From: Coleofasciculus sp. B1-GNL1-01
Lineage (GTDB): Bacteria; Cyanobacteriota; Cyanobacteriia; Cyanobacteriales; Coleofasciculaceae
Assembly (NCBI GenBank): GCA_040220235.1
Contig: JAVJTO010000101.1
DNA: 64,000 bases
Direction: 5' to 3' (one strand)
Positions 1-64,000 of the stretch are shown here, piece after piece. Made by a program: the position numbers and the translations under genes. Each line of letters begins with the position of its first letter. The stretch's first letter is position 1. The notes under the pieces were generated by a model that saw nothing but the letters and a program-made list of their open reading frames with translations, searched no databases and was not told the origin of the DNA.

Positions 1-136
1 CAATAGGCAATAGGCAATAGGCAATAGGCAATAGGCAATAGGCAATAGGCAATAGGCAATAGGCAATAGGCAATAGGCAATAGGCAATAGGCAATAGGCA
101 ATAGGCAATAGGCAATAGGCAATAGGCAATAGGCAA
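1..136. repeat. STRR heptamer array (CAATAGG)n, about 19 copies, cut by the window edge
   Basis: Perfect 7-bp tandem repeat read directly. Confidence 0.95.
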
Positions 137-423
137 CACCTCGGACTTCGGCGTGAGCGCGGCAACTGAGCCTGTCGAAGTTCAGGGTTTCCCTCCCATC
201 ATGCCTCAAACCCTTACTGTTGCCAAATGAGCTGTTGCCTATTCTCTCATCTCAACCGTTAACTTTAATTGTGTCCGACTACTTAGAACCCCCATTCGGC
301 ACTTGAAAATGTAATTCAGTAATTTTTTGAACTAATCCCACGTACAAATCTATAGCTACAGATAGAAGTAATTGTTTTTTAGTAATTGTAGGATAAAAAT
401 GATGGAAATTATCGGAGCAGGAT

Positions 424-1008
424 ATGAAAACTTTAACCACAGCCTTTGGCGTCATTTTATTAACATTAGGACTATCTCCCTTAAGTCAAGCAACGACACG
501 CGATCGCGACGATTTATCAACTCAACCTGTGCCTCAGTCTCATCCCGTTGAATATGCGATTAATATCCCTACCGAAGATAACGTTAATTATGACACCTAT
601 TACAACAACCGCTTTGAATATGTGGTTAGGTATCCGGAAGATCTCCTCAACCAACAACCGCCACCTCAAAATAATGATGGTCGTTCCTTTGTTTCGCCCC
701 AAGGCAGCATTAATATGACAGTCAGTGGTTCTCACAATGTTCCCCAGCGAAGTTTAAATGAAGTGTATCAAAATCAATTACAAGCCTATCAAGAAACGGG
801 TCGGGTGACTTATAAAACTCAGCAGGATAATTGGTTCGTCATTTCTGGGTATCAAGGTGGAGAGGTTTTTTACACCAAAACCTTTCTGTACAACAATGAC
901 ATTCTCGAATTAAGGCTAAACTACGATCGCTCTCTACAACCTGAATTTGATCCGATCGTTTCCCAGATTTCCAATTCATTTATGCCCGTTGGTGATTATC
1001 AGTGGTAG
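424..1008 (+). CDS. Secreted/periplasmic hypothetical protein
   Basis: 194 aa ORF with signal peptide (MKTLTTAFGVILLTLGLSPLSQA). Confidence 0.75.
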   Translation: MKTLTTAFGVILLTLGLSPLSQATTRDRDDLSTQPVPQSHPVEYAINIPTEDNVNYDTYYNNRFEYVVRYPEDLLNQQPPPQNNDGRSFVSPQGSINMTVSGSHNVPQRSLNEVYQNQLQAYQETGRVTYKTQQDNWFVISGYQGGEVFYTKTFLYNNDILELRLNYDRSLQPEFDPIVSQISNSFMPVGDYQW

Positions 1009-1099
1009 TTAACTGAAAAAGAAGGTGGGCAATAAAAATACGATAACATCAGCGTTTCCCAGCTTTATTACTCTTGCCCACCCTACATCTAGAATCATC

Positions 1100-1510
1100 T
1101 TACGCTTGACCAAAGGCTGACTTGACATTCGGGCGATTCAAATAGTAGATAATCACTGCCGAAATGACAATGCTAAAAATAGCACCCCCGACATTTTCTC
1201 CCATAAATACATTCACGACATTAACAAGAATGCTAATGGCTTGAAGGACGTATGTTAAAGTCCAAGCCCAGCCTTTGAGAGTAAACAGTCCAAAACTGAC
1301 AATCAACGCCAGGATACTCAAGACTAAAGAAATAATCGTAATGATGATCAGTGCCCCGCCAGCGCCTGCTGTCTGAGCATCACCGGATACAGCACCTCCA
1401 GCCGCTATTAACCCGCCAAAAAAGAGGGCAATAGCACTGAATAAAGTACCCAGCAAACCAGAAATCAGTTGCAGCACCGCAAGAATCGTAACACCTGTTG
1501 GACGGCTCAT
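1100..1510 (-). CDS. Small 4-TM membrane protein (RPTGVTILAVL family), copy 1
   Basis: 136 aa hydrophobic ORF, paralog of 2103-2537. Confidence 0.8.
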   Translation of the reverse strand: MSRPTGVTILAVLQLISGLLGTLFSAIALFFGGLIAAGGAVSGDAQTAGAGGALIIITIISLVLSILALIVSFGLFTLKGWAWTLTYVLQAISILVNVVNVFMGENVGGAIFSIVISAVIIYYLNRPNVKSAFGQA

Positions 1511-1832
1511 GGTTACTTCCTCTACATAATTGGGCGATCGCGAAAAGTTGGTTTAGTTAAGGATGTCTAGGATTAACTCTCCTTAAATCCATTTTTTTCT
1601 GCCTGCCAGTATACAACTAAGACTTAAGCCATGCAATCGGTAAAATTAAGGAAATTATGCCTAACTATTAAGGTGAAATTTATTGAAACTATGTTTTTTT
1701 GGGTAAAACTTAAGCAAGATTGACCAAGTTAGGCGTAAAATCTCAGAAAAAATCAGGTTATGGCTGAAAACGGCTCCCGAAAACAATAAATCTAATAAAA
1801 TTTTAAAGCAAGGATCAGCGCTAACTTTCGCC

Positions 1833-1892
1833 ATGGAGTCGCAATCGCAATTAACCTGGTATCAAATTAAACAAGCTGCTAACCAAGCCTGA
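1833..1892 (+). pseudogene. Truncated 5' stub (MESQSQLTWYQIKQAANQA*) of the AAA-like gene
   Basis: Matches MDSQSQPTWHQIKQTANQG at 2850; ends at the duplication junction. Confidence 0.8.
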
Positions 1893-2102
1893 TAATGATA
1901 TTCTTGAATTAAGGCTAAACTACGATCGCTCCCTGCAACCTGAATTTGATCCGATCGTTGCCCAGATTTCCAATTCATTTATGCCTGTTGGCGATTATCA
2001 GTGGTAGTTAACCGAAAAAGAAGGTGGGCAAGAGCAAAGATGATAGCCTCAGCGCTTCCTTGCTGTATCACTCTTGCCCACCCTACGTCTAAAAACACTT
2101 GA

Positions 2103-2537
2103 CTAGACTTTATTAAAGGCTAACTTAACATTCCGGCGATGCAAATAGTAAATAATCACCGCCGAAATAACAATACTAAAAATAGCAGCTCCGGCATTTT
2201 CTCCCATAAATACATACACCCCATTAACGATAATACTAATAACTTGAAGAACACGGGTTAATGTCCACGCCCAGCCTTTGAGGATAAACAGTCCAAAACT
2301 GGCAAATAACGCGAGTATACTCACGATTAAAGCAATAATCGGTAGGATGATCATCAGTAGTGCCATGCCAGTTACCTGAGCATCACTCGAACTATCACCG
2401 AACATAACCAAAATAGTCCAAAAACCCGTTGCCAATATCCCCCGCAAAAAGAGGGCAACAGAACTGACCATGACACCGAGCAAAGCACAAATCATTTGCA
2501 GCACGGCAAGAATGGTAACACCTGTTGGACGTGTCAT
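2103..2537 (-). CDS. Small 4-TM membrane protein, copy 2
   Basis: 144 aa, clear similarity to 1100-1510. Confidence 0.8.
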   Translation of the reverse strand: MTRPTGVTILAVLQMICALLGVMVSSVALFLRGILATGFWTILVMFGDSSSDAQVTGMALLMIILPIIALIVSILALFASFGLFILKGWAWTLTRVLQVISIIVNGVYVFMGENAGAAIFSIVISAVIIYYLHRRNVKLAFNKV

Positions 2538-2849
2538 AGTTACTCCTTTAATATAATTGTGCGATCGCGAAACATCGATTTCATTAAGGAGGTCTTAGAA
2601 TTGACGTTCCTTAACTCTATTTGTATGACTGTTATTATATGAATGAGGCTGAAAACCGTACAATTGGTAAACTTAAGGTAATTATGCTTAAAAATTGTGT
2701 TCGCTATATATGATGTTTTATGGAAAATTATGGAAATTGACTAAGTTTGGCGCAAAATCTCGGAAAAAGTCAGGTTATGACTCAACACGGCTGCCAAAAC
2801 AAATAAATTTGATAAAATTTCAGAGCAAGGAACAGCGCTAACTTTCGCC

Positions 2850-4178
2850 ATGGATTCCCAATCACAACCAACTTGGCATCAAATTAAACAAACGGCTAAC
2901 CAAGGCTTGTATCGCACAACGGGTAGCTACCTGAGTGATGTAGAAGAAAAAGTCTTGCACAGCGCTTGGGAGGGCTACAGTTATGAGCAAATTGCCGAAC
3001 AGCATAACTTCACCGTCAATTACATTCGAGGAGATGTCGGACCCCAGTTATGGCGTAAGCTGTCTGAGGTATTATCCGAGAAAGTTAGCAAAACCAATTT
3101 TCGGGAAGCCTTAACCCGAGAATACTTCAGAAAATCGCAACCTGTATCCTCATCGAAGATAGAATATCCCAATGGACCTGTACCCCTACGTTCTCAGTTC
3201 TATGTAGAACGCCCTCCCATTGAAACCGATTGTTATCAGACAATTTTGCAACCTGGGGCGCTGATTCGGATTAAAGCGCCGCGCAAGATGGGAAAAACTT
3301 CCCTCTTGGATAGAATTATTGAGTATGCTGAGACGCAAGATTATCGCACCGTCCGTTTAAATCTGCGACAAATTGAGCAGGCAAAATTTAGTGACTTGGA
3401 TAAGTTTCTGCGCTGTTTTTGTGCCTGTATTAGCGATAAATTAAACCCTGCGGCGGTGCTGTCTGATTATTGGAATGAAGACCGAGGCAGTATGCTCAGT
3501 TGTACTCGCTATTTTGAAATGCTTTTGGCACAAGCAGAGAGTCCCTTGGTTTTAGCCCTGGATGAAGTAGACCGAGTATTTCAATATCCCGATATTGCCA
3601 CGCACTTCTTCCCACTCATCCGCAGTTGGCATGAAGAAGCCAATAATCTCGAACTATGGGAACAACTACGCTTGGTGGTGGTTCATAGCACGGAAGATTA
3701 TGGCTCATTAGATATTAATCAATCTCCATTTAATGTTGGTTTACCTGTGCCATTAGCGGAATGGACGTCTCAACAAGTAGAAAATTTGGCACAGCGTCAT
3801 TCTCTGGATTGGAATTTGCAAATTGGTAGTGAAGGGCTTGTACCGTTACTGGCAAAGGTGGGCGGACATCCTTATTTAGTGCGATTGGCACTTTATAAAC
3901 TGGCAACTGAACAGATTACATTGGATGAGTTATTACAAGATGCGGCTACAGATGCGGGAATCTATAGTCAACATTTGCGTCACCACTTAGCCACGTTGAA
4001 AGAACATCCAGAACTAGCTAACGCCCTGGAAAAGGTGGTAAATGCAACTGAACCTGTGCCATTAGATACAATGCAGGCGTATAAGTTACATAGTATGGGG
4101 TTAATTGAACAGCAGGGGAATCAGGTTACACCCCGATGTCAATTGTATCGGCAGTATTTTCGAGAACATTTTAATTAG
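2850..4178 (+). CDS. N-terminal HTH + AAA_35-like P-loop ATPase
   Basis: Walker A APRKMGKTS, Walker B LALDEVD, SPFNVG motif. Confidence 0.85.
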   Translation: MDSQSQPTWHQIKQTANQGLYRTTGSYLSDVEEKVLHSAWEGYSYEQIAEQHNFTVNYIRGDVGPQLWRKLSEVLSEKVSKTNFREALTREYFRKSQPVSSSKIEYPNGPVPLRSQFYVERPPIETDCYQTILQPGALIRIKAPRKMGKTSLLDRIIEYAETQDYRTVRLNLRQIEQAKFSDLDKFLRCFCACISDKLNPAAVLSDYWNEDRGSMLSCTRYFEMLLAQAESPLVLALDEVDRVFQYPDIATHFFPLIRSWHEEANNLELWEQLRLVVVHSTEDYGSLDINQSPFNVGLPVPLAEWTSQQVENLAQRHSLDWNLQIGSEGLVPLLAKVGGHPYLVRLALYKLATEQITLDELLQDAATDAGIYSQHLRHHLATLKEHPELANALEKVVNATEPVPLDTMQAYKLHSMGLIEQQGNQVTPRCQLYRQYFREHFN

Positions 4179-4218
4179 TCATTTGTCATTTGTCATTTGT
4201 CACAAAATTTGCAATTTA

Positions 4219-4282
4219 GTCAGGGCGGGTTTCGTTACATCTGGGTGAAGGAAGAAACGATAGCAGTGAAACCCGCCCCTAC
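4219..4282. repeat. GTAG-type REP-like hairpin (GGGCGGGTTT...AAACCCGCCCCTAC); family also near 12227, 12300, 14913, 24541, 35722, 35793, 36023, 38058, 50241, 50671, 51312
   Basis: Recurrent imperfect inverted repeat with a terminal CTAC/GTAG. Confidence 0.85.
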
Positions 4283-4313
4283 ACAAGAATAAAAAAATAG
4301 CAGAATTTAGACT

Positions 4314-7300
4314 ATGAGTGTATTAACCAGAACAGAAAATTATTATAAAATTGGCGGCAGCTTAAAGTATCAACACCCCACCTATGTGAAACGCCAAGCT
4401 GATGATGAATTGTATGATGGATTGAAACAGGGGGAATATTGCTATGTGTTGAACTCGCGGCAGATGGGCAAGTCTAGCTTGCGCGTTCGGATGATGAAAA
4501 TTCTCAAAAGTGAAGGCATAAAATGTGCGTCGATTGATATGACACGGCTGGGAAGTCAAACGACGCCAGAGGCATGGTATCTGGGTATTGTTTCTGAGTT
4601 GGCGAGGAATTTTGGTCTATCGACTCGGTTTGATGATATTGCCTGGTGGAAGCAACATGACATATTATCACCGTTACAACGTTTGAATTGGTTTATCGAG
4701 GATGTGTTACTGACTCAGTTTGATCAAAATCTAGTTGTTTTTCTGGATGAAATCGATAGTATTATTAAACTCAATTTCAAGGACGACTTTTTTGCATTTA
4801 TTCGTGCCTGTTATAACCAACGCGCCGATAATCCAGATTATAATCGCCTCACGTTTTGTTTATTGGGAGTTGCCACGCCTTCCAATTTAATGGATGACAA
4901 GAAACGCACCCCCTTTAATATCGGGCGTTCAATTCAGCTTGGTGGTTTTCAATTTGAAGATGCTAAAGCCTCGTTAATTCCTGGATTTGCAGATAAAGTT
5001 GATGATCCGGAAACGGTGTTAAAAGAGGTATTAAACTGGACAGGCGGACAACCCTTTCTCACCCAGAAATTATGCTATCTGATTGGTAAGCATACTCAAA
5101 GCCGTACCCCCGATATTGCCAAAATTGTCCACACTCATATCCTGGAAAACTGGCAATCTCAGGATGAACCAGAGCATTTACGAACGATTCGCGATCGCCT
5201 GCTGAGTAATGAACAACGAGCAGAGCGTTTGCTGGGGCTGTATCAGCAACTTTTGCAACAGGGACAAGTGGCGGTAAATGATCATCCAGAACAGATGGAA
5301 TTACGCCTAAGTGGGTTAGTAGTTAAACAGCAGCAAACCTTAAGGGTTTATAATCGCATTTATCAGACTGTATTTAATCGGCAATGGGTGAATGAAAAAC
5401 TCGCCAACTTGCGACCCTATTCAGAAGCCATAACTGCCTGGTTTGCATCCAAGGGTCAGGATAATTCCCGACTGTTGCGGGGTCAAGCGTTACAGGAAGC
5501 AAGACAATGGGCGGCTAATCAATGCTTAAGTGATCAGGATTATCAATTTTTAGCCAAAAGTGAGCAATGGGAAAAATGGGAAGTTGAACGCGCTTTAGAT
5601 GCTGAAAAGAAAGAGCGCAAATTAGTCCTATTAGAGATGCAAATTGCTCAAGAGAAAATTAAACAGGCACAGGAGCAAGCACGACGGGAAAAATGCCAAA
5701 ATCGGCTTAAATTTGCCGTGACTTGGGCTTTGGTTCTTGCGGTTGCCACAGGGACTGGTTTTTATGTTCGTCAACAACTGAAACAGGCTTATACCGAATC
5801 CCTGGAAGAGCAAATAAAAAAAGCAGGGGATAGCGCTTTGCTTAAGTTTGAGTTGGGGCAACTTGAGGCATTATTGCAAGCCATGAAAGCGGGGCATACC
5901 TTAGCAACGTCATTTGGTGAGCGTCCCTTAGTCAACTATCCCACAACTCGTCCAGTGTTAGCGTTGCAGGAAATTCTAAACAATATTCAGGAACGGAATC
6001 AACTGCATCATCAAACCAGTGTGGAAAGCCTCGCCTTTAGCCGCGATGGACAAACCATTGTCACGGCTTCCCTGGATGGCATGATTCTTATGTGGAACCG
6101 ACAAGGAAAACCCATTGGACAATTGCCGGGACATCAAGCCAGAGTCACCAGTATTGCCATTAGTCAAGATGGACAACGCATTGCCAGCGCCTCAATTGAT
6201 GGTACGGTTCGCTTGTGGCATCGCCAAGGAAATGGAATGCAAGAATTGCCAAAACAGCAGGGTTGGGTGAGAAGCGTTGCCTTTAGTCCCGATGGACAGT
6301 TAATTGCCACGGCGTCATCGGATCACACGGCACGTTTGTGGGATATTCAGGGTAATTTGTTGCAAGAATTTACCGGGCATGAAGATGAAGTAACCCGTGT
6401 TGCTTTTAGTCCCAATGGCGAGTTGATTGCCACAGCGTCATCGGATCACACGGCGCGTTTGTGGGATATTCAGGGCAATTTGTTGCAGGAATTTAAAGGA
6501 CATCAGGGATGGGTGAGAAGCGTTGCCTTTAGTGCCGATGGAACCTTGATTGCTACGGCGTCATCGGATCACACGGCGCGTTTATGGGATATTCAGGGCA
6601 ATCTGTTGCAGGAATTCAAAGGACATCAAGGGCGAGTGACTCAGGTGATGTTTAGCCCTGATGGGCAGTTTTTGGGAACAGCTTCTATGGATGGTACGGC
6701 TCGCCTGTGGGATTGGCAAGGAAATGTGGTACAAAACTTAAAAGGGCATCAAGGTTTAGTGACAGATCTCGCCATGAGTCGGGATGGTCAAATTATTGCT
6801 ACAGCCACATCTGACGGCATTGCCCACCTATGGACGCGATCGCACAATCAGCCGTTGCAAGGACATCAAGATGGGGTTACCCATGTCACCTTTAGCCCCG
6901 ATGGGCAGGTGTTGGGGACAGCTTCATCTGATGGTACAGCTCGCCTCTGGAATCGGCAAGGGAAATCCATCCTGGAATTCAAGGGACATCAAGGGAGTGT
7001 CACATACATCACCTTTCGTCCAGATCAGCAAATGATCGCTACTGCCTCATCTGATGGTACTGTTCACTTATGGGACATCCAGGGTAAATTGCAAAGACGC
7101 TTACACAACCATTCCGGCAGCGTGGCACAAGTGGCATTTAGCCCCGATGGACAACTGATTGCCACGGCTTCTTCTGATGGTATTGCCCGCTTATGGGATA
7201 TTCAAGGGAATCTACTGCAAGACTTGATCGGACATCAAGGGCGGATAAGAAGCCTCGCCTTTAGTCCCGATGGCACGCAGATTGCCACCGCTTCATCGGA

Positions 7301-7802
7301 TCGCACGGTTCGCCTTTGGGACTTGCAAGGGAATCTGCGACAGGAATTGAAAGGACATCAGGGATGGGTTAAAAGTGTCGCTTTTAGTCCCGATGGAGAC
7401 TATATCGCTACGGCTTCCATTGATGGCATAGTTCGTCTCTGGAATACTGACGGGAACCTAGTCAAAGAACTCAACCAGCATCCCAGTGGAATAACCCATA
7501 TTGCCTTTAGTCCAGATGGAACCCAGATTGCCACCGCCTCATTCGAGGGTATCGCCCGTTTATGGGACTTACAGGGAAACCTAGTACAAGAAATTAAAGG
7601 ACATCAAGGTGCTGTGGTTAGCGTTACTTTTAGTCCCGATGGAACCCAAATTGCCACGGCTTCATCGGATGGCACCGCCCGGATTTGGCAGGTTGAAGGG
7701 TTAGGGGAATTGATCTCCAGAGGATGTACCTGGTTAAAAGATTATTTGGTGACTCATCCCGAAGCACGAGAGGAACTCCAGGTTTGTGATTTTAAGGAAT
7801 AG
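4314..7802 (+). CDS. AAA_35 ATPase + coiled coil + TM + WD40 repeat protein
   Basis: NSRQMGKSS Walker A, VFLDEID Walker B, TM segment, about 14 GH...WD repeats. Confidence 0.9.
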   Translation: MSVLTRTENYYKIGGSLKYQHPTYVKRQADDELYDGLKQGEYCYVLNSRQMGKSSLRVRMMKILKSEGIKCASIDMTRLGSQTTPEAWYLGIVSELARNFGLSTRFDDIAWWKQHDILSPLQRLNWFIEDVLLTQFDQNLVVFLDEIDSIIKLNFKDDFFAFIRACYNQRADNPDYNRLTFCLLGVATPSNLMDDKKRTPFNIGRSIQLGGFQFEDAKASLIPGFADKVDDPETVLKEVLNWTGGQPFLTQKLCYLIGKHTQSRTPDIAKIVHTHILENWQSQDEPEHLRTIRDRLLSNEQRAERLLGLYQQLLQQGQVAVNDHPEQMELRLSGLVVKQQQTLRVYNRIYQTVFNRQWVNEKLANLRPYSEAITAWFASKGQDNSRLLRGQALQEARQWAANQCLSDQDYQFLAKSEQWEKWEVERALDAEKKERKLVLLEMQIAQEKIKQAQEQARREKCQNRLKFAVTWALVLAVATGTGFYVRQQLKQAYTESLEEQIKKAGDSALLKFELGQLEALLQAMKAGHTLATSFGERPLVNYPTTRPVLALQEILNNIQERNQLHHQTSVESLAFSRDGQTIVTASLDGMILMWNRQGKPIGQLPGHQARVTSIAISQDGQRIASASIDGTVRLWHRQGNGMQELPKQQGWVRSVAFSPDGQLIATASSDHTARLWDIQGNLLQEFTGHEDEVTRVAFSPNGELIATASSDHTARLWDIQGNLLQEFKGHQGWVRSVAFSADGTLIATASSDHTARLWDIQGNLLQEFKGHQGRVTQVMFSPDGQFLGTASMDGTARLWDWQGNVVQNLKGHQGLVTDLAMSRDGQIIATATSDGIAHLWTRSHNQPLQGHQDGVTHVTFSPDGQVLGTASSDGTARLWNRQGKSILEFKGHQGSVTYITFRPDQQMIATASSDGTVHLWDIQGKLQRRLHNHSGSVAQVAFSPDGQLIATASSDGIARLWDIQGNLLQDLIGHQGRIRSLAFSPDGTQIATASSDRTVRLWDLQGNLRQELKGHQGWVKSVAFSPDGDYIATASIDGIVRLWNTDGNLVKELNQHPSGITHIAFSPDGTQIATASFEGIARLWDLQGNLVQEIKGHQGAVVSVTFSPDGTQIATASSDGTARIWQVEGLGELISRGCTWLKDYLVTHPEAREELQVCDFKE

Positions 7803-7829
7803 GGAATTATTAAAAACTGATATTAATTA

Positions 7830-8090
7830 GGGCTTGCTGAATAAGTCGGAGAAAAATAACTGATGGACTAATTAGGGCTTGCTGCCTAAGTGTGTAAGGT
7901 AGACTAGATAGGGGTTTCAAGCCATTTTTTGACCCAACAAGTGCTTTCGTTTTTACACTACCACTCTCTTGCATCCTGGAATTTTTGCCAACCTCAGCGC
8001 CGAATTCTCCCTCGAAAGAGGGTTGAAACCATTGCAAGAAAGCCTATTGCCTATTGCCTCTCCCCACCACAAGACTTATTCAGCAGACCC
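7830..8090. mobile_element. MITE with TIRs GGGCTTGCTGAATAAG / CTTATTCAGCAGACCC
   Basis: Terminal inverted repeats; related copy at 17058-17243 shares internal CCCAACAAGTGC; a lone end near 22895. Confidence 0.7.
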
Positions 8091-8968
8091 TAATTATCTA
8101 ACCACTGCTCCAATTCGTCCAAGGTTGTAAATGTCAAAATTGTCTCGACTAAACGGTCTAATTGTTGCAAAGATAATTGTTCTATTTTAGCCTGAAACTC
8201 TGGAGGAACAGTGCCAAACTTCTGCCGCAGTAGAAGTGAAACTAATTTTAAACTTTGCTCAAGTTTGGCAAAATTAATCTCGCCTTTCCTATCTACAATA
8301 AATAATTCCTGCTTGTGCAACTCCTCTAATTCTTTATTACTTAAGTTAGCACGACTGGCAATATTTAACGCTTCTCCTATTTCTGGTACTGCCGCCAGAG
8401 ACTCAGGAATTATGTCTAAACTTGGGGCGGCTTTGAGGAAATAAATCCACTTGTCGCTAAGGGTTTCTAATTCTGAGAGTTGTTTATTGAATTTGGGTAA
8501 CTCCAGAAAAATTAGTGTTAACTCGTCTCGATAGTTAAATAGCTGTTTTTCCTCTTTAAGTCGAAATCGGTTAATCATTTGTGTGCTATTCTTAAACAAT
8601 AAAAAATCCGTAATCGTTAAAGCGATGAATGGACGCAACGTTGTATATTTTTCTCCCATGTCTAATTGGTTAGCATACGCTTTTGCGGTGTTGTAGATTA
8701 CTCGTTTCTCAAAAGCTTCGACATTTAAGACTTGCATCTCTATGATTACCGTAGACCCATTATCTAAAACTGCCCTGACATCTAGATAGGTATCTTTAAG
8801 CGTGCTGGTACTGCCCGGATTATAGGGATCGATTATTTCTAAAGATTTTATAGTGTTTTTGCCTTCGTAAACGATGGCGTTGAGAAAGCTGATCAGAATT
8901 TTTTGGCTGCGATTTGAGCCGAAAATCTTCTTGAAAGCAAAGTCAGTTTTTGGACTAATAAATCTCAT
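8090..8968 (-). CDS. Rpn-family PD-(D/E)XK nuclease (PDDEXK_2) with DUF4351-like C-terminus
   Basis: MRFISPKTDFAFKKIFG start, LDV...IEMQV motif. Confidence 0.9.
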   Translation of the reverse strand: MRFISPKTDFAFKKIFGSNRSQKILISFLNAIVYEGKNTIKSLEIIDPYNPGSTSTLKDTYLDVRAVLDNGSTVIIEMQVLNVEAFEKRVIYNTAKAYANQLDMGEKYTTLRPFIALTITDFLLFKNSTQMINRFRLKEEKQLFNYRDELTLIFLELPKFNKQLSELETLSDKWIYFLKAAPSLDIIPESLAAVPEIGEALNIASRANLSNKELEELHKQELFIVDRKGEINFAKLEQSLKLVSLLLRQKFGTVPPEFQAKIEQLSLQQLDRLVETILTFTTLDELEQWLDN

Positions 8969-9300
8969 GGTTAGTTCTCTGGGTTTAAAATTAAGTTATG
9001 GGATTTCACAAGAAATGGCTACGATAAGCTTGTCAAGGTTTTACATTTGGTATAAATAGCGAGTTGCTTGGTCGCACTACAAGGATGAGAGCAAGTATTG
9101 ACAATTAGGTTTAAATGACAAACAGCTTCGTCCTCCTACGTTGATCATAAAGCGGCGGGGTAGTGATAGGCTATCCTACGTCTGCTGGGGCGTCGTCGCT
9201 GTGTCATCGAGGTTTTGACTGTTGCGATCGCGCTTAAACAGCTTGGTTGATTTGGCGTGTGTCGAATTATTATGATGGTAAAGACTTTAAGCAACGTGTT

Positions 9301-10134
9301 ATGGCAATCAAATACCGAATCGAGCAAAATCATCCGCCTCGTTCTCCTAGAGAAAGCTTGCCTACCATGTACGATTTACCGAGTGAAAATCCGGAGGAAC
9401 CTGGTTTGCCTGACGAATTTCATGATCTTCAACCCGAACTATTGCGCGTGACGTTTCATCCAGCTAACTACCCACCTGAGCAAATATTTTGCGGTAGTGA
9501 TATGAACCTTTACTACGATGCGCGTCACCATTATTGGTATAAACGACCCGATTGGTTTGGTGTGGTGGGCGTATCAAGACTTTATGATCAGGAGGATTTA
9601 CGGTTAAGTTATGTGATTTGGCAAGAAATGGTGCGTCCGACGGTGGTGGTGGAATTATTGTCACCAGGGACGGAAAAAGAAGATTTAGGTAGAAGTACAC
9701 GCCTGAGTAGTGAACCCCCGACAAAATGGGAAGTCTACGAACAAATTTTAAATGTCCCCTATTATGTGGTGTTTGACCGCTATACGGATCGATTAAGAGG
9801 GTTTGCACTTACGGCTGGTTTTTACCAAGAGTTGGAGTTAACCGAACCGAGGATTTGGATACCCCAACTGGAATTAGGTTTGGGATTGTGGTCGGGAGAG
9901 TACGAAGGGATTAATCGTCTATGGTTACGTTGGTACGATGCTGAAGGGAATTGGATTCTAACCCCAACTGAACGGGAAGCGATCGCCCAAGAACAACTGC
10001 AAGCTGAACGACAACGGACTGAAGCCGAACGACAACGGGCTGAAGCTGAACGACAACGGGCTGAAGCTGAACGAGTGCGATCGCAGCGTCTTGAAGAACT
10101 GTTGCGTTCCCACGGGATCGATCCAAATAGTTGA
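9301..10134 (+). CDS. Uma2-family (DUF820) endonuclease
   Basis: LPSENPEEPGLPD, RPDWF, VELLSPGT motifs; C-terminal AEAERQR repeats; ATG at 9301 chosen as the likely start. Confidence 0.9.
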   Translation: MAIKYRIEQNHPPRSPRESLPTMYDLPSENPEEPGLPDEFHDLQPELLRVTFHPANYPPEQIFCGSDMNLYYDARHHYWYKRPDWFGVVGVSRLYDQEDLRLSYVIWQEMVRPTVVVELLSPGTEKEDLGRSTRLSSEPPTKWEVYEQILNVPYYVVFDRYTDRLRGFALTAGFYQELELTEPRIWIPQLELGLGLWSGEYEGINRLWLRWYDAEGNWILTPTEREAIAQEQLQAERQRTEAERQRAEAERQRAEAERVRSQRLEELLRSHGIDPNS

Positions 10135-10281
10135 TCTCAACTCCAACCTTCCTGGTATATTCAAGCTAGATCCCCGACTTCTTCAAGAAGTCAGGGATCT
10201 GGGATATCTCATTGCATAAGTCTCTGACAGTGAGAGATACAACTCAGTATTAGATATCGATCTGCTGCTGTCAGGTGAACT

Positions 10282-10782
10282 ATGCATCCAACTAACGATC
10301 CTTCGGCGTATTCCTCAACCCACTCTCCTTGTACCTCTGTTCCCCTTGATTTGTTCAAAAGTGGACAGTTGCTGGCGATTAAACCTGACTGTCGGGGAGC
10401 CTTAATTATCCAAAAACGGTTTTATGCTGATTTTGTGGGTTCTGGGGCTGCGGTGGGCAGTAGTTTTGACGTTGATTGTACATCAGTGTATGCAATTGGG
10501 GAGGTTGAATTTTATGCGCCTACTACATACACTGAACGCCAGCAAGCATTTCAGAAACGCCGGGAATATTGCGAAACGTTACAATCGATTGTCGTCATAC
10601 CTGCTCCCCTCGATCGCGCCACCACAATCCTCCATCAATTGTCTCTCTGGTTGGACGTTAATGTGATTTCCGAAATTCCCTCGGCTTTGATTGCCCAGTT
10701 AGCCGGAGTGTTGACAAAGACTGTAATGATTATTCGCCAACAACGTCCAACTAATCCTGCGGAAAGATTAAATATTCATTAA
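10282..10782 (+). CDS. Cyanobacterial hypothetical protein, possibly a degenerate Crp-like regulator
   Basis: 166 aa ORF; C-terminal IAQLAGV...TV HTH-like segment. Confidence 0.55.
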   Translation: MHPTNDPSAYSSTHSPCTSVPLDLFKSGQLLAIKPDCRGALIIQKRFYADFVGSGAAVGSSFDVDCTSVYAIGEVEFYAPTTYTERQQAFQKRREYCETLQSIVVIPAPLDRATTILHQLSLWLDVNVISEIPSALIAQLAGVLTKTVMIIRQQRPTNPAERLNIH

Positions 10783-11050
10783 ATTTCTCAGCCAGATTAT
10801 TTAATTTAACCCGAAAGTATGAGGTAGATTGATCCATTCCAAGTGATCATGGCATCGTTACCGTAGTTTGGGAGTTTCGCGATGCCTGGATTCTCTGTAA
10901 GTTATACCGTCTCCGAATTAATTTCTCTAATTTTTTGTGCTGTTGTTGGCACGGGAATAATATTTATGGGATACTTTTTGGCATTATCTGTCGTCTAAGG
11001 GAACAATCTCACCCATTCCGGTGGGATGGTGTTGTTCTCAAGGGTTAACT

Positions 11051-12127
11051 ATGAGTCGTCGGTCAAGTTCTTACGCGGTTTTCGTCGTACTGGCGGTTAT
11101 AACTGTACTGTCTGTTATCGTAACTAACGTGCCGCGATCGCTGTCTGTCTCCCCAAGTTCTGGCAATGCTACTCTCATCGCCGCTACGCCGACTCAACAA
11201 TGGCAAGATGCCAAATTATTGCGTAATATTAAGGGACATACAGATGCCGTAGGTGCGATCGCGATTAACCTAGATGGACAATTCTTCGCCACAGGTAGCG
11301 ATGATCAAACGATTAAACTCTGGAACCTAAACACAGGTCAGCCATTGCGGACACTTTCTGGACATTCGGATCAAGTTACGGCTCTCGCCATTAGTCCCGA
11401 TGGAGAAAAATTGGTGAGTGGGGGAGGTATTGAGGACGGTTCAATTAAACTCTGGAATCTGCAAACAGGTGAATTAATTAATACTCTCCAAAAGAAAGAA
11501 GGGATGATTCCATCTTTGGCAATTAGTCCAGACGGACAAATTCTAGCCAGTGGAAGGAGAGGAGAAGGATTAGGGTTTGTTTCGGAAATCGCCCTTTGGG
11601 ATTTAGAAACAGGCGAACAACTGCTTCAGTTTGAGATTGAAAATTTAACCCTGTCTCTTGCGTTTAGTCCCAATGGAGAACTCCTTGCCAGTGGTTCTGA
11701 GGACGGTACTATTCATCTATGGAATTGGCAGAGTGGAGAAATTCTGCATATCCTCCAGCATCCTCAGTCTTTAAGAGCATTGGCATTTAATCAGGATGGA
11801 AATGTCTTAGTGAGTGAGAGTTTTGCCGAAACAGTTAACCGATGGAATCCAAAAACTGGGGAATTACTGTCCACACCTATAGAAAACCCCAAACCTGTCT
11901 TTGTCAATGCCTTGGCGTTGCATCCGTCGGGTAATATCTTAGCCAGTGCGTTAGGTCCTTATGGCAGATTAGGGTTATGGAATTTGCAAACAGGTGAGTT
12001 GATGACGACGTTAGAAGGATTTTCCGGTTCGATTTTCTCCCTCGGCTTTAGTCATGATGGACAGATATTGGTAAGTGGGAGTAATGATGGCGCGATCGCT
12101 ATTTGGGGAACGGGGAACAGGGAATAG
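11051..12127 (+). CDS. WD40 repeat protein with N-terminal signal/TM
   Basis: About 7 WD40 repeats; ATG at 11051 chosen as the likely start. Confidence 0.85.
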
Positions 12128-12373
12128 GCAATAGGCAATAGGCAATAGGCAAGAGTGTTTTTAGGGAATGGGCAATGGGCAATAGGCAATAGGCAATAGG
12201 CAATAGGCAATAGGCAATAGGCAATAGTCGGGGCGGGTTTAGTTACATCTGGGTGAGGGAAGAAACGATAGTTGTAAAATCAGCCCCTACATTCGGAAAG
12301 GGCGGGTTTTGAACAAAGGTTAGTATCAATAGCGGAACGAAAGCCCATAAACCCGCCCCTACAAACCATACTT

Positions 12374-12476
12374 CCTCAACTTCCACCACTGCCTAAAATA
12401 ACTAAACTCAACAACGTCCCTGTATTCCAGAGACTGTGAACGAGCATGGGCGCTACAAGATTGCGCGATCGCGTGT
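12374..12476 (-). pseudogene. Orphan 3' end of the CPBP protease gene (left direct repeat of the island)
   Basis: Encodes TRSRNLVAPMLVHSLWNTGTLLSLVILGSGGS*; about 11 mismatches in 101 nt versus 25390-25492. Confidence 0.9.
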
Positions 12477-12578
12477 TATTGTAGGGAGAGTGCCAATGGA
12501 TTTTGGGATAGTCTATTCAGGCTGTTGTGATAGAGTAATGAGTAAATCGGATGATTCTCGCGATCGCACAATTCCCTC

Positions 12579-14705
12579 GTGTCTAATTCCTTCTGGCAAG
12601 CCAAAATCCAAGGATTACTCTATGATTTTGACCGGGATAGGTTGAGAAACGCCACCGGGGAAAATGCTCAAGTCTTTTTAAATGCCCTAAAATCGGTCAA
12701 TCCTGCCCCGACTGTATCCCAAGCCTATCAAATTGCTGAAGCTAGCGATCGCGCCCTGCTGAATGGGTTGCAGTTGCCCCTGACTCTGCCGACGCTGAAG
12801 GTGGCACATCTGCTATCGGGGGCAGAACTCCCTCTATCGGTGAATGTAACTGATTACTATCGGTTAACCTCCCCGTCACCCGCAGACAGCCCCCCCAACT
12901 CCCCAGAATCCATCGATTCCCGCCAACTCTTTTGGTGGCTATGGCGCTGCTTACCCGAAGCCGTGAGTCAGCGACTGGGAGAGGATGCCTTACTCATGCC
13001 AGCAGTACCCCTATTACCCGATGCCTCGGTGTGGAGTCAAGCCAGCCTCACCGCCGCTTTAGCTGGGGCATTAACTGACCCGAACTCCTCCCCTCCCCAT
13101 CTGGCTACCTTTAGCTTTTCTCCGGTGCAAGAGTTAATTAAAGCCAGTCGCAAAATGCGGGATTTCTGGGCAGGGTCTTGGGTGTTGCATTATCTGTCGG
13201 CTAAACTTTGCTGGCGGCTGGCACAATGCTATGGACCCGATAGCCTGATTTATCCGAGTCTGTTTCAGCAACCCTTAATTGACCATTGGTTGGGGCAGAC
13301 GTGGGCGGAGTTTCGACCGTGGATACCGCAACCGTCAGCATCTGTCTTACTCACCGCCGGATTCCCTAATGTGATTGTTGCCCTTCTTCCCGCTAAAGAC
13401 GTGAAGTCTGCCATGCAAACCGCCCGTCAAACCCTGCTGGCGGAATGGTCTAGGATTGGGCAGTTGGTGTTTGCTGAGTTAAGGCGACGCCACTGGATGC
13501 CGGATTTAGGGGAAAATAGTGCTACTTGGTCGGGGTGGTTGGCGTCTCAGTGGCAAACCTATTGGACGGCGTTACCGATTGGCGTGAATCCCTTGACAAA
13601 TCAGGCAATTGCTGCATCAGACGCCGCCCAACTGCAAGCCTGGTTAGACCCGATGAATCGTCTGTGCCAGCTTCAGGATACTCCAGACCAACGCCGCGCC
13701 CTGTTTTTACCGGAGGAATTGGAGTTTATGCGGGCGGTGTATGAAAAAGACCCCTCGATGGGGGTGAATGTGGGGTCATGGTGGTCTTATTTGTTTGACC
13801 AACTGCGATATGCGGCGGGTACAGTGAAAAATAGTCGGGTTTGGCAAGTGCCAACGGCTTTTTTACCTCGGTCTACGGTGTCGGGTATCGGTTCAGTGGT
13901 GTATCCTAATCCAGACCAACGCTATACCACAGAAGGGGATACGGGGAAATACTGGGAACGACAGGTGGGATTGTTTGATGGGATTGAAGAACTCAACGCT
14001 ACGGAGACGCTGAAGCGGGGGTTGCATCAGGTTTTACCGCAATTGTTAGGGGGACGCGGAGAGGGGGAGATGGGGGGACGCGGAGAGGGGAGGAGGTTTG
14101 AACGACAATTGTATCCAGATTTGAGTTCTGGTGTGGCGGGTTGGTTGCGGACTCATCCGCAGGCGATAGAGTATTTTCGTTGGGTAACGGCTGAAATTAG
14201 TCAAGCTTTTGCCTGGACGACGCAATCACCGGGGACAGGGGATTTTCCCCCGGCGACGCAACCTTGGGGGATTCCTTGGATTGAACAAAATTATCCCGAT
14301 TTACTTAATTCTCGCTTGCTGAATGCGGGATGGTTGATTGATGAGTTTACCCCCACCAATCCTAATCCCAGCCAACCTTTTACCCGTGAAGCACAAAAGC
14401 AGGTGAGACAGGCAGAATGTCAGCGGGTTGGGTTGAAGATTGCTGAGTATTTTACACCGGGGAATAATCCCAGTGATTGGTATGTCCTGGCGGCTGGGGA
14501 TGGGGATGGGATGAGTCGCTGGTTGAATGGGGAACGATTGAAGGCGTATCGGCAAGGGTTTGAGGCGGATTTAGCTGGGTATTTGCGGGCATTAAGTCAC
14601 ACCACACCCCTCCCCCAGCAGGATGACACTATCCAAGGTTGGTTGAAATTAACGGCGTTTATTTTGCGTCATCGGCAGATTGGTATGGGTGAGGGGATGG
14701 GGTGA
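12579..14705 (+). CDS. cas10: Type III-B Cas10/Cmr2, internally deleted (no GGDD motif)
   Basis: FSPVQELIKASRKMRDFWAGSW, AGFPN and DGDGM motifs; Cmr2-like C-terminus WLKLTAF; GGDD absent. Confidence 0.9.
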   Translation: MSNSFWQAKIQGLLYDFDRDRLRNATGENAQVFLNALKSVNPAPTVSQAYQIAEASDRALLNGLQLPLTLPTLKVAHLLSGAELPLSVNVTDYYRLTSPSPADSPPNSPESIDSRQLFWWLWRCLPEAVSQRLGEDALLMPAVPLLPDASVWSQASLTAALAGALTDPNSSPPHLATFSFSPVQELIKASRKMRDFWAGSWVLHYLSAKLCWRLAQCYGPDSLIYPSLFQQPLIDHWLGQTWAEFRPWIPQPSASVLLTAGFPNVIVALLPAKDVKSAMQTARQTLLAEWSRIGQLVFAELRRRHWMPDLGENSATWSGWLASQWQTYWTALPIGVNPLTNQAIAASDAAQLQAWLDPMNRLCQLQDTPDQRRALFLPEELEFMRAVYEKDPSMGVNVGSWWSYLFDQLRYAAGTVKNSRVWQVPTAFLPRSTVSGIGSVVYPNPDQRYTTEGDTGKYWERQVGLFDGIEELNATETLKRGLHQVLPQLLGGRGEGEMGGRGEGRRFERQLYPDLSSGVAGWLRTHPQAIEYFRWVTAEISQAFAWTTQSPGTGDFPPATQPWGIPWIEQNYPDLLNSRLLNAGWLIDEFTPTNPNPSQPFTREAQKQVRQAECQRVGLKIAEYFTPGNNPSDWYVLAAGDGDGMSRWLNGERLKAYRQGFEADLAGYLRALSHTTPLPQQDDTIQGWLKLTAFILRHRQIGMGEGMG

Positions 14706-14880
14706 GGGGGTGACACGGGGACGCGGGGACACGGGGACGCGGAGACGCGGGGACGCGGGGACGCGGAGACGCGGGGACAGGGAGACAGGGAGACAGGGAG
14801 ACAGGGAGACGCGGGGACAGGGAGACGCGGGGACAGGGAGACACGGGGACAGGGAGACGCGGAGAGGGGGTGATGGGGGG
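14701..14880. repeat. G-rich tandem array (GGAGACGCG/GGGACA variants); similar arrays at 16275-16412 and 23714-23850, complementary arrays at 17737-17768 and 25328-25391
   Basis: Degenerate tandem units read directly. Confidence 0.85.
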
Positions 14881-15187
14881 CTGACTTTTCACGGGAAGTC
14901 TAGAAACCTGAGTCGGGGCGGGTTTAGTTACATCGGGTTACAACCGAAAAGATAGTGGTGAAACCCGCCCCTACACAATAATGTCAATAATGACGAAATC
15001 CTGGTAGTGCGTTAAGCGAAGCCATGCCGCAGGCTTTGCATCTTGCTCGCTATTAAGTGGGTGGACACAATTAAAGTTAATGGTTGAGATTAAGAAACAG
15101 GGAACAGGGAACAGGGAACAGGGAATGGGCAATAGTAAAGAATAACAAATGACCAATGACCAATGACCAATGACAAATGACCAATGA

Positions 15188-16279
<1,092 letters not shown>

Positions 16280-16510
16280 CGCGGAGAGGGGGTGACGCGG
16301 AGATGGGGTGACGCGGAGAGGGGGTGACGCGGAGATGGGGTGACGCGGGGACGCGGGGACGCGGAGAGGGGGTGACGCGGAGAGGGGGTGACGCGGGGAC
16401 GCGGAGAGGGGGAATGGGGAATAGTACAGAATGTCCTAACTTACCAAGGTAGCTGCTATACAAAGGACAAATGACCAATGACGAATGACCAATGACAAAT
16501 GACCAATGAC

Positions 16511-16690
16511 CACCGACGCTCAGGTAAAATGGCTGAAAGGCTGATTCTTTCGTTGTGAGCGTCGGTCGCTTTCCCTGTAAGGGTTTCAACGATTTTTTCG
16601 GTCGGGTTTGTCGGATTTTTTCGGTCAATATTGGTGAGCGTCGGAAAGTGCCTCTAGACCTCAAGCAGGGCAAGGGTTTAAGATGAAGGG
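16511..16690 (+). promoter_or_regulatory. CRISPR leader, copy 1
   Basis: Near-identical to the sequence before the 19189 array; abuts the first repeat. Confidence 0.85.
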
Positions 16691-16797
16691 GTCCCCACTC
16701 GCTGGGGAAACTATTGGAATGGAAACCTTTAGAACAAATTTAAAAATACTTAGTGTCTTTTGTCCCCACTCGCTGGGGAAACTATTGGAATGGAAAC
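16691..16797 (+). CRISPR. Mini-array 1: 2 repeats (GTCCCCACTCGCTGGGGAAACTATTGGAATGGAAAC, 36 nt) and 1 spacer (35 nt, 16727-16761)
   Basis: Identical repeats at 16691-16726 and 16762-16797; CCCCA/TGGGG hairpin; GAAAC end. Confidence 0.92.
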
Positions 16798-16852
16798 CCC
16801 CCACCAACACTCAGGCTAGTGGGGGATTTTTGTGGACTTCCAGAAAATAAAC

Positions 16853-16971
16853 ATATCGTGTCCGGTTGTCTTTAAATTGTTTGTAGTAGGCACTTTAGTG
16901 CATTAAAATGGCTTATTAAAGTGCTGACTACGAACAGGCTCATACAAGCCTGATAAAACCGGACATGATAT
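16853..16971. mobile_element. MITE (TATCGTGTCCGGTT...AACCGGACATGATA) inserted in the trailer of array 1
   Basis: TIRs; trailer homology with arrays 2 and 3 resumes after 16971. Confidence 0.75.
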
Positions 16972-17057
16972 AATTTCAGATAATGGTAAATCCAAAAAAG
17001 AGAGCTAATTCAATACATAAAAATACTGAATCGAGGTTTGATCGAGTTCCCTATTTC

Positions 17058-17243
17058 GGGCTTGCTGAATTAATCTGTCAGCTATACTATACAAGGGTTT
17101 TAATGTATTTTTTCACCCAACAAGTGCAAGGTTTTGGCACATAAATACTCAAAATCGAAGCATCTGTAACAGGAAAAATGTATCCCATGTCTCCCCGCGT
17201 CTGGAGCGTCCTTTGCCTCACCACAACACTTATTCAGCAGCCC
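17058..17243. mobile_element. MITE of the GGGCTTGCTGAAT family
   Basis: TIRs GGGCTTGCTGAAT / TTATTCAGCAGCCC. Confidence 0.7.
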
Positions 17244-17331
17244 TATTTAGGATTGCTATATGATGTTTAAATGCACAAAAGCGTATACCAAGACAATAAT
17301 ACCAAGACAATAAAAAGACAGGAGTAGGTAA

Positions 17332-17733
17332 ATGGTAAATATACGTTCATTCAAGGAGTTAAGAGTATGGAATAATGCTATAGATGTAGCCATGAATATT
17401 TTTGAGATTACTAAATCTTTTCCAGTAGAAGAACGCTTTTCTTTAACTGATCAGATACGTCGTTCATCAAGGTCTGTTGCTGCCAATATCACAGAAGCAT
17501 GGAGAAAACGGAGGTATCCAGCCGCCTTTGTCAGTAAGCTTAGTGACGCCGAAAGTGAAGCGGCAGAAACTCAAACTTGGATTGAGATTGCTTTGAGATG
17601 CGGCTATTTAACAAAAGAAGAAGCTTCATACCTAGATTCTCGATGTGAAGAAGTATTGGGACAAATCGTGGCAATGATAAACCATCCAGAGAAATGGACA
17701 ATCCGGTCTAATTCTTCTGCCTTAAGGTCTTAA
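17332..17733 (+). CDS. Four-helix-bundle protein (23S rRNA IVS / bAvd-like family)
   Basis: F.EL.VW, FP.EERFSLTDQIRRSSRSVAANITE, SEAAETQTW motifs; GGAG RBS. Confidence 0.9.
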   Translation: MVNIRSFKELRVWNNAIDVAMNIFEITKSFPVEERFSLTDQIRRSSRSVAANITEAWRKRRYPAAFVSKLSDAESEAAETQTWIEIALRCGYLTKEEASYLDSRCEEVLGQIVAMINHPEKWTIRSNSSALRS

Positions 17734-17784
17734 ATCTCCCTCTCCGCGTCTCCCTATCCCCGCGTCCCACAAACCCCTAACTCA

Positions 17785-18720
17785 ATGAATCAAATTCACT
17801 ACTTGTATTTATACCTCCTTTCTCCTTTACATACGGGAGGCACCACCCAAGAGGGAAACTTGGTGGGAATTGCCCGTGAATCTCATACCAATTTACCCTA
17901 TATTCCCTCCTCCACAATTCGTGGGCGGCTGCGGGCGAGTGTCAATGATGAGGCGCTACGGGTGCAGTTATTTGGTCCGGAATTAACGGATATTAAAAGT
18001 CCCACGGCTAGTGATACGAGTCCGAATCCGAGTCCGGAATCGTCTCAATTAGAACAGGGAGATATTTGGTTGGGCGATGGTTCAGTATTATGGTTACCGG
18101 TGTCTTCGTTGAGTCATGGCGTGGTGTGGATTAGTTCCCCGATGTTATTACGTCGCTGGGCAAGGTTTGTGGCAGATTTACTGACTATTCCAGCCCCCTA
18201 CAGCACGAATTTGGTATCGGAAACCACGGAGAATCCCCGACCGATTTATTTGAAGGATGCGATCATTAAGGATAGTTTGCAGCCCTGGTCGAATTGGCAA
18301 AGGTTTGTTCCCCAAGCTGAAAATCAGAGTGAAATTCAGCGGGTGTTACTGTTACCAGACCAGCATTGCAGTACGTTAATTCAAATGAGTTTATGGCGGC
18401 AAGTCAAGATTAAGTTAGATGCCCATAAATCCGTTGAGGGAGGGTTTCGCTATGAAGAGGCGATTCCACCGGATACGTTAATGTATGTACCGTGGGGGGT
18501 AACGTCTCAAGTGAATAGTAAGGCGACAACGAAACGGGGACAAGAGTTGGCGAATCGCCGACAAGGTTTAGCTGAGGGGTATGGGATGTCGTCTACGGAG
18601 AATGGGGTGGATTTAGCTAGGGGTTTGTTTGAATGGTTGCTTGATGAGGAGGAACGGAACATTCTGCAATTTGGGGGACAGGAAAGTTTGGGACGGGGGT
18701 TTGTGCAGTCGTTTCGTTAG
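17785..18720 (+). CDS. cmr4: Cmr4 (Cas7-group RAMP)
   Basis: LSPLHTGG, IARESHTNLPYIPSSTIRG, YEEAIPPDT, QFGGQESLGRG. Confidence 0.9.
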   Translation: MNQIHYLYLYLLSPLHTGGTTQEGNLVGIARESHTNLPYIPSSTIRGRLRASVNDEALRVQLFGPELTDIKSPTASDTSPNPSPESSQLEQGDIWLGDGSVLWLPVSSLSHGVVWISSPMLLRRWARFVADLLTIPAPYSTNLVSETTENPRPIYLKDAIIKDSLQPWSNWQRFVPQAENQSEIQRVLLLPDQHCSTLIQMSLWRQVKIKLDAHKSVEGGFRYEEAIPPDTLMYVPWGVTSQVNSKATTKRGQELANRRQGLAEGYGMSSTENGVDLARGLFEWLLDEEERNILQFGGQESLGRGFVQSFR

Positions 18721-19009
18721 GGAATAGGGAATAGGGAATAGGGAATAGGGAATAGGGAATGGGGAATGGGGAATAGGGAATGGGGAATAGGGAATGGGGA
18801 ATAGTAAGGAATGTCTTACAGCAGGTTGCGTTAGTCTATTTACAAATCAATTGGCTGAAAAACTGCTAAAAGCCCTATATAATCAGTGTTTCTCTCCCCT
18901 ATTGCCTATTGCCTATTGCCTATTGCCCAGCGCGAAGCGCTATAACTTACCAAGGTAGCTGCTATATAAAGGACAAATGACCAATGACAAATGACAAATG
19001 ACCAATGAC

Positions 19010-19369
<360 letters not shown>

Positions 19370-19505
19370 CCCCCACCAGCACTCAAGCTAATGGGGGGTT
19401 TTTGCGACTTCCAGAAAATAAATGATTTCAGACAATGACAAATCAAGAAAAAAGAAGGTAATTTAATACAATAGATAAATTGAATATAAGTTGTTGAGAA
19501 TTCCT

Positions 19506-19605
19506 TAAGCTATCATGCATTTAAATTGGGTATTAGTAGCGAGCAAGATTCTCGCACAAGGACTTCGTCATTGTTGACATTCAACTTTAAATGCCGAACA
19601 GCTTA
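19506..19605. mobile_element. MITE (TAAGCTGTTCGGCATTTAAA-type ends); family also at 45202-45329, lone end near 63506
   Basis: Imperfect TIRs bounded by TA; shared interior. Confidence 0.75.
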
Positions 19606-19637
19606 TTCTCTGTCCCCCTATTTCCTCTTACGAAACC

Positions 19638-20033
19638 ATGTCCTTTACCACATTTGACCCACGCACCCTAGCGACTCCCGTTTACGAGGCGTTGACTCAA
19701 TTGAAATTGCAACCCAATCAGAACGAGATTCGCCTCAAAGAACAGAAGAATCAAGCCGTTGAACTCTATACCTACCTCTCAACCTGGGGTATGATGCGTC
19801 TCAAGGCAGAGGAAAACGCCCTGAATCAGGAGGGAAAAAAACAAGTTGTTAAACTATTCTTCGAGTGTTTACAGATACTGTCTTTCCAGGAAAACCTTGC
19901 CGGAGAACAGGGATTGACTGTGTTAAAAAACCTAACAACTGACGAATACTTAGGCTTAACTGGGTTAGGATTAGCCGTAGCACAAGAGTTTAGTTTCTGG
20001 GCAAGTGCGGTTTATCACGATATTTCCGGGTAA
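19638..20033 (+). CDS. cmr5: Cmr5-like small subunit
   Basis: 131 aa helical protein between cmr4 and cmr6; TYLSTWG..RL motif. Confidence 0.7.
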   Translation: MSFTTFDPRTLATPVYEALTQLKLQPNQNEIRLKEQKNQAVELYTYLSTWGMMRLKAEENALNQEGKKQVVKLFFECLQILSFQENLAGEQGLTVLKNLTTDEYLGLTGLGLAVAQEFSFWASAVYHDISG

Positions 20034-20072
20034 TCGTGAGAGTCACCTACTCAACCAGCAACTTAAAAGCTT

Positions 20073-22025
20073 ATGATACCCAATCGACCCAAAAAACCCC
20101 AACCACCCAAACCGCGTCCACAGAAACCGAAGAAAAAGATTACAGGGGGTCGTCATCAACCGCCCCTAGGCACAGAAAAAACCGGGACAGAAAACCCACC
20201 GCCTTCTCCGTGGTTAAACCCCGATTGTAAACCCAATCCCGCAACGGATGCCAGTTTTATTGAATATTTGCGCTGGATGCGGGAACCCGATAGGGAGTAT
20301 AAAGACCCGACAAAAGTTCAGATTCTGCAAATGGCACAGGAGGGAGCAAAGCATTATTCAGCACGTTTAACTCAACTGAACAAACGCACCGAATTAATTG
20401 CCAGTCAGACCTTTTTGGTTCAATGTCCCTGGCGAATTCGAGTCGGCGGACACCGGGGACCAGAGAGTATTTTATTACCTGCCTTTGATGCCTTGGGTAT
20501 GCCTTATATTCCCTCCTCTACCCTGCGGGGGGTGACGCGGAATCAGGCGATTCGTCAAGTGATGGCAGAGACAGGACTGGATTGGAAACAGGTAGAAAAC
20601 CATGAAACCATTGCCTGTTATTTTGGTTCCCTAACCCCAGAAAACCAGGCTCACCATGCCGGAAAGATTGTGTTTCTCGATGCCTATCCCTTACCCAATC
20701 AATCGGAATTGGTTGCAATGGATATGGCAAATAATATTTGGACATGGGATAATCATTCTCCCACGTATAGTCCCAATCCCAACCCCTTTTTATCCCTCAA
20801 AGCACCCACATTTTTAATCGGGTTACGCCTAGCAAGTGGCTGTCATGACTCTCAACTCTTGGTTCAGGTACAAGAGTGGTTAATTGCCGGATTTGGATTA
20901 GGAATTGGTTCTCAGGTCAATACTGGATACGGCAAATTAATTCACCCTGAAACAGCTACGCCTAACCATGAGTTTTTCCGGGTCAAGTTTACCTTAGAAG
21001 GGCAACTAATTCACGGACGGCAAAACTTTATCCCCTGGAAATTCCATCCTCGTCGTCAGCAGTGGCAAATGCAGGGACGCGCCGATGCTGAGGTGCGTCC
21101 GGTGGCGTTTAAGTCGATGCTGCGCTACTGGTTTCGCACGTTGGTGTTGGGGGTATCGACACCGTCTCAGGTGCAAGACTGGGAAGCAAAACTCTTTGGT
21201 GCAATTAACCCTAAGCCACAACAGGGATGGTTGAAAGTTGGTCTACTCAAGGGTCAGGTAACTCAGAGAGAACCCCATCGGAATCATAATCATGGCTGCG
21301 GCGAACAAGAGGGTATTTTCACGCTGGAATTTTCTCAGGAAGCACCAACCGTTCAGCGACAAGCCTTTGCGGAAACAGGTGAGAGTGATCTGACGAATTT
21401 AGGTCAATCTCTAACCTGGCTAACCTTTCACTTGGGAAGTCTGGGTCAAGGCGCTAGGCGTCCTTGTTATTCTCGCACCAATCCACCGTTATATCGGGGT
21501 TCAACGTTCATCCCAGAGAGGAGGGATGAGTTTTGGTTGCTTCCGGATACAATTGAGGAGTTCCAGCGATTATTTCAGGAACGGTTACAGAGGTTTTACT
21601 CAGCACTCTGCCAATTATTTGAGGCTGAAACGATTAATCCGCAATCGCTAATTTCTGCGGGTTACGTGAGTAATCACCAATGGGTTGAAGCGGTTGATGC
21701 GAACGGCAAAATTGTTGTGGTTCGTGGGAACAAAATGAGTAAAAAACCGTATGCGTTAGAAATCTTGCTCGAGTTCTTCCATGAGTTGGAAACTCAGAAA
21801 CGTTACCGAGATGCTAAGAGTTTATGTGGTGGTGTTAAAACGGATAAGTACAAAATTGGTGGGCAAGAATTTACGCGGAAAGCGACGCCTTCACCGATAT
21901 GGATTGTTGATTTAGGGGATTATCAAGTGGTAACGATATTTGGCGCGACTCGCAATCCGCGTCAAGAGTATTTGAGACGGTTGCAGCGTGAATGTCAACA
22001 GTTGCTTTGTTTAGTTAATCGGTAA
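20073..22025 (+). CDS. cmr6: Cmr6-Cmr1 fusion RAMP (typical of cyanobacterial III-Bv)
   Basis: PYIPSSTLRG, FLDAYP, GIGSQVNTGYG (Cmr6), then EVRPVAFKSMLRYWFR, LFG, GSLGQGARR (Cmr1). Confidence 0.85.
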   Translation: MIPNRPKKPQPPKPRPQKPKKKITGGRHQPPLGTEKTGTENPPPSPWLNPDCKPNPATDASFIEYLRWMREPDREYKDPTKVQILQMAQEGAKHYSARLTQLNKRTELIASQTFLVQCPWRIRVGGHRGPESILLPAFDALGMPYIPSSTLRGVTRNQAIRQVMAETGLDWKQVENHETIACYFGSLTPENQAHHAGKIVFLDAYPLPNQSELVAMDMANNIWTWDNHSPTYSPNPNPFLSLKAPTFLIGLRLASGCHDSQLLVQVQEWLIAGFGLGIGSQVNTGYGKLIHPETATPNHEFFRVKFTLEGQLIHGRQNFIPWKFHPRRQQWQMQGRADAEVRPVAFKSMLRYWFRTLVLGVSTPSQVQDWEAKLFGAINPKPQQGWLKVGLLKGQVTQREPHRNHNHGCGEQEGIFTLEFSQEAPTVQRQAFAETGESDLTNLGQSLTWLTFHLGSLGQGARRPCYSRTNPPLYRGSTFIPERRDEFWLLPDTIEEFQRLFQERLQRFYSALCQLFEAETINPQSLISAGYVSNHQWVEAVDANGKIVVVRGNKMSKKPYALEILLEFFHELETQKRYRDAKSLCGGVKTDKYKIGGQEFTRKATPSPIWIVDLGDYQVVTIFGATRNPRQEYLRRLQRECQQLLCLVNR

Positions 22026-22295
22026 TAAGCAGTGGTCTGTCAACCCTAAATTGATGGGTTGCGACTGACGCGGAGATGGGGAGATGGAGAGACGCGGAGT
22101 CTGGGCTTGAATTACCGCAGTTTTCAAGTTAGTAGACTACAGACGATGATTGCGCTGAAAAGCAAGCCGATACAATTTTGTATTCCATAAACGTGAAAAG
22201 CGCCGTAAATTCCTTTTGGGAATTTGCCATCATCTGAAATCATTTATTTTCTGGAAGTTGCAAAAACCCCCCATTAGCCTGAGTGCTGATGGGAG

Positions 22296-22331
22296 GTTTC
22301 CATTCCAATAGTTTCCCCAGCGAGTGGGGAC
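22296..22331 (-). CRISPR. Solitary repeat with no spacer, inverted; leader at about 22332-22447, trailer at about 22220-22295
   Basis: Exact reverse complement of the 36-nt repeat, flanked by leader and trailer homologs. Confidence 0.88.
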
Positions 22332-22923
22332 AGCCTCATCTTAAACCCTTGCCCTGTCTGAGGTCTAGAGGCACTTTCCGACGCTCACCAATTTTGACCG
22401 AAAAAATCCGAAAAATCTCCCTAGAAAAATCGCTGAAACCATTACAAACAAAGTCCTATTTTAGCTGTGCCAAGCTATATATGTAGTGGCGTGGTACACC
22501 TTATTTGATGATTAGAATTACGCCCGGAAACCGTAGGGGCGCATGGCGTGCGCCCGATTAAATGGTAAGATTGATTCCACAATTTTAGCTGTGTCAGTCC
22601 GCCATCGTGTGTTATCGCTTGCGTAACGCACCTTAACCAAGATATAGCACTACGCACTCTAGTTAGGACATATAGTGTTTTCAGATGATTCGTGTACAGC
22701 CAAAGCACTGAAAGCCTTACTGGGCAAGGGTTGCTTGTTTAGATTTCAAATGTAAACACTATATCAAGAAAAATTAAAATCGCTCAATCTTTTGTAAGGT
22801 AGAGACGTAGCATAAGGAGTCTCTACATTTCACTATTCCCCATCCCCGCGTCTCTCCATCCCCGCGTCCCGGTGTCTCCTCCCCACCACAAGACTTATTC
22901 AACCACCCCTAAATAATGATAAG

Positions 22924-23712
22924 TTGAGAGTAACGCACGATCTTGCCGCCGTAACTGATATGCCAGACTTCTCATACTTCTCCCTGATTGTGGCGCAAAC
23001 CCCTCCAACCCCGACATCATCTCCTGATTTAGAGTTAATTAAACAGCAGATGGAGTTTCTCAAAGATGCCAATAGCCAGTTAACAGAAAGTTTTAATGCA
23101 TTTATTGGCACCTTGAATTTAGCCTTTGTCCTCATGGGAATATTTCTAGGGATTTTAGGCATTGTTGGCACATTCTTCTACGGAAAAACCCTCAACGACA
23201 TCAAGCAATCCGTTGATAACATGGTTGACCAAGAAGTGAATCGAATTGTGTCACAAACAATTCGCGCCAAGGTGGATTATCTCCAAAAAGTGCTAGAACG
23301 GGAAGAAGTGATTGGCTGGATAACTATAGATTATCTCTTACCTACCAATCAACGTGTGCGACCGCCCCAAGAATTCAAACTGCTGCAAAAACGGGGATTT
23401 CAGGATGTAAAAATCCACTACCAAATCCCAGCCAGCCGTCGCCGTAGTCTGGATATTTTAGTCTTAGATTTAGTCAATCATCAACTACCGGACTCAGAAA
23501 TTGTCACCGTTGTCAATCAGGTAATCGACAATTTAGCACCAACATCTATTTTAATCGTTTATGTCAGCGGTATCTCCCCAGCCATTGACGAATTCAAAAA
23601 GAGTAATAAATTCGAGTATTACACCGTTGCAAATAACCGCATCACCCTGATCAGTGCAGCCGTGAATTGCGCTTACGTTGCTGATGCGTTACGTCAGGGA
23701 GATGATCTGTGA
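22924..23712 (+). CDS. Membrane protein: coiled coil + TM + receiver-like alpha/beta domain; candidate type III accessory effector
   Basis: TM LAFVLMGIFLGILGIVGTFF; DILVLD, ILIVYV and AN..ITL strand pattern; start uncertain. Confidence 0.6.
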   Translation: MRVTHDLAAVTDMPDFSYFSLIVAQTPPTPTSSPDLELIKQQMEFLKDANSQLTESFNAFIGTLNLAFVLMGIFLGILGIVGTFFYGKTLNDIKQSVDNMVDQEVNRIVSQTIRAKVDYLQKVLEREEVIGWITIDYLLPTNQRVRPPQEFKLLQKRGFQDVKIHYQIPASRRRSLDILVLDLVNHQLPDSEIVTVVNQVIDNLAPTSILIVYVSGISPAIDEFKKSNKFEYYTVANNRITLISAAVNCAYVADALRQGDDL

Positions 23713-24262
23713 TGGAGAGGGGGAGACACGGGGACGCGGAGAGGGGAGACGCGGAGAGGGGGAGACGCGGAGAGGGGAGACGCGGAGAGGGGGAGACGCG
23801 GAGAGGGGAGACGCGGAGAGGGGGAGACGCGGAGACGCGGGGACGCGGTGATAAAAGGAACCCGTTAAAGTAACTTTGACAGTCGGCTAGTCAGCTTGGG
23901 GTGAGAATGGTTTCTTTGCCAAACATTCATCGGAAAATTCACCACCATTCTGCCTTTTAGACAAGTCGCGATCGCGCCTACTATATTTTGTCCTATTTAT
24001 TCTATCTAAGGATTGAATACCGATAGAGTTTTGATTAAATAATACACCTCCCCGTTAACAGCGGTGGGTTACGGCGGATTGTTCATTGAATGGCTATCGC
24101 TTCGGTTTAAATTCCGCCTAACCCACCCTACGTTTTTGAGATCCAAGTATTTACTCCTAGTCTCTTTTTTTTTGAGACAAAGGGGTTGTTGTTTTAGATA
24201 TTTTGTTATAACATTGTTACAAGTAACCAATACACCCAACCAAACACAAGGAGAAGAACCAA

Positions 24263-25243
24263 ATGAAACCGTTCCCCCCTCAATTTCACAAATCCCCGAC
24301 CGCTGAAACGACAGCCCAGCAAGCGTTATCGGAATTTGGAATGACCCAACTCCTCTCTCTAATCAAGCACTACCGCGACATTGACTTCGATGCATCGCAA
24401 ATGCACCTAACCGATGCTGAAGTGAATGCGATCGCGAAACTATTTATCCAGGAGTTGACGCGAAGCATCGACGGAAAACTCATCGCTGGCGCCTTAAACG
24501 CCCTGCGTAATGGTGAGGAGATGGAGACTCAAAACTTAGTTGGGGCGGGTTTAGTTATATCTGGGGAAAAAAGAAACGATAATAGTGAAACCCGCCCCTA
24601 CACACAATTCAACACTTTGCCAATTCCTACTCCTCGTTACCAAGAAGGCGATCGCGTTGAGTGGAAAACAAATCAAACAGACTGGGGCGTAATTTTGGGA
24701 CGCTTTTATGACTACAACCACCATCACAATCAGTGGATGGTTTACTACATCATCCAACTCGCCCCCGATTCTCCCAGTGCAGCATGGGTAACCACGGATA
24801 CGGCGTCTGAAGCGGATTTAGAAAAAATGCCGGATACCGTTGAACCAACCGAAGAGAATAACAACCCCTACCGTTATCCCACCCATTTTACTGGCGCGAT
24901 CGCATCCCCATCTGTGCGTAGTTCAACTGGACGCTATAATCCCCGTCGCCGACACAATCTCCGCCCGATCAACCAGCGGGAAAAATACATTATTGACCTT
25001 TATTGTTACTGTGAATTAGGGATGACGCCAAGGCAGTTTTATAGCAAATGGAATGTCACGTATGAACAACTGTCTCATATCTGTTCCCGTTCCCTGGGGA
25101 CAGTGCAGTGTTGGTTCAAACGAGGTAAAGGATACTACCCCCCTCAACCCGTGGATTTGCGCCATCTGGCAATCTTGGATTTTTTGTTAGAGCATTTTGA
25201 AGAGATACCCCAATCCCTGATCAACCTGCTGTGTTCGCCTTGA
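24263..25243 (+). CDS. Multidomain hypothetical protein with C-terminal HTH
   Basis: FYSKWNVTYEQLSHICSRSLGTVQCWF HTH-like segment; GGAG RBS. Confidence 0.7.
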   Translation: MKPFPPQFHKSPTAETTAQQALSEFGMTQLLSLIKHYRDIDFDASQMHLTDAEVNAIAKLFIQELTRSIDGKLIAGALNALRNGEEMETQNLVGAGLVISGEKRNDNSETRPYTQFNTLPIPTPRYQEGDRVEWKTNQTDWGVILGRFYDYNHHHNQWMVYYIIQLAPDSPSAAWVTTDTASEADLEKMPDTVEPTEENNNPYRYPTHFTGAIASPSVRSSTGRYNPRRRHNLRPINQREKYIIDLYCYCELGMTPRQFYSKWNVTYEQLSHICSRSLGTVQCWFKRGKGYYPPQPVDLRHLAILDFLLEHFEEIPQSLINLLCSP

Positions 25244-25391
25244 GAATCTATCACGTTTCAGGGCGCACGATAAGCGATGTCATTTGTCATTTGTTGATTG
25301 TTCATTGTTCATTGTTCATTAGTAATCCTCTTCCCCCTCTCCCCATCTTCCCCTCTCCCCCTCTCCGCGTCTCCCCCTCTCCGCGTCTCCC

Positions 25392-27035
25392 TCAACTTCC
25401 ACCACTGCCTAAAATGACTAAACTCAATAATGTTCCACTATTCCAGAGACTGTGAACAATCATGGGCGCCAGCAGATTGCGCGATCGCGTGTACACGATT
25501 CCTAATACAATGCCTAATGTGGCTAAGGGGAGGACTTCTGACAAACTCAGGTGCGCGATCGCAAAGACGAGACTACTGGTGACAATTGCTCCCCAAACAG
25601 GCATATAGCGGGTTAACGACGGTAATAAAAACCCTCGGAACATGAATTCCTCAAATAGGGGTGCAGCAATGCAAGCCGTGCTAAAAAATATCACGATAGC
25701 AACTGTATCCTGTCCTTCTAGAACTAGAGAAAGAATCGGATTACTCCCCCCTTGTCCCTGCCATAATTTCTGATTCAGGAGTGAGACTAAAATGACCAGG
25801 GGAAGCGCCACAAGATAGCCACCTAATCCAAAAATAATCCCTTTTTTGCGGAATTTAATCCGAAACCAATCCTCTGGCAAGGGTAAAAAATCCTTGATCG
25901 AAAGGTAAAGGACTCCCAATCCTCCAGCCGCTAGCACAATGTAAGTCATTAAAACATAGAATGCCTGCATTCTTACCGTAAAACTAGCCGGATTCAGATT
26001 GAACAAGCCCAGGAAAAGTGGCAGGATAAAAATAGGAAGGAGGATTTGACCGATAAAGAAAAAGCCCAGAATCAAGACTTGCCAAATCATTTCTCCATCC
26101 CAAGGCGTATCCCAAGGCATAGTGCTGTTGGTGGCGAGGAGCGATCGCTCTCCCTGAAGTAACCACTGACCCAGCAAAAATAGCAAAAGTCCCACCCCAA
26201 TCAGACCGCCAATTCCGGGAATGGCACTAATTAGAGTTAACTTAACTAAAGCTTGTTTGGCTCTCTCTTTTTCTTGAGCTTGTAAGGATACTAAGGCATC
26301 TTGACGCTGTTGCAATTGATAAAGCTGGAACAATGCCCGATACTGGAACCAGCTATCTAAATTTTGTTGAATTTTTGACTCCGCATCGGGTAAAATTCGA
26401 GGCGGATCACTCCAAAGACCTGCTAATATGGCGGCAGTTTTGGCGGATGGCGTCGTTGCTGGAGCGGTACTTTCCACAGTTTCTTGCTCAATCAACTCAT
26501 TCCACGTCTGAATCGCCATCTCTGTTCTACCCTGTTGAGCTTGCAGCAGTCCCAACCGCACATTCAGTTCATCAATAAGTTGTTCTGTCTGAGATAATGA
26601 CTTTTGCAACTGCTTTCGCTGCTGAGAGGTCATCGGAGCCTCATCAATGGGAGCGATTTGCATTTGCGGTTTAGCCAGCTCATCACCGATAGATGTTGTC
26701 ACATCTGGGTTTGAGGAAACTTGATCCAGTTTGGCAATAATTTTTGATTGAGTCGTCTGCGCGGTTTCCAGGACTTGTTCATATTGCTCTTGTGCATTTT
26801 CAAACGGATTATCACCGAGTAATGCATTCCGCGCCGCCGTTAAATCCTCTTCTCCTTGTGTTGCTAAACTCTGACCTTCGGCAGCATGGAGTAATAAATT
26901 GGTTTGGTAAAGTTCTAAGCGACTTTGAATTTGAGGCTGACCCCAGCTTTCAACCAAAGAAAGGCTGACTTGTAAGAGTACCGCCACCGTCAGAACGGCT
27001 AAAATTAACCGTTTAATCACTAACCCAGTATTCAT
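25392..27035 (-). CDS. CPBP (CAAX/Abi) family intramembrane metalloprotease
   Basis: EEFMFRG, FAIAH and HSLWN motifs; multiple TMs. Confidence 0.92.
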   Translation of the reverse strand: MNTGLVIKRLILAVLTVAVLLQVSLSLVESWGQPQIQSRLELYQTNLLLHAAEGQSLATQGEEDLTAARNALLGDNPFENAQEQYEQVLETAQTTQSKIIAKLDQVSSNPDVTTSIGDELAKPQMQIAPIDEAPMTSQQRKQLQKSLSQTEQLIDELNVRLGLLQAQQGRTEMAIQTWNELIEQETVESTAPATTPSAKTAAILAGLWSDPPRILPDAESKIQQNLDSWFQYRALFQLYQLQQRQDALVSLQAQEKERAKQALVKLTLISAIPGIGGLIGVGLLLFLLGQWLLQGERSLLATNSTMPWDTPWDGEMIWQVLILGFFFIGQILLPIFILPLFLGLFNLNPASFTVRMQAFYVLMTYIVLAAGGLGVLYLSIKDFLPLPEDWFRIKFRKKGIIFGLGGYLVALPLVILVSLLNQKLWQGQGGSNPILSLVLEGQDTVAIVIFFSTACIAAPLFEEFMFRGFLLPSLTRYMPVWGAIVTSSLVFAIAHLSLSEVLPLATLGIVLGIVYTRSRNLLAPMIVHSLWNSGTLLSLVILGSGGS

Positions 27036-27419
27036 GAACCCCCCAAAAAAAGTAATCAGTCATAAGTTATAAATAATAAGTCATAAGTTCTAACGTTATA
27101 AAAAAATATTTAGTAACAAAGCTCACTGTTTTTGTTTCAGATGTAATCTGTCGCATTCTGGCTTTTCCGGGGAAGTCTTGAAACCCTGTTAATAAGGAAG
27201 ATACACAGGAAAAATTAATCTCTTCCCCATCTTCCCCTGCTCCCAGACGCGCCATGGCGCGTCTCTACATTGCTTCCCCAGCTTCCTCGCCTTTTTGTCC
27301 AGCAGGTGGGCGGTTACACTGAAAATGACCCTGATCTTTGAAGATGCCCCAAGGATGCTACCAGCATTTGGGTTAATCTGACTACTATTCATAAAATTGG
27401 TCACATAGGAGCAAAAGGA

Positions 27420-28772
27420 TTGACTACTCGCGTCATTATTGTACGGCACGGTCAGAGCAGCTATAATGCCCAGCAACTCATTCAAGGACGCTGTGATGAG
27501 TCCGTGTTAACCGAAAAAGGGGCTGATGATGCCCGTAAGGTGGGGGCTGCCCTCAGTCGCTTGACCCTTGATGCTGTCTATTGCTCTCCTCTCCAACGAG
27601 CGAAGCAGACCGCAGAGGTCATTCTACCTTATTTATCTGGCTCACCCCCTCTCCAACCATCAGAAAACCTGATGGAAGTTGATTTACCCTTGTGGGAAAA
27701 AGTGGCTAAATCCGACGCCCGGACAAAATTCCCGGAAGATTATCGGTGCTGGAAAGAACGTCCGGAAGATTTCTATATGGAAATCACTACATCGGAGGGA
27801 ACCCGGAAGCATTTTCCTGTCTTGGCACTTTATCAACAAGCGCAGCAATTCTGGCAAGAGATTCTACCTCGCCACCAAGGTGGCACAATTTTAATCGTGG
27901 CACACAATGGCATCAATCGCTGTTTGATTAGTAGCGCCTTGGGTATTTCTCCTGCCCGTTACCAGTCCGTCTTACAATCCAACTGTTGCATTAATGTTCT
28001 GAATTTTACGGGGGGTTGGGGTGAACCTGTGCAATTAGAGTCTCTCAATCAAACCTCTCATGTCGGTACGCCGTTACCGACACCTCGCCCCAGTAATCGG
28101 GGGTTGCGTCTGCTGCTGGTACGTCACGGGGAAACCGAGTGGAATCGCGTCTCCCGCTTCCAAGGCGGTATTGATGTGCCGTTAAATGAAAATGGACGCC
28201 AACAGGGACAGCAGGTGGCTGAGTTTCTTAAGGATATCCCGATTGATTTTGCCGTGACCAGTCCGATGTTACGTCCCAAGGAAACGGCTGAATTAATTCT
28301 TCAGTATCACAGTGGTATTACGCTAGAACTTGAAGATAAGTTTCGCGAAATCAATCATGGACTGTGGGAGGGGAAATTAGAGTCAGAAATAAATCAGGAA
28401 TACGCCGATTTATTGCATCAATGGAAAGTCGCTCCCGCGACGGTACAAATGCCCAATGGTGAAAATTTAAACCAAGTTTGGGAGAGAGCTACAGCCGCTT
28501 GGGATAGGATGATTCAGGTCAAAGCTGGAATGGCTGAGTCTGAACTAAAAACAGGTTTAGTTGTGGCACACGATGCGATTAATAAAGTGATCCTTTGCCA
28601 TGTTTTGGGATTGAGTTCAGAATCATTCTGGAGTATTAAACAAGGGAATGGTGGTGTGAGTGTGATTGAATATAGTCAAGGGTTAGAGAAATTACCTGTC
28701 GTCCAGGCGATGAATATTACGACTCACCTTTCTGGAGATATTTTCGACCGAACGGCAGCAGGGGCGTTATAG
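27420..28772 (+). CDS. Two-domain histidine phosphatase (phosphoglycerate mutase family)
   Basis: Two RHG motifs (VRHGQS, VRHGET), SPLQRA/SPMLRP. Confidence 0.92.
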   Translation: MTTRVIIVRHGQSSYNAQQLIQGRCDESVLTEKGADDARKVGAALSRLTLDAVYCSPLQRAKQTAEVILPYLSGSPPLQPSENLMEVDLPLWEKVAKSDARTKFPEDYRCWKERPEDFYMEITTSEGTRKHFPVLALYQQAQQFWQEILPRHQGGTILIVAHNGINRCLISSALGISPARYQSVLQSNCCINVLNFTGGWGEPVQLESLNQTSHVGTPLPTPRPSNRGLRLLLVRHGETEWNRVSRFQGGIDVPLNENGRQQGQQVAEFLKDIPIDFAVTSPMLRPKETAELILQYHSGITLELEDKFREINHGLWEGKLESEINQEYADLLHQWKVAPATVQMPNGENLNQVWERATAAWDRMIQVKAGMAESELKTGLVVAHDAINKVILCHVLGLSSESFWSIKQGNGGVSVIEYSQGLEKLPVVQAMNITTHLSGDIFDRTAAGAL

Positions 28773-28917
28773 CAGTAGACACATCGATTAGGACTTTCGG
28801 CACTATTGTAGAGACGTTGCATGCAACGTCTCTACATATTGGTGGAAATAAACTCAATCCTGTTAAGTGAGATAAATAATCCTCACAGCCTGACAAATGA
28901 CAAATGACAAATGACAA

Positions 28918-29685
28918 ATGACAAAAACCATGTTTCAAACCAATCCGCCTCAAGACCCGAAAAAAGTTTTGCCTACAATGTACGATCTCAAGAGCGAAGA
29001 CCCAGAGGAACCCGGTTTGCCTGACAAATATCATTTACTACAAGCGCGTTTCCTTGAAGATACCTTCTGTCCTCCTAACTACCCAACGGATCGCATTTTT
29101 GTTGCCAGCGATTTGAATCTTTACTACAATCCGCGCCAGACCAATTGGTACAAACGCCCCGACTGGTTTGCTGTAGTGGGGGTTGATAGACTCTATGAAC
29201 AACGAGATTTACGAATGAGCTATGTGGTGTGGCAAGAAGAAGTGAATCCCTTTGTCGTGGTAGAACTGATTTCACCGGGTACTGAAAAAGAAGACTTGGG
29301 GCAAACGCTGCGGGAAGCAAATCAGCCACCGACAAAGTGGGAAGTCTATGAACGTATTTTGCGCGTTCCCTATTACATCGTGTTTAATGGTCGCACGAAC
29401 CAGCTAAGAGCGTTTCAGTTAATGGGTAGTCGCTACACCGAGTTAGACGTTAGTGAACCGCGTGTGTGGATGAACGATATTCAGCTAGGGTTAGGACTGT
29501 GGCAGGGTTTCTATGGGGAATGCGATCGCACCTGGTTACGTTGGTATGATGCACAAAGCAACTGGATTTTGACTCCCTCAGAACGAGAAAGACAAGGAGT
29601 TGAACGAGAAAGGCGACGGGTAGCAAGATTGGTAGAACAATTGAGATCGCTTGGTGTTGAACCGGATTTAGATTTGGAGGGTTAA
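28918..29685 (+). CDS. Uma2-family endonuclease
   Basis: Paralog of 9301-10134; true start may be 28930. Confidence 0.9.
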   Translation: MTKTMFQTNPPQDPKKVLPTMYDLKSEDPEEPGLPDKYHLLQARFLEDTFCPPNYPTDRIFVASDLNLYYNPRQTNWYKRPDWFAVVGVDRLYEQRDLRMSYVVWQEEVNPFVVVELISPGTEKEDLGQTLREANQPPTKWEVYERILRVPYYIVFNGRTNQLRAFQLMGSRYTELDVSEPRVWMNDIQLGLGLWQGFYGECDRTWLRWYDAQSNWILTPSERERQGVERERRRVARLVEQLRSLGVEPDLDLEG

Positions 29686-29791
29686 GTATAACCAATGACA
29701 AAAGTTAAGAAAAAATAAGTTCTCACCTCTGGAGAAGAGGCTGCGGATTGCGGCAAAGTTTGGCAGTATAAAGAATAGGTATCTGCTGCTA

Positions 29792-32700
29792 GTGCAGTGT
29801 GACGGAAATAACCCCACAGTTAATCACCAGGAGAGAGAAAAAGGATATAACCCTAAACATTACAGCCTTGGAGTCTGTTTGTCCCAGCTACAGCCTGCGC
29901 CCTACCCAATTATTATGCAGCCTGACACCACCGCCACTACCTTCCCTGCTTTAGAGCATTTTATTGACTATCATCCCCTTACGATTGAGGCTCAAGCAAC
30001 TCTAGTTGAAGCGATCGCTCTGTTAAATCAAGGACAATCCTTGTCGGCGTACCAATCGGGACAAATTACCAAAGAACCGGAACGTTCACATCGCATCGTC
30101 TTGGTGACCGAAAACTCGGCGTTGATCGGGATAGTGACAACGCGACAACTGATTGAACTAATGCTGGCTGGGGTGAATTTTCAGGACACCCAGGTGGCTG
30201 ATGTGATGATGCGATCGCCAATTACTTTAACCCTCTGTGAGTCCTGTCATCTGTTTACTGCATTATCCTTTTTCGAGAGCTATTCGATTGATCATCTCCC
30301 GGTTTTGGATAAGGCAGGTAAATGTATTGGATTAATCACAGAAAATAGTATTTGTCAAGGGCTACCTGAGCTAAATTTACTTAAGTCGCAATCGGTGGCG
30401 GCGACAATGACGACTCCGGCGCTAAAGGTTTCGTTGACGACTTCTATTCTGGACGTGGCACAACAGCTAATTAAGACTCAGGAAACTTGTGCTGTATTGA
30501 TTCAGGAAAGGGGAATCGGGGATGAAACCAATGGGAGAACGTTTAAACAGAGTGCGATCGCGTCGCCTTTATCCTCAGTGTCTGCCCATTCCTTACCTGT
30601 AGGACTAATTACACAACAGGATTTAATCCACTGTTTACAGCTCTCTGTCTTTGGACTTGACTTGTCAAAAACACCCGTGTCTATGGTGATAAAAAAACCG
30701 CTGTTGAGTCTCCATCCGGATGATTCCCTAAAACAGGGACTCGAACAGATGCGGCAAGTTGGGCAAATCCCTCAATTAGTCTACCAATCTCCGGAAAATT
30801 TCCTCGGCATTTTCACCGCAACGGACATCATTAAAGCGCTGAATCCTCTGGCGCTGCTGAATCAAGTTGAACAATTACAGCAAACAATTAATCAACAAGC
30901 CAACCAACTGAAGCAAACCCTGAATGACTTAAGCCAAGCCGAAACGACGTTGGAAACAAGCCATCAGCGTTTGCAGTTGATTCAGACAATAGCCAGCAAT
31001 CCCACATTGAACGGGAGTGACTGGCAAAGAGAATTCAGTGAGTTGACACAAGCCCCCTCAGCATCTCCTTGTCTTCCCTCCTCGTCGTTGGTGGAAACCC
31101 CAAGCGATAAAACCATGGAGCCACCTCAGGTTGCCCATATTGTCAAAACCGCAACAGAACGGCTGGAATTAATCCTCCGCGCCTCCCAGGATGGATTTTG
31201 GGACTGGAATATGATTACTGGGGACATTTATTTCTCTCCCCGATGGAAAGAAATGTTGGGTTACGCCGATTGGGAATTGCCGAATGAATTGGCGTCTTGG
31301 GAGAAGGTGATTTTTGACGAGGATCGGATTGCCGCGTTAAAACTGATTGAAGATTATAACAGGGGCAAGGTTTCTCGTTTCCAAGCCGTCCAACGCTTCC
31401 ATCATAAAAACGGCTCAACCGTTTATATTTTGTCCCGGGCGATTCACCAAAAAGATGCCGCCGATCGAGTAATCCGCATGGTGGGAACTCATACCGATAT
31501 TACCGATCGCAAACAAGCCGAGGCAAGCCTACAAGCTGAATATTCCTTTAAAACCCAACTGATCGAACGGATGGGAGAAGGCGTCTGTGTCTGTCATAGT
31601 ATTGACACCTATCCCTATATCCGCTTCACAGTTTGGAATCAGCAGATGGTAAAGATTACTGGGTATACCGTTGAGGAAATTAACCGTCGAGGCTGGTATC
31701 AAACATTCTATCCCGATCCGAAACAACGCAGCCAAGCCGTTAAGCGAATTGCTCAAATGCAACGGGGGGAGGATTTAGTCGGTGAGAAATGGGATATCGT
31801 TCGGGCGGATGGTAGCCACCGTATTTTATCGATCTCCACATCCAGAATTGAAACCTCAGAGCATCAGACTCATATCTTAGCCTTGATTCAAGATGTGACT
31901 GAACGCTTGCACTCGGAAACCGCGTCGCAGCAACAAGCCGAACGGGAGCGGTTAATTCGCTCCATCGCGCTGCGGATTCATCAGTCGTTGGAGTTGGAGA
32001 ATATTCTCAATACCACGGTGACGGAAGTGCGACAGTTCCTGCAAACGGATCGGGTGTTAATTTATCGCTTCAATCCCGATTGGAGTGGCGTCGTCGCCGT
32101 GGAGTCGGTGGAATCAGACACGTTATCCGTTTTGGGACAAACCATTTATGACCCCTGCTTTGGCGAGAAATCAGCGATACGTTACCAACAGGGTTATATT
32201 CATACCGTGGAGGATATTTACACGGCAGATATTTTACCCTGTTATCGCGACTTTTTAGCCGATCTTCAGGTCAGGGCAAACCTAGTCGTACCGATTCTAC
32301 AGGGACAAAAATTGTGGGGGTTACTGATTGCCCACCATTGTCATCGTCCTCGCCATTGGCAAACCGTTGATATTGATCTGCTTCAGCAACTAGCCACCCA
32401 AGTCGCGATCGCGATTCAACAGTCTGAATTATATCAGCAGTTATCCACTGAACTGGCTGAACGCAAACAGGCGGAAACCGCCCTCCGACAGCAAGCTGAA
32501 CGAGAACGATTAATTAGTGCGATCGCCCGTCGCATTCGCCAATCGTTACACTTGACTGAGATTCTGAACACGACGGTAACGGAGGTGCGGCACTTCCTGG
32601 AAACGGATCGGGTGTTAATTTACCGTTTCAATCCCGACTGGAGTGGCGTAGTCGAAGTCGAGTCTGTCGCCGTGAAAGAGTTATCAGTATTGGGGCGCAC

Positions 32701-35700
32701 GATTTTTGATCCCTGCTTTGGTGAGAAGTCGGCGGTGCGTTACCAAAAGGGTGATATTCACACGCTGGAGGATATCCACACGGCTAATCTGGAGTCCTGT
32801 TATCGTAACTTTCTTGCCGATTTACAGGTAAGGGCAAATTTAGTCGTACCGATTATACAGGGACAAAAATTGTGGGGTTTACTGATTGCCCACCACTGTA
32901 ATCAGCCGAGACATTGGCAGCCTCAAGAGACAGAGTTACTGGTACAACTTGCCACGCAAGTCGCCATTGCGGTACAGCAATCGGAACTCTATCAACAAGC
33001 CCAGGCGGATTTAAGCGAACGCAAACAAGCAGAAACTGCCTTACAACAGCAACTCCAGCGCTCATTACTGCTCAAACAAATCACCCAAGACATTCGCCAA
33101 AGTTTAGACGCCCAACAAATTTTTCAAACTACTGCTACTCAAATTGGTCAAGCCTTTCGCGTCAACCGTTGCGTCATTCATACCTACGTCGCTTCCCCTG
33201 CACCCCAAATCCCGTTTGTTGCCGAATATTTAGAACCGGGTTACTCATCCATCCTGAATGTGAAGATTCCGGTGGCAAACAATCCTCATATTCAACAGGT
33301 ATTAGCCGCCGATCGCGCGATCGCCTCTAACAACGTTTACGACGAGCCTTTGTTACAAAATGCCACGGGAATGTGTGACCAGGTGAACCTGAAATCCATG
33401 TTAGTCGTTCGCACCTCGTATAAGGAAAAACCCAATGGGGTGATTTGTCTGCATCAGTGTGATCAGTTTCGTCAATGGAGTAATGATGAAATTGAATTAC
33501 TCGAAGCCGTTGCCGATCAAGTGGGAATTGCCCTTGCCCAAGCTGAACTCCTGGAACAAGAAAAGCACCAACGACAACAGTTAGCCGAACAAAACGTGGC
33601 GATGGAAAAAGCCAAACAGATCGCCGAAGCCGCCAACCGCGCCAAAAGCGACTTTCTGGCAACCATGAGTCATGAAATTCGCACGCCGATGAATGCAGTG
33701 ATTGGCATGACGGGATTGCTGTTGGATACCCAACTGAGTCATGAACAAGCTGAATTTGCCGAAACAATCCGCAACAGTGGCGAAGCCCTGCTGACGATTA
33801 TTAATGATATCCTCGACTTCTCTAAAATTGAGTCCGGCAAATTGGAGTTGGAGGAACAACCGTTTAATCTGCGAACCTGTATTGAAGAATCTCTAGATCT
33901 GCTAACGCCAAAAGCCGCAGAAAAGGGCATAGAACTGGCGTATCTGTTTGATCCTCATACCCCCAACACGATTCGCGGCGATATTACCCGACTGCGGCAA
34001 ATTCTGGTTAATTTACTGAGTAATGCCCTCAAGTTTACTCATAAGGGAGAAGTGACGGTTTCGGTGTCCTCTAAGCGGGTAAGTCCCCAGTCATTAGACC
34101 ACCTTTCTCACCTAAATTATAAGGAACAACAGTATGAAATTTTGTTTGCAGTTAAAGATACAGGGATTGGCATTCCCCCGGATCGCTTAGATCGTTTATT
34201 TAAAGCCTTTAGTCAAGTCGATTCCTCCACCAGTCGCCACTATGGGGGTACAGGATTAGGGTTGGTCATATCCAAGCGATTAAGTGAAATGATGGGGGGT
34301 AGAATTTGGGTAGAAAGTGAAGTAGGGAAGGGTTCAATCTTTTACTTCACGATTGTTGCCCCAGTCTGTCACATTGATAATCTCAGTAATTTGGATCTCC
34401 GGCAACCTCAGCTTGAAGGCAAGCGGATGTTAATTGTGGATGATAATGCCACTAATCGCCGCATTTTAACTCTACAAGGTCAATCCTGGGGCGTGCTGAC
34501 CCGTGCGGCTGAGTCGGGGGAGCAGGCATTAGACTGGCTACAGCAAGGTGAGACATTTGACTTAGCGATTCTGGATATGCACATGCCGGGAATGGATGGG
34601 GTTAATCTCGCCTCACAGATACGCCGACAGCCAGATGGTCAAGAGATTCCCTTGGTTATGTTAACCTCAATCGGCAAGCCAGAAAACAGTGGTCAACTGG
34701 ATGAAGCCAAGTTTGCGGCGTTTCTGACTAAGCCGATTAAGCAGTCTCAACTCTACAATGTGCTGATGGATGTATTAGTCGGTCAACCGGTGAAAGTGCG
34801 GTCAACCTGTGAGATTTCACCGACGATTGATCCGTATATGGGTGCAAATATACCATTGCGGATTCTGTTGGCGGAGGATAATGTGGTTAACCAGCAAGTG
34901 GGATTGCATATTCTGGGGCGCATGGGGTATCGGGCGGATGTAGCCGCCAATGGCTTAGAAGTCCTCGAAGCATTGCACCGCCAGTCTTATGATGTGGTAT
35001 TAATGGATGTGCAAATGCCGGAAATGGATGGTTTGAAAGCAACTCAGCGCATTTGTCAGGAATGGTCACCGGAAAACCGTCCTTATATTATCGCAATGAC
35101 GGCTAATGCCATGCGAGGCGATCGCGAAACCTGTTTGCAGGCAGGTATGGATGATTATATCAGCAAGCCGATTCGGGTTGAGGAACTGGTGCGATCGTTG
35201 CAGGGCGTGCCAAAAAAGGTACAGGAAACTCGGACTCCCCAGAAGGCAGAAGCCAGAGGGCAGAGGCTCCAAGCAAAGAAGCAAGGGAGCAAGGTACAAG
35301 GAAATAATAACGGTTTAGACGAACATGATGTGATTGATGACCAAGCTTTTCAACAACTGTGCGATATGGTCAAAGATGATCAAGTCTTAATCCAAGTGAT
35401 TGATAGCTTTTTGGACGAAGGCGCTCAATTGTTGGGAGTAATGAACCAAGCACTGGATTCACAGAAAACGGATACATTGTCACCTGAGACGCTAACCACT
35501 TGTCAACAGGCGGCTCACAGTCTCAAATCTACCAGTGGTACGGTTGGTGCGATTCACCTTTCTGAACTGTGTAAGCAGTTAGAGAAGGTAGATATTAATG
35601 AAACGGACAATCCACTGGCATTAACGACTCATCTATTAACACAAATTGATCAGGAGTATGAACAGGTAAAGGTGGCGTTAAAAAGCAAACGTCAGCAATT

Positions 35701-35716
35701 GAAGGAGAAGTGTTGA
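29792..35716 (+). CDS. Hybrid histidine kinase: CBS-PAS-PAS-GAF(DXCF)x2-GAF-HisKA-HATPase-REC-REC-HPt
   Basis: [17 protein letters not shown], two DxxMP receivers, AHSLKSTS HPt; start possibly ATG 29915. Confidence 0.93.
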
Positions 35717-36095
35717 TTGTGTAGGGGCGGATTTAGGGACTTTAGTGTAGCTATAGATGATAACGTTTATCCAAAACCCGCCCTGAGAGTGTGTAGGGGC
35801 GGTTTTAGGGAGTTGTGTGTAGCTATATATGATAACGTTGAGCCAAAACCCGCCCTGCCTAAATATTGAGTGTAGCAGACATCGCATGTTATAGCAGTAG
35901 ACACATCGATTAGGACAAAGGCACCATTGTAGAGACGTTGCATGCAACGTCTGGAACATAAATGATGTGTCCTAACAGCTATGGCGGTTGCTATAACGGT
36001 GAAAATCGTCATTTGTCATTTGGTCAGGGCGGGTTTTGCAGCCAAGCTAAGGAAAACCATCAATATTAGTCCCTAAACCCGCCCCTACACACAGA

Positions 36096-36202
36096 TATAG
36101 CACTACGCATTGAGGTTAGGACAATAAAATTAGGTGAAAAGGCAATAGGGAATAGGCAATAGGCAACAGAGTAATGTCCTAACGTATGCCCGTAATGCTA
36201 TA
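36096..36202. mobile_element. MITE (TATAGCA...TAGGACA / TGTCCTA...TGCTATA) with STRR inside; lone ends near 16430, 22644 and 35967
   Basis: Imperfect TIRs. Confidence 0.7.
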
Positions 36203-36296
36203 CACCATGGTAGTTTCTACATGAGTGTCCCCATCTTCCCCATCTTCCCCACACCCCACACCCCACACCCCACACCCCACACCCCACACCCTAGCT

Positions 36297-36944
36297 TCAA
36301 CGCCGAGAGGGTCCCGGATTAAGAAGTTGAACTTCGCTAATCCGAATTACGTAGGGATGATACTTATCTTCTTGAAAAGAGCCAACCCAAACTTTATACT
36401 CTCCCGCTAACCACTGACCCGAAATTCCAGGATTTTTGCCGTCAGCATCATCATTACACCAGCTTCCACCAGGACCCCTCACCAATAAAGTAGTATCCTC
36501 CGGGCTTTCCACTTGTAAGCTGAGGTAGTTGAAAAAAGACGTTAACTCTAGGATATGATCAGGCTGTTCATCAATAAATCCGATACAAGAACCGGTTGGT
36601 GTTTCTCTACGACCCGAAACATCTGGCGTTGAAACAGAACCGCCACTGATCCCCCGAATAATCAACGGATCAGGTGAAAATCGCCGCCCCAGTTTTACGT
36701 TCTCAAATATGGGTTGCGGTGCGGCGGATTGAGCGTCAACGGCGGGAGTCATCAATAGTCCACTGGCAAATGTGGCTGTAGCAAGTGCTGTTCCCCAGCG
36801 CCAGAGTCTCAAGACACTTACTGGGGAGTCGGAGAGTAAGGAGAGAGGTGACATAGTGGTTAGGCGAGAAGGGTGTCTTTTATTCATAACTGAGCGATTC
36901 CATCTTTGGGGAATCTCTGGGAATTGTGTTTTTGGCTTTGGCAC
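36297..36944 (-). CDS. Secreted hypothetical protein (PPC-like beta domain)
   Basis: Signal peptide; DTTLLVRGPGG.WCNDD and GEYKVWVG; start uncertain. Confidence 0.7.
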   Translation of the reverse strand: MPKPKTQFPEIPQRWNRSVMNKRHPSRLTTMSPLSLLSDSPVSVLRLWRWGTALATATFASGLLMTPAVDAQSAAPQPIFENVKLGRRFSPDPLIIRGISGGSVSTPDVSGRRETPTGSCIGFIDEQPDHILELTSFFNYLSLQVESPEDTTLLVRGPGGSWCNDDADGKNPGISGQWLAGEYKVWVGSFQEDKYHPYVIRISEVQLLNPGPSRR

Positions 36945-37345
36945 GAGGTTGTATAATTGGCAAAATAATCAGAGGCGTGTTCTTATTGGATATTAACAGC
37001 TCGATGTGGTAAGTATGGACGCGAATGTTGCAAATTGTGTTCCGCTCTTTGCTTCAGTCTTATAACTTAGAAGATGTACTTCAATGTGAAGCACAAAGCA
37101 CTACATCTACCAAAAAGGGGAAATTCGGAAAGATTGAATGTTTAAAAACTAAAAGTGGAACACCTTGCCTGTCTAAACCGCAAAAATCCAAAATTTGCTA
37201 CTCTCTTTATTAATTACCAGGAAATAGCTATAATACATAAATAATCGGCTATTCTATATTTAGACTGTTTACGAATTGTCTGAGCCGTTTTTGGGGAAAA
37301 TACCTGAGGAACCCCCTTTTGCCATGGCGATTGAAGTATGACAGG

Positions 37346-37927
37346 TTACGGCTGAAGTTGTGATAGTTCCTGTTGGATTTGCGCGATCGCACGTTCTAAT
37401 TGTTCCACTCGCTCTGGGTTGACAGAAGCGGTTGTGCGATCAGGCTGGGGAAGCTGATCGATGGTCTGCTTGAGGGCTACGATAATTCCAGCTAACGTTT
37501 CAATCTGTTCTAATTCGGGACGCTGCCTGAATTTTTGATTCAATTCATCAAGTTTTGATTGTAGGGGGGCTAGAGAACCTCGCAACGCCTTTTGCTTCTC
37601 ATTAATTGCCTCAACGGTAGAGACAACAGCAGACAGTTCCTCTCTAGACATCTGATTCGAGTCAGGTTGCTTCAGTTGAGCAACGTCTGTACGTAAAGCT
37701 TGGATATCTCGGCTTAAGTTGTCAATTTGAGTGCGATCATTGATTTTGCGCCGCAGCAGTTGGACAACACGACGGCGGTTAATTAGATTGAGTAACAGGG
37801 AAATCGCTAACGGTGCTAATCCATAAATTATCTGTTCAGATATAACGGCTACTATTGCTCCCACAAATGAGGCGGCAATAGCAACAGATTCAGCGATAAA
37901 AAGCCAGTTATTTTTGTCATTTGTCAT
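37346..37927 (-). CDS. 2-TM coiled-coil hypothetical protein
   Basis: N-terminus paralogous to that of 38137-39729. Confidence 0.75.
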   Translation of the reverse strand: MTNDKNNWLFIAESVAIAASFVGAIVAVISEQIIYGLAPLAISLLLNLINRRRVVQLLRRKINDRTQIDNLSRDIQALRTDVAQLKQPDSNQMSREELSAVVSTVEAINEKQKALRGSLAPLQSKLDELNQKFRQRPELEQIETLAGIIVALKQTIDQLPQPDRTTASVNPERVEQLERAIAQIQQELSQLQP

Positions 37928-38030
37928 TTGTCATTTGTCATTTGTCATTTGTCATTTGTCATTTGTCATTTGTCATTTGTCATTTGTCATTTGTCAGGGA
38001 ATAGGGAATAGGGAATAGGGAATAGGGAAC
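37913..38030. repeat. STRR arrays (TTTGTCA)n followed by (GGGAATA)n
   Basis: Read directly. Confidence 0.95.
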
Positions 38031-38136
38031 GGGAATGAATACAGCCATTCGGTAATAGTCAGGGCGGGTTTAGTTACATTTATGGTTAGGTGAAAAACGA
38101 TAGTAGTAAAACCCGCCCCTACAGACATGCCATGGC

Positions 38137-39729
38137 TTATAACTGCTGCCAAAGCTTAACTGTACCATCCCGATTGCCTCCAGCTAACCACTGACCCTCT
38201 GGACTTAGAGCCACAGATACCACAGAACCAGCATCGTTATTGTCCAAGACAAGCAACGGTTCATCGATGCCTAGCCACCAGATCTTAATCGTACCGTCTG
38301 CATGAGCCGCGATCGCACTTTGCCCGTTATCGCTAAAAATAATCGACATGGCGGGTGCGGAGGGACATTGCCAACGTTCTACCCGTTCAGCACTATCAAG
38401 TTGCCATACCTTCAGAGTACCATCGGTACAGGCAGCAGCTAACCGATGCCCATCGGGACTTAAGGCAAGGGAGTTGATCGAACTCAGATTGTCGGTGAGA
38501 CTGAAGTCTAGATCAAACGGCTGAACATGCCACAGATCAATGATGCCATCTCCGCCGCCACTGGCAAGGGTTTTGCCATCTGGACTTAAGGCGATCGCGG
38601 ATAATCTTCCGGCGTCTTGAACTAAATCTTGCACAAATTTTCCCTGATCCAATTGCCATAGCTTAATGGTTTGGTCAAAGCTACCACTGATCAGAGTTTG
38701 GTTATCTGGCATAATCACCAGCGATCGCACGGAACCGTTATGACCTGTTAAGGTATGGCATAACTCCCCAGTCTCTAGATTCCAGACCTTAATCGTCTGA
38801 TCAAATCCCCCACTCGCCAGCCATTTACCATCAAGGCTTAAGCTAAGACATAGGACTCCCTGTTGATGATCACTAAATGTGTGAATCAGATCACCCGTCT
38901 CTAGATTCCACAGCTTCACGGTTTTGTCTAAACTACCACTAACCAGGATTTGACCATCAGCGCTCATTGCCAAAGCGCTAACCCAATCCTGATGTCCTTT
39001 CAGGGTTAATCTAAAGTTCCAATTGGGTAGGATTGGTTCAGGGACAAAAGCACTCGGATACGCTCTCCTATCTTCTTCCCAGACGCGCCATGGCGCGTCT
39101 CTACAGACATCTCCAGCTTCCCCAGCTTCCCCAGCTTTCCTAACAGGGGAAACCGATTCAGACGCGACAGGAAATAAGGAGGGTTCACCCCCCGCCTCTG
39201 TGTGCCAATGGGTTGGTTGTTCGGGATCAGCCGCAATCGGAATTTGGTAGTGTAGTTGATCAAGATCGGCAGTGACTTTTGCGATCGCGGCTTCTAATTG
39301 CTCGATGTGGTTGGGCAATGAGGCACTATTGAGATAATCTACAACATTTCGCAGCGATTGTTCCACGCTAACAATTCGAGCTTGAAGTTGGGCGATTTTT
39401 ATTGCTCCTAATTCCGAAGCGGGATTCTCAATTTGAGCCAGATAGTCGGGGAGTTTTGCTTGTAAAGAGGCGAGTGCTTGCTTTTGTTGCTGTTGGTATA
39501 ACGATTGACTCTCTTGGGACAGTTGTCGATGCAATTGCGCCATGGCTCCCGTTAGCCGATTTCGGCTGTGTTGCTCGAACCGGAGGCGATTGATCAGATT
39601 CAGCAACAGTGTAATCGACAATGGAACTGCCCCATAGATAATTTCACCAGACGCCGCCGCGACAGCCCAGCCAATGATTGAGACAGCAACAAAGATACAC
39701 TCGGCAATTTTCAGACGGTGAGTTAGCAT
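38137..39729 (-). CDS. 2-TM coiled-coil + WD40 repeat protein
   Basis: About 7 C-terminal WD40 repeats. Confidence 0.88.
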   Translation of the reverse strand: MLTHRLKIAECIFVAVSIIGWAVAAASGEIIYGAVPLSITLLLNLINRLRFEQHSRNRLTGAMAQLHRQLSQESQSLYQQQQKQALASLQAKLPDYLAQIENPASELGAIKIAQLQARIVSVEQSLRNVVDYLNSASLPNHIEQLEAAIAKVTADLDQLHYQIPIAADPEQPTHWHTEAGGEPSLFPVASESVSPVRKAGEAGEAGDVCRDAPWRVWEEDRRAYPSAFVPEPILPNWNFRLTLKGHQDWVSALAMSADGQILVSGSLDKTVKLWNLETGDLIHTFSDHQQGVLCLSLSLDGKWLASGGFDQTIKVWNLETGELCHTLTGHNGSVRSLVIMPDNQTLISGSFDQTIKLWQLDQGKFVQDLVQDAGRLSAIALSPDGKTLASGGGDGIIDLWHVQPFDLDFSLTDNLSSINSLALSPDGHRLAAACTDGTLKVWQLDSAERVERWQCPSAPAMSIIFSDNGQSAIAAHADGTIKIWWLGIDEPLLVLDNNDAGSVVSVALSPEGQWLAGGNRDGTVKLWQQL

Positions 39730-40169
39730 TCCTGATCTTGACTCATTGGGACTAGGGATAGATCTTGCACGAGAAGACGTTGTCAGATACTCGCTTCAAA
39801 GCTTAACTTGCCTGCCGGATAATCGCGATGCCAGGAGGGTGCGATCGCTAAAATTTTATCCACTTGCTCTGCCAACTCTCGATTACCTACTTTCTCGACG
39901 GATCGAGCGTAACTGAGGGAGTCTTGACCCTGCTTGTTACTGTACATCCTTAACAGTTCTTTAACTCTATTGGTACTGGGTATTTTATTAGTTTCTTTGG
40001 CTTGTCACTCATTTGATTCTCCACAAACTCTAGTTTTTGTTGTGAGTGGTCACTTTTCCTGTTACAAATAAACCTAAATAAAAACCGAAAAAAACATAAA
40101 AATTTTAATTTAAGTGAAAATTTTTATGTAAAAAAAAGACATCTCCTTTTTTAAAGGTCAATTCCAGGA

Positions 40170-40973
40170 GTGATTGTTGTCATGAAATCTATCACGTCGA
40201 TAATTTGTATTACGGCTAGCGGGACACTGAGTTTAGGATTAATCAATCCGAATTTGGCACAAGCTGCCAGCGTTACATTGACTGTTAAAGGAACTGATGC
40301 TATCTATCTTGCTGGTCGTGATGATGTAGTAGTTCCTCCAGCCAACCAGCCTTTCAACGTATTAGGGCGACATTCAGGTAATACTCCAGAAGAACTACAG
40401 GAAACCTTTCCTCCATCTATCGCCGTTAGCGGTGGACAAAAATTTACCTTTAGCGCTACTGGCTGCGTTGACTACTTTAATGGCTTTGGTTGCCCCTCCC
40501 AAGGTTATGGTCCCGACGGGAATGGCGTTAGTGGTAGTAACCTTTTCAGCTTAGCCGGCATCAGTGGTTATATCGGTCCAGAAGGTCCCTTAGCTGGCGT
40601 ATTTTTAACCGATAATAATCCTGTGGGCAGTCTCCCGCCATCCACTCTCAATTTTACTCCTTCAGCTCTGGGAAAAAACTTTGTCAGCTTGAGTCCAGAA
40701 ATCGGACAAGTCTTCTTCATTGGGGATGGCGTGACAAGTAATAATAAAGCTCAAACCTTCATCGCTCCCACTGGGGCAACACGGCTTTTCCTGGGAATTC
40801 CTGATGGGTTTGGTTTTGATGGTGCGCCCGGTGCTTATGATGATAACGACGGTGCATTCGTGGTGAATGTTACTTCTGTGCCTGAACCTCTGACAATTTT
40901 GGGTTCAGCTACAGCGTTAGGAGTTGGAGCATTGCTGAAACGAGAGCAAACAAGAAGCAAAAAGAAAAATTAA
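40170..40973 (+). CDS. PEP-CTERM sorting domain surface protein
   Basis: Signal peptide; C-terminal VPEPLTILGSATALGVGALLKR plus basic tail. Confidence 0.9.
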   Translation: MIVVMKSITSIICITASGTLSLGLINPNLAQAASVTLTVKGTDAIYLAGRDDVVVPPANQPFNVLGRHSGNTPEELQETFPPSIAVSGGQKFTFSATGCVDYFNGFGCPSQGYGPDGNGVSGSNLFSLAGISGYIGPEGPLAGVFLTDNNPVGSLPPSTLNFTPSALGKNFVSLSPEIGQVFFIGDGVTSNNKAQTFIAPTGATRLFLGIPDGFGFDGAPGAYDDNDGAFVVNVTSVPEPLTILGSATALGVGALLKREQTRSKKKN

Positions 40974-41206
40974 GCACTTAGGATAGTAGCCGTCTAAGGA
41001 TTTGTTTTCATCTATAACAGTGAGGTACACAGATCCCCGACTTCTTGGAGAAGTCGGGGATCTTGCAAAGGATAGAGTAAGTAGGTGGGTGGAAATAAAC
41101 CCAACACCTGACAAGTTCTATAAATAGTCCTCAAACCTTTACATAAACGTAGCTTACTTCTGTTCGGGAGCGAGTATGACATACACGAATGACGAATGAC
41201 CAAGAA

Positions 41207-42607
41207 TTACAGACCAAGAACCATCTTGGCAATATTGAAATAAATCAACACCCCTAACACATCAACCGCCGTGGTAATAAACGGTGCTGACATCAAAGCT
41301 GGATCTAATCCCAGGGAACGGAACAGAAACGGTAACGCCGAACCCGCTACCGAAGCCAGAATCGCGATCGCAATTAAACTGATACCCACAGCAACAGCAA
41401 CAAAGATATCATCTCTGAGCAGATACGCCCAAACCGTTGCCACTGAGCCTAAAATTGTCCCCAGTAGCGCTCCTGCCATAGCTTCACGCCCAATGACCTG
41501 TAATGAACCCATATCTCGAATTTCGTCAGTGTTTAAACCACGAATCACCACCGTTGACGATTGAGCGCCCACATTTCCCCCTGTACCCGTTAACAGAGGA
41601 ATAAATGCCGCCAGTGCCACAACTCTTTGTAAGATGTCTGCTTGAGAGTTAATGATGGTGGCAGTCACACTGTTTGTCAGTAACAACACAAATAACCAAA
41701 CCACTCGTTTGCGGGCAACAGTAATTAAGTTGGTTTGAAAGTAATTATCGCGCCCGGATTGTACCCCACCCCCCAAGGCATAGATATCTTCAGTAGTTTC
41801 TCGTTCTAAAATATCGATCACATCATCAACGGTGACAATCCCTACCAAACGATGTTCTCGATCAACCACAGGTACAGCCAGAAAGTCGTAACGTTGGATT
41901 AACCGCGCCACTTCTTCTTGATCGGTATCTGTGTGAACACAAACGGCATCACGACTCATTACTTCACCTAGAGTTTGCTCCGGTGGAGACACAACCAAAT
42001 CCCGCAATGAAACGATTCCACTCAGATGTCGTTCTGCATCGGTGACATAAACGTAATAAATCGTCTCCGTGGTACTGGCTAAACTACGAATCCGTTCCAG
42101 GGTTTCGCCCAAGGTTAAGCTTTCTTTCAGGGAAATATACTCCGGCGTCATGATTCGCCCTGCGGTATCGGCTTCATAACCGAGGAGTTGGGCGGTGGCT
42201 TGGCGTTCCTGGGGACTCAGTTGAGCGAGCAAACGGCGAACCACTTTGGCGGGCAATTCATCAAATAATCGCACTCGATCATCGGGAGACATTTTGTCCA
42301 CAATGTCAAGTACCTCTTGGCGTTTAAATTCCTCGATCAGCGATTGTTGGACGCTAGAGTCAAGGTATTCGTAAACTTCAATCGCCTCAGCTTTCGAGAG
42401 TAAGCGGAACGCGATAACCTGTAGGGCGTCGGGCAATCCTTCGATCGCGTCGGCGATGTCCACAGGTTGTACAGGCACTAATACCTGTTTAGCGCCCTGA
42501 AAATTGTCTTGTTCCAACAGCATTTGCAGTTGAGTCCGAACTAACTCTCGCAACTCGCTGCGCGATCCCGTCTGGAGGGGAATATTGTTTTCTCTTAATT
42601 CAGACAT
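41207..42607 (-). CDS. mgtE: Magnesium transporter MgtE
   Basis: MgtE_N, CBS pair, GTGGNVGAQ, PFITTAVD. Confidence 0.97.
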   Translation of the reverse strand: MSELRENNIPLQTGSRSELRELVRTQLQMLLEQDNFQGAKQVLVPVQPVDIADAIEGLPDALQVIAFRLLSKAEAIEVYEYLDSSVQQSLIEEFKRQEVLDIVDKMSPDDRVRLFDELPAKVVRRLLAQLSPQERQATAQLLGYEADTAGRIMTPEYISLKESLTLGETLERIRSLASTTETIYYVYVTDAERHLSGIVSLRDLVVSPPEQTLGEVMSRDAVCVHTDTDQEEVARLIQRYDFLAVPVVDREHRLVGIVTVDDVIDILERETTEDIYALGGGVQSGRDNYFQTNLITVARKRVVWLFVLLLTNSVTATIINSQADILQRVVALAAFIPLLTGTGGNVGAQSSTVVIRGLNTDEIRDMGSLQVIGREAMAGALLGTILGSVATVWAYLLRDDIFVAVAVGISLIAIAILASVAGSALPFLFRSLGLDPALMSAPFITTAVDVLGVLIYFNIAKMVLGL

Positions 42608-43063
42608 AATCAGCCTGGATAGTTCTATACTGTGCTAGAGCCGGATTGCAAGAGTTGAATGGTGAGAGTTCTCCTCGAAGTATCCGAGGATGATTGACGA
42701 ATCACCTTAGCTAGCGCTCACTGCCGATGTCCGACACAGATGTCGATCACGGATTCTTAAGTCTTCAGTTTAACTTCAAGTGGTCTCTAGGTGTTTACTG
42801 AGGGATGAGGAATGCGTGGCAAACTGCCCTCTAAAACTCAACGCGATCGCGACGAAATGAGATATGAAGATTAAAACAAACTTTCTGTTTCTGATGAAAT
42901 AATGAAGTGATTTGATAGCTATTTATTCAGCCTACCACTTTGGGTAGAACTAATATACCGTGAGACAGAGACGAAAACACCTAACTGCTGATACCTATCC
43001 AAAACCTCCTTTGATGAACTAGGATCAAATTTTTTCTGTCATATCCTTCCCCTAAGGAGAACC

Positions 43064-44695
43064 ATGTCCGTCGAGCAGCCATCTAACTCTCACCTACAGG
43101 TAAACTATTCTCACCCAACCCATATTACCGCATTAGAACAGGAACTCATTGAACTGCGACGCCAAGTCTCCCGACAGACATTACTCAACCAAATTGTGCA
43201 AGCGATGCGCGGTACACTGGTGTTGGAAGATATTCTCCAAACTACGGTCGATCAGCTCCATGAAACACTTAATGTCAGTCGCTGTTTGATTTTTCGACCG
43301 GATGGTGAGTCGCAAATGACGGCACATCACGTTTCGGAAGCGACCGCCCAACGGGAGAGTATTTTGGGGGTCTACTGTGATTTTTATCGGTATCACCACA
43401 AAGAATTGAGCCAGGGTCAGCCTGTGGTTGTCCCGCAAATTACTCCCAATTTTCCCGATGTGTTAATCGAGGCGGCGCAGGAATGTGAAATTCGCGCTAT
43501 TTTGATTGTGCCATTGCTTTACCAAAATTCCTATATTGGCGGAATTAGTCTACACCAGTGTGATCAGGCACGGGAATGGAACCGAGAGGATATTGAGTTT
43601 GTCCAAGCTATTGCTGATCATTGTGCGATCGCGATTCATCAAGCCCAATTGTATGCTAAGTTACAACGTGAACTGAGAGAACGTCACCAGGTAGAAGAAG
43701 CACTTCGGCAAAGTGAAACCCGCTTCCGCACGGTGCTGAAACATGCCCCCTTGGTGGTGTTTAATCAAGATCAGGAGTTACGCTACACTTGGGCTTACAA
43801 TGTGGTTCCTGATAATGACGTGGATGCTATATTGGGAAAAACTGACAGCGAACTCCTAGCCCCCCAAGAAGCACAACCGTTAATATCCATCAAGCAGCAT
43901 GTATTGACCAGTGGCATAGGAATGCGAGAGGAAGTCTCTCTCACCATTAATGGTGAACTTCGATACTACGATTTGACCGTCGAACCCTTACGCAACTCAA
44001 TCGGAGACATAGAGGGAATTACCTGCGCGGCAATGGATATTAGCGATCGCAAATACATCGAGAATCAGCTTAAGATTTCCTTACAGCAAAAGGAAGTACT
44101 GTTCCAAGAAATTCACCATCGGGTCAAAAATAACCTACAACTTGTCTCTAGCCTGCTTGATCTCCAATCACAGCAAATTGATGACCCTGAGATTTTTGCC
44201 CTCTTCCAAGCCAGCCAGAACCGAATCAAATCAATGGCTCTTATCCATGAGGAACTCTATCAATTTGATCACTTGCAGCGGATCAACTTTCTCAATTATA
44301 TTGAAAACTTTACCTATCACTTGATTCAAACCTATGCCATTCATCCCGAATCTATTTGCCTACAACTTAATATCGACAAAGACTTAAACTTTGATCTGTC
44401 AACTGCAATTTATTGCGGATTAATTCTCAACGAGCTAATTTCTAATGCCTTGAAACATGCCTTTAAATCAAACAGCCACAAAGGTTATATATGGATTGAA
44501 ATTTATTCAAAGAAAAAAGAGAACCAAAAAAATAAATTAATCGTGGGCAATAACAATTCAAGACCCATTGAATTGATCGACTTTAATTCACCCAAAAGCT
44601 TGGGCTTGCAATTAGTCCGCGCTTTAGTGGCACAGCTTAATGGCAAGCTGGAAATAAAGAAAGCTAATAATACAGTCTTTGAAATTGAATTTTAA
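43064..44695 (+). CDS. GAF-PAS-HisKA_2 histidine kinase
   Basis: EIHHRVKNNLQ, NELISNALKHAF, SLGLQLV. Confidence 0.92.
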   Translation: MSVEQPSNSHLQVNYSHPTHITALEQELIELRRQVSRQTLLNQIVQAMRGTLVLEDILQTTVDQLHETLNVSRCLIFRPDGESQMTAHHVSEATAQRESILGVYCDFYRYHHKELSQGQPVVVPQITPNFPDVLIEAAQECEIRAILIVPLLYQNSYIGGISLHQCDQAREWNREDIEFVQAIADHCAIAIHQAQLYAKLQRELRERHQVEEALRQSETRFRTVLKHAPLVVFNQDQELRYTWAYNVVPDNDVDAILGKTDSELLAPQEAQPLISIKQHVLTSGIGMREEVSLTINGELRYYDLTVEPLRNSIGDIEGITCAAMDISDRKYIENQLKISLQQKEVLFQEIHHRVKNNLQLVSSLLDLQSQQIDDPEIFALFQASQNRIKSMALIHEELYQFDHLQRINFLNYIENFTYHLIQTYAIHPESICLQLNIDKDLNFDLSTAIYCGLILNELISNALKHAFKSNSHKGYIWIEIYSKKKENQKNKLIVGNNNSRPIELIDFNSPKSLGLQLVRALVAQLNGKLEIKKANNTVFEIEF

Positions 44696-44790
44696 TCAGA
44701 AAATAGTTAAGATTGAACCATAAAAAAATATTCACAAATACTTAGACGTCCGATACCCCTACCCTCTGATCCTCCTATCCTCCTTTTTGA

Positions 44791-45078
44791 CTATCCACCT
44801 TGTTCGCAAATCTCAAAAGCGTACTCTTGGGTTTCTTGCAGCTCTTGCAATACCGATGTGTCAACCGTCTGAATATCTGACTGACTTGACCTAGCTAATT
44901 TATCCTCAACTTGCTCAAACTGCTGCTGGGCTTCAGCAACAGCTAATTCTGCCTCACTACAAGTCTGCGTGGCTAATGAATCGAATTGATTATTACATCC
45001 AGAGCCGAAAAAAACTAGCAATAATAATCCCGCACTGCACTGAATTTTTTTTGCCGGAATCAGGGGAGAAAATTTCAT
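44791..45078 (-). CDS. Small putative lipoprotein
   Basis: Hydrophobic stretch ending in GSGC. Confidence 0.6.
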   Translation of the reverse strand: MKFSPLIPAKKIQCSAGLLLLVFFGSGCNNQFDSLATQTCSEAELAVAEAQQQFEQVEDKLARSSQSDIQTVDTSVLQELQETQEYAFEICEQGG

Positions 45079-45600
45079 ACCCAGAGAATTAAATTCACTA
45101 GAGCTACATTACTAACTACTCAGATGCATCCAGCTTTCAGGACTATTACTCGGTTTTTCGTATTTCGATTATTTGAAAAAACTAAAAAACTTAATTTGAG
45201 TTAAGCTGTTCGGCATTTAAACCTTAATATCAATAACGGCGAAAGCCTTGTAGTGCGTTTAGCGAAGCCATGCCGCAGGCTTTGCATCTTGCTCGCTACT
45301 AATACCCAATTTAAATGCATGACAGCTTATAATTGACTCGATTTGACCGACAGATTAAAGAATCGATGATAATACCAACAGATTTTATGAATTTCTGATT
45401 TTACTTAATTCAAACTTAACCATAAATTAATTGGCTCTTAGCTAACCTCATTACCAAAACATAAATTCTGCCCACTGTCCTAATAAATGTTAACAAGCAT
45501 CAAATCCTTACTGTTCCCTGTGTCCTTGTCCTCATGCTCAAGTTGAATTTTGTCCGGCAACTTAGAGTAAAATTTGGATGTAACTTTTTGGGGGAAGACA

Positions 45601-46914
45601 GTGGCGTTATCCCGACGTAGTTTTCTGACCTTGGCAGGCGCGAGTGCCGCCGGAGCCTTTATGGTTTCACCCTTGGAAGCCTTTTACGCCAGAGCAACCC
45701 GTGGTCAATCCACAAATGGAGCGGGCTTTGGTTCCCTCGTCCCTGACCCCAGAGGTTTATTGGACTTACCACCCGGATTTACCTATAAAGCCTTCTCAAA
45801 AACTGGGGATATCATGAGCGATGGGAATCCTGTACCCGGTGATCATGATGGAATGGCAGCATTTCCTGGACCCAGAGACACTACAATCCTAGTTCGCAAT
45901 CACGAACTTAGCCCGAATCAAATCAACAAGTTTGGCGTAAAGGCATCAGACTCGCACAAGTACGATCCTTTATGTTTAGGGGGAACAACAACGTTAATTG
46001 TTGACAAGAATGGGAACTTGCAGCAAGACTACGCCTCCTTAGCGGGAACATATCGTAACTGTGCGGGTGGACCAACCCCTTGGGGTTCCTGGATTAGTTG
46101 CGAAGAGAATACCTCAACACCTGCGGGAAACAAACTCGGAGATCCGCTGAATGTCTCAAAAAAGCACGGCTATAACTTTGAAGTTCCAGTTAGAGGTAGG
46201 CTGGTCAAACCTGTACCGCTAGTGGCAATGGGTCGCTTTAACCACGAAGCCGTAGCCGTAGACCCAGTTAGTCGATATATCTACCAAACCGAAGATAGAG
46301 GAGATAGCTGCTTTTATCGCTTCCGTCCCCAACAACCCTATAATCTCAAAGCAGGCGGTATTCTGGAAGCATTGGTGATGAAAGGTATGCCTACAGTCAA
46401 TACCAGCAGGGGTTTTCTGTCGAAGAAAGGTCAGCCTTTAGCTGTGGAATGGGTCAAAATTGAGGATGTTGATCCAGTTGAGGACACGCTACGTCAAGAA
46501 GCTCAAAATAAAGGAGCAGCCATTTTTAACCGGGGTGAAGGAGCATGGTATGGTAATGGCTTGATTTATTTTGTCTGTACAAGTGGCGGTGAAATTGGGC
46601 AAGGTCAAATTTTTGCTTATAATCCTGCTGATGACACGCTGACATTAGTGGTTGAGTCAGAACGCGAAAGCGAACTGGATAATCCAGATAATATTACAGT
46701 GGCACCCTTTGGTGATCTGTTCTTGTGTGAAGATGGGAATGGGGAGCAATTTATTGTCGGTGTAAATGCAGGGGGCAAAATTTATAAGTTTGCTCGTAAC
46801 GCAATTAATACCAGCGAATTTGCCGGAGTTTGCTTTTCCCCAGATGGGAGTAAGTTGTTCCTAAATATCCAAAATCCAGGTATTACCTTTTGTATTCAAG
46901 GGGCGTGGGGTTAA
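45601..46914 (+). CDS. phoX: PhoX-family alkaline phosphatase (DUF839), Tat-exported
   Basis: SRRSFL Tat motif; NCAGGPTPWGSWISCEE, GRFNHEA, DNPDNI; GTG at 45601 chosen as start. Confidence 0.88.
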   Translation: MALSRRSFLTLAGASAAGAFMVSPLEAFYARATRGQSTNGAGFGSLVPDPRGLLDLPPGFTYKAFSKTGDIMSDGNPVPGDHDGMAAFPGPRDTTILVRNHELSPNQINKFGVKASDSHKYDPLCLGGTTTLIVDKNGNLQQDYASLAGTYRNCAGGPTPWGSWISCEENTSTPAGNKLGDPLNVSKKHGYNFEVPVRGRLVKPVPLVAMGRFNHEAVAVDPVSRYIYQTEDRGDSCFYRFRPQQPYNLKAGGILEALVMKGMPTVNTSRGFLSKKGQPLAVEWVKIEDVDPVEDTLRQEAQNKGAAIFNRGEGAWYGNGLIYFVCTSGGEIGQGQIFAYNPADDTLTLVVESERESELDNPDNITVAPFGDLFLCEDGNGEQFIVGVNAGGKIYKFARNAINTSEFAGVCFSPDGSKLFLNIQNPGITFCIQGAWG

Positions 46915-47105
46915 GTAGGTGGGGACAATTAAAGTGAACGGTGGAGATTGTCATTCGTCATTCGTCATTCGTCATTTGTCATTCGTCATTCGTCATTCGT
47001 CATTCGTCAGGAAATAGGGAATAGGGAACAGGGTAAGGTCGAGTTTTGAGCGAACTCCCCCATCTCCCCCATCTCCCTCATCTCCCCCATCTCCCTCAGC
47101 TCCCT

Positions 47106-48110
47106 CTAGAGCCGTTGAAGATTCTTCTGTAACTGTCGTTCTTGTCGCTGAAGTTGCTCAACCAATTCAATTTCTTGCAAACTACCGGGTTTAATATCCG
47201 TCGTTTCCCGGAGTTTTTGGGCAAGTTGGTAACAAAATTGACATCGTTCTAAAATCTGGAGAATCGAAGGGGCAAACTTGGCAAATTGCACTTCATCATC
47301 TTGGGTAAAACCACGAAGATCAATCTTCTTGACTAGATCATCTTCCGGTTGGTAGTTGGACTTTAATTTATTGATTAACTGCACCACTGCGACAAGATCT
47401 TGTTTCTCGTTGAGTAGGGGCCAAGCCAAAATGGTATAGGTGCGGTATCCGGTACGGCGATCCGTCTCCTGCGCCATTTCGGAGCGCGGATCATCATAGA
47501 CATCAAAGGGAATGTTAATCACTTTTAAGGAAAAGGCGGCGAGACTAGCAATTCCTTTGTTAGCCGGAATATCGATCAGCAGACTACCACCGTCTCCATC
47601 CTCGGCAATCAGTGAACCCAATTCTTGTCGTTCTCGATCCAATAAAAAAATACTGGTGCGATCCGCACGAAGCAAATTCCCGACTTTGCGGGTGAGGCGA
47701 CCCAACAGTTGGCAGAGTGTTCTCACCAGTGTTTGTAATGCTTGGTCAACAGCACTCACACCATGGCTGTAGGAGTAAGCCAAGAACTCACCCACTTCAA
47801 TCGGTGAGTCAAAAACTAAATTCTGCTGGCTATCTAAACCAGCTACATCCTGCCAGTCCAATTCTAAGACCTGGCACAGTTCGACAAAATTTAGTCCTTT
47901 AACGGGTTGTCCCTTGAGAAAGTGATTTAGGGTGTCTAACGATAGTCCCAGGGCTTCCGCCAGTTCGCGATCGCGCCCCTGACTCTTATTGCGCCAAGCT
48001 TGTTTGACTTTGAGAATAGACTGGGGATGCACACTAAATGACCGAATCATTGTTCTTCGTGGCATTCCTCTCCCGTTCGATCCAAGATTATCATCGGAAA
48101 ATAATGCCAC
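47106..48110 (-). CDS. HTH + cNMP-type GAF domain protein
   Basis: LAEALGLSLDTL HTH; DRRTGYRT, INK...FT..DE (NKFDE) motif. Confidence 0.8.
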   Translation of the reverse strand: MALFSDDNLGSNGRGMPRRTMIRSFSVHPQSILKVKQAWRNKSQGRDRELAEALGLSLDTLNHFLKGQPVKGLNFVELCQVLELDWQDVAGLDSQQNLVFDSPIEVGEFLAYSYSHGVSAVDQALQTLVRTLCQLLGRLTRKVGNLLRADRTSIFLLDRERQELGSLIAEDGDGGSLLIDIPANKGIASLAAFSLKVINIPFDVYDDPRSEMAQETDRRTGYRTYTILAWPLLNEKQDLVAVVQLINKLKSNYQPEDDLVKKIDLRGFTQDDEVQFAKFAPSILQILERCQFCYQLAQKLRETTDIKPGSLQEIELVEQLQRQERQLQKNLQRL

Positions 48111-48418
48111 GCCTCCATGTAGGTTTACAAATAGGTGACATAACGAAGTCAGCGACTGTGTTTATCGGTTACTTCGATTTAACCAGAGAAGCTGACTGAT
48201 ACCCATCTGAACGGTTGGTCTGATCCTAGATTAAAACGCTGTCTGTTCTTTTTACTACGATTTGTGTAAAATCTTTACGCTTCCAACCAAGGAGCCTATC
48301 AAGGAAAGCCCCTGACTTGCCCAACTCTTGAAGAGCAACGCTGAAGTTAATGGCTACATATACAAATTTTCTGCTATAATTCTGTAAGATTGGATACAAA
48401 AAAATAATACAAAAAAAG

Positions 48419-48660
48419 ACGCTGCTGTTTATTCAGTCCATTCAGCAACGCCCCAGCATTGAGTTTTCTAATCCTATCTATACAAATGGTAGCTAACTGA
48501 ACAGAAACTGTTTGCAGTCACTGTTCCACCCGTTTAACTGTCACACCCGATTGGGCAGAAAAAATAACGTATGAGCCTGTTTCTGTAATTCATGAAACAA
48601 AAAACGCTGCTGTTATTCAGTCCATCCAGCAACGCCTCAGTAATTGAGTTTTCTAATCCT
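48419..48660 (-). repeat. Two ~57-bp direct repeats, each a hairpin followed by a T-rich tract on the minus strand
   Basis: 48419-48475 versus 48604-48660. Confidence 0.75.
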
Positions 48661-48793
48661 GGATATATCCTAACCAAGTCAAGCCGGACTGTTTTCAATC
48701 CGCATTCCACCCCTTGAAGTGTCACATTAGCTAATTCTGGATAACGGAAAATAGGTTATAAAGTTAGCTTATTGTCCCATCATCCGTCAAACG

Positions 48794-51700
48794 TCAATCG
48801 CTCAAGTTAGGATCACTCCCCGCTTCAATCACCCCTTCTGCTTGCAGAGCGATCGCTCTTAATTTTTCCAGTATCTCAGGTTGAGCCGATTGCCACAGCG
48901 ATCGCTGATGCGCCTCCAGTAACCGTTCTGCCATATCTCGCATCGCCCAGGGATTCTTTTGCTGGATAAACTCTTGTACCTTTTCATCCAACAGATAAGC
49001 CTCCGTCACTCCTTGATACATATAATCTGCCACACAATTGGCTGTCGCATCATAAGCAAACAAATAATCCACCGTCGCCGCCATTTCAAACGCCCCTTTA
49101 TATCCGTGGCGCATTACCCCTGCAATCCATTTGGGATTCACCACACGAGAACGATAAACACGGGCAATTTCCTCCTGTAGCCGTCGCACTCTGGGATTTT
49201 CGGGAATCGAATGATCGCCAAAATAGGTTTGCGGGTTTTTACCCGTCAGCGCCCGCACCGAGGCGGTTAATCCCCCTTGAAACTGGTAATAATCGTCAGA
49301 ATCCAGTAAATCATGTTCCCGATTATCCTGATTATGTAACACAACTTGCAATTGTTTGAGCCGTTGTGCAAAGGCTTCCGGCGCCGCAACCCCCTCCTGA
49401 TTTGGGGAAGACGTACCACAGTACGCATAACTACTCCAATTCATATACGCCCGCGCCAAATCCTGTTCATCCTGCCAGTTTTGCGCCTCAATCAATCCCT
49501 GTAACCCCGCGCCATAGGCTCCCGGTTTCGAGCCAAATATCCGATAACGCGATCGCATCTGTGCCTCTTGTTCACTTAATCCCGCTTCACACCAGAACTC
49601 TGTTTCCTGTTTCACTTGCGCCGCCAAGGGATTATCCTCCGGGGATTCATTCAAAGCGGCAACCGCGACCACGGCATTGTAAAATAAATCAATTAGATTA
49701 GGAAAAGCATCGCGAAAAAAGCCCGATATCCGCAGCGTCACATCCACACGCGGACGCCCTAACACCGACAGGGGCAGAATTTCAAAATCCACCACCCGCC
49801 GTGAGGGGCGATCCCAAATCGGTTGCACACCCAACAACGCCAACGCCTGAGCCAGATCATCGCCCCCGGTTCTCATTGCTGACGTTCCCCATACGGATAA
49901 TGCCAGTGTTTTGGGATACTCCCCATTATCCTGGGTATAGCGTTCAATCACCGCTTCCGCCGCCTTCCGTCCCACATCCCACGCCGTTTCTGTGGGAATC
50001 GCCCGGATATCAACGGAGTAAAAATTGCGACCTGTAGGTAAGACCTCCGGGCGTCCTCTTGTCGGCGCACCCGCCGCCCCACTCTCGACATAGCGCCCAT
50101 CTAATCCCTGCAATAAATGAGTGATTTCTTGGCAGGTTTGGGTTAAGGCGGGTAAAAGGCGATCGCGAATCCAGTCTAATTCCTGTTGCGTTCGTTGTCC
50201 GATTCGGGAATTAAATGTAGAGACGTGCCATGGCGCGTCTGTAGGGGCGGGTTTAGGAACATTCTTGTCGCTATTGGTTGTAACGTTTGCCCAAAACCCG
50301 CCCTGACTCAGTGTTGACCCTTCGCCGCCTTCATTGCCATGGTTTTGACCCTTTCCTTCTGCCTTTGATATCAGGGATTCCACCAATTGAGACGCCTGGG
50401 CTTCCAATTGCGCGATCGCTTGTCTCTTACTGTCACCTTCTGGCATCAGGGGATCAAAGTCCCATCCCCAGTCTTGGGCGATCGCCCGAGTTAACCCTAA
50501 GCGCCCCCTTCCCGGATGACGGGCAATTGCCACAGTTAAGTCTCGCAATAGTCGTCCCTGGGGACACTGTCCCAAAATATGCAACCCATCTCGAATTTGA
50601 GCTTCTTTTAATTCACACAGGTAGCTATCGATTTGAGTTAAAAGATTCGCTTTTCCTGCTTCCCCTAAAAGGGCGGGTTTAGTCAAGCTATCCGACATCG
50701 ACATAATGTTATCGGTAAAACCCGCCCCTACAGCCCCTGCTTCCCCCTCTTCCCCATCCTCAAATCCCCAATCTTGGTGCAGGTTTTCTTGGATAATCAA
50801 TTGAGTAATGCGATCGCGGATAGTCGGTAAGCGAGAGGGATCTAAGCTTTGCGCTTCGTAATATTCATCCACTAACCCTTCAAGCTGTTGCAAAGAACCA
50901 TAGAGTTCAGCGCGAGTCATCGGTGGCGTCAAGTGGTCAATAATCACAGCCTGCGATCGCCGTTTCGCTTGCGAGCCTTCCCCTGGATCATTGACAATGA
51001 AGGGGTATAAATGGGGCATTGTCCCTAAAGCGACTTCGGGATAACAGGTTTCAGAGAGTGCCAAACTTTTTCCCGGTAACCATTCCAAATTTCCATGTTT
51101 TCCTACATGTACCATCGCCTGCGCCCCGAATTTCTGTCGCAGCCAATAATAAAAGGCTAAATAAGTGGGTGTTGGTTCTAAATCCGGTGCGTGATAGTTT
51201 AATCCTGGGTCACTATCATAACCCCGCGACGGTTGAATCCCGACAAAAATATTACCCAATTGGATTCCCGGAATGGGAATTGTTGATTGTTGATTGTTGA
51301 TTGTTGATTGTGTAGGGGCGGATTTAGGAACTTCCTTGTCGCTATTAATAGTAACATTTGTGCAAAACCTGTCCTGACTGAGTATTGACCCTTCACTTTC
51401 TTTATCCCAACGATTACAGATTCCTTGTTGTACTGTTAAAGGTAACGTATCAAAATAATCTTGATAATCTTGCCCAGATAACCCCTGTTGTAGAGGACGT
51501 AATTCCCATCCTTCGGGATCATTGGTTACCCCCGTGGTTAAGCGTTGAATCAGTTCATCCCCCGTTTCTGGACAATCCTCTACCTGATACCCCGCCGCTT
51601 GCAACGCCTTGAGAATTTCCACACAGCTTGCAGGGGTATCAAGTCCCACACCATTGGCGAGGCGTCCATCTCGGTTAGGATAATTAGCTAAGATTAGGGC

Positions 51701-52843
51701 AATCCGCCGTTCTGCTGGCGGAGTTTGGCGTAATTTTACCCAATTCGCAGCTAACTGAGTGACAAAATTAATGCGATCGCGCACCGATTCATACACCACG
51801 ACATCTGTTTCCAGCAGCGGATTCCAGGTTTGTACCGCCTTGAATGAAACCGCACGAGTAATAATGCGTCCATCCACTTCTGGCAAGGCAACATTCATTG
51901 CCGTATCTCTTGGGGTTAATCCCTGAAACTGTTCCTGCCATTGTTCCTTTGTCCCGCCACTAAAAATGACTTGCAGTACAGGTACATCCAGACGTTGCCA
52001 TAACTCCAATCCGGGTTGTTCATTATCTATTAATTTAGCAACAGAAAAACTTGTGGTATTCAGTAAAACCTCAATTTCCGCATCATTTTTGGGTTGGAAA
52101 TAGGATAATACTTCCGCTTGTACTTCCGGATCACGTAATGACGAGACAAATACTGGCACAGGATGCAACTGTTGTGCAACTAACGCTTGACAAAGTGCGT
52201 CAATTGGTGATGTATTTCCCGCCAAATAATGAGCGCGATAAAACAGAATCCCCACGTTAGAGTTTGTAGTAAGCGCTTTAGCGCTTGCGTCTCCCCAAGC
52301 ATAAATCCCTACACGCGGCACCGGTTTAGGAGGTAGAGGCTCATAGCTTCCTCCCAAGCACAAATCGGCAACAAATTTCAGGGCGTTGGTACAATTCTCC
52401 ACACCCCCTTCGATGAAATAGCGCCATAGCTGATGAACGGCGGTTAAAGGAATGGTAGAATGACTAATTAAATTGGGATCGGGACGATCATCTCCTGGTA
52501 ATAGGATTAAGTTTGCCCCTGTTTGTTCTACAGTTGTCTGCACCACTTCCAATCCATAAGACCAGTAGGCAGATCCACCCAAAAGCCGGATAATAATAAC
52601 GTCTGCCTGATTTAACACCTGTTCGGTGTAGGTGTCAATCGTTAATTCCTGCTGCAATTGGAGAAGATTAACGGCTCGAATTGCTGGGAAATCTTGGGGT
52701 AAATGAGCCATTGACGCCGCCAAGGTTTGAATATCGGTGTCGGCGGCTGTAATCACAATGATCGGCGCAGGTGTCTGTTCAATAAAAATGACCCCTTCAG
52801 CTTGGGGATTCCATCCTCCCGGTGTCGCAGCAATCCGATGCAT
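48794..52843 (-). CDS. cobN: Cobaltochelatase subunit CobN
   Basis: HVGKHGNLEWLPGK, LPTGRNFYSVD, RPRVDVTLRISGFFRDAFP. Confidence 0.97.
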   Translation of the reverse strand: MHRIAATPGGWNPQAEGVIFIEQTPAPIIVITAADTDIQTLAASMAHLPQDFPAIRAVNLLQLQQELTIDTYTEQVLNQADVIIIRLLGGSAYWSYGLEVVQTTVEQTGANLILLPGDDRPDPNLISHSTIPLTAVHQLWRYFIEGGVENCTNALKFVADLCLGGSYEPLPPKPVPRVGIYAWGDASAKALTTNSNVGILFYRAHYLAGNTSPIDALCQALVAQQLHPVPVFVSSLRDPEVQAEVLSYFQPKNDAEIEVLLNTTSFSVAKLIDNEQPGLELWQRLDVPVLQVIFSGGTKEQWQEQFQGLTPRDTAMNVALPEVDGRIITRAVSFKAVQTWNPLLETDVVVYESVRDRINFVTQLAANWVKLRQTPPAERRIALILANYPNRDGRLANGVGLDTPASCVEILKALQAAGYQVEDCPETGDELIQRLTTGVTNDPEGWELRPLQQGLSGQDYQDYFDTLPLTVQQGICNRWDKESEGSILSQDRFCTNVTINSDKEVPKSAPTQSTINNQQSTIPIPGIQLGNIFVGIQPSRGYDSDPGLNYHAPDLEPTPTYLAFYYWLRQKFGAQAMVHVGKHGNLEWLPGKSLALSETCYPEVALGTMPHLYPFIVNDPGEGSQAKRRSQAVIIDHLTPPMTRAELYGSLQQLEGLVDEYYEAQSLDPSRLPTIRDRITQLIIQENLHQDWGFEDGEEGEAGAVGAGFTDNIMSMSDSLTKPALLGEAGKANLLTQIDSYLCELKEAQIRDGLHILGQCPQGRLLRDLTVAIARHPGRGRLGLTRAIAQDWGWDFDPLMPEGDSKRQAIAQLEAQASQLVESLISKAEGKGQNHGNEGGEGSTLSQGGFWANVTTNSDKNVPKPAPTDAPWHVSTFNSRIGQRTQQELDWIRDRLLPALTQTCQEITHLLQGLDGRYVESGAAGAPTRGRPEVLPTGRNFYSVDIRAIPTETAWDVGRKAAEAVIERYTQDNGEYPKTLALSVWGTSAMRTGGDDLAQALALLGVQPIWDRPSRRVVDFEILPLSVLGRPRVDVTLRISGFFRDAFPNLIDLFYNAVVAVAALNESPEDNPLAAQVKQETEFWCEAGLSEQEAQMRSRYRIFGSKPGAYGAGLQGLIEAQNWQDEQDLARAYMNWSSYAYCGTSSPNQEGVAAPEAFAQRLKQLQVVLHNQDNREHDLLDSDDYYQFQGGLTASVRALTGKNPQTYFGDHSIPENPRVRRLQEEIARVYRSRVVNPKWIAGVMRHGYKGAFEMAATVDYLFAYDATANCVADYMYQGVTEAYLLDEKVQEFIQQKNPWAMRDMAERLLEAHQRSLWQSAQPEILEKLRAIALQAEGVIEAGSDPNLSD

Positions 52844-52888
52844 AGTCTTTTTAGAGGTACTGTGATATTTTAGGCGTATTCATCTAGC

Positions 52889-53359
52889 TTGAGAGTGTAT
52901 TGTATTACATTACCTAACGTTTTAGTTATCGGTGCGGCGAAAGCTGGAACGACAACAGTTTATCAATATCTCAAACAACATCCTCAAGTTTATATGAGTC
53001 CTCGGAAAGAGCCACATTTTTTCTCGAAAAATGGGACGAAGAACTATCCTATCCCTACTTTAGAGGATTATCAAGCTTTATTTCAAGGAGCCTCTGATGA
53101 AATAGCTATTGGTGAAGCCTCGACGAGCTATCTGACTCATTCTAAAGCGGCTGAACGTATACAATGCCACATTCCCAACGCTAAGCTAATTGCCATCTTG
53201 CGTGATCCAGCTTATAGAACGTATTCCTTGTATATTATGCTCTTAATGCTTGGTAAGAGAAAGTTGTCCAGTTATACGCATCAGGAAATACTTGATAATT
53301 TTCATAGCATTGTCAAAAAAGGATCGGGTTTGATAAGAGGAGGATTCTTTACAAAATGA
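52889..53359 (+). pseudogene. Truncated sulfotransferase
   Basis: IGAAKAGTT 5'-PSB, KEPHFF, ILRDP; only 156 aa, C-terminal half missing. Confidence 0.7.
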
Positions 53360-53507
53360 TACCATGATGGATAGAGCATAAAAGGCTAGAAATTTTAATA
53401 AAGATCTTATAAATAAATCGCTATATCTTGGATAGCATCGAATAGAGGCTCAGCTTACACCGAATCAGGGGTGAAGCATTGTCACTTGCTTAAACTAGAC
53501 CAAACTC

Positions 53508-55877
53508 ATGGCGATATTGGGAAATCCAAGATTTAGCCGAACGTTGCCATTGGCAATGTTCGAGCGGCTGCAAGAGTTATTGCAGCAGATGCAGGGAAAA
53601 ATTGGTAGGGAAGCTGTACTCTTGCGATCGCAGGACTTGCCCAGCGTATCTGTGGGTCTAGATCAACAGGTGCAACGATTTACGCTGCTGGTATCTCCAG
53701 GGTTCCGCGCCTTGCTAATCGCGACTCCGATTGAGTCACAGGGGGAAGCGGAGGCAAATTCCCATTCCAGCCTGTATCAGGTTGGGTTAACCTTTGAATC
53801 AGACGCGATCGCAGGTTTTCTCGATCAACTCACTCAACGGTTCACCCGCCAACCCCAGATTCTGCATGTCTTCAAGCTTGTCCAAACCTATCCACAAGCG
53901 AACCAAGCAAGCATCCAGAGTGAATTTACGCTGTTGTTGATGGACATACTCACCGCTAATCCCATCAGCAACGAATCTATCCATCCTTACTGTGAGGTTG
54001 GTCAACCCATTGAAGCAGCGCTACGCCAACAGGTTGAGCAGGAACGGCTAGTTAACCAGGTTACCACTCACATTCGTCAAAGTCTAGAATTACCCGTTAT
54101 CCTCTCCACGGCTGTCGATGAGGTGCGCCATTTCTTGAACGTTGATCGATTATTAATCTATCAATTTGACGGCGATTTAGTTAACCTGAGGAATGAGAGC
54201 GATAAAATTAAGATTGACAATTCCACAACTGTCACCGATGAATTCGAGAACGCCAAGTCTCTAACTTCACCGCCTCCCTCACAACAGGATGAGGGTTGCG
54301 TCACTTATGAAGCCCGCCGTTCTAATGAAATTCGTTCAGTTCTCAATTGGCGAGAGGAAAAGGACTGCGCCCTCTATGTTTCCAACTGTCGCACCAAATA
54401 TCACCAAGGATTTACTGGGGCGATTGATGATATTGAAGTCGCCTACAGCGATTCTCCCTGTTTACTGCAACTGCTGCAACAAACCCAAGTCAAAGCTAAG
54501 TTAGTCGCGCCGATTATTGTTCAAAATCGCCTCTGGGGATTACTAATTGCCCACCAATGTTTTGCACCCCGACACTGGCAAGAAAGTGAAAAACTGTTTC
54601 TCAAACAAATTGCCGAACACTTGGCTGTTGCCATTTATCAGGCTCAATTGTATGCCCAACTGCACCAGCAAAAAAGTAGCCTAGAACAGCGCGTGATTGA
54701 GCGCACCCAGGAACTTCGAGATGCACTGCAAGCGACACAAGCCGCGAACCATGCCAAAAGTGAATTTCTGGCGGCAATGAGTCATGAGTTGCGGACGCCC
54801 CTGACTTGTGTGATTGGACTATCAGCAACATTATTGCGTTGGTCATTAGGGGAGGGAGGTAGCAAAACTGTATCCATTGAGAAACAACGGCGTTATTTAC
54901 AAACCATCCAAGAAAATGGGGAACACTTACTGGCACTAATTAACGATATTCTTGATTTTTCCCAGTTAGAGGCGGGAAAAGCAGTTTTAAATATCAACGA
55001 ATTTTCCCTGCGATATCTTGCCCAGCAAACCTTACGATCCTTAAAAGAAAAAGCCAGTAGTGGTAAAGTAGAATTAATCCTCGATTGGCAAGTCCCTACC
55101 CCCAAGGATCGCTTTCAGGCTGATCCACGCCGACTCCGGCAAATTCTGTTTAACTTATTGGGAAATGCGATAAAATTTACCCCGGCTGGTGGTCAGGTCA
55201 CCTTAAGGGGGTGGCGAGAACAGAATCGAGCAGTGTTTCAAATCGAAGACACGGGGATTGGCATTCCCCAAGAACAAATTCCCCTAATGTTTCAAAAGTT
55301 TCAGCAGTTAGAGAAAACTTATCAGCGTACCTACGAAGGTACAGGTTTAGGGCTAGCCCTGACTCAACAATTGGTCGAACTCCATGGCGGTACAATTGAA
55401 GTTGAATCCACTGTGGGAAAAGGGTCTATATTTACCGTTTGCGTGCCTATCCAATCAGTTGTTCCAGGAGGAACCAAATCACCCGCCTCATCGGAAAAGG
55501 GATCTTCGATGCCAGGGAGTATCGTTTTAATCGAAAATAATGAAGCGAGTGCGACAGCCATCTGTGAAATTCTCACGGCGGCGGGTTATCATCTAGTTTG
55601 GCTGATCGAAAGTTCAACGGCTGTGAGGCAAATTGAACTGCTGCAACCCCATGCCGTGATTCTGGATTGGCAGTTATCGGCAATGGACGGATATGAGATC
55701 AGCTATTATCTCCACCATAAGACGACAACAGCACACATCAAAGTATTAGCTTTGCTCACATCCTCACTCTCAGCCGATGAACAGCACGATCTCAACGCCC
55801 TCGTTGACGATTACTTACCCAAACCCGTAGAACCTGCCCAACTTCTGCACAAAGTTGCCACATTGATGGCAACATGA
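53508..55877 (+). CDS. cikA: Circadian input kinase CikA (GAF-HisKA-HATPase-pseudoreceiver)
   Basis: MSHELRTPLTCVIGLSATLLRW; N-terminal FTLLVS/VGLTFE region; receiver with degenerate acidic pocket (IENN). Confidence 0.85.
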   Translation: MAILGNPRFSRTLPLAMFERLQELLQQMQGKIGREAVLLRSQDLPSVSVGLDQQVQRFTLLVSPGFRALLIATPIESQGEAEANSHSSLYQVGLTFESDAIAGFLDQLTQRFTRQPQILHVFKLVQTYPQANQASIQSEFTLLLMDILTANPISNESIHPYCEVGQPIEAALRQQVEQERLVNQVTTHIRQSLELPVILSTAVDEVRHFLNVDRLLIYQFDGDLVNLRNESDKIKIDNSTTVTDEFENAKSLTSPPPSQQDEGCVTYEARRSNEIRSVLNWREEKDCALYVSNCRTKYHQGFTGAIDDIEVAYSDSPCLLQLLQQTQVKAKLVAPIIVQNRLWGLLIAHQCFAPRHWQESEKLFLKQIAEHLAVAIYQAQLYAQLHQQKSSLEQRVIERTQELRDALQATQAANHAKSEFLAAMSHELRTPLTCVIGLSATLLRWSLGEGGSKTVSIEKQRRYLQTIQENGEHLLALINDILDFSQLEAGKAVLNINEFSLRYLAQQTLRSLKEKASSGKVELILDWQVPTPKDRFQADPRRLRQILFNLLGNAIKFTPAGGQVTLRGWREQNRAVFQIEDTGIGIPQEQIPLMFQKFQQLEKTYQRTYEGTGLGLALTQQLVELHGGTIEVESTVGKGSIFTVCVPIQSVVPGGTKSPASSEKGSSMPGSIVLIENNEASATAICEILTAAGYHLVWLIESSTAVRQIELLQPHAVILDWQLSAMDGYEISYYLHHKTTTAHIKVLALLTSSLSADEQHDLNALVDDYLPKPVEPAQLLHKVATLMAT

Positions 55878-55954
55878 AGTTGTTATTTGTCCTTGGTCTT
55901 ATGTCCTTGGTCATTTATACTTGGTTGTTGACTTAATCAATAAGGAGTGTAAGC

Positions 55955-56290
55955 ATGAGCGAATTTCTAGATTTCCTCAAACATAAGTATGCGTATGTCG
56001 CGATCGGAGAATTTAAGCCCGGTAAATTTGAAGAAGCCCAACAGCTTTATGAAGAAGCTGTCTCGACTTACACTCACGGATTTCAAGGGGCATATATGCT
56101 GCGAGAACCGGGAACGGATAAAGGGATTGCCGTTATCTTTTGGGATCATATCGAAGACATGGATGAAAATCAAAATGAGGCTTACCAACAGATTTTAGAG
56201 AAGATGTCTCATTTATTTGTCAAGCCCCCCACGACCACATTTTATGAAGTGTCCAGTCAAATACCGCCTTCTGTGAAAACAGCAGAATAA
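55955..56290 (+). CDS. ABM (dimeric alpha+beta barrel) family protein
   Basis: FKPGKFEEA...GFQGAY...W pattern; AAGGAG RBS. Confidence 0.75.
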   Translation: MSEFLDFLKHKYAYVAIGEFKPGKFEEAQQLYEEAVSTYTHGFQGAYMLREPGTDKGIAVIFWDHIEDMDENQNEAYQQILEKMSHLFVKPPTTTFYEVSSQIPPSVKTAE

Positions 56291-56292
56291 TC

Positions 56293-57390
56293 ATGCTGCA
56301 ACGAATCATTATCAACGGCTTCAAATCCATTAAAACCATGGATCTGGAGTTGCGCCCCTTAAATGTCTTGATTGGAGCCAACGGAGCAGGTAAAAGCAAC
56401 CTGGTTGCGTTTTTTAAGCTGCTGAATGAGATGATGGCGGGACGACTTCAACAGTACATCGCCATGTCAGGACGCGCTCAATCTCTGTTGCACTTTGGTC
56501 CCAAGATAACACCGCAAATAGAGGCGCAACTAGAGTTTGAGGCTGATAATGGAATGGATACCTATACCCTGCGTTTATTCCATGCCGCAGGGGATACGCT
56601 TTTTTTTGCTGAAGAAACCTTGAGCTTTTTACAAACAGGTTACTCATCTCCAAGAACTGACTTATTAGGTGCAGGACATCAGGAAACAAAAATCAGCGAA
56701 GCAGCAGACGAAGGTACGCAGACAGCCAAAGCACTCAGATTCTTGCTCAACCGCTGCCGTGTGTATCACTTTCACGATACATCGTCTACGGCGGGGGTTC
56801 GTCAATCCTGTTATGTTGGTGACAACCGATGGCTGATGCCAGATGCTGGAAATTTAGCCGCCTTACTCCTCAGATTCCGCCAAGAAAATGGTGGTTCGGC
56901 TTATCAGCGTATTGTCAAAACCATCCGTTTAATTGCCCCATTTTTTGATGATTTTGTGCTTGAACCAGATGCCTCTAATCGCGTCATTTTAAACTGGAAA
57001 GAAAAGGAATCAGATCAGGTATTTGGACCCCATCAGTGTTCTGATGGGACGTTGCGAGCAATATGCCTTACCACATTGCTCTTACAACCAGAAGATGAAT
57101 TACCGGAACTGATTATTGTTGATGAACCGGAACTCGGTCTTCATCCCTATGCTCTCAATGTTGTAGCGGCGATGTTTGGCAAGGCTTCGTATAACACACA
57201 AATTCTCATCAGCACCCAATCTAGTTCTTTTTTGGATAACTTTGATCCTGAAGATGTCATTGCGGTAGATCGACAGGGTAAAGAGTCATACTTTAAACGG
57301 TTAGATGCCACAGCATTAGCCGATTGGCTTGATGAATATAGTTTAGGAGAAGTTTGGGAGAAAAATGTCATTGGTGGGGGACCCCATTAA
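56293..57390 (+). CDS. AAA_21/ABC-type ATPase
   Basis: GANGAGKSN, SDGTLR, IVDEPELGLHP, STQS. Confidence 0.9.
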   Translation: MLQRIIINGFKSIKTMDLELRPLNVLIGANGAGKSNLVAFFKLLNEMMAGRLQQYIAMSGRAQSLLHFGPKITPQIEAQLEFEADNGMDTYTLRLFHAAGDTLFFAEETLSFLQTGYSSPRTDLLGAGHQETKISEAADEGTQTAKALRFLLNRCRVYHFHDTSSTAGVRQSCYVGDNRWLMPDAGNLAALLLRFRQENGGSAYQRIVKTIRLIAPFFDDFVLEPDASNRVILNWKEKESDQVFGPHQCSDGTLRAICLTTLLLQPEDELPELIIVDEPELGLHPYALNVVAAMFGKASYNTQILISTQSSSFLDNFDPEDVIAVDRQGKESYFKRLDATALADWLDEYSLGEVWEKNVIGGGPH

Positions 57391-57620
57391 TGGTACGTCT
57401 CTACTTATTTGCTGAAGGACCAACTGAACAAACATTCGCCGATAACATCCTGAAACCACACCTAGCTAATTATGGTGTTTTTATGGACAAAATTGTGCTT
57501 ATTGCCCACGCTCGGAAAAAGGGTAAAGTACATCGCGGTGGTGGTAGGCAGTTTTATCCCTTGGCTGATGAAAGCATGAAAACCTTTTGTCTTGTCCCCA
57601 CCCATAAAGGGGGTAGTTAA
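57390..57620 (+). pseudogene. Truncated DUF4276-like (TOPRIM-like) partner of the ATPase
   Basis: MVRLYLFAEGPTEQTF...RGGG, then unrelated-looking sequence; start overlaps the ATPase stop (TAATG). Confidence 0.75.
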
Positions 57621-57686
57621 CCCGGATTTGGTATCACTCTTTCGGGATGAAATAACAAGAAGGCAGAGGACAAAGAACACAATTAT

Positions 57687-59036
57687 TCATTCATTCATAT
57701 TTCGGTAAGTTGCTACCGCTGACGGTGAAATTCGGTTCAGATAACGGAAAATCCAATATTTAATCACCGAATCGAGAATCACCGGAAACGTGGCAATAAA
57801 CAAAAAGATAAAATCATGATTTTCGGGAATCCCGAAATGTCGCGAAATTGCCGCCAGAATCACTTCCCAACCGTGGGGAGAGTGGAATCCGACAAACATA
57901 TCGGTAAACAAAATAATGATAAAGGCTTTGGCGCTATCACTGAGTCCGTATACAATATCATCAATAAACGATTTTAAAACCACAAAATCCGCTTTACTAG
58001 TAACAATCACTCCAGCAAAAAAAGCGAGAGAAATTAAGTCAGAAAAAATATTCTTAATCGCATCAGAACTGCGATACTGATAATCTTCAGCTAGCTCTGT
58101 GGCTTTTTCTCTCAGCCGTTCTTCCATTTCTTCCGAGGATAACTTCGGTGCCATTCCCAATAAGCTTTTAAAGTGCAGTTCCTCTTCAAACCGCTGGAGT
58201 TCAGTGAAGGCTTCTTCCTTCATGTCAATATTTAAAAAAATACCCGGTTCATTTTCTGAGCGAAACGAGTCAACAATGGGTCCAACCACAAATGTTTTAG
58301 CCACCTGATGGGCTAAAATGGGAACAATAATCAGCGTGAGAATAAACTTGATCGAAATCAAGGTTTTGTCGCGAGACGTGCGAAACTTCTTGACAACTTC
58401 CTCTTCAGCTTTAGGATCAAGTTCTCGCTGTAGGCGGTTGACGGTTCGCAGAATTGACCGAGGCACAACCCCGGTTTTATCCGATACGGTTTCTAACGCA
58501 TCATTTTGGGGATTAACGCTAGCCTGCTTCAACTGGGATAAGGTTTTGGCATTGGCTGTCGTTCTGGGACTACCGTTGGCTTGAGCCACTTGATTGGCAG
58601 ATAGCGGGATCAAGGAAACGGAGGATGGCTCAGGTTCTGAATATCGTTTTAATAGTTCATCAATAAAGTTGAGTTTTTCGATGATAATCGCTTGCTTTTC
58701 GGTTAATTCTATGGGGTCATAGCGGGCTAAGTTATCTCTGGAACCGAGCAAGCCATTCGTTGTTTTTGGCTCAGAAATCCGGAAAACTGACCGACTGGTT
58801 CTAAATTCCCGTAAGCGAACTCGAATCGTATTTAAATATTTCTTTAAGTCAGCCTCAAAATAGGAAATAACACTATCACTATGTTGACTGGAGCGAGCCG
58901 AAATTTTTTGCCCATTGAAATGCTCATCTTCAATGGATTTAATCGTTAACGCAGCTTTGTAAGCTTGATCTAAGGCTCTTTCGGGGGTATCCGCGAACCA
59001 TTGGTTAGCCAGACGTAAAATAGAGGGTAGCTTCAT
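57687..59036 (-). CDS. pcxA: Proton extrusion protein PcxA (CemA family)
   Basis: TPERALDQAY, FTDMFVGFHSPHGWEV, YLNRISPSAVATY. Confidence 0.95.
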   Translation of the reverse strand: MKLPSILRLANQWFADTPERALDQAYKAALTIKSIEDEHFNGQKISARSSQHSDSVISYFEADLKKYLNTIRVRLREFRTSRSVFRISEPKTTNGLLGSRDNLARYDPIELTEKQAIIIEKLNFIDELLKRYSEPEPSSVSLIPLSANQVAQANGSPRTTANAKTLSQLKQASVNPQNDALETVSDKTGVVPRSILRTVNRLQRELDPKAEEEVVKKFRTSRDKTLISIKFILTLIIVPILAHQVAKTFVVGPIVDSFRSENEPGIFLNIDMKEEAFTELQRFEEELHFKSLLGMAPKLSSEEMEERLREKATELAEDYQYRSSDAIKNIFSDLISLAFFAGVIVTSKADFVVLKSFIDDIVYGLSDSAKAFIIILFTDMFVGFHSPHGWEVILAAISRHFGIPENHDFIFLFIATFPVILDSVIKYWIFRYLNRISPSAVATYRNMNE

Positions 59037-59266
59037 CGAAACGGCTAATATCTCAATAAAAAATAGTCCGGAGTGATCCTGGCTCTCAATCGCCAGAATT
59101 AATATAGTTTACTGTACGTGGTATGTTAACAGATATTAAGTCCAAGTAGGTTGGTGGCAATAAATCCACCTAGATTAAGTTCTGTAAATAAACCTCAAAC
59201 CCTTACATAAACATAGCTTGCTTCTCAAGGGAGCGAGTATGACGAATGACAAATGACGAATGACAA

Positions 59267-61453
59267 ATGACGAATTCGATTTGGATTAGTGGTGGTACTC
59301 GCACGGGCAAAACAACTCGGCTGGTGACTCTGTTTCGCCAATGGGTAGAAGCGGGATGGGGTCGATCGCGTCAGTTATCTTCTCCCATTGTCCACAAAAA
59401 GCGGCGCGATCGCTATCAGACGCCTGCTTTGTTAATTTTGGCAGCCAATGCTGATAATCGTCGGGAGTTGACGGATCGGCTCACCACGACGTTACAGGGG
59501 CGTTATCCAGTGCGCTGTCAGACGCCCTTGGGCTTCTTTCAGGACGAAGTAATTCTATTTTGGCCCCTTTTAATCCAACGGTTAAATCTGAGGGCGCAAT
59601 TTCCCCTGCGCTTGCGCCCGGAAACAGAACAGGATTTAGCCATGCAGTTATGGCGTCCCCAACTCGAATCTGGATTAATTCCGATACCGGGAACTAATGA
59701 GTCAGTTCGGGTGCGGCGTCTGTTAGATTTGTTACAATTAGCCGCCCTGAGTGGGACGCCGATTGAAGAGATTCCCAGGATGCTAGAACAGGGAGTGGTG
59801 GAACTGGAAGCCACCCCGGATCAATGGGAATTAATCGGTAAACTGCTGTTAGATTGGCGGGAGTGGTGTCTGGATAAGGGACTATTAACCTACAGTCTGG
59901 TGGGTGAACTCTATTGGCGGGAAATGTTACCCGATGCTACCTATAAACAGTATTTAACCCAGCGTTATCGGGCGATACTGGCAGATGATGTGGATGAGTA
60001 TCCCGCGATCGCACGAGATTTGTTTGATTTACTCTTAGATCAGGGTATCGTGGGGGCGTTTACCTATAATCCCCAGGGTCAAGTGCGCTTAGGTTTAAAT
60101 GCTGATCCGGATTATTTGTCAGGATTAGCCTCTCGGTGTCAAGTGGAATCCTTACCCTCACAGCCGAATGATTCCTTAGCTGATGCGTTATCCCCAATGG
60201 CGGTAGACCTACTCAACGACCCCATTATATTGTCAGAGTTGCCGGAGTTTTTGCGATCGCTACAAACCACATCCCGCGCTCAGTTGTTGCGCCGCACCGC
60301 CGAGGTAATTGTAGAAGCCGTGAAGTCGGGACAAGTGGAACCGGGGGATATTGCCATCATTGCACCCGGATTAGACGCGATCGCCCGCTATACTTTAACC
60401 GATATTCTCACTAAACAGGGGATTCCCATCGAACCGTTGAACGAACAGCGCCCCCTGATTAGTTCCCCCTTAATTCGAGCCTTATTAACCCTGCTAACCC
60501 TTGTCTATCCAGGGTTAGGGCGGTTAGTAGATCGGGAGGCGATCGCCGAAATGCTTGTGGTTCTTAGTCGTACACCCGAACCCGTGGCGACGCCTGAGGA
60601 AGACTTCCCCATCCCCAGTCCCAATATTGACCCGGTACGGGCGGGTTTACTCGCGGATTACTGCTATTCTCCTGATCCCGACTCCCCCCGCTTATTACCC
60701 GTTGAAACTTTTGCCCGTTGGGATCGTTTAGGACATCGGGCGACAACGGCTTACACCCAGATTCAGCAATGGTTAGAGGTGCAACGAGAACAGCAGCAAC
60801 AGCGCCTAATTCCGTCCTGTGTAGTGATTCTCGATCGCGCCATCCAGAAATTCCTATGGAATGGTTCTAATCTACCTTACGATCAAATTTCCGCCTTGCG
60901 GGAACTCATGGAAACCGCCCAACATTATTGGGAAGTGGATGGACGATTGCGGAAACTCCCCGCCAATACGACTGATGAGGAAATAGCCAGAGGGGGAACA
61001 CCACCGCAGGCGACAATTTCCCAATTTATTCAGTTATTGCGTCGGGGAACCGTCACCGCCAATTCCTTTCCCGTGCGTCGCCTCCCCGCTACGGCTAATT
61101 CAGCCGTTACCCTAGCCACTATTTTCCAATATCGCGCTGCCCGTGGCTATCACCGTTGGCATTTTTGGTTAGATGCGGGCTCTCATCTGTGGAGTCAGGG
61201 AGGTGCAGCGACGTTATTTGCAGCCCCCTTATTTCTCAAGGATTGGTTTGGACAGCCCTGGACAGAAGCCGATAAAATCCAAGCAGATGAGGAACGCCTG
61301 CAACGGATTTTACAGGATTTGTTAGGGCGAGTTCGCGATCGAGTGTATTTGTGCCATAGTGATTTAGCCGTTAATGGGACAGAACAAACGGGTCCGTTGT
61401 TAAACTTAGTTCATTCATCAATAGAGTTAACGGCTGAGTCAGTTGTGAGTTAG
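59267..61453 (+). CDS. Conserved cyanobacterial degenerate SF1 helicase-like protein
   Basis: GGTRTGKT P-loop, LADDVDEY, IAIIAP. Confidence 0.75.
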   Translation: MTNSIWISGGTRTGKTTRLVTLFRQWVEAGWGRSRQLSSPIVHKKRRDRYQTPALLILAANADNRRELTDRLTTTLQGRYPVRCQTPLGFFQDEVILFWPLLIQRLNLRAQFPLRLRPETEQDLAMQLWRPQLESGLIPIPGTNESVRVRRLLDLLQLAALSGTPIEEIPRMLEQGVVELEATPDQWELIGKLLLDWREWCLDKGLLTYSLVGELYWREMLPDATYKQYLTQRYRAILADDVDEYPAIARDLFDLLLDQGIVGAFTYNPQGQVRLGLNADPDYLSGLASRCQVESLPSQPNDSLADALSPMAVDLLNDPIILSELPEFLRSLQTTSRAQLLRRTAEVIVEAVKSGQVEPGDIAIIAPGLDAIARYTLTDILTKQGIPIEPLNEQRPLISSPLIRALLTLLTLVYPGLGRLVDREAIAEMLVVLSRTPEPVATPEEDFPIPSPNIDPVRAGLLADYCYSPDPDSPRLLPVETFARWDRLGHRATTAYTQIQQWLEVQREQQQQRLIPSCVVILDRAIQKFLWNGSNLPYDQISALRELMETAQHYWEVDGRLRKLPANTTDEEIARGGTPPQATISQFIQLLRRGTVTANSFPVRRLPATANSAVTLATIFQYRAARGYHRWHFWLDAGSHLWSQGGAATLFAAPLFLKDWFGQPWTEADKIQADEERLQRILQDLLGRVRDRVYLCHSDLAVNGTEQTGPLLNLVHSSIELTAESVVS

Positions 61454-61727
61454 GGATCTGCGTAAAAGTAGAGTACCAGTGAGGAAAGCTGGATTCATGA
61501 ACTCAGCCAAACGTCCTTGGTACATTATTAAGTCGCAAGTCCCTTATCGTTTCTAAGGAGTGAACAAAAGATTCGGGCTTTTTCGATCACATTAAAGGAT
61601 TTTCCCTAACAATAGTGCAGCGAGAAGCCCCTACATTCCCTACATTCTCAAATGCACCTGACGGATGCAGCAAGCCCATGCGATCGCCTGTGTTTTTAGG
61701 TCTACTTTTAATTGGGGGAGGATAACT

Positions 61728-62371
61728 ATGATTTTCATTAATCCCAAAACTGATTTTGCCTTTAAAAAGATATTTGGTTCTGAACAAAACCCAGAAATCC
61801 TCATTAGTTTCCTGAATTCCCTCCTCTACGGCGGACAACCCCGCATCACCTCATTAGAAATAATTAATCCTTATCTCGCCCCAAAAATCTAGGGAATTGA
61901 AGATACGTTTCTGGATGTAAAAGCCAAACTCACCGATGAGACAACGGTGATTATAGAGATGCAAGTCCCTTTGTCGAATTACCAAAATTTACTAAAGAGT
62001 TAGAAGAATTAGAAACCTTAGCGGATAAATGGATATACTTTATTAAATGTGCGAGAGGATTAGAGACGATACCGGAAACAATGGCACAAGTCCCGGAAAT
62101 ACGTAAGGCGTTTGAAGTCGCGAATCAAGCGAATCTGACTCGTGAAGAGTTAGAAGCACTAGAACAGCGAGAAATGTATATTCATGACCAACGGAATGCG
62201 ATTAAATTAGCCTTGAGACAAGGAATTGAACAGGGAATTCAACTGGGACGAGAACAAGGGATTCAGGAGTCTAAAGTAGAAATGGCTCGGAAAATGCTAG
62301 GGATTGTCGATGAAGAGACGATTAGTCAGATCACTGGTTTGAGTTTAGAAGAGGTGCGACGGTTGAGGTAG
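61728..62371 (+). pseudogene. Rpn-family nuclease pseudogene (premature TAG at 61890-61892 plus internal deletion); C-terminal ORF 62081-62371 intact
   Basis: MIFINPKTDFAFKKIFG...; IEMQV joins directly to the ELPKF region in another frame. Confidence 0.85.
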
Positions 62372-62483
62372 AAATTGTCATTAGTGAATGCGCTCGCCTG
62401 TTAATTCCGACAAACGCCCCCAGGTTATCTATCCTTCATTTAATCAAATACAATGAAATAAGTTGTCGCTCCCTGAACGACTC

Positions 62484-63200
62484 ATGCTAGAGTACAACCC
62501 ATCCAATTGCTTACCCTGTGCAGAAGAGCTACCCGATTCTGACGATACGCCAGTGGATAATGAACTGCAAGATTTGATTCCCTCATTACTTAAAGCTGTC
62601 CTAGCGCTGTTGTGGGAGAAGCGCTGGGATTGGTTTTTTGGGGTGGATATGGCGATATATTATCACGCCAAAGAACCGGCGATTGTACCCGATGGGTTTT
62701 TGAGTGTGGGAGTACAACGGTTTATTGAGGAAGACTTGCGTCTGTCTTATGTGGTGTGGGAAGAGCAGGTTGTACCTATGTTGGTGCTGGAGGTAGTATC
62801 CCATAAGCGTCGCGGGGAATATAGCAGCAAGAAAAAAATTTATCGGGACATGGGGGTACTCTATTATGTGGTGTACAATCCCCTGCGGCGTCGTAAAGCC
62901 CCGTTGGAAGTGTATAAATTAGTGGATGGGGAGTATCAGTTACAGTTTGGTAATCCGGTGTGGTTAGCAGAAATCGGATTAGGGATAGGAAGAGAGCGGG
63001 GAACCTATCAGGGAATAAATCGAGAGTGGTTGTACTGGTACAATGAGCAAGGACGAAGAATCTTGACGCCAGAGGAACAAATTGCTCAGGAGAGACAACG
63101 CGCAACAGAAGCTGAACAAGTGGCTCAACAGGAGCGACAACGGGCAAAATTGTTAGAGGAGAGATTGCGATCGCTAGGTGTTGAGCCGGATAATTTGTGA
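62484..63200 (+). CDS. Uma2-family endonuclease
   Basis: LPDSDDTPVDNELQ, VPDGF, LEVVS; ATG at 62484 chosen as start. Confidence 0.9.
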   Translation: MLEYNPSNCLPCAEELPDSDDTPVDNELQDLIPSLLKAVLALLWEKRWDWFFGVDMAIYYHAKEPAIVPDGFLSVGVQRFIEEDLRLSYVVWEEQVVPMLVLEVVSHKRRGEYSSKKKIYRDMGVLYYVVYNPLRRRKAPLEVYKLVDGEYQLQFGNPVWLAEIGLGIGRERGTYQGINREWLYWYNEQGRRILTPEEQIAQERQRATEAEQVAQQERQRAKLLEERLRSLGVEPDNL

Positions 63201-63407
63201 TCACACATAAGACACTGATTGAATCATATTCTGCCACCGACTAATTTGCTTGCCTATAGACCTCATCAACCGTAAACCGTAGGGTGGGTTAAGCGGTATT
63301 CAATTGAGAGAACAAATCATTTAATTACCTATCCGCTGTAACCCACCAAGTTATCGTTTCTAACCAGTGAACAAAAGGGATTTCCGGCGCTTGAGAGAGT
63401 GGTTTGC

Positions 63408-63508
63408 TCAAAAAGATTGGGAAATTTGGGATAAGCAAATTGAGGCGGATAGTGCTAATGGTAAACTGGATTTTTTGCTGGAAGAGGCAATGACTTTATT
63501 TGGGTAAG
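63408..63508 (+). pseudogene. Fragment of a small antitoxin-like protein (WDKQIEADSANGKLDFLLEEA) cut by a MITE end
   Basis: Motif recognised from memory; no start codon; MITE TIR follows. Confidence 0.45.
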
Positions 63509-63656
63509 CTGTTCGGCATTTAAACCATAATGTCAAGAATTGCGTTAAGTTGACACGGATGGATCGGATCGTGTCCCTACCATAAATGGTTTGTGTGCTT
63601 AATGACTCAAGAGGAATAAAATACAATGAAATTAGTTGTCGCTCCCTAACCGACTC

Positions 63657-64000
63657 ATGCTAGAGTACAAGCCATCCGATTGCTTACCCTGTGCAGAAGA
63701 GCTACCCGATTCTGACGATACGCCAGTGGACAATGAACTTCAAGATTTGATTCCCTCATTACTAAAAGCTGTCCTAGCGCTGTTGTGGGAGAAGCGCTGG
63801 GATTGGTTTTTTGGGGTGGATATGGCGATATATTATCACGCCAAAGAACCGGCGATTGTACCCGATGGGTTTTTGAGTGTGGGAGTACAACGGTTTATTG
63901 ATGAGGACTTGCGCCTGTCTTATGTGGTGTGGGAAGAGCAGGTTGTACCCATGTTGGTGCTGGAGGTAGTATCCCATAAGCGTCGCGGGGAATATAGCAG
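63657..64000 (+). CDS. Uma2-family endonuclease, near-identical tandem copy (partial)
   Basis: DNA nearly identical to 62484 onward. Confidence 0.9.
   Translation, partial: MLEYKPSDCLPCAEELPDSDDTPVDNELQDLIPSLLKAVLALLWEKRWDWFFGVDMAIYYHAKEPAIVPDGFLSVGVQRFIDEDLRLSYVVWEEQVVPMLVLEVVSHKRRGEYS

Follow-up and report, generated by a model that had tools for sequence, protein, structure and literature searches.

Probable multiplication of a CRISPR leader-array-trailer unit within a type III-Bv cmr island of Coleofasciculus

In the 64,000-nucleotide stretch of Coleofasciculus sp. B1-GNL1-01 DNA analysed here (the window), three copies of one leader-repeat-trailer unit were found within and directly after a type III-Bv cmr operon. 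This interleaved layout, which is rare, probably arose when an ordinary III-Bv array unit of a Coleofasciculus lineage multiplied within the 13-kb island to which it belongs, a process through which array fragmentation would have extended to the effector operon. This lineage is of subtype III-Bv, but the window copy is defective, with a Cas10 that lacks the GGDD palm motif.

The island is bounded by a 106-bp direct repeat (Table 1), across which the flanks were joined directly in five of the seven same-genus loci examined. The gene identities given in the initial annotation were borne out by HMM matches or, for cmr5, which matched no HMM, by position and homologues. The III-Bv assignment also stood, based on the Cmr6-Cmr1 fusion accompanying cmr2-3-4-5, the CRISPR3-type repeat and the lack of cas6 at the locus (not found on this contig, C101, with the queries used). 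As claimed, the window was without adaptation genes and Cas6: neither cas1 nor cas2 was found on the contig, and no Cas6 was detected by PF10040, the sole family searched, whose matches in the genome lay only on contigs C59 and C85, while the Cas6/Cmx6 on C51 belongs to an I-MYXAN system. No cognate cas1/cas2 was found in the genome, which held only the I-MYXAN Cas4-Cas1 and Cas2 (C51) and a cas2 fragment (C26). The genome's one Cas1 had been considered as an RT fusion, which was rejected, as it is the I-MYXAN Cas4-Cas1. A linked csx18-cas1-cas2 module was not found, the search for csx18 likewise giving no match. Cas10 of the window strain has suffered an in-frame loss of 253 aa including GGDD, whereas the four aligned relatives (93-98% identical) have proteins of 946-974 aa that keep the motif.

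Table 1. Coordinates of the cmr island and its CRISPR units in the window
Feature	Position	Strand	Evidence or remark
106-bp direct repeat, left copy (border of the ~13-kb cmr island)	12371..12476	+	88.7% identical to 25387-25492
cmr2/cas10, 708 aa	12579..14705	+	Cmr2_N match
cmr3	15191..16279	+	PF09700, E 5e-64
Unit 1, upstream block: dispersed short repeat and heptamer tandem repeat	16437..16512	+	alignment
Unit 1, leader	16513..16690	+	-10-like box TAAGAT at 16679-16684
Array 1: repeats 16691-16726, 16762-16797; one 35-nt spacer 16727-16761	16691..16797	+	
Trailer 1: hairpin and T-run (weakened)	16798..17057	+	fold z -1.0
Four-helix-bundle gene, between unit 1 and cmr4	17332..17733	+	TIGR02436
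cmr4	17785..18720	+	TIGR02580 above cut-off
Unit 2, upstream block and leader	18943..19188	+	leader 19012-19188, -10-like box 19177-19182
Array 2: repeats 19189-19224, 19261-19296, 19334-19369	19189..19369	+	
Trailer 2: strongest terminator-like hairpin and T-run	19370..19480	+	-24.7 kcal/mol, z -5.7
cmr5 (small subunit), 131 aa	19638..20033	+	position and homologues between cmr4 and cmr6/1
cmr6-cmr1 fusion, 650 aa	20073..22025	+	TIGR01898 (N-terminal half)
Trailer 3, abrupt end ~75 nt past repeat	22222..22295	-	z -3.7
Unit 3 repeat, single, perfect, no spacer	22296..22331	-	
Unit 3, leader, truncated, ~115 nt (22446-22332)	22332..22446	-	-10-like box 22343-22338
Right copy of the 106-bp direct repeat	25387..25492	+	overlaps 3' end of CPBP protease gene

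The layout described in the initial annotation was confirmed, with one unit behind cmr3, a second behind cmr4 and a third, in inverted orientation, behind cmr6-cmr1; mapping of the repeats gave the claimed one, two and zero spacers, none common to two units of the window, and the leader of unit 3 is shortened relative to the ~180 nt of the others. Leader, repeat and trailer are common to the three units. Leader 1 is 96.6% identical to leader 2 over 174 nt and 88.3% to leader 3 over 111 nt, and the trailer of unit 2 is 91.7% identical to that of unit 3 over 72 nt and 88.9% to that of unit 1 over 54 nt; these similarities greatly exceed chance (E of 3e-77, 3e-34, 4e-23 and 3e-12, respectively, against the whole genome). 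A ~120-nt element whose ends are inverted (16852-16972) splits trailer 1, and in trailer 2 the hairpin and T-run give way to an AT-rich block running to cmr5. The spacers of array 2 measure 36 nt (19225-19260) and 37 nt (19297-19333), and its last repeat is degenerate (5 mismatches). The 36-nt repeat, which shares 25 invariant columns with the repeats of Synechocystis 6803 and genome G034, is of the CRISPR3 type, with a 6-bp hairpin at its 5' end and an AU-rich 3' part. The block common to units 1 and 2 begins upstream of the leader, in dispersed short repeats, and the heptamer tract before leader 1 has many matches genome-wide; these dispersed repeats and the heptamer tract are a likely recombination anchor. 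The upstream repeats, the trailer 1 insertion, the four-helix-bundle gene and the cmr2 deletion had been absent from the initial annotation.

The promoter box and the terminator-like hairpin proposed earlier are both present at the sequence level. A -10-like hexamer was found at a conserved position in all six copies (three here, three in the relative described below) and in 15 of 23 canonical cas2-linked leaders, as against a mean of 1.4/23 in 31 control windows, so the leader appears to carry a putative promoter adjoining the first repeat, a trait of bona fide array units. Synechocystis CRISPR3 is described as producing a transcript with a 2-nt leader (PMC12464536). Nonetheless, two results tell against the proposed unit: a sigma-70 and terminator consensus scan, which accepts promoters only with a -35 match and hairpins only with loops no longer than 8 nt, called no unit promoter or hairpin, and hairpin covariation over five distinct copies was not above shuffles (138/500). 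An array directly precedes cmr2 in 10 of 77 loci, but derivation of the trailer from a transplanted cmr2 promoter was unsupported, as the trailer profile had no convincing match outside Coleofasciculus. Among the public runs listed, 20 of 23 contained 0.24-0.34 of the words of 15200-22600, seven being RNA, a figure that is no evidence of expression or habitat. Maturation of crRNAs by RNase E, with RNase J, is described for Synechocystis (PMC12464536, PMC6546367), and by analogy we infer that RNase E would act here.

Comparison with relatives, as proposed in the initial annotation, yielded one close relative that carries the three units with differing spacers. It is the metagenomic contig JGI12048J13642_10186896, whose named kin are Coleofasciculus and whose cmr3 and cmr4 are 98-99% identical to those of the window (about 95-97% as cmr3-cmr4 DNA). 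It represents the one further haplotype seen as DNA in this analysis, on three contigs with identical spacers. Its units occupy matching positions and hold 6, 5 and 1 unshared spacers (seven repeats in unit 1; two repeats and one spacer in unit 3), and the ~120-nt trailer insertion recurs in its units 1 and 2. The four-helix-bundle gene is identical as DNA, and cmr3 (dS 0.049, dN 0.008) and cmr4 (dS 0.069, dN 0.003) are under purifying selection between the two haplotypes. A truncated cas2 remnant, recognised by a Cas2 HMM match, precedes the leader of its unit 3, in agreement with the cas2-leader-array order of 23 canonical loci. Among 84 other III-Bv loci, none had repeats between cmr genes, and cmr4, cmr5 and cmr6/1 were collinear in that order in 83 of 83.

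The multiplication of the unit with independent spacer sets, as first proposed, is upheld by the first two units of the relative: only 2 positions of 110 in the leader and 3 of 75 in the trailer separate them, yet their 6 and 5 spacers have none in common. Such near-identical leaders and trailers with unshared spacers fit a filling that would have followed the duplication of a unit with few or no spacers. In the mechanism that we favour, the unit would comprise a ~180-nt leader with a promoter just 5' of the first repeat, the repeat-spacer array and a terminator hairpin; unit 3 would be the original cas2-linked array, from which units 1 and 2 may have arisen by ectopic recombination at tandem and dispersed repeats 3' of each cmr gene. 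Spacers would have filled the copies while a compatible Cas1-Cas2 was present, and each copy would be transcribed alone and cut by RNase E, supplying crRNAs to one Cmr complex, with the downstream cmr genes transcribed either by read-through or from a promoter within the AT-rich trailer. In keeping with this account, other leaders too have been multiplied in the genome of the window strain. This account is weakened by the relative's locus, at which no cas1 was seen either, by the spacer searches, which gave no target, and by the trailer relationships, as window trailer 3 is closest to the cmr5-linked trailer 3 of the relative (69/74); the two leaders 3 differ at 3 of 110 positions.

The units also recombine with one another. 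The first spacer of window array 2 matches the last spacer of the relative's array 1 (alignment score 60; next best pair 23) and trailers are mosaic among units in the alignments; since one spacer thus occupies unit 1 of one haplotype and unit 2 of the other, recombination between units is indicated. In the relative, cmr5-cmr6/1 is inverted, with breakpoints in units 2 and 3, so that these genes stand in opposite orientations between two inverted units in the two haplotypes. Host homologous recombination between units near-identical over 150-300 bp could account for both the spacer transfer and the inversion, although the trailer relationships are unlike those of one clean inversion and require a further step, either a later conversion or losses from an ancestor with two modules. 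On this alignment evidence, recombination between units is a better-supported property than regulation of the operon. It had been out of reach of the initial annotation. A further candidate role, units as borders of an allele swap, was weakened, for the swap breakpoints lie inside cmr5: this gene is a mosaic relative to the relative's 163-aa allele (ends 89% and 93% identical, middle 44-82%), and long and short cmr5 types are also mixed among loci without units. FastTree trees of 83-84 rows did not reveal the native cmr5 or cmr6/1 allele for this cmr4.

In the window strain, the system appears to be decaying. Its arrays are shorter than those of the relative (1/2/0 against 6/5/1 spacers), and given this difference, the loss of the GGDD domain of Cas10 and the lack of cognate cas1/cas2, the 1/2/0 state is probably one of erosion. 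The possibility raised at the outset that the cassettes are decayed remnants therefore holds in part, for the strain and not for the layout. That the system of this strain is probably dying limits its interest.

A different reading, which we regard as unlikely, is that of a selected control device, in which leaders and terminators would set the ratios of Cmr subunits or couple them to crRNA supply, with units 2 and 3 forming a reversible cmr5-cmr6/1 switch. Both orientations do exist, cmr5 lying behind a leader, an array and a trailer in each, and undamaged proteins of the type in the inverted haplotype are encoded on 12 contigs for Cmr5 and 8 for Cmr6/1. Moreover, the trailer-cmr5 link predates the haplotype split (trailers 63/72 and the first 66 nt of cmr5 57/66, against the identity of cmr3-cmr4 given above), and type III loci are generally without repeats between cas genes, no such enrichment being reported in 10.1101/2023.03.03.530964. 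However, although inverted units and two orientations are present, the Cmr6/1 alleles of the two orientations are only 43% identical, so no flip of identical DNA is seen, and no recombinase was recognised among the island ORFs examined. The layout is also missing from the other loci surveyed, and dispersed repeats fill every intergenic gap, as expected under relaxed selection.

It is likewise unlikely that rearrangements divided and shuffled one long array, the pieces of which went on to lose spacers, with no array newly seeded. The shorter arrays of the window, the spacer found in differing units, the length of canonical cas2-linked arrays (9-90 repeats in 22 of 23) and the lack of a cognate Cas1 to fill new copies would agree with it. 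Fragments of one array, however, would not each receive a full leader and trailer, which had to be duplicated, and the near-identical duplicates have no common spacer even at the trailer end. Equally doubtful is the stronger proposal that the unit has turned into a structural and regulatory element, which would divide the Cmr operon into blocks with promoters of their own and, as an inverted pair, reversibly flip cmr5-cmr6/1 and land foreign cmr alleles; if true, this type III effector would be phase-variable and would shuffle its subunits.

Regulatory mini-arrays, whose crRNA-like products would repress cas genes, are suggested by unit 1, with its two repeats and one spacer between cas genes, but this reading is largely refuted and very improbable. 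The units have full leaders and perfect repeats, and spacers at orthologous units of the two haplotypes are wholly different, against what conservation of such arrays would predict. Spacer matches to the island did not exceed 100 shuffles (fractions 0.17, 0.51 and 0.92), and complementarity to cas promoters or transcripts was not borne out. No convincing match was found in the strain's own genome or the fetched loci; spacer 1 has a 27/35 ungapped match on C120, outside the cas loci examined and slightly above 10 shuffles (24-25). Exact scans of IMG/VR with the three window spacers and the repeat gave no match, and BLASTN of window array 2 and two of the three relative arrays against INPHARED gave none except one to Pseudomonas phages at E 0.1, taken as chance.

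A further reading, that the empty unit is mobile in its own right, be it MITE-like, cargo of an array-targeting Tn7 or a neo-array from off-target Cas1 activity, draws on the occurrence of the copies, three in all, at new sites and in either orientation, and is hardly tenable. All copies lie within 6 kb of the 13-kb island and none elsewhere in the 8.66-Mb genome: of 29 repeat matches with at most 7 mismatches, 6 are the units of this locus and 23 (6 mismatches each) are arrays with a different leader on C47 and C143, and the trailer has no other occurrence. Among 400 other genomes of the order, the trailer gave no match of note (best E 1e-4, 33 nt). Its profile had no convincing match outside Coleofasciculus (best E 0.023), and this repeat variant, allowing 2 mismatches, was absent from eight same-genus genomes. 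Furthermore, the copies end unequally, merging with repeats of a generic kind, the island ORFs examined included no recognisable transposase, and neo-arrays would be without a leader. Finally, an assembly artefact, conceivable in a short-read-type draft of 172 contigs with many repeats, is scarcely credible, as many substitutions separate the copies, independent contigs carry units at matching positions, which makes the layout an inherited one, and a second assembly (P0024) has the window-type cmr5 together with the sequence before it, with a stop codon upstream as the difference.

If the preferred reading of a multiplied array unit is correct, the locus shows that new arrays can arise through duplication of a complete leader-array-terminator unit, and that the duplicated units may then act as recombination sites for spacer movement and effector gene inversion. 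The two close haplotypes would constitute a natural before-and-after pair bearing on the many arrays of cyanobacteria and on a type III operon that tolerates internal terminators, and the inverted haplotype implies that an array leader or trailer could suffice for the expression of cmr5-cmr6/1.

Among known systems, the closest likeness is to CRISPR3 (III-Bv) on pSYSA of Synechocystis sp. PCC 6803, which has the order cmr2-3-4-5-6/1 without cas6 at the locus, a related Cmr6-Cmr1 fusion (50.5% over 589 aa) and Cmr4 (53%), and a related 36-nt repeat with a 5' hairpin and a -10 box directly before the first repeat. There, however, csx18-cas1-cas2 is present and a single array, in which 39 repeats were found, lies apart from the effector operon, whereas the window has its three short units within and behind the operon, lacks adaptation genes and shows a Cas10 deletion. 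CRISPR-derived regulatory mini-arrays and single repeat units (10.1101/2023.03.03.530964) likewise include short arrays and a single repeat in a cas locus, and single repeats are proposed there to serve inter-locus recombination; as described in that source, the mini-arrays are mostly of type I, conserved and directed at cas promoters, whereas the present units carry complete leaders and spacers that vary, and lack a local target. Cyanobacterial Tn7-like transposons that target arrays (PMC11837452) represent another process that splits cyanobacterial arrays, from which this locus differs in that no transposon genes were recognised and every fragment has its own leader and trailer. Array fragmentation is described as typical of multicellular cyanobacteria (10.1101/2020.04.14.041012), and the orphan and fragmented arrays of Anabaena 7120, functional there according to the same source, similarly comprise several arrays of one repeat type with one effector; those are cas-free arrays elsewhere in the genome, whereas the units of the window stand between effector genes and bound an inversion.

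The locus represents a genuine variant, specific to one lineage, of a known III-Bv system, with array units standing among the effector genes. The copy in the window is decaying. The initial annotation had described three leader-repeat-trailer cassettes with one, two and no spacers, and their positions and content were borne out (see table). Leader 1 is 96.6% identical to leader 2 (174 nt compared) and 88.3% identical to leader 3 (111 nt compared). Among 29 genome-wide repeat matches, six are of the window variant, and the remaining 23 form arrays on contigs C47 and C143 with a different leader. No further copy of the trailer was found in the strain's own genome, and a search of 400 genomes of the order returned no match of note. 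The C143 arrays belong to another III-B-like system: a 407-aa gene lies between two arrays with near-identical leaders, and C47 (L010) carries a third copy of leader and array. On contig C118 (L008), a related leader precedes two degenerate repeats with a single 37-nt spacer. No match to this spacer was found within that locus, and the leader-array is oriented divergently to a different set of type III genes.

Features of the locus and of related arrays in the same genome
Feature	Contig	Position	Remarks
106-bp direct repeat copies	window	12371-12476 and 25387-25492	right copy overlaps a CPBP protease gene at its 3' end
cas10/cmr2	window	12579-14705	in-frame tandem-repeat insertion, length variable among relatives
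Unit build	window		leader ~180 nt, 36-nt repeat, hairpin trailer
Unit 1	window		3' of cmr3; 1 spacer
Four-helix-bundle (Avd-like) gene	window	17332-17733	within cmr operon
Unit 2	window		3' of cmr4; 2 spacers
Unit 3	window		3' of cmr6-cmr1, inverted; 0 spacers; leader shortened to ~115 nt
Island gene	window	22924-23712	262-aa protein, hydrophobic segment, weak DUF4064 match; conserved in relative
Island gene	window	24263-25243	326-aa protein, no family match
III-B-like system, two arrays	C143 (L009)	9902-13126	
Related leader, repeats and spacer	C118 (L008)	about 17480-17750 (-)	
Second leader-like copy	C118 (L008)	near 24575-24645	

The comparison loci came from several sets of matches; one of these, for cmr5, supplied 60 of the 83 other genomes with a cmr5 match, mostly best matches first. 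Once five duplicates (L007, L068, L071, L075, L099), the Coleofasciculus contigs, the loci of the strain's own genome and any locus lacking cmr5 had been set aside, 84 III-Bv loci remained, related to one another and non-independent, with 79 cmr3-cmr4, 83 cmr4-cmr5 and 84 cmr5-cmr6/1 intervals. A fuzzy search found repeats inside these intervals in 0/84 loci. The median gaps were 55 and 53 nt, and no recurring 18-mer was present in any of the 35 gaps longer than 300 nt, a lone tail-like motif occurring in two of them, one each. No description of this layout was found in searches of the open literature, and repeats are likewise reported not to be enriched between the cas genes of type III loci (10.1101/2023.03.03.530964). 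In the III-Bv loci L061, L062, L065 and L116, isolated repeats lie some hundreds of bases beyond the end of the main array, and in L063 (G136:C1:1269400-1289300) two cmr gene sets are apparently joined in tandem, with cmr4 and a cmr6-like gene each present twice.

Scanning JGI metagenomes with the repeat yielded six loci on three contigs, which carry identical spacers and therefore represent one haplotype. In its contig JGI12048J13642_10186896 (L036, the relative), the cmr3, four-helix and cmr4 products are 98%, 100% and 99% identical to those of the window, and the units occupy the same places, with six, five and one spacers. The DNA of the four-helix gene is identical between haplotypes, and its flanking genes diverge at dS 0.05-0.07. 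In the relative, the cmr5-cmr6/1 segment that separates units 2 and 3 has the opposite orientation; cmr4-cmr5-cmr6/1 is collinear in 83/83 other loci. In the collection the proteins of the inverted haplotype are the commoner, found on 12 and 8 contigs, against a single contig for each exact protein of the window. In two named MAGs (G3-WIS-01 and G2-EDA-02), consecutive accession numbers place cmr4 beside cmr6/1, so that they may share the inverted layout. A truncated cas2 precedes unit 3 of the relative, and since the canonical order is cas2, a 180-250-nt leader and then the array (23 loci), the original array of the locus was probably that of unit 3.

The interleaved units act as recombination sites. 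Their trailers are mosaic among units, and both ends of the inversion fall in units 2 and 3. Among 105 spacer pairs, a single outlier (score 60, next 23) joined the leading spacer of unit 2 in the window to the final spacer of unit 1 in the relative; the two differ by a 3-nt gap at the junction and two substitutions. Separate captures of one protospacer could explain this pair, but less probably. The inversion was not a clean flip: dS is saturated between the Cmr6/1 alleles, which have 43% identity, and in cmr5 the two ends correspond (89% and 93%, rank 1 of 82) but the middle does not, so that the swap breakpoints lie inside cmr5 rather than at the units. The trailer, the 5' region and the cmr5 start are common to both haplotypes at about 86-88%, which shows that the placement of an array trailer before cmr5 predates the separation of the haplotypes.

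The block common to units 1 and 2 begins in short repeats, both tandem and dispersed, of types that abound in the genome and are also found 3' of cmr2, cmr3 and cmr4. Ectopic recombination at such repeats would have generated the unit copies, which we infer to be the simplest route. The earlier proposal that an empty cassette seeds new arrays was upheld in part. In the relative, units 1 and 2 show 2/110 leader and 3/75 trailer differences and have a trailer insertion in common, but their spacers are all different, those of the old end included. This combination speaks for a unit that was empty or nearly so when it was duplicated and acquired spacers later. Wholesale array exchange between strains might also account for the differing spacer sets. 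Nothing in the sequence points to autonomous mobility of the units.

The alternative that the cassettes are decayed remnants fits the window strain in part, though not the layout; the strain looks eroded. Besides its 1/2/0 spacers, the leader-repeat junctions are altered in units 1 and 2, the damaged junction of unit 2 is accompanied by a degenerate last repeat, and unit 3 has a cut leader. Specifically in this strain, Cas10/Cmr2 has lost 253 aa in frame, including the GGDD motif that is kept in 4/4 close relatives aligned, and the only Cas1 of the genome is a Cas4-Cas1 on C51, in a type I-MYXAN system with a different repeat. Several CRISPR systems are present in this genome, and every array found is short, with 3-13 repeats. 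Between haplotypes, dN/dS is about 0.16 for cmr3 and 0.04 for cmr4, and this purifying selection indicates that until recently the effector still worked in the presence of this layout.

A -10-like hexamer ends 6 nt 5' of the repeat in 6/6 leaders, and 15 of 23 canonical leaders carry one 5-8 nt before the repeat (control-window mean 1.4); in Synechocystis, the leader transcript is 2 nt (PMC12464536). The trailer folds as a hairpin with a T-run behind it (z of -1.0, -5.7 and -3.7 for units 1 to 3), without significant covariation, and a consensus promoter/terminator scan called neither the -10-like boxes nor the hairpins. With such a box and hairpin, each unit looks like a self-contained crRNA gene, and cmr genes 3' of the units would depend on read-through or a trailer promoter. 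In the inverted haplotype, cmr5-cmr6/1 cannot share a transcript with cmr2-4. A regulatory role, as envisaged in the initial annotation, or a switch would be compatible with the sequence, at low probability.

The locus resides in a ~13-kb island bordered by the 106-bp direct repeat, which resembles an integration site; no integrase was recognised for the island. Seven same-genus loci were fetched (from eight genomes): five have an empty site, one retains 58 codons of cmr2, and one ends too early to tell. The nearest named proteins come from Coleofasciculus MAGs. The gene set (cmr2, cmr3, the four-helix-bundle gene, cmr4, cmr5 and the cmr6-cmr1 fusion) agrees in order and sequence with pSYSA CRISPR3 of Synechocystis sp. 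PCC 6803, a III-Bv system, a subtype that employs RNase E instead of Cas6 (PMC12464536 and PMC6546367, which cite Behler et al. 2018). Leaders are also multiplied at other systems of the genome, twice on C143 and on C47, which agrees with the array fragmentation described for multicellular cyanobacteria (10.1101/2020.04.14.041012) and with a general excess of multiple arrays (10.1101/148544).
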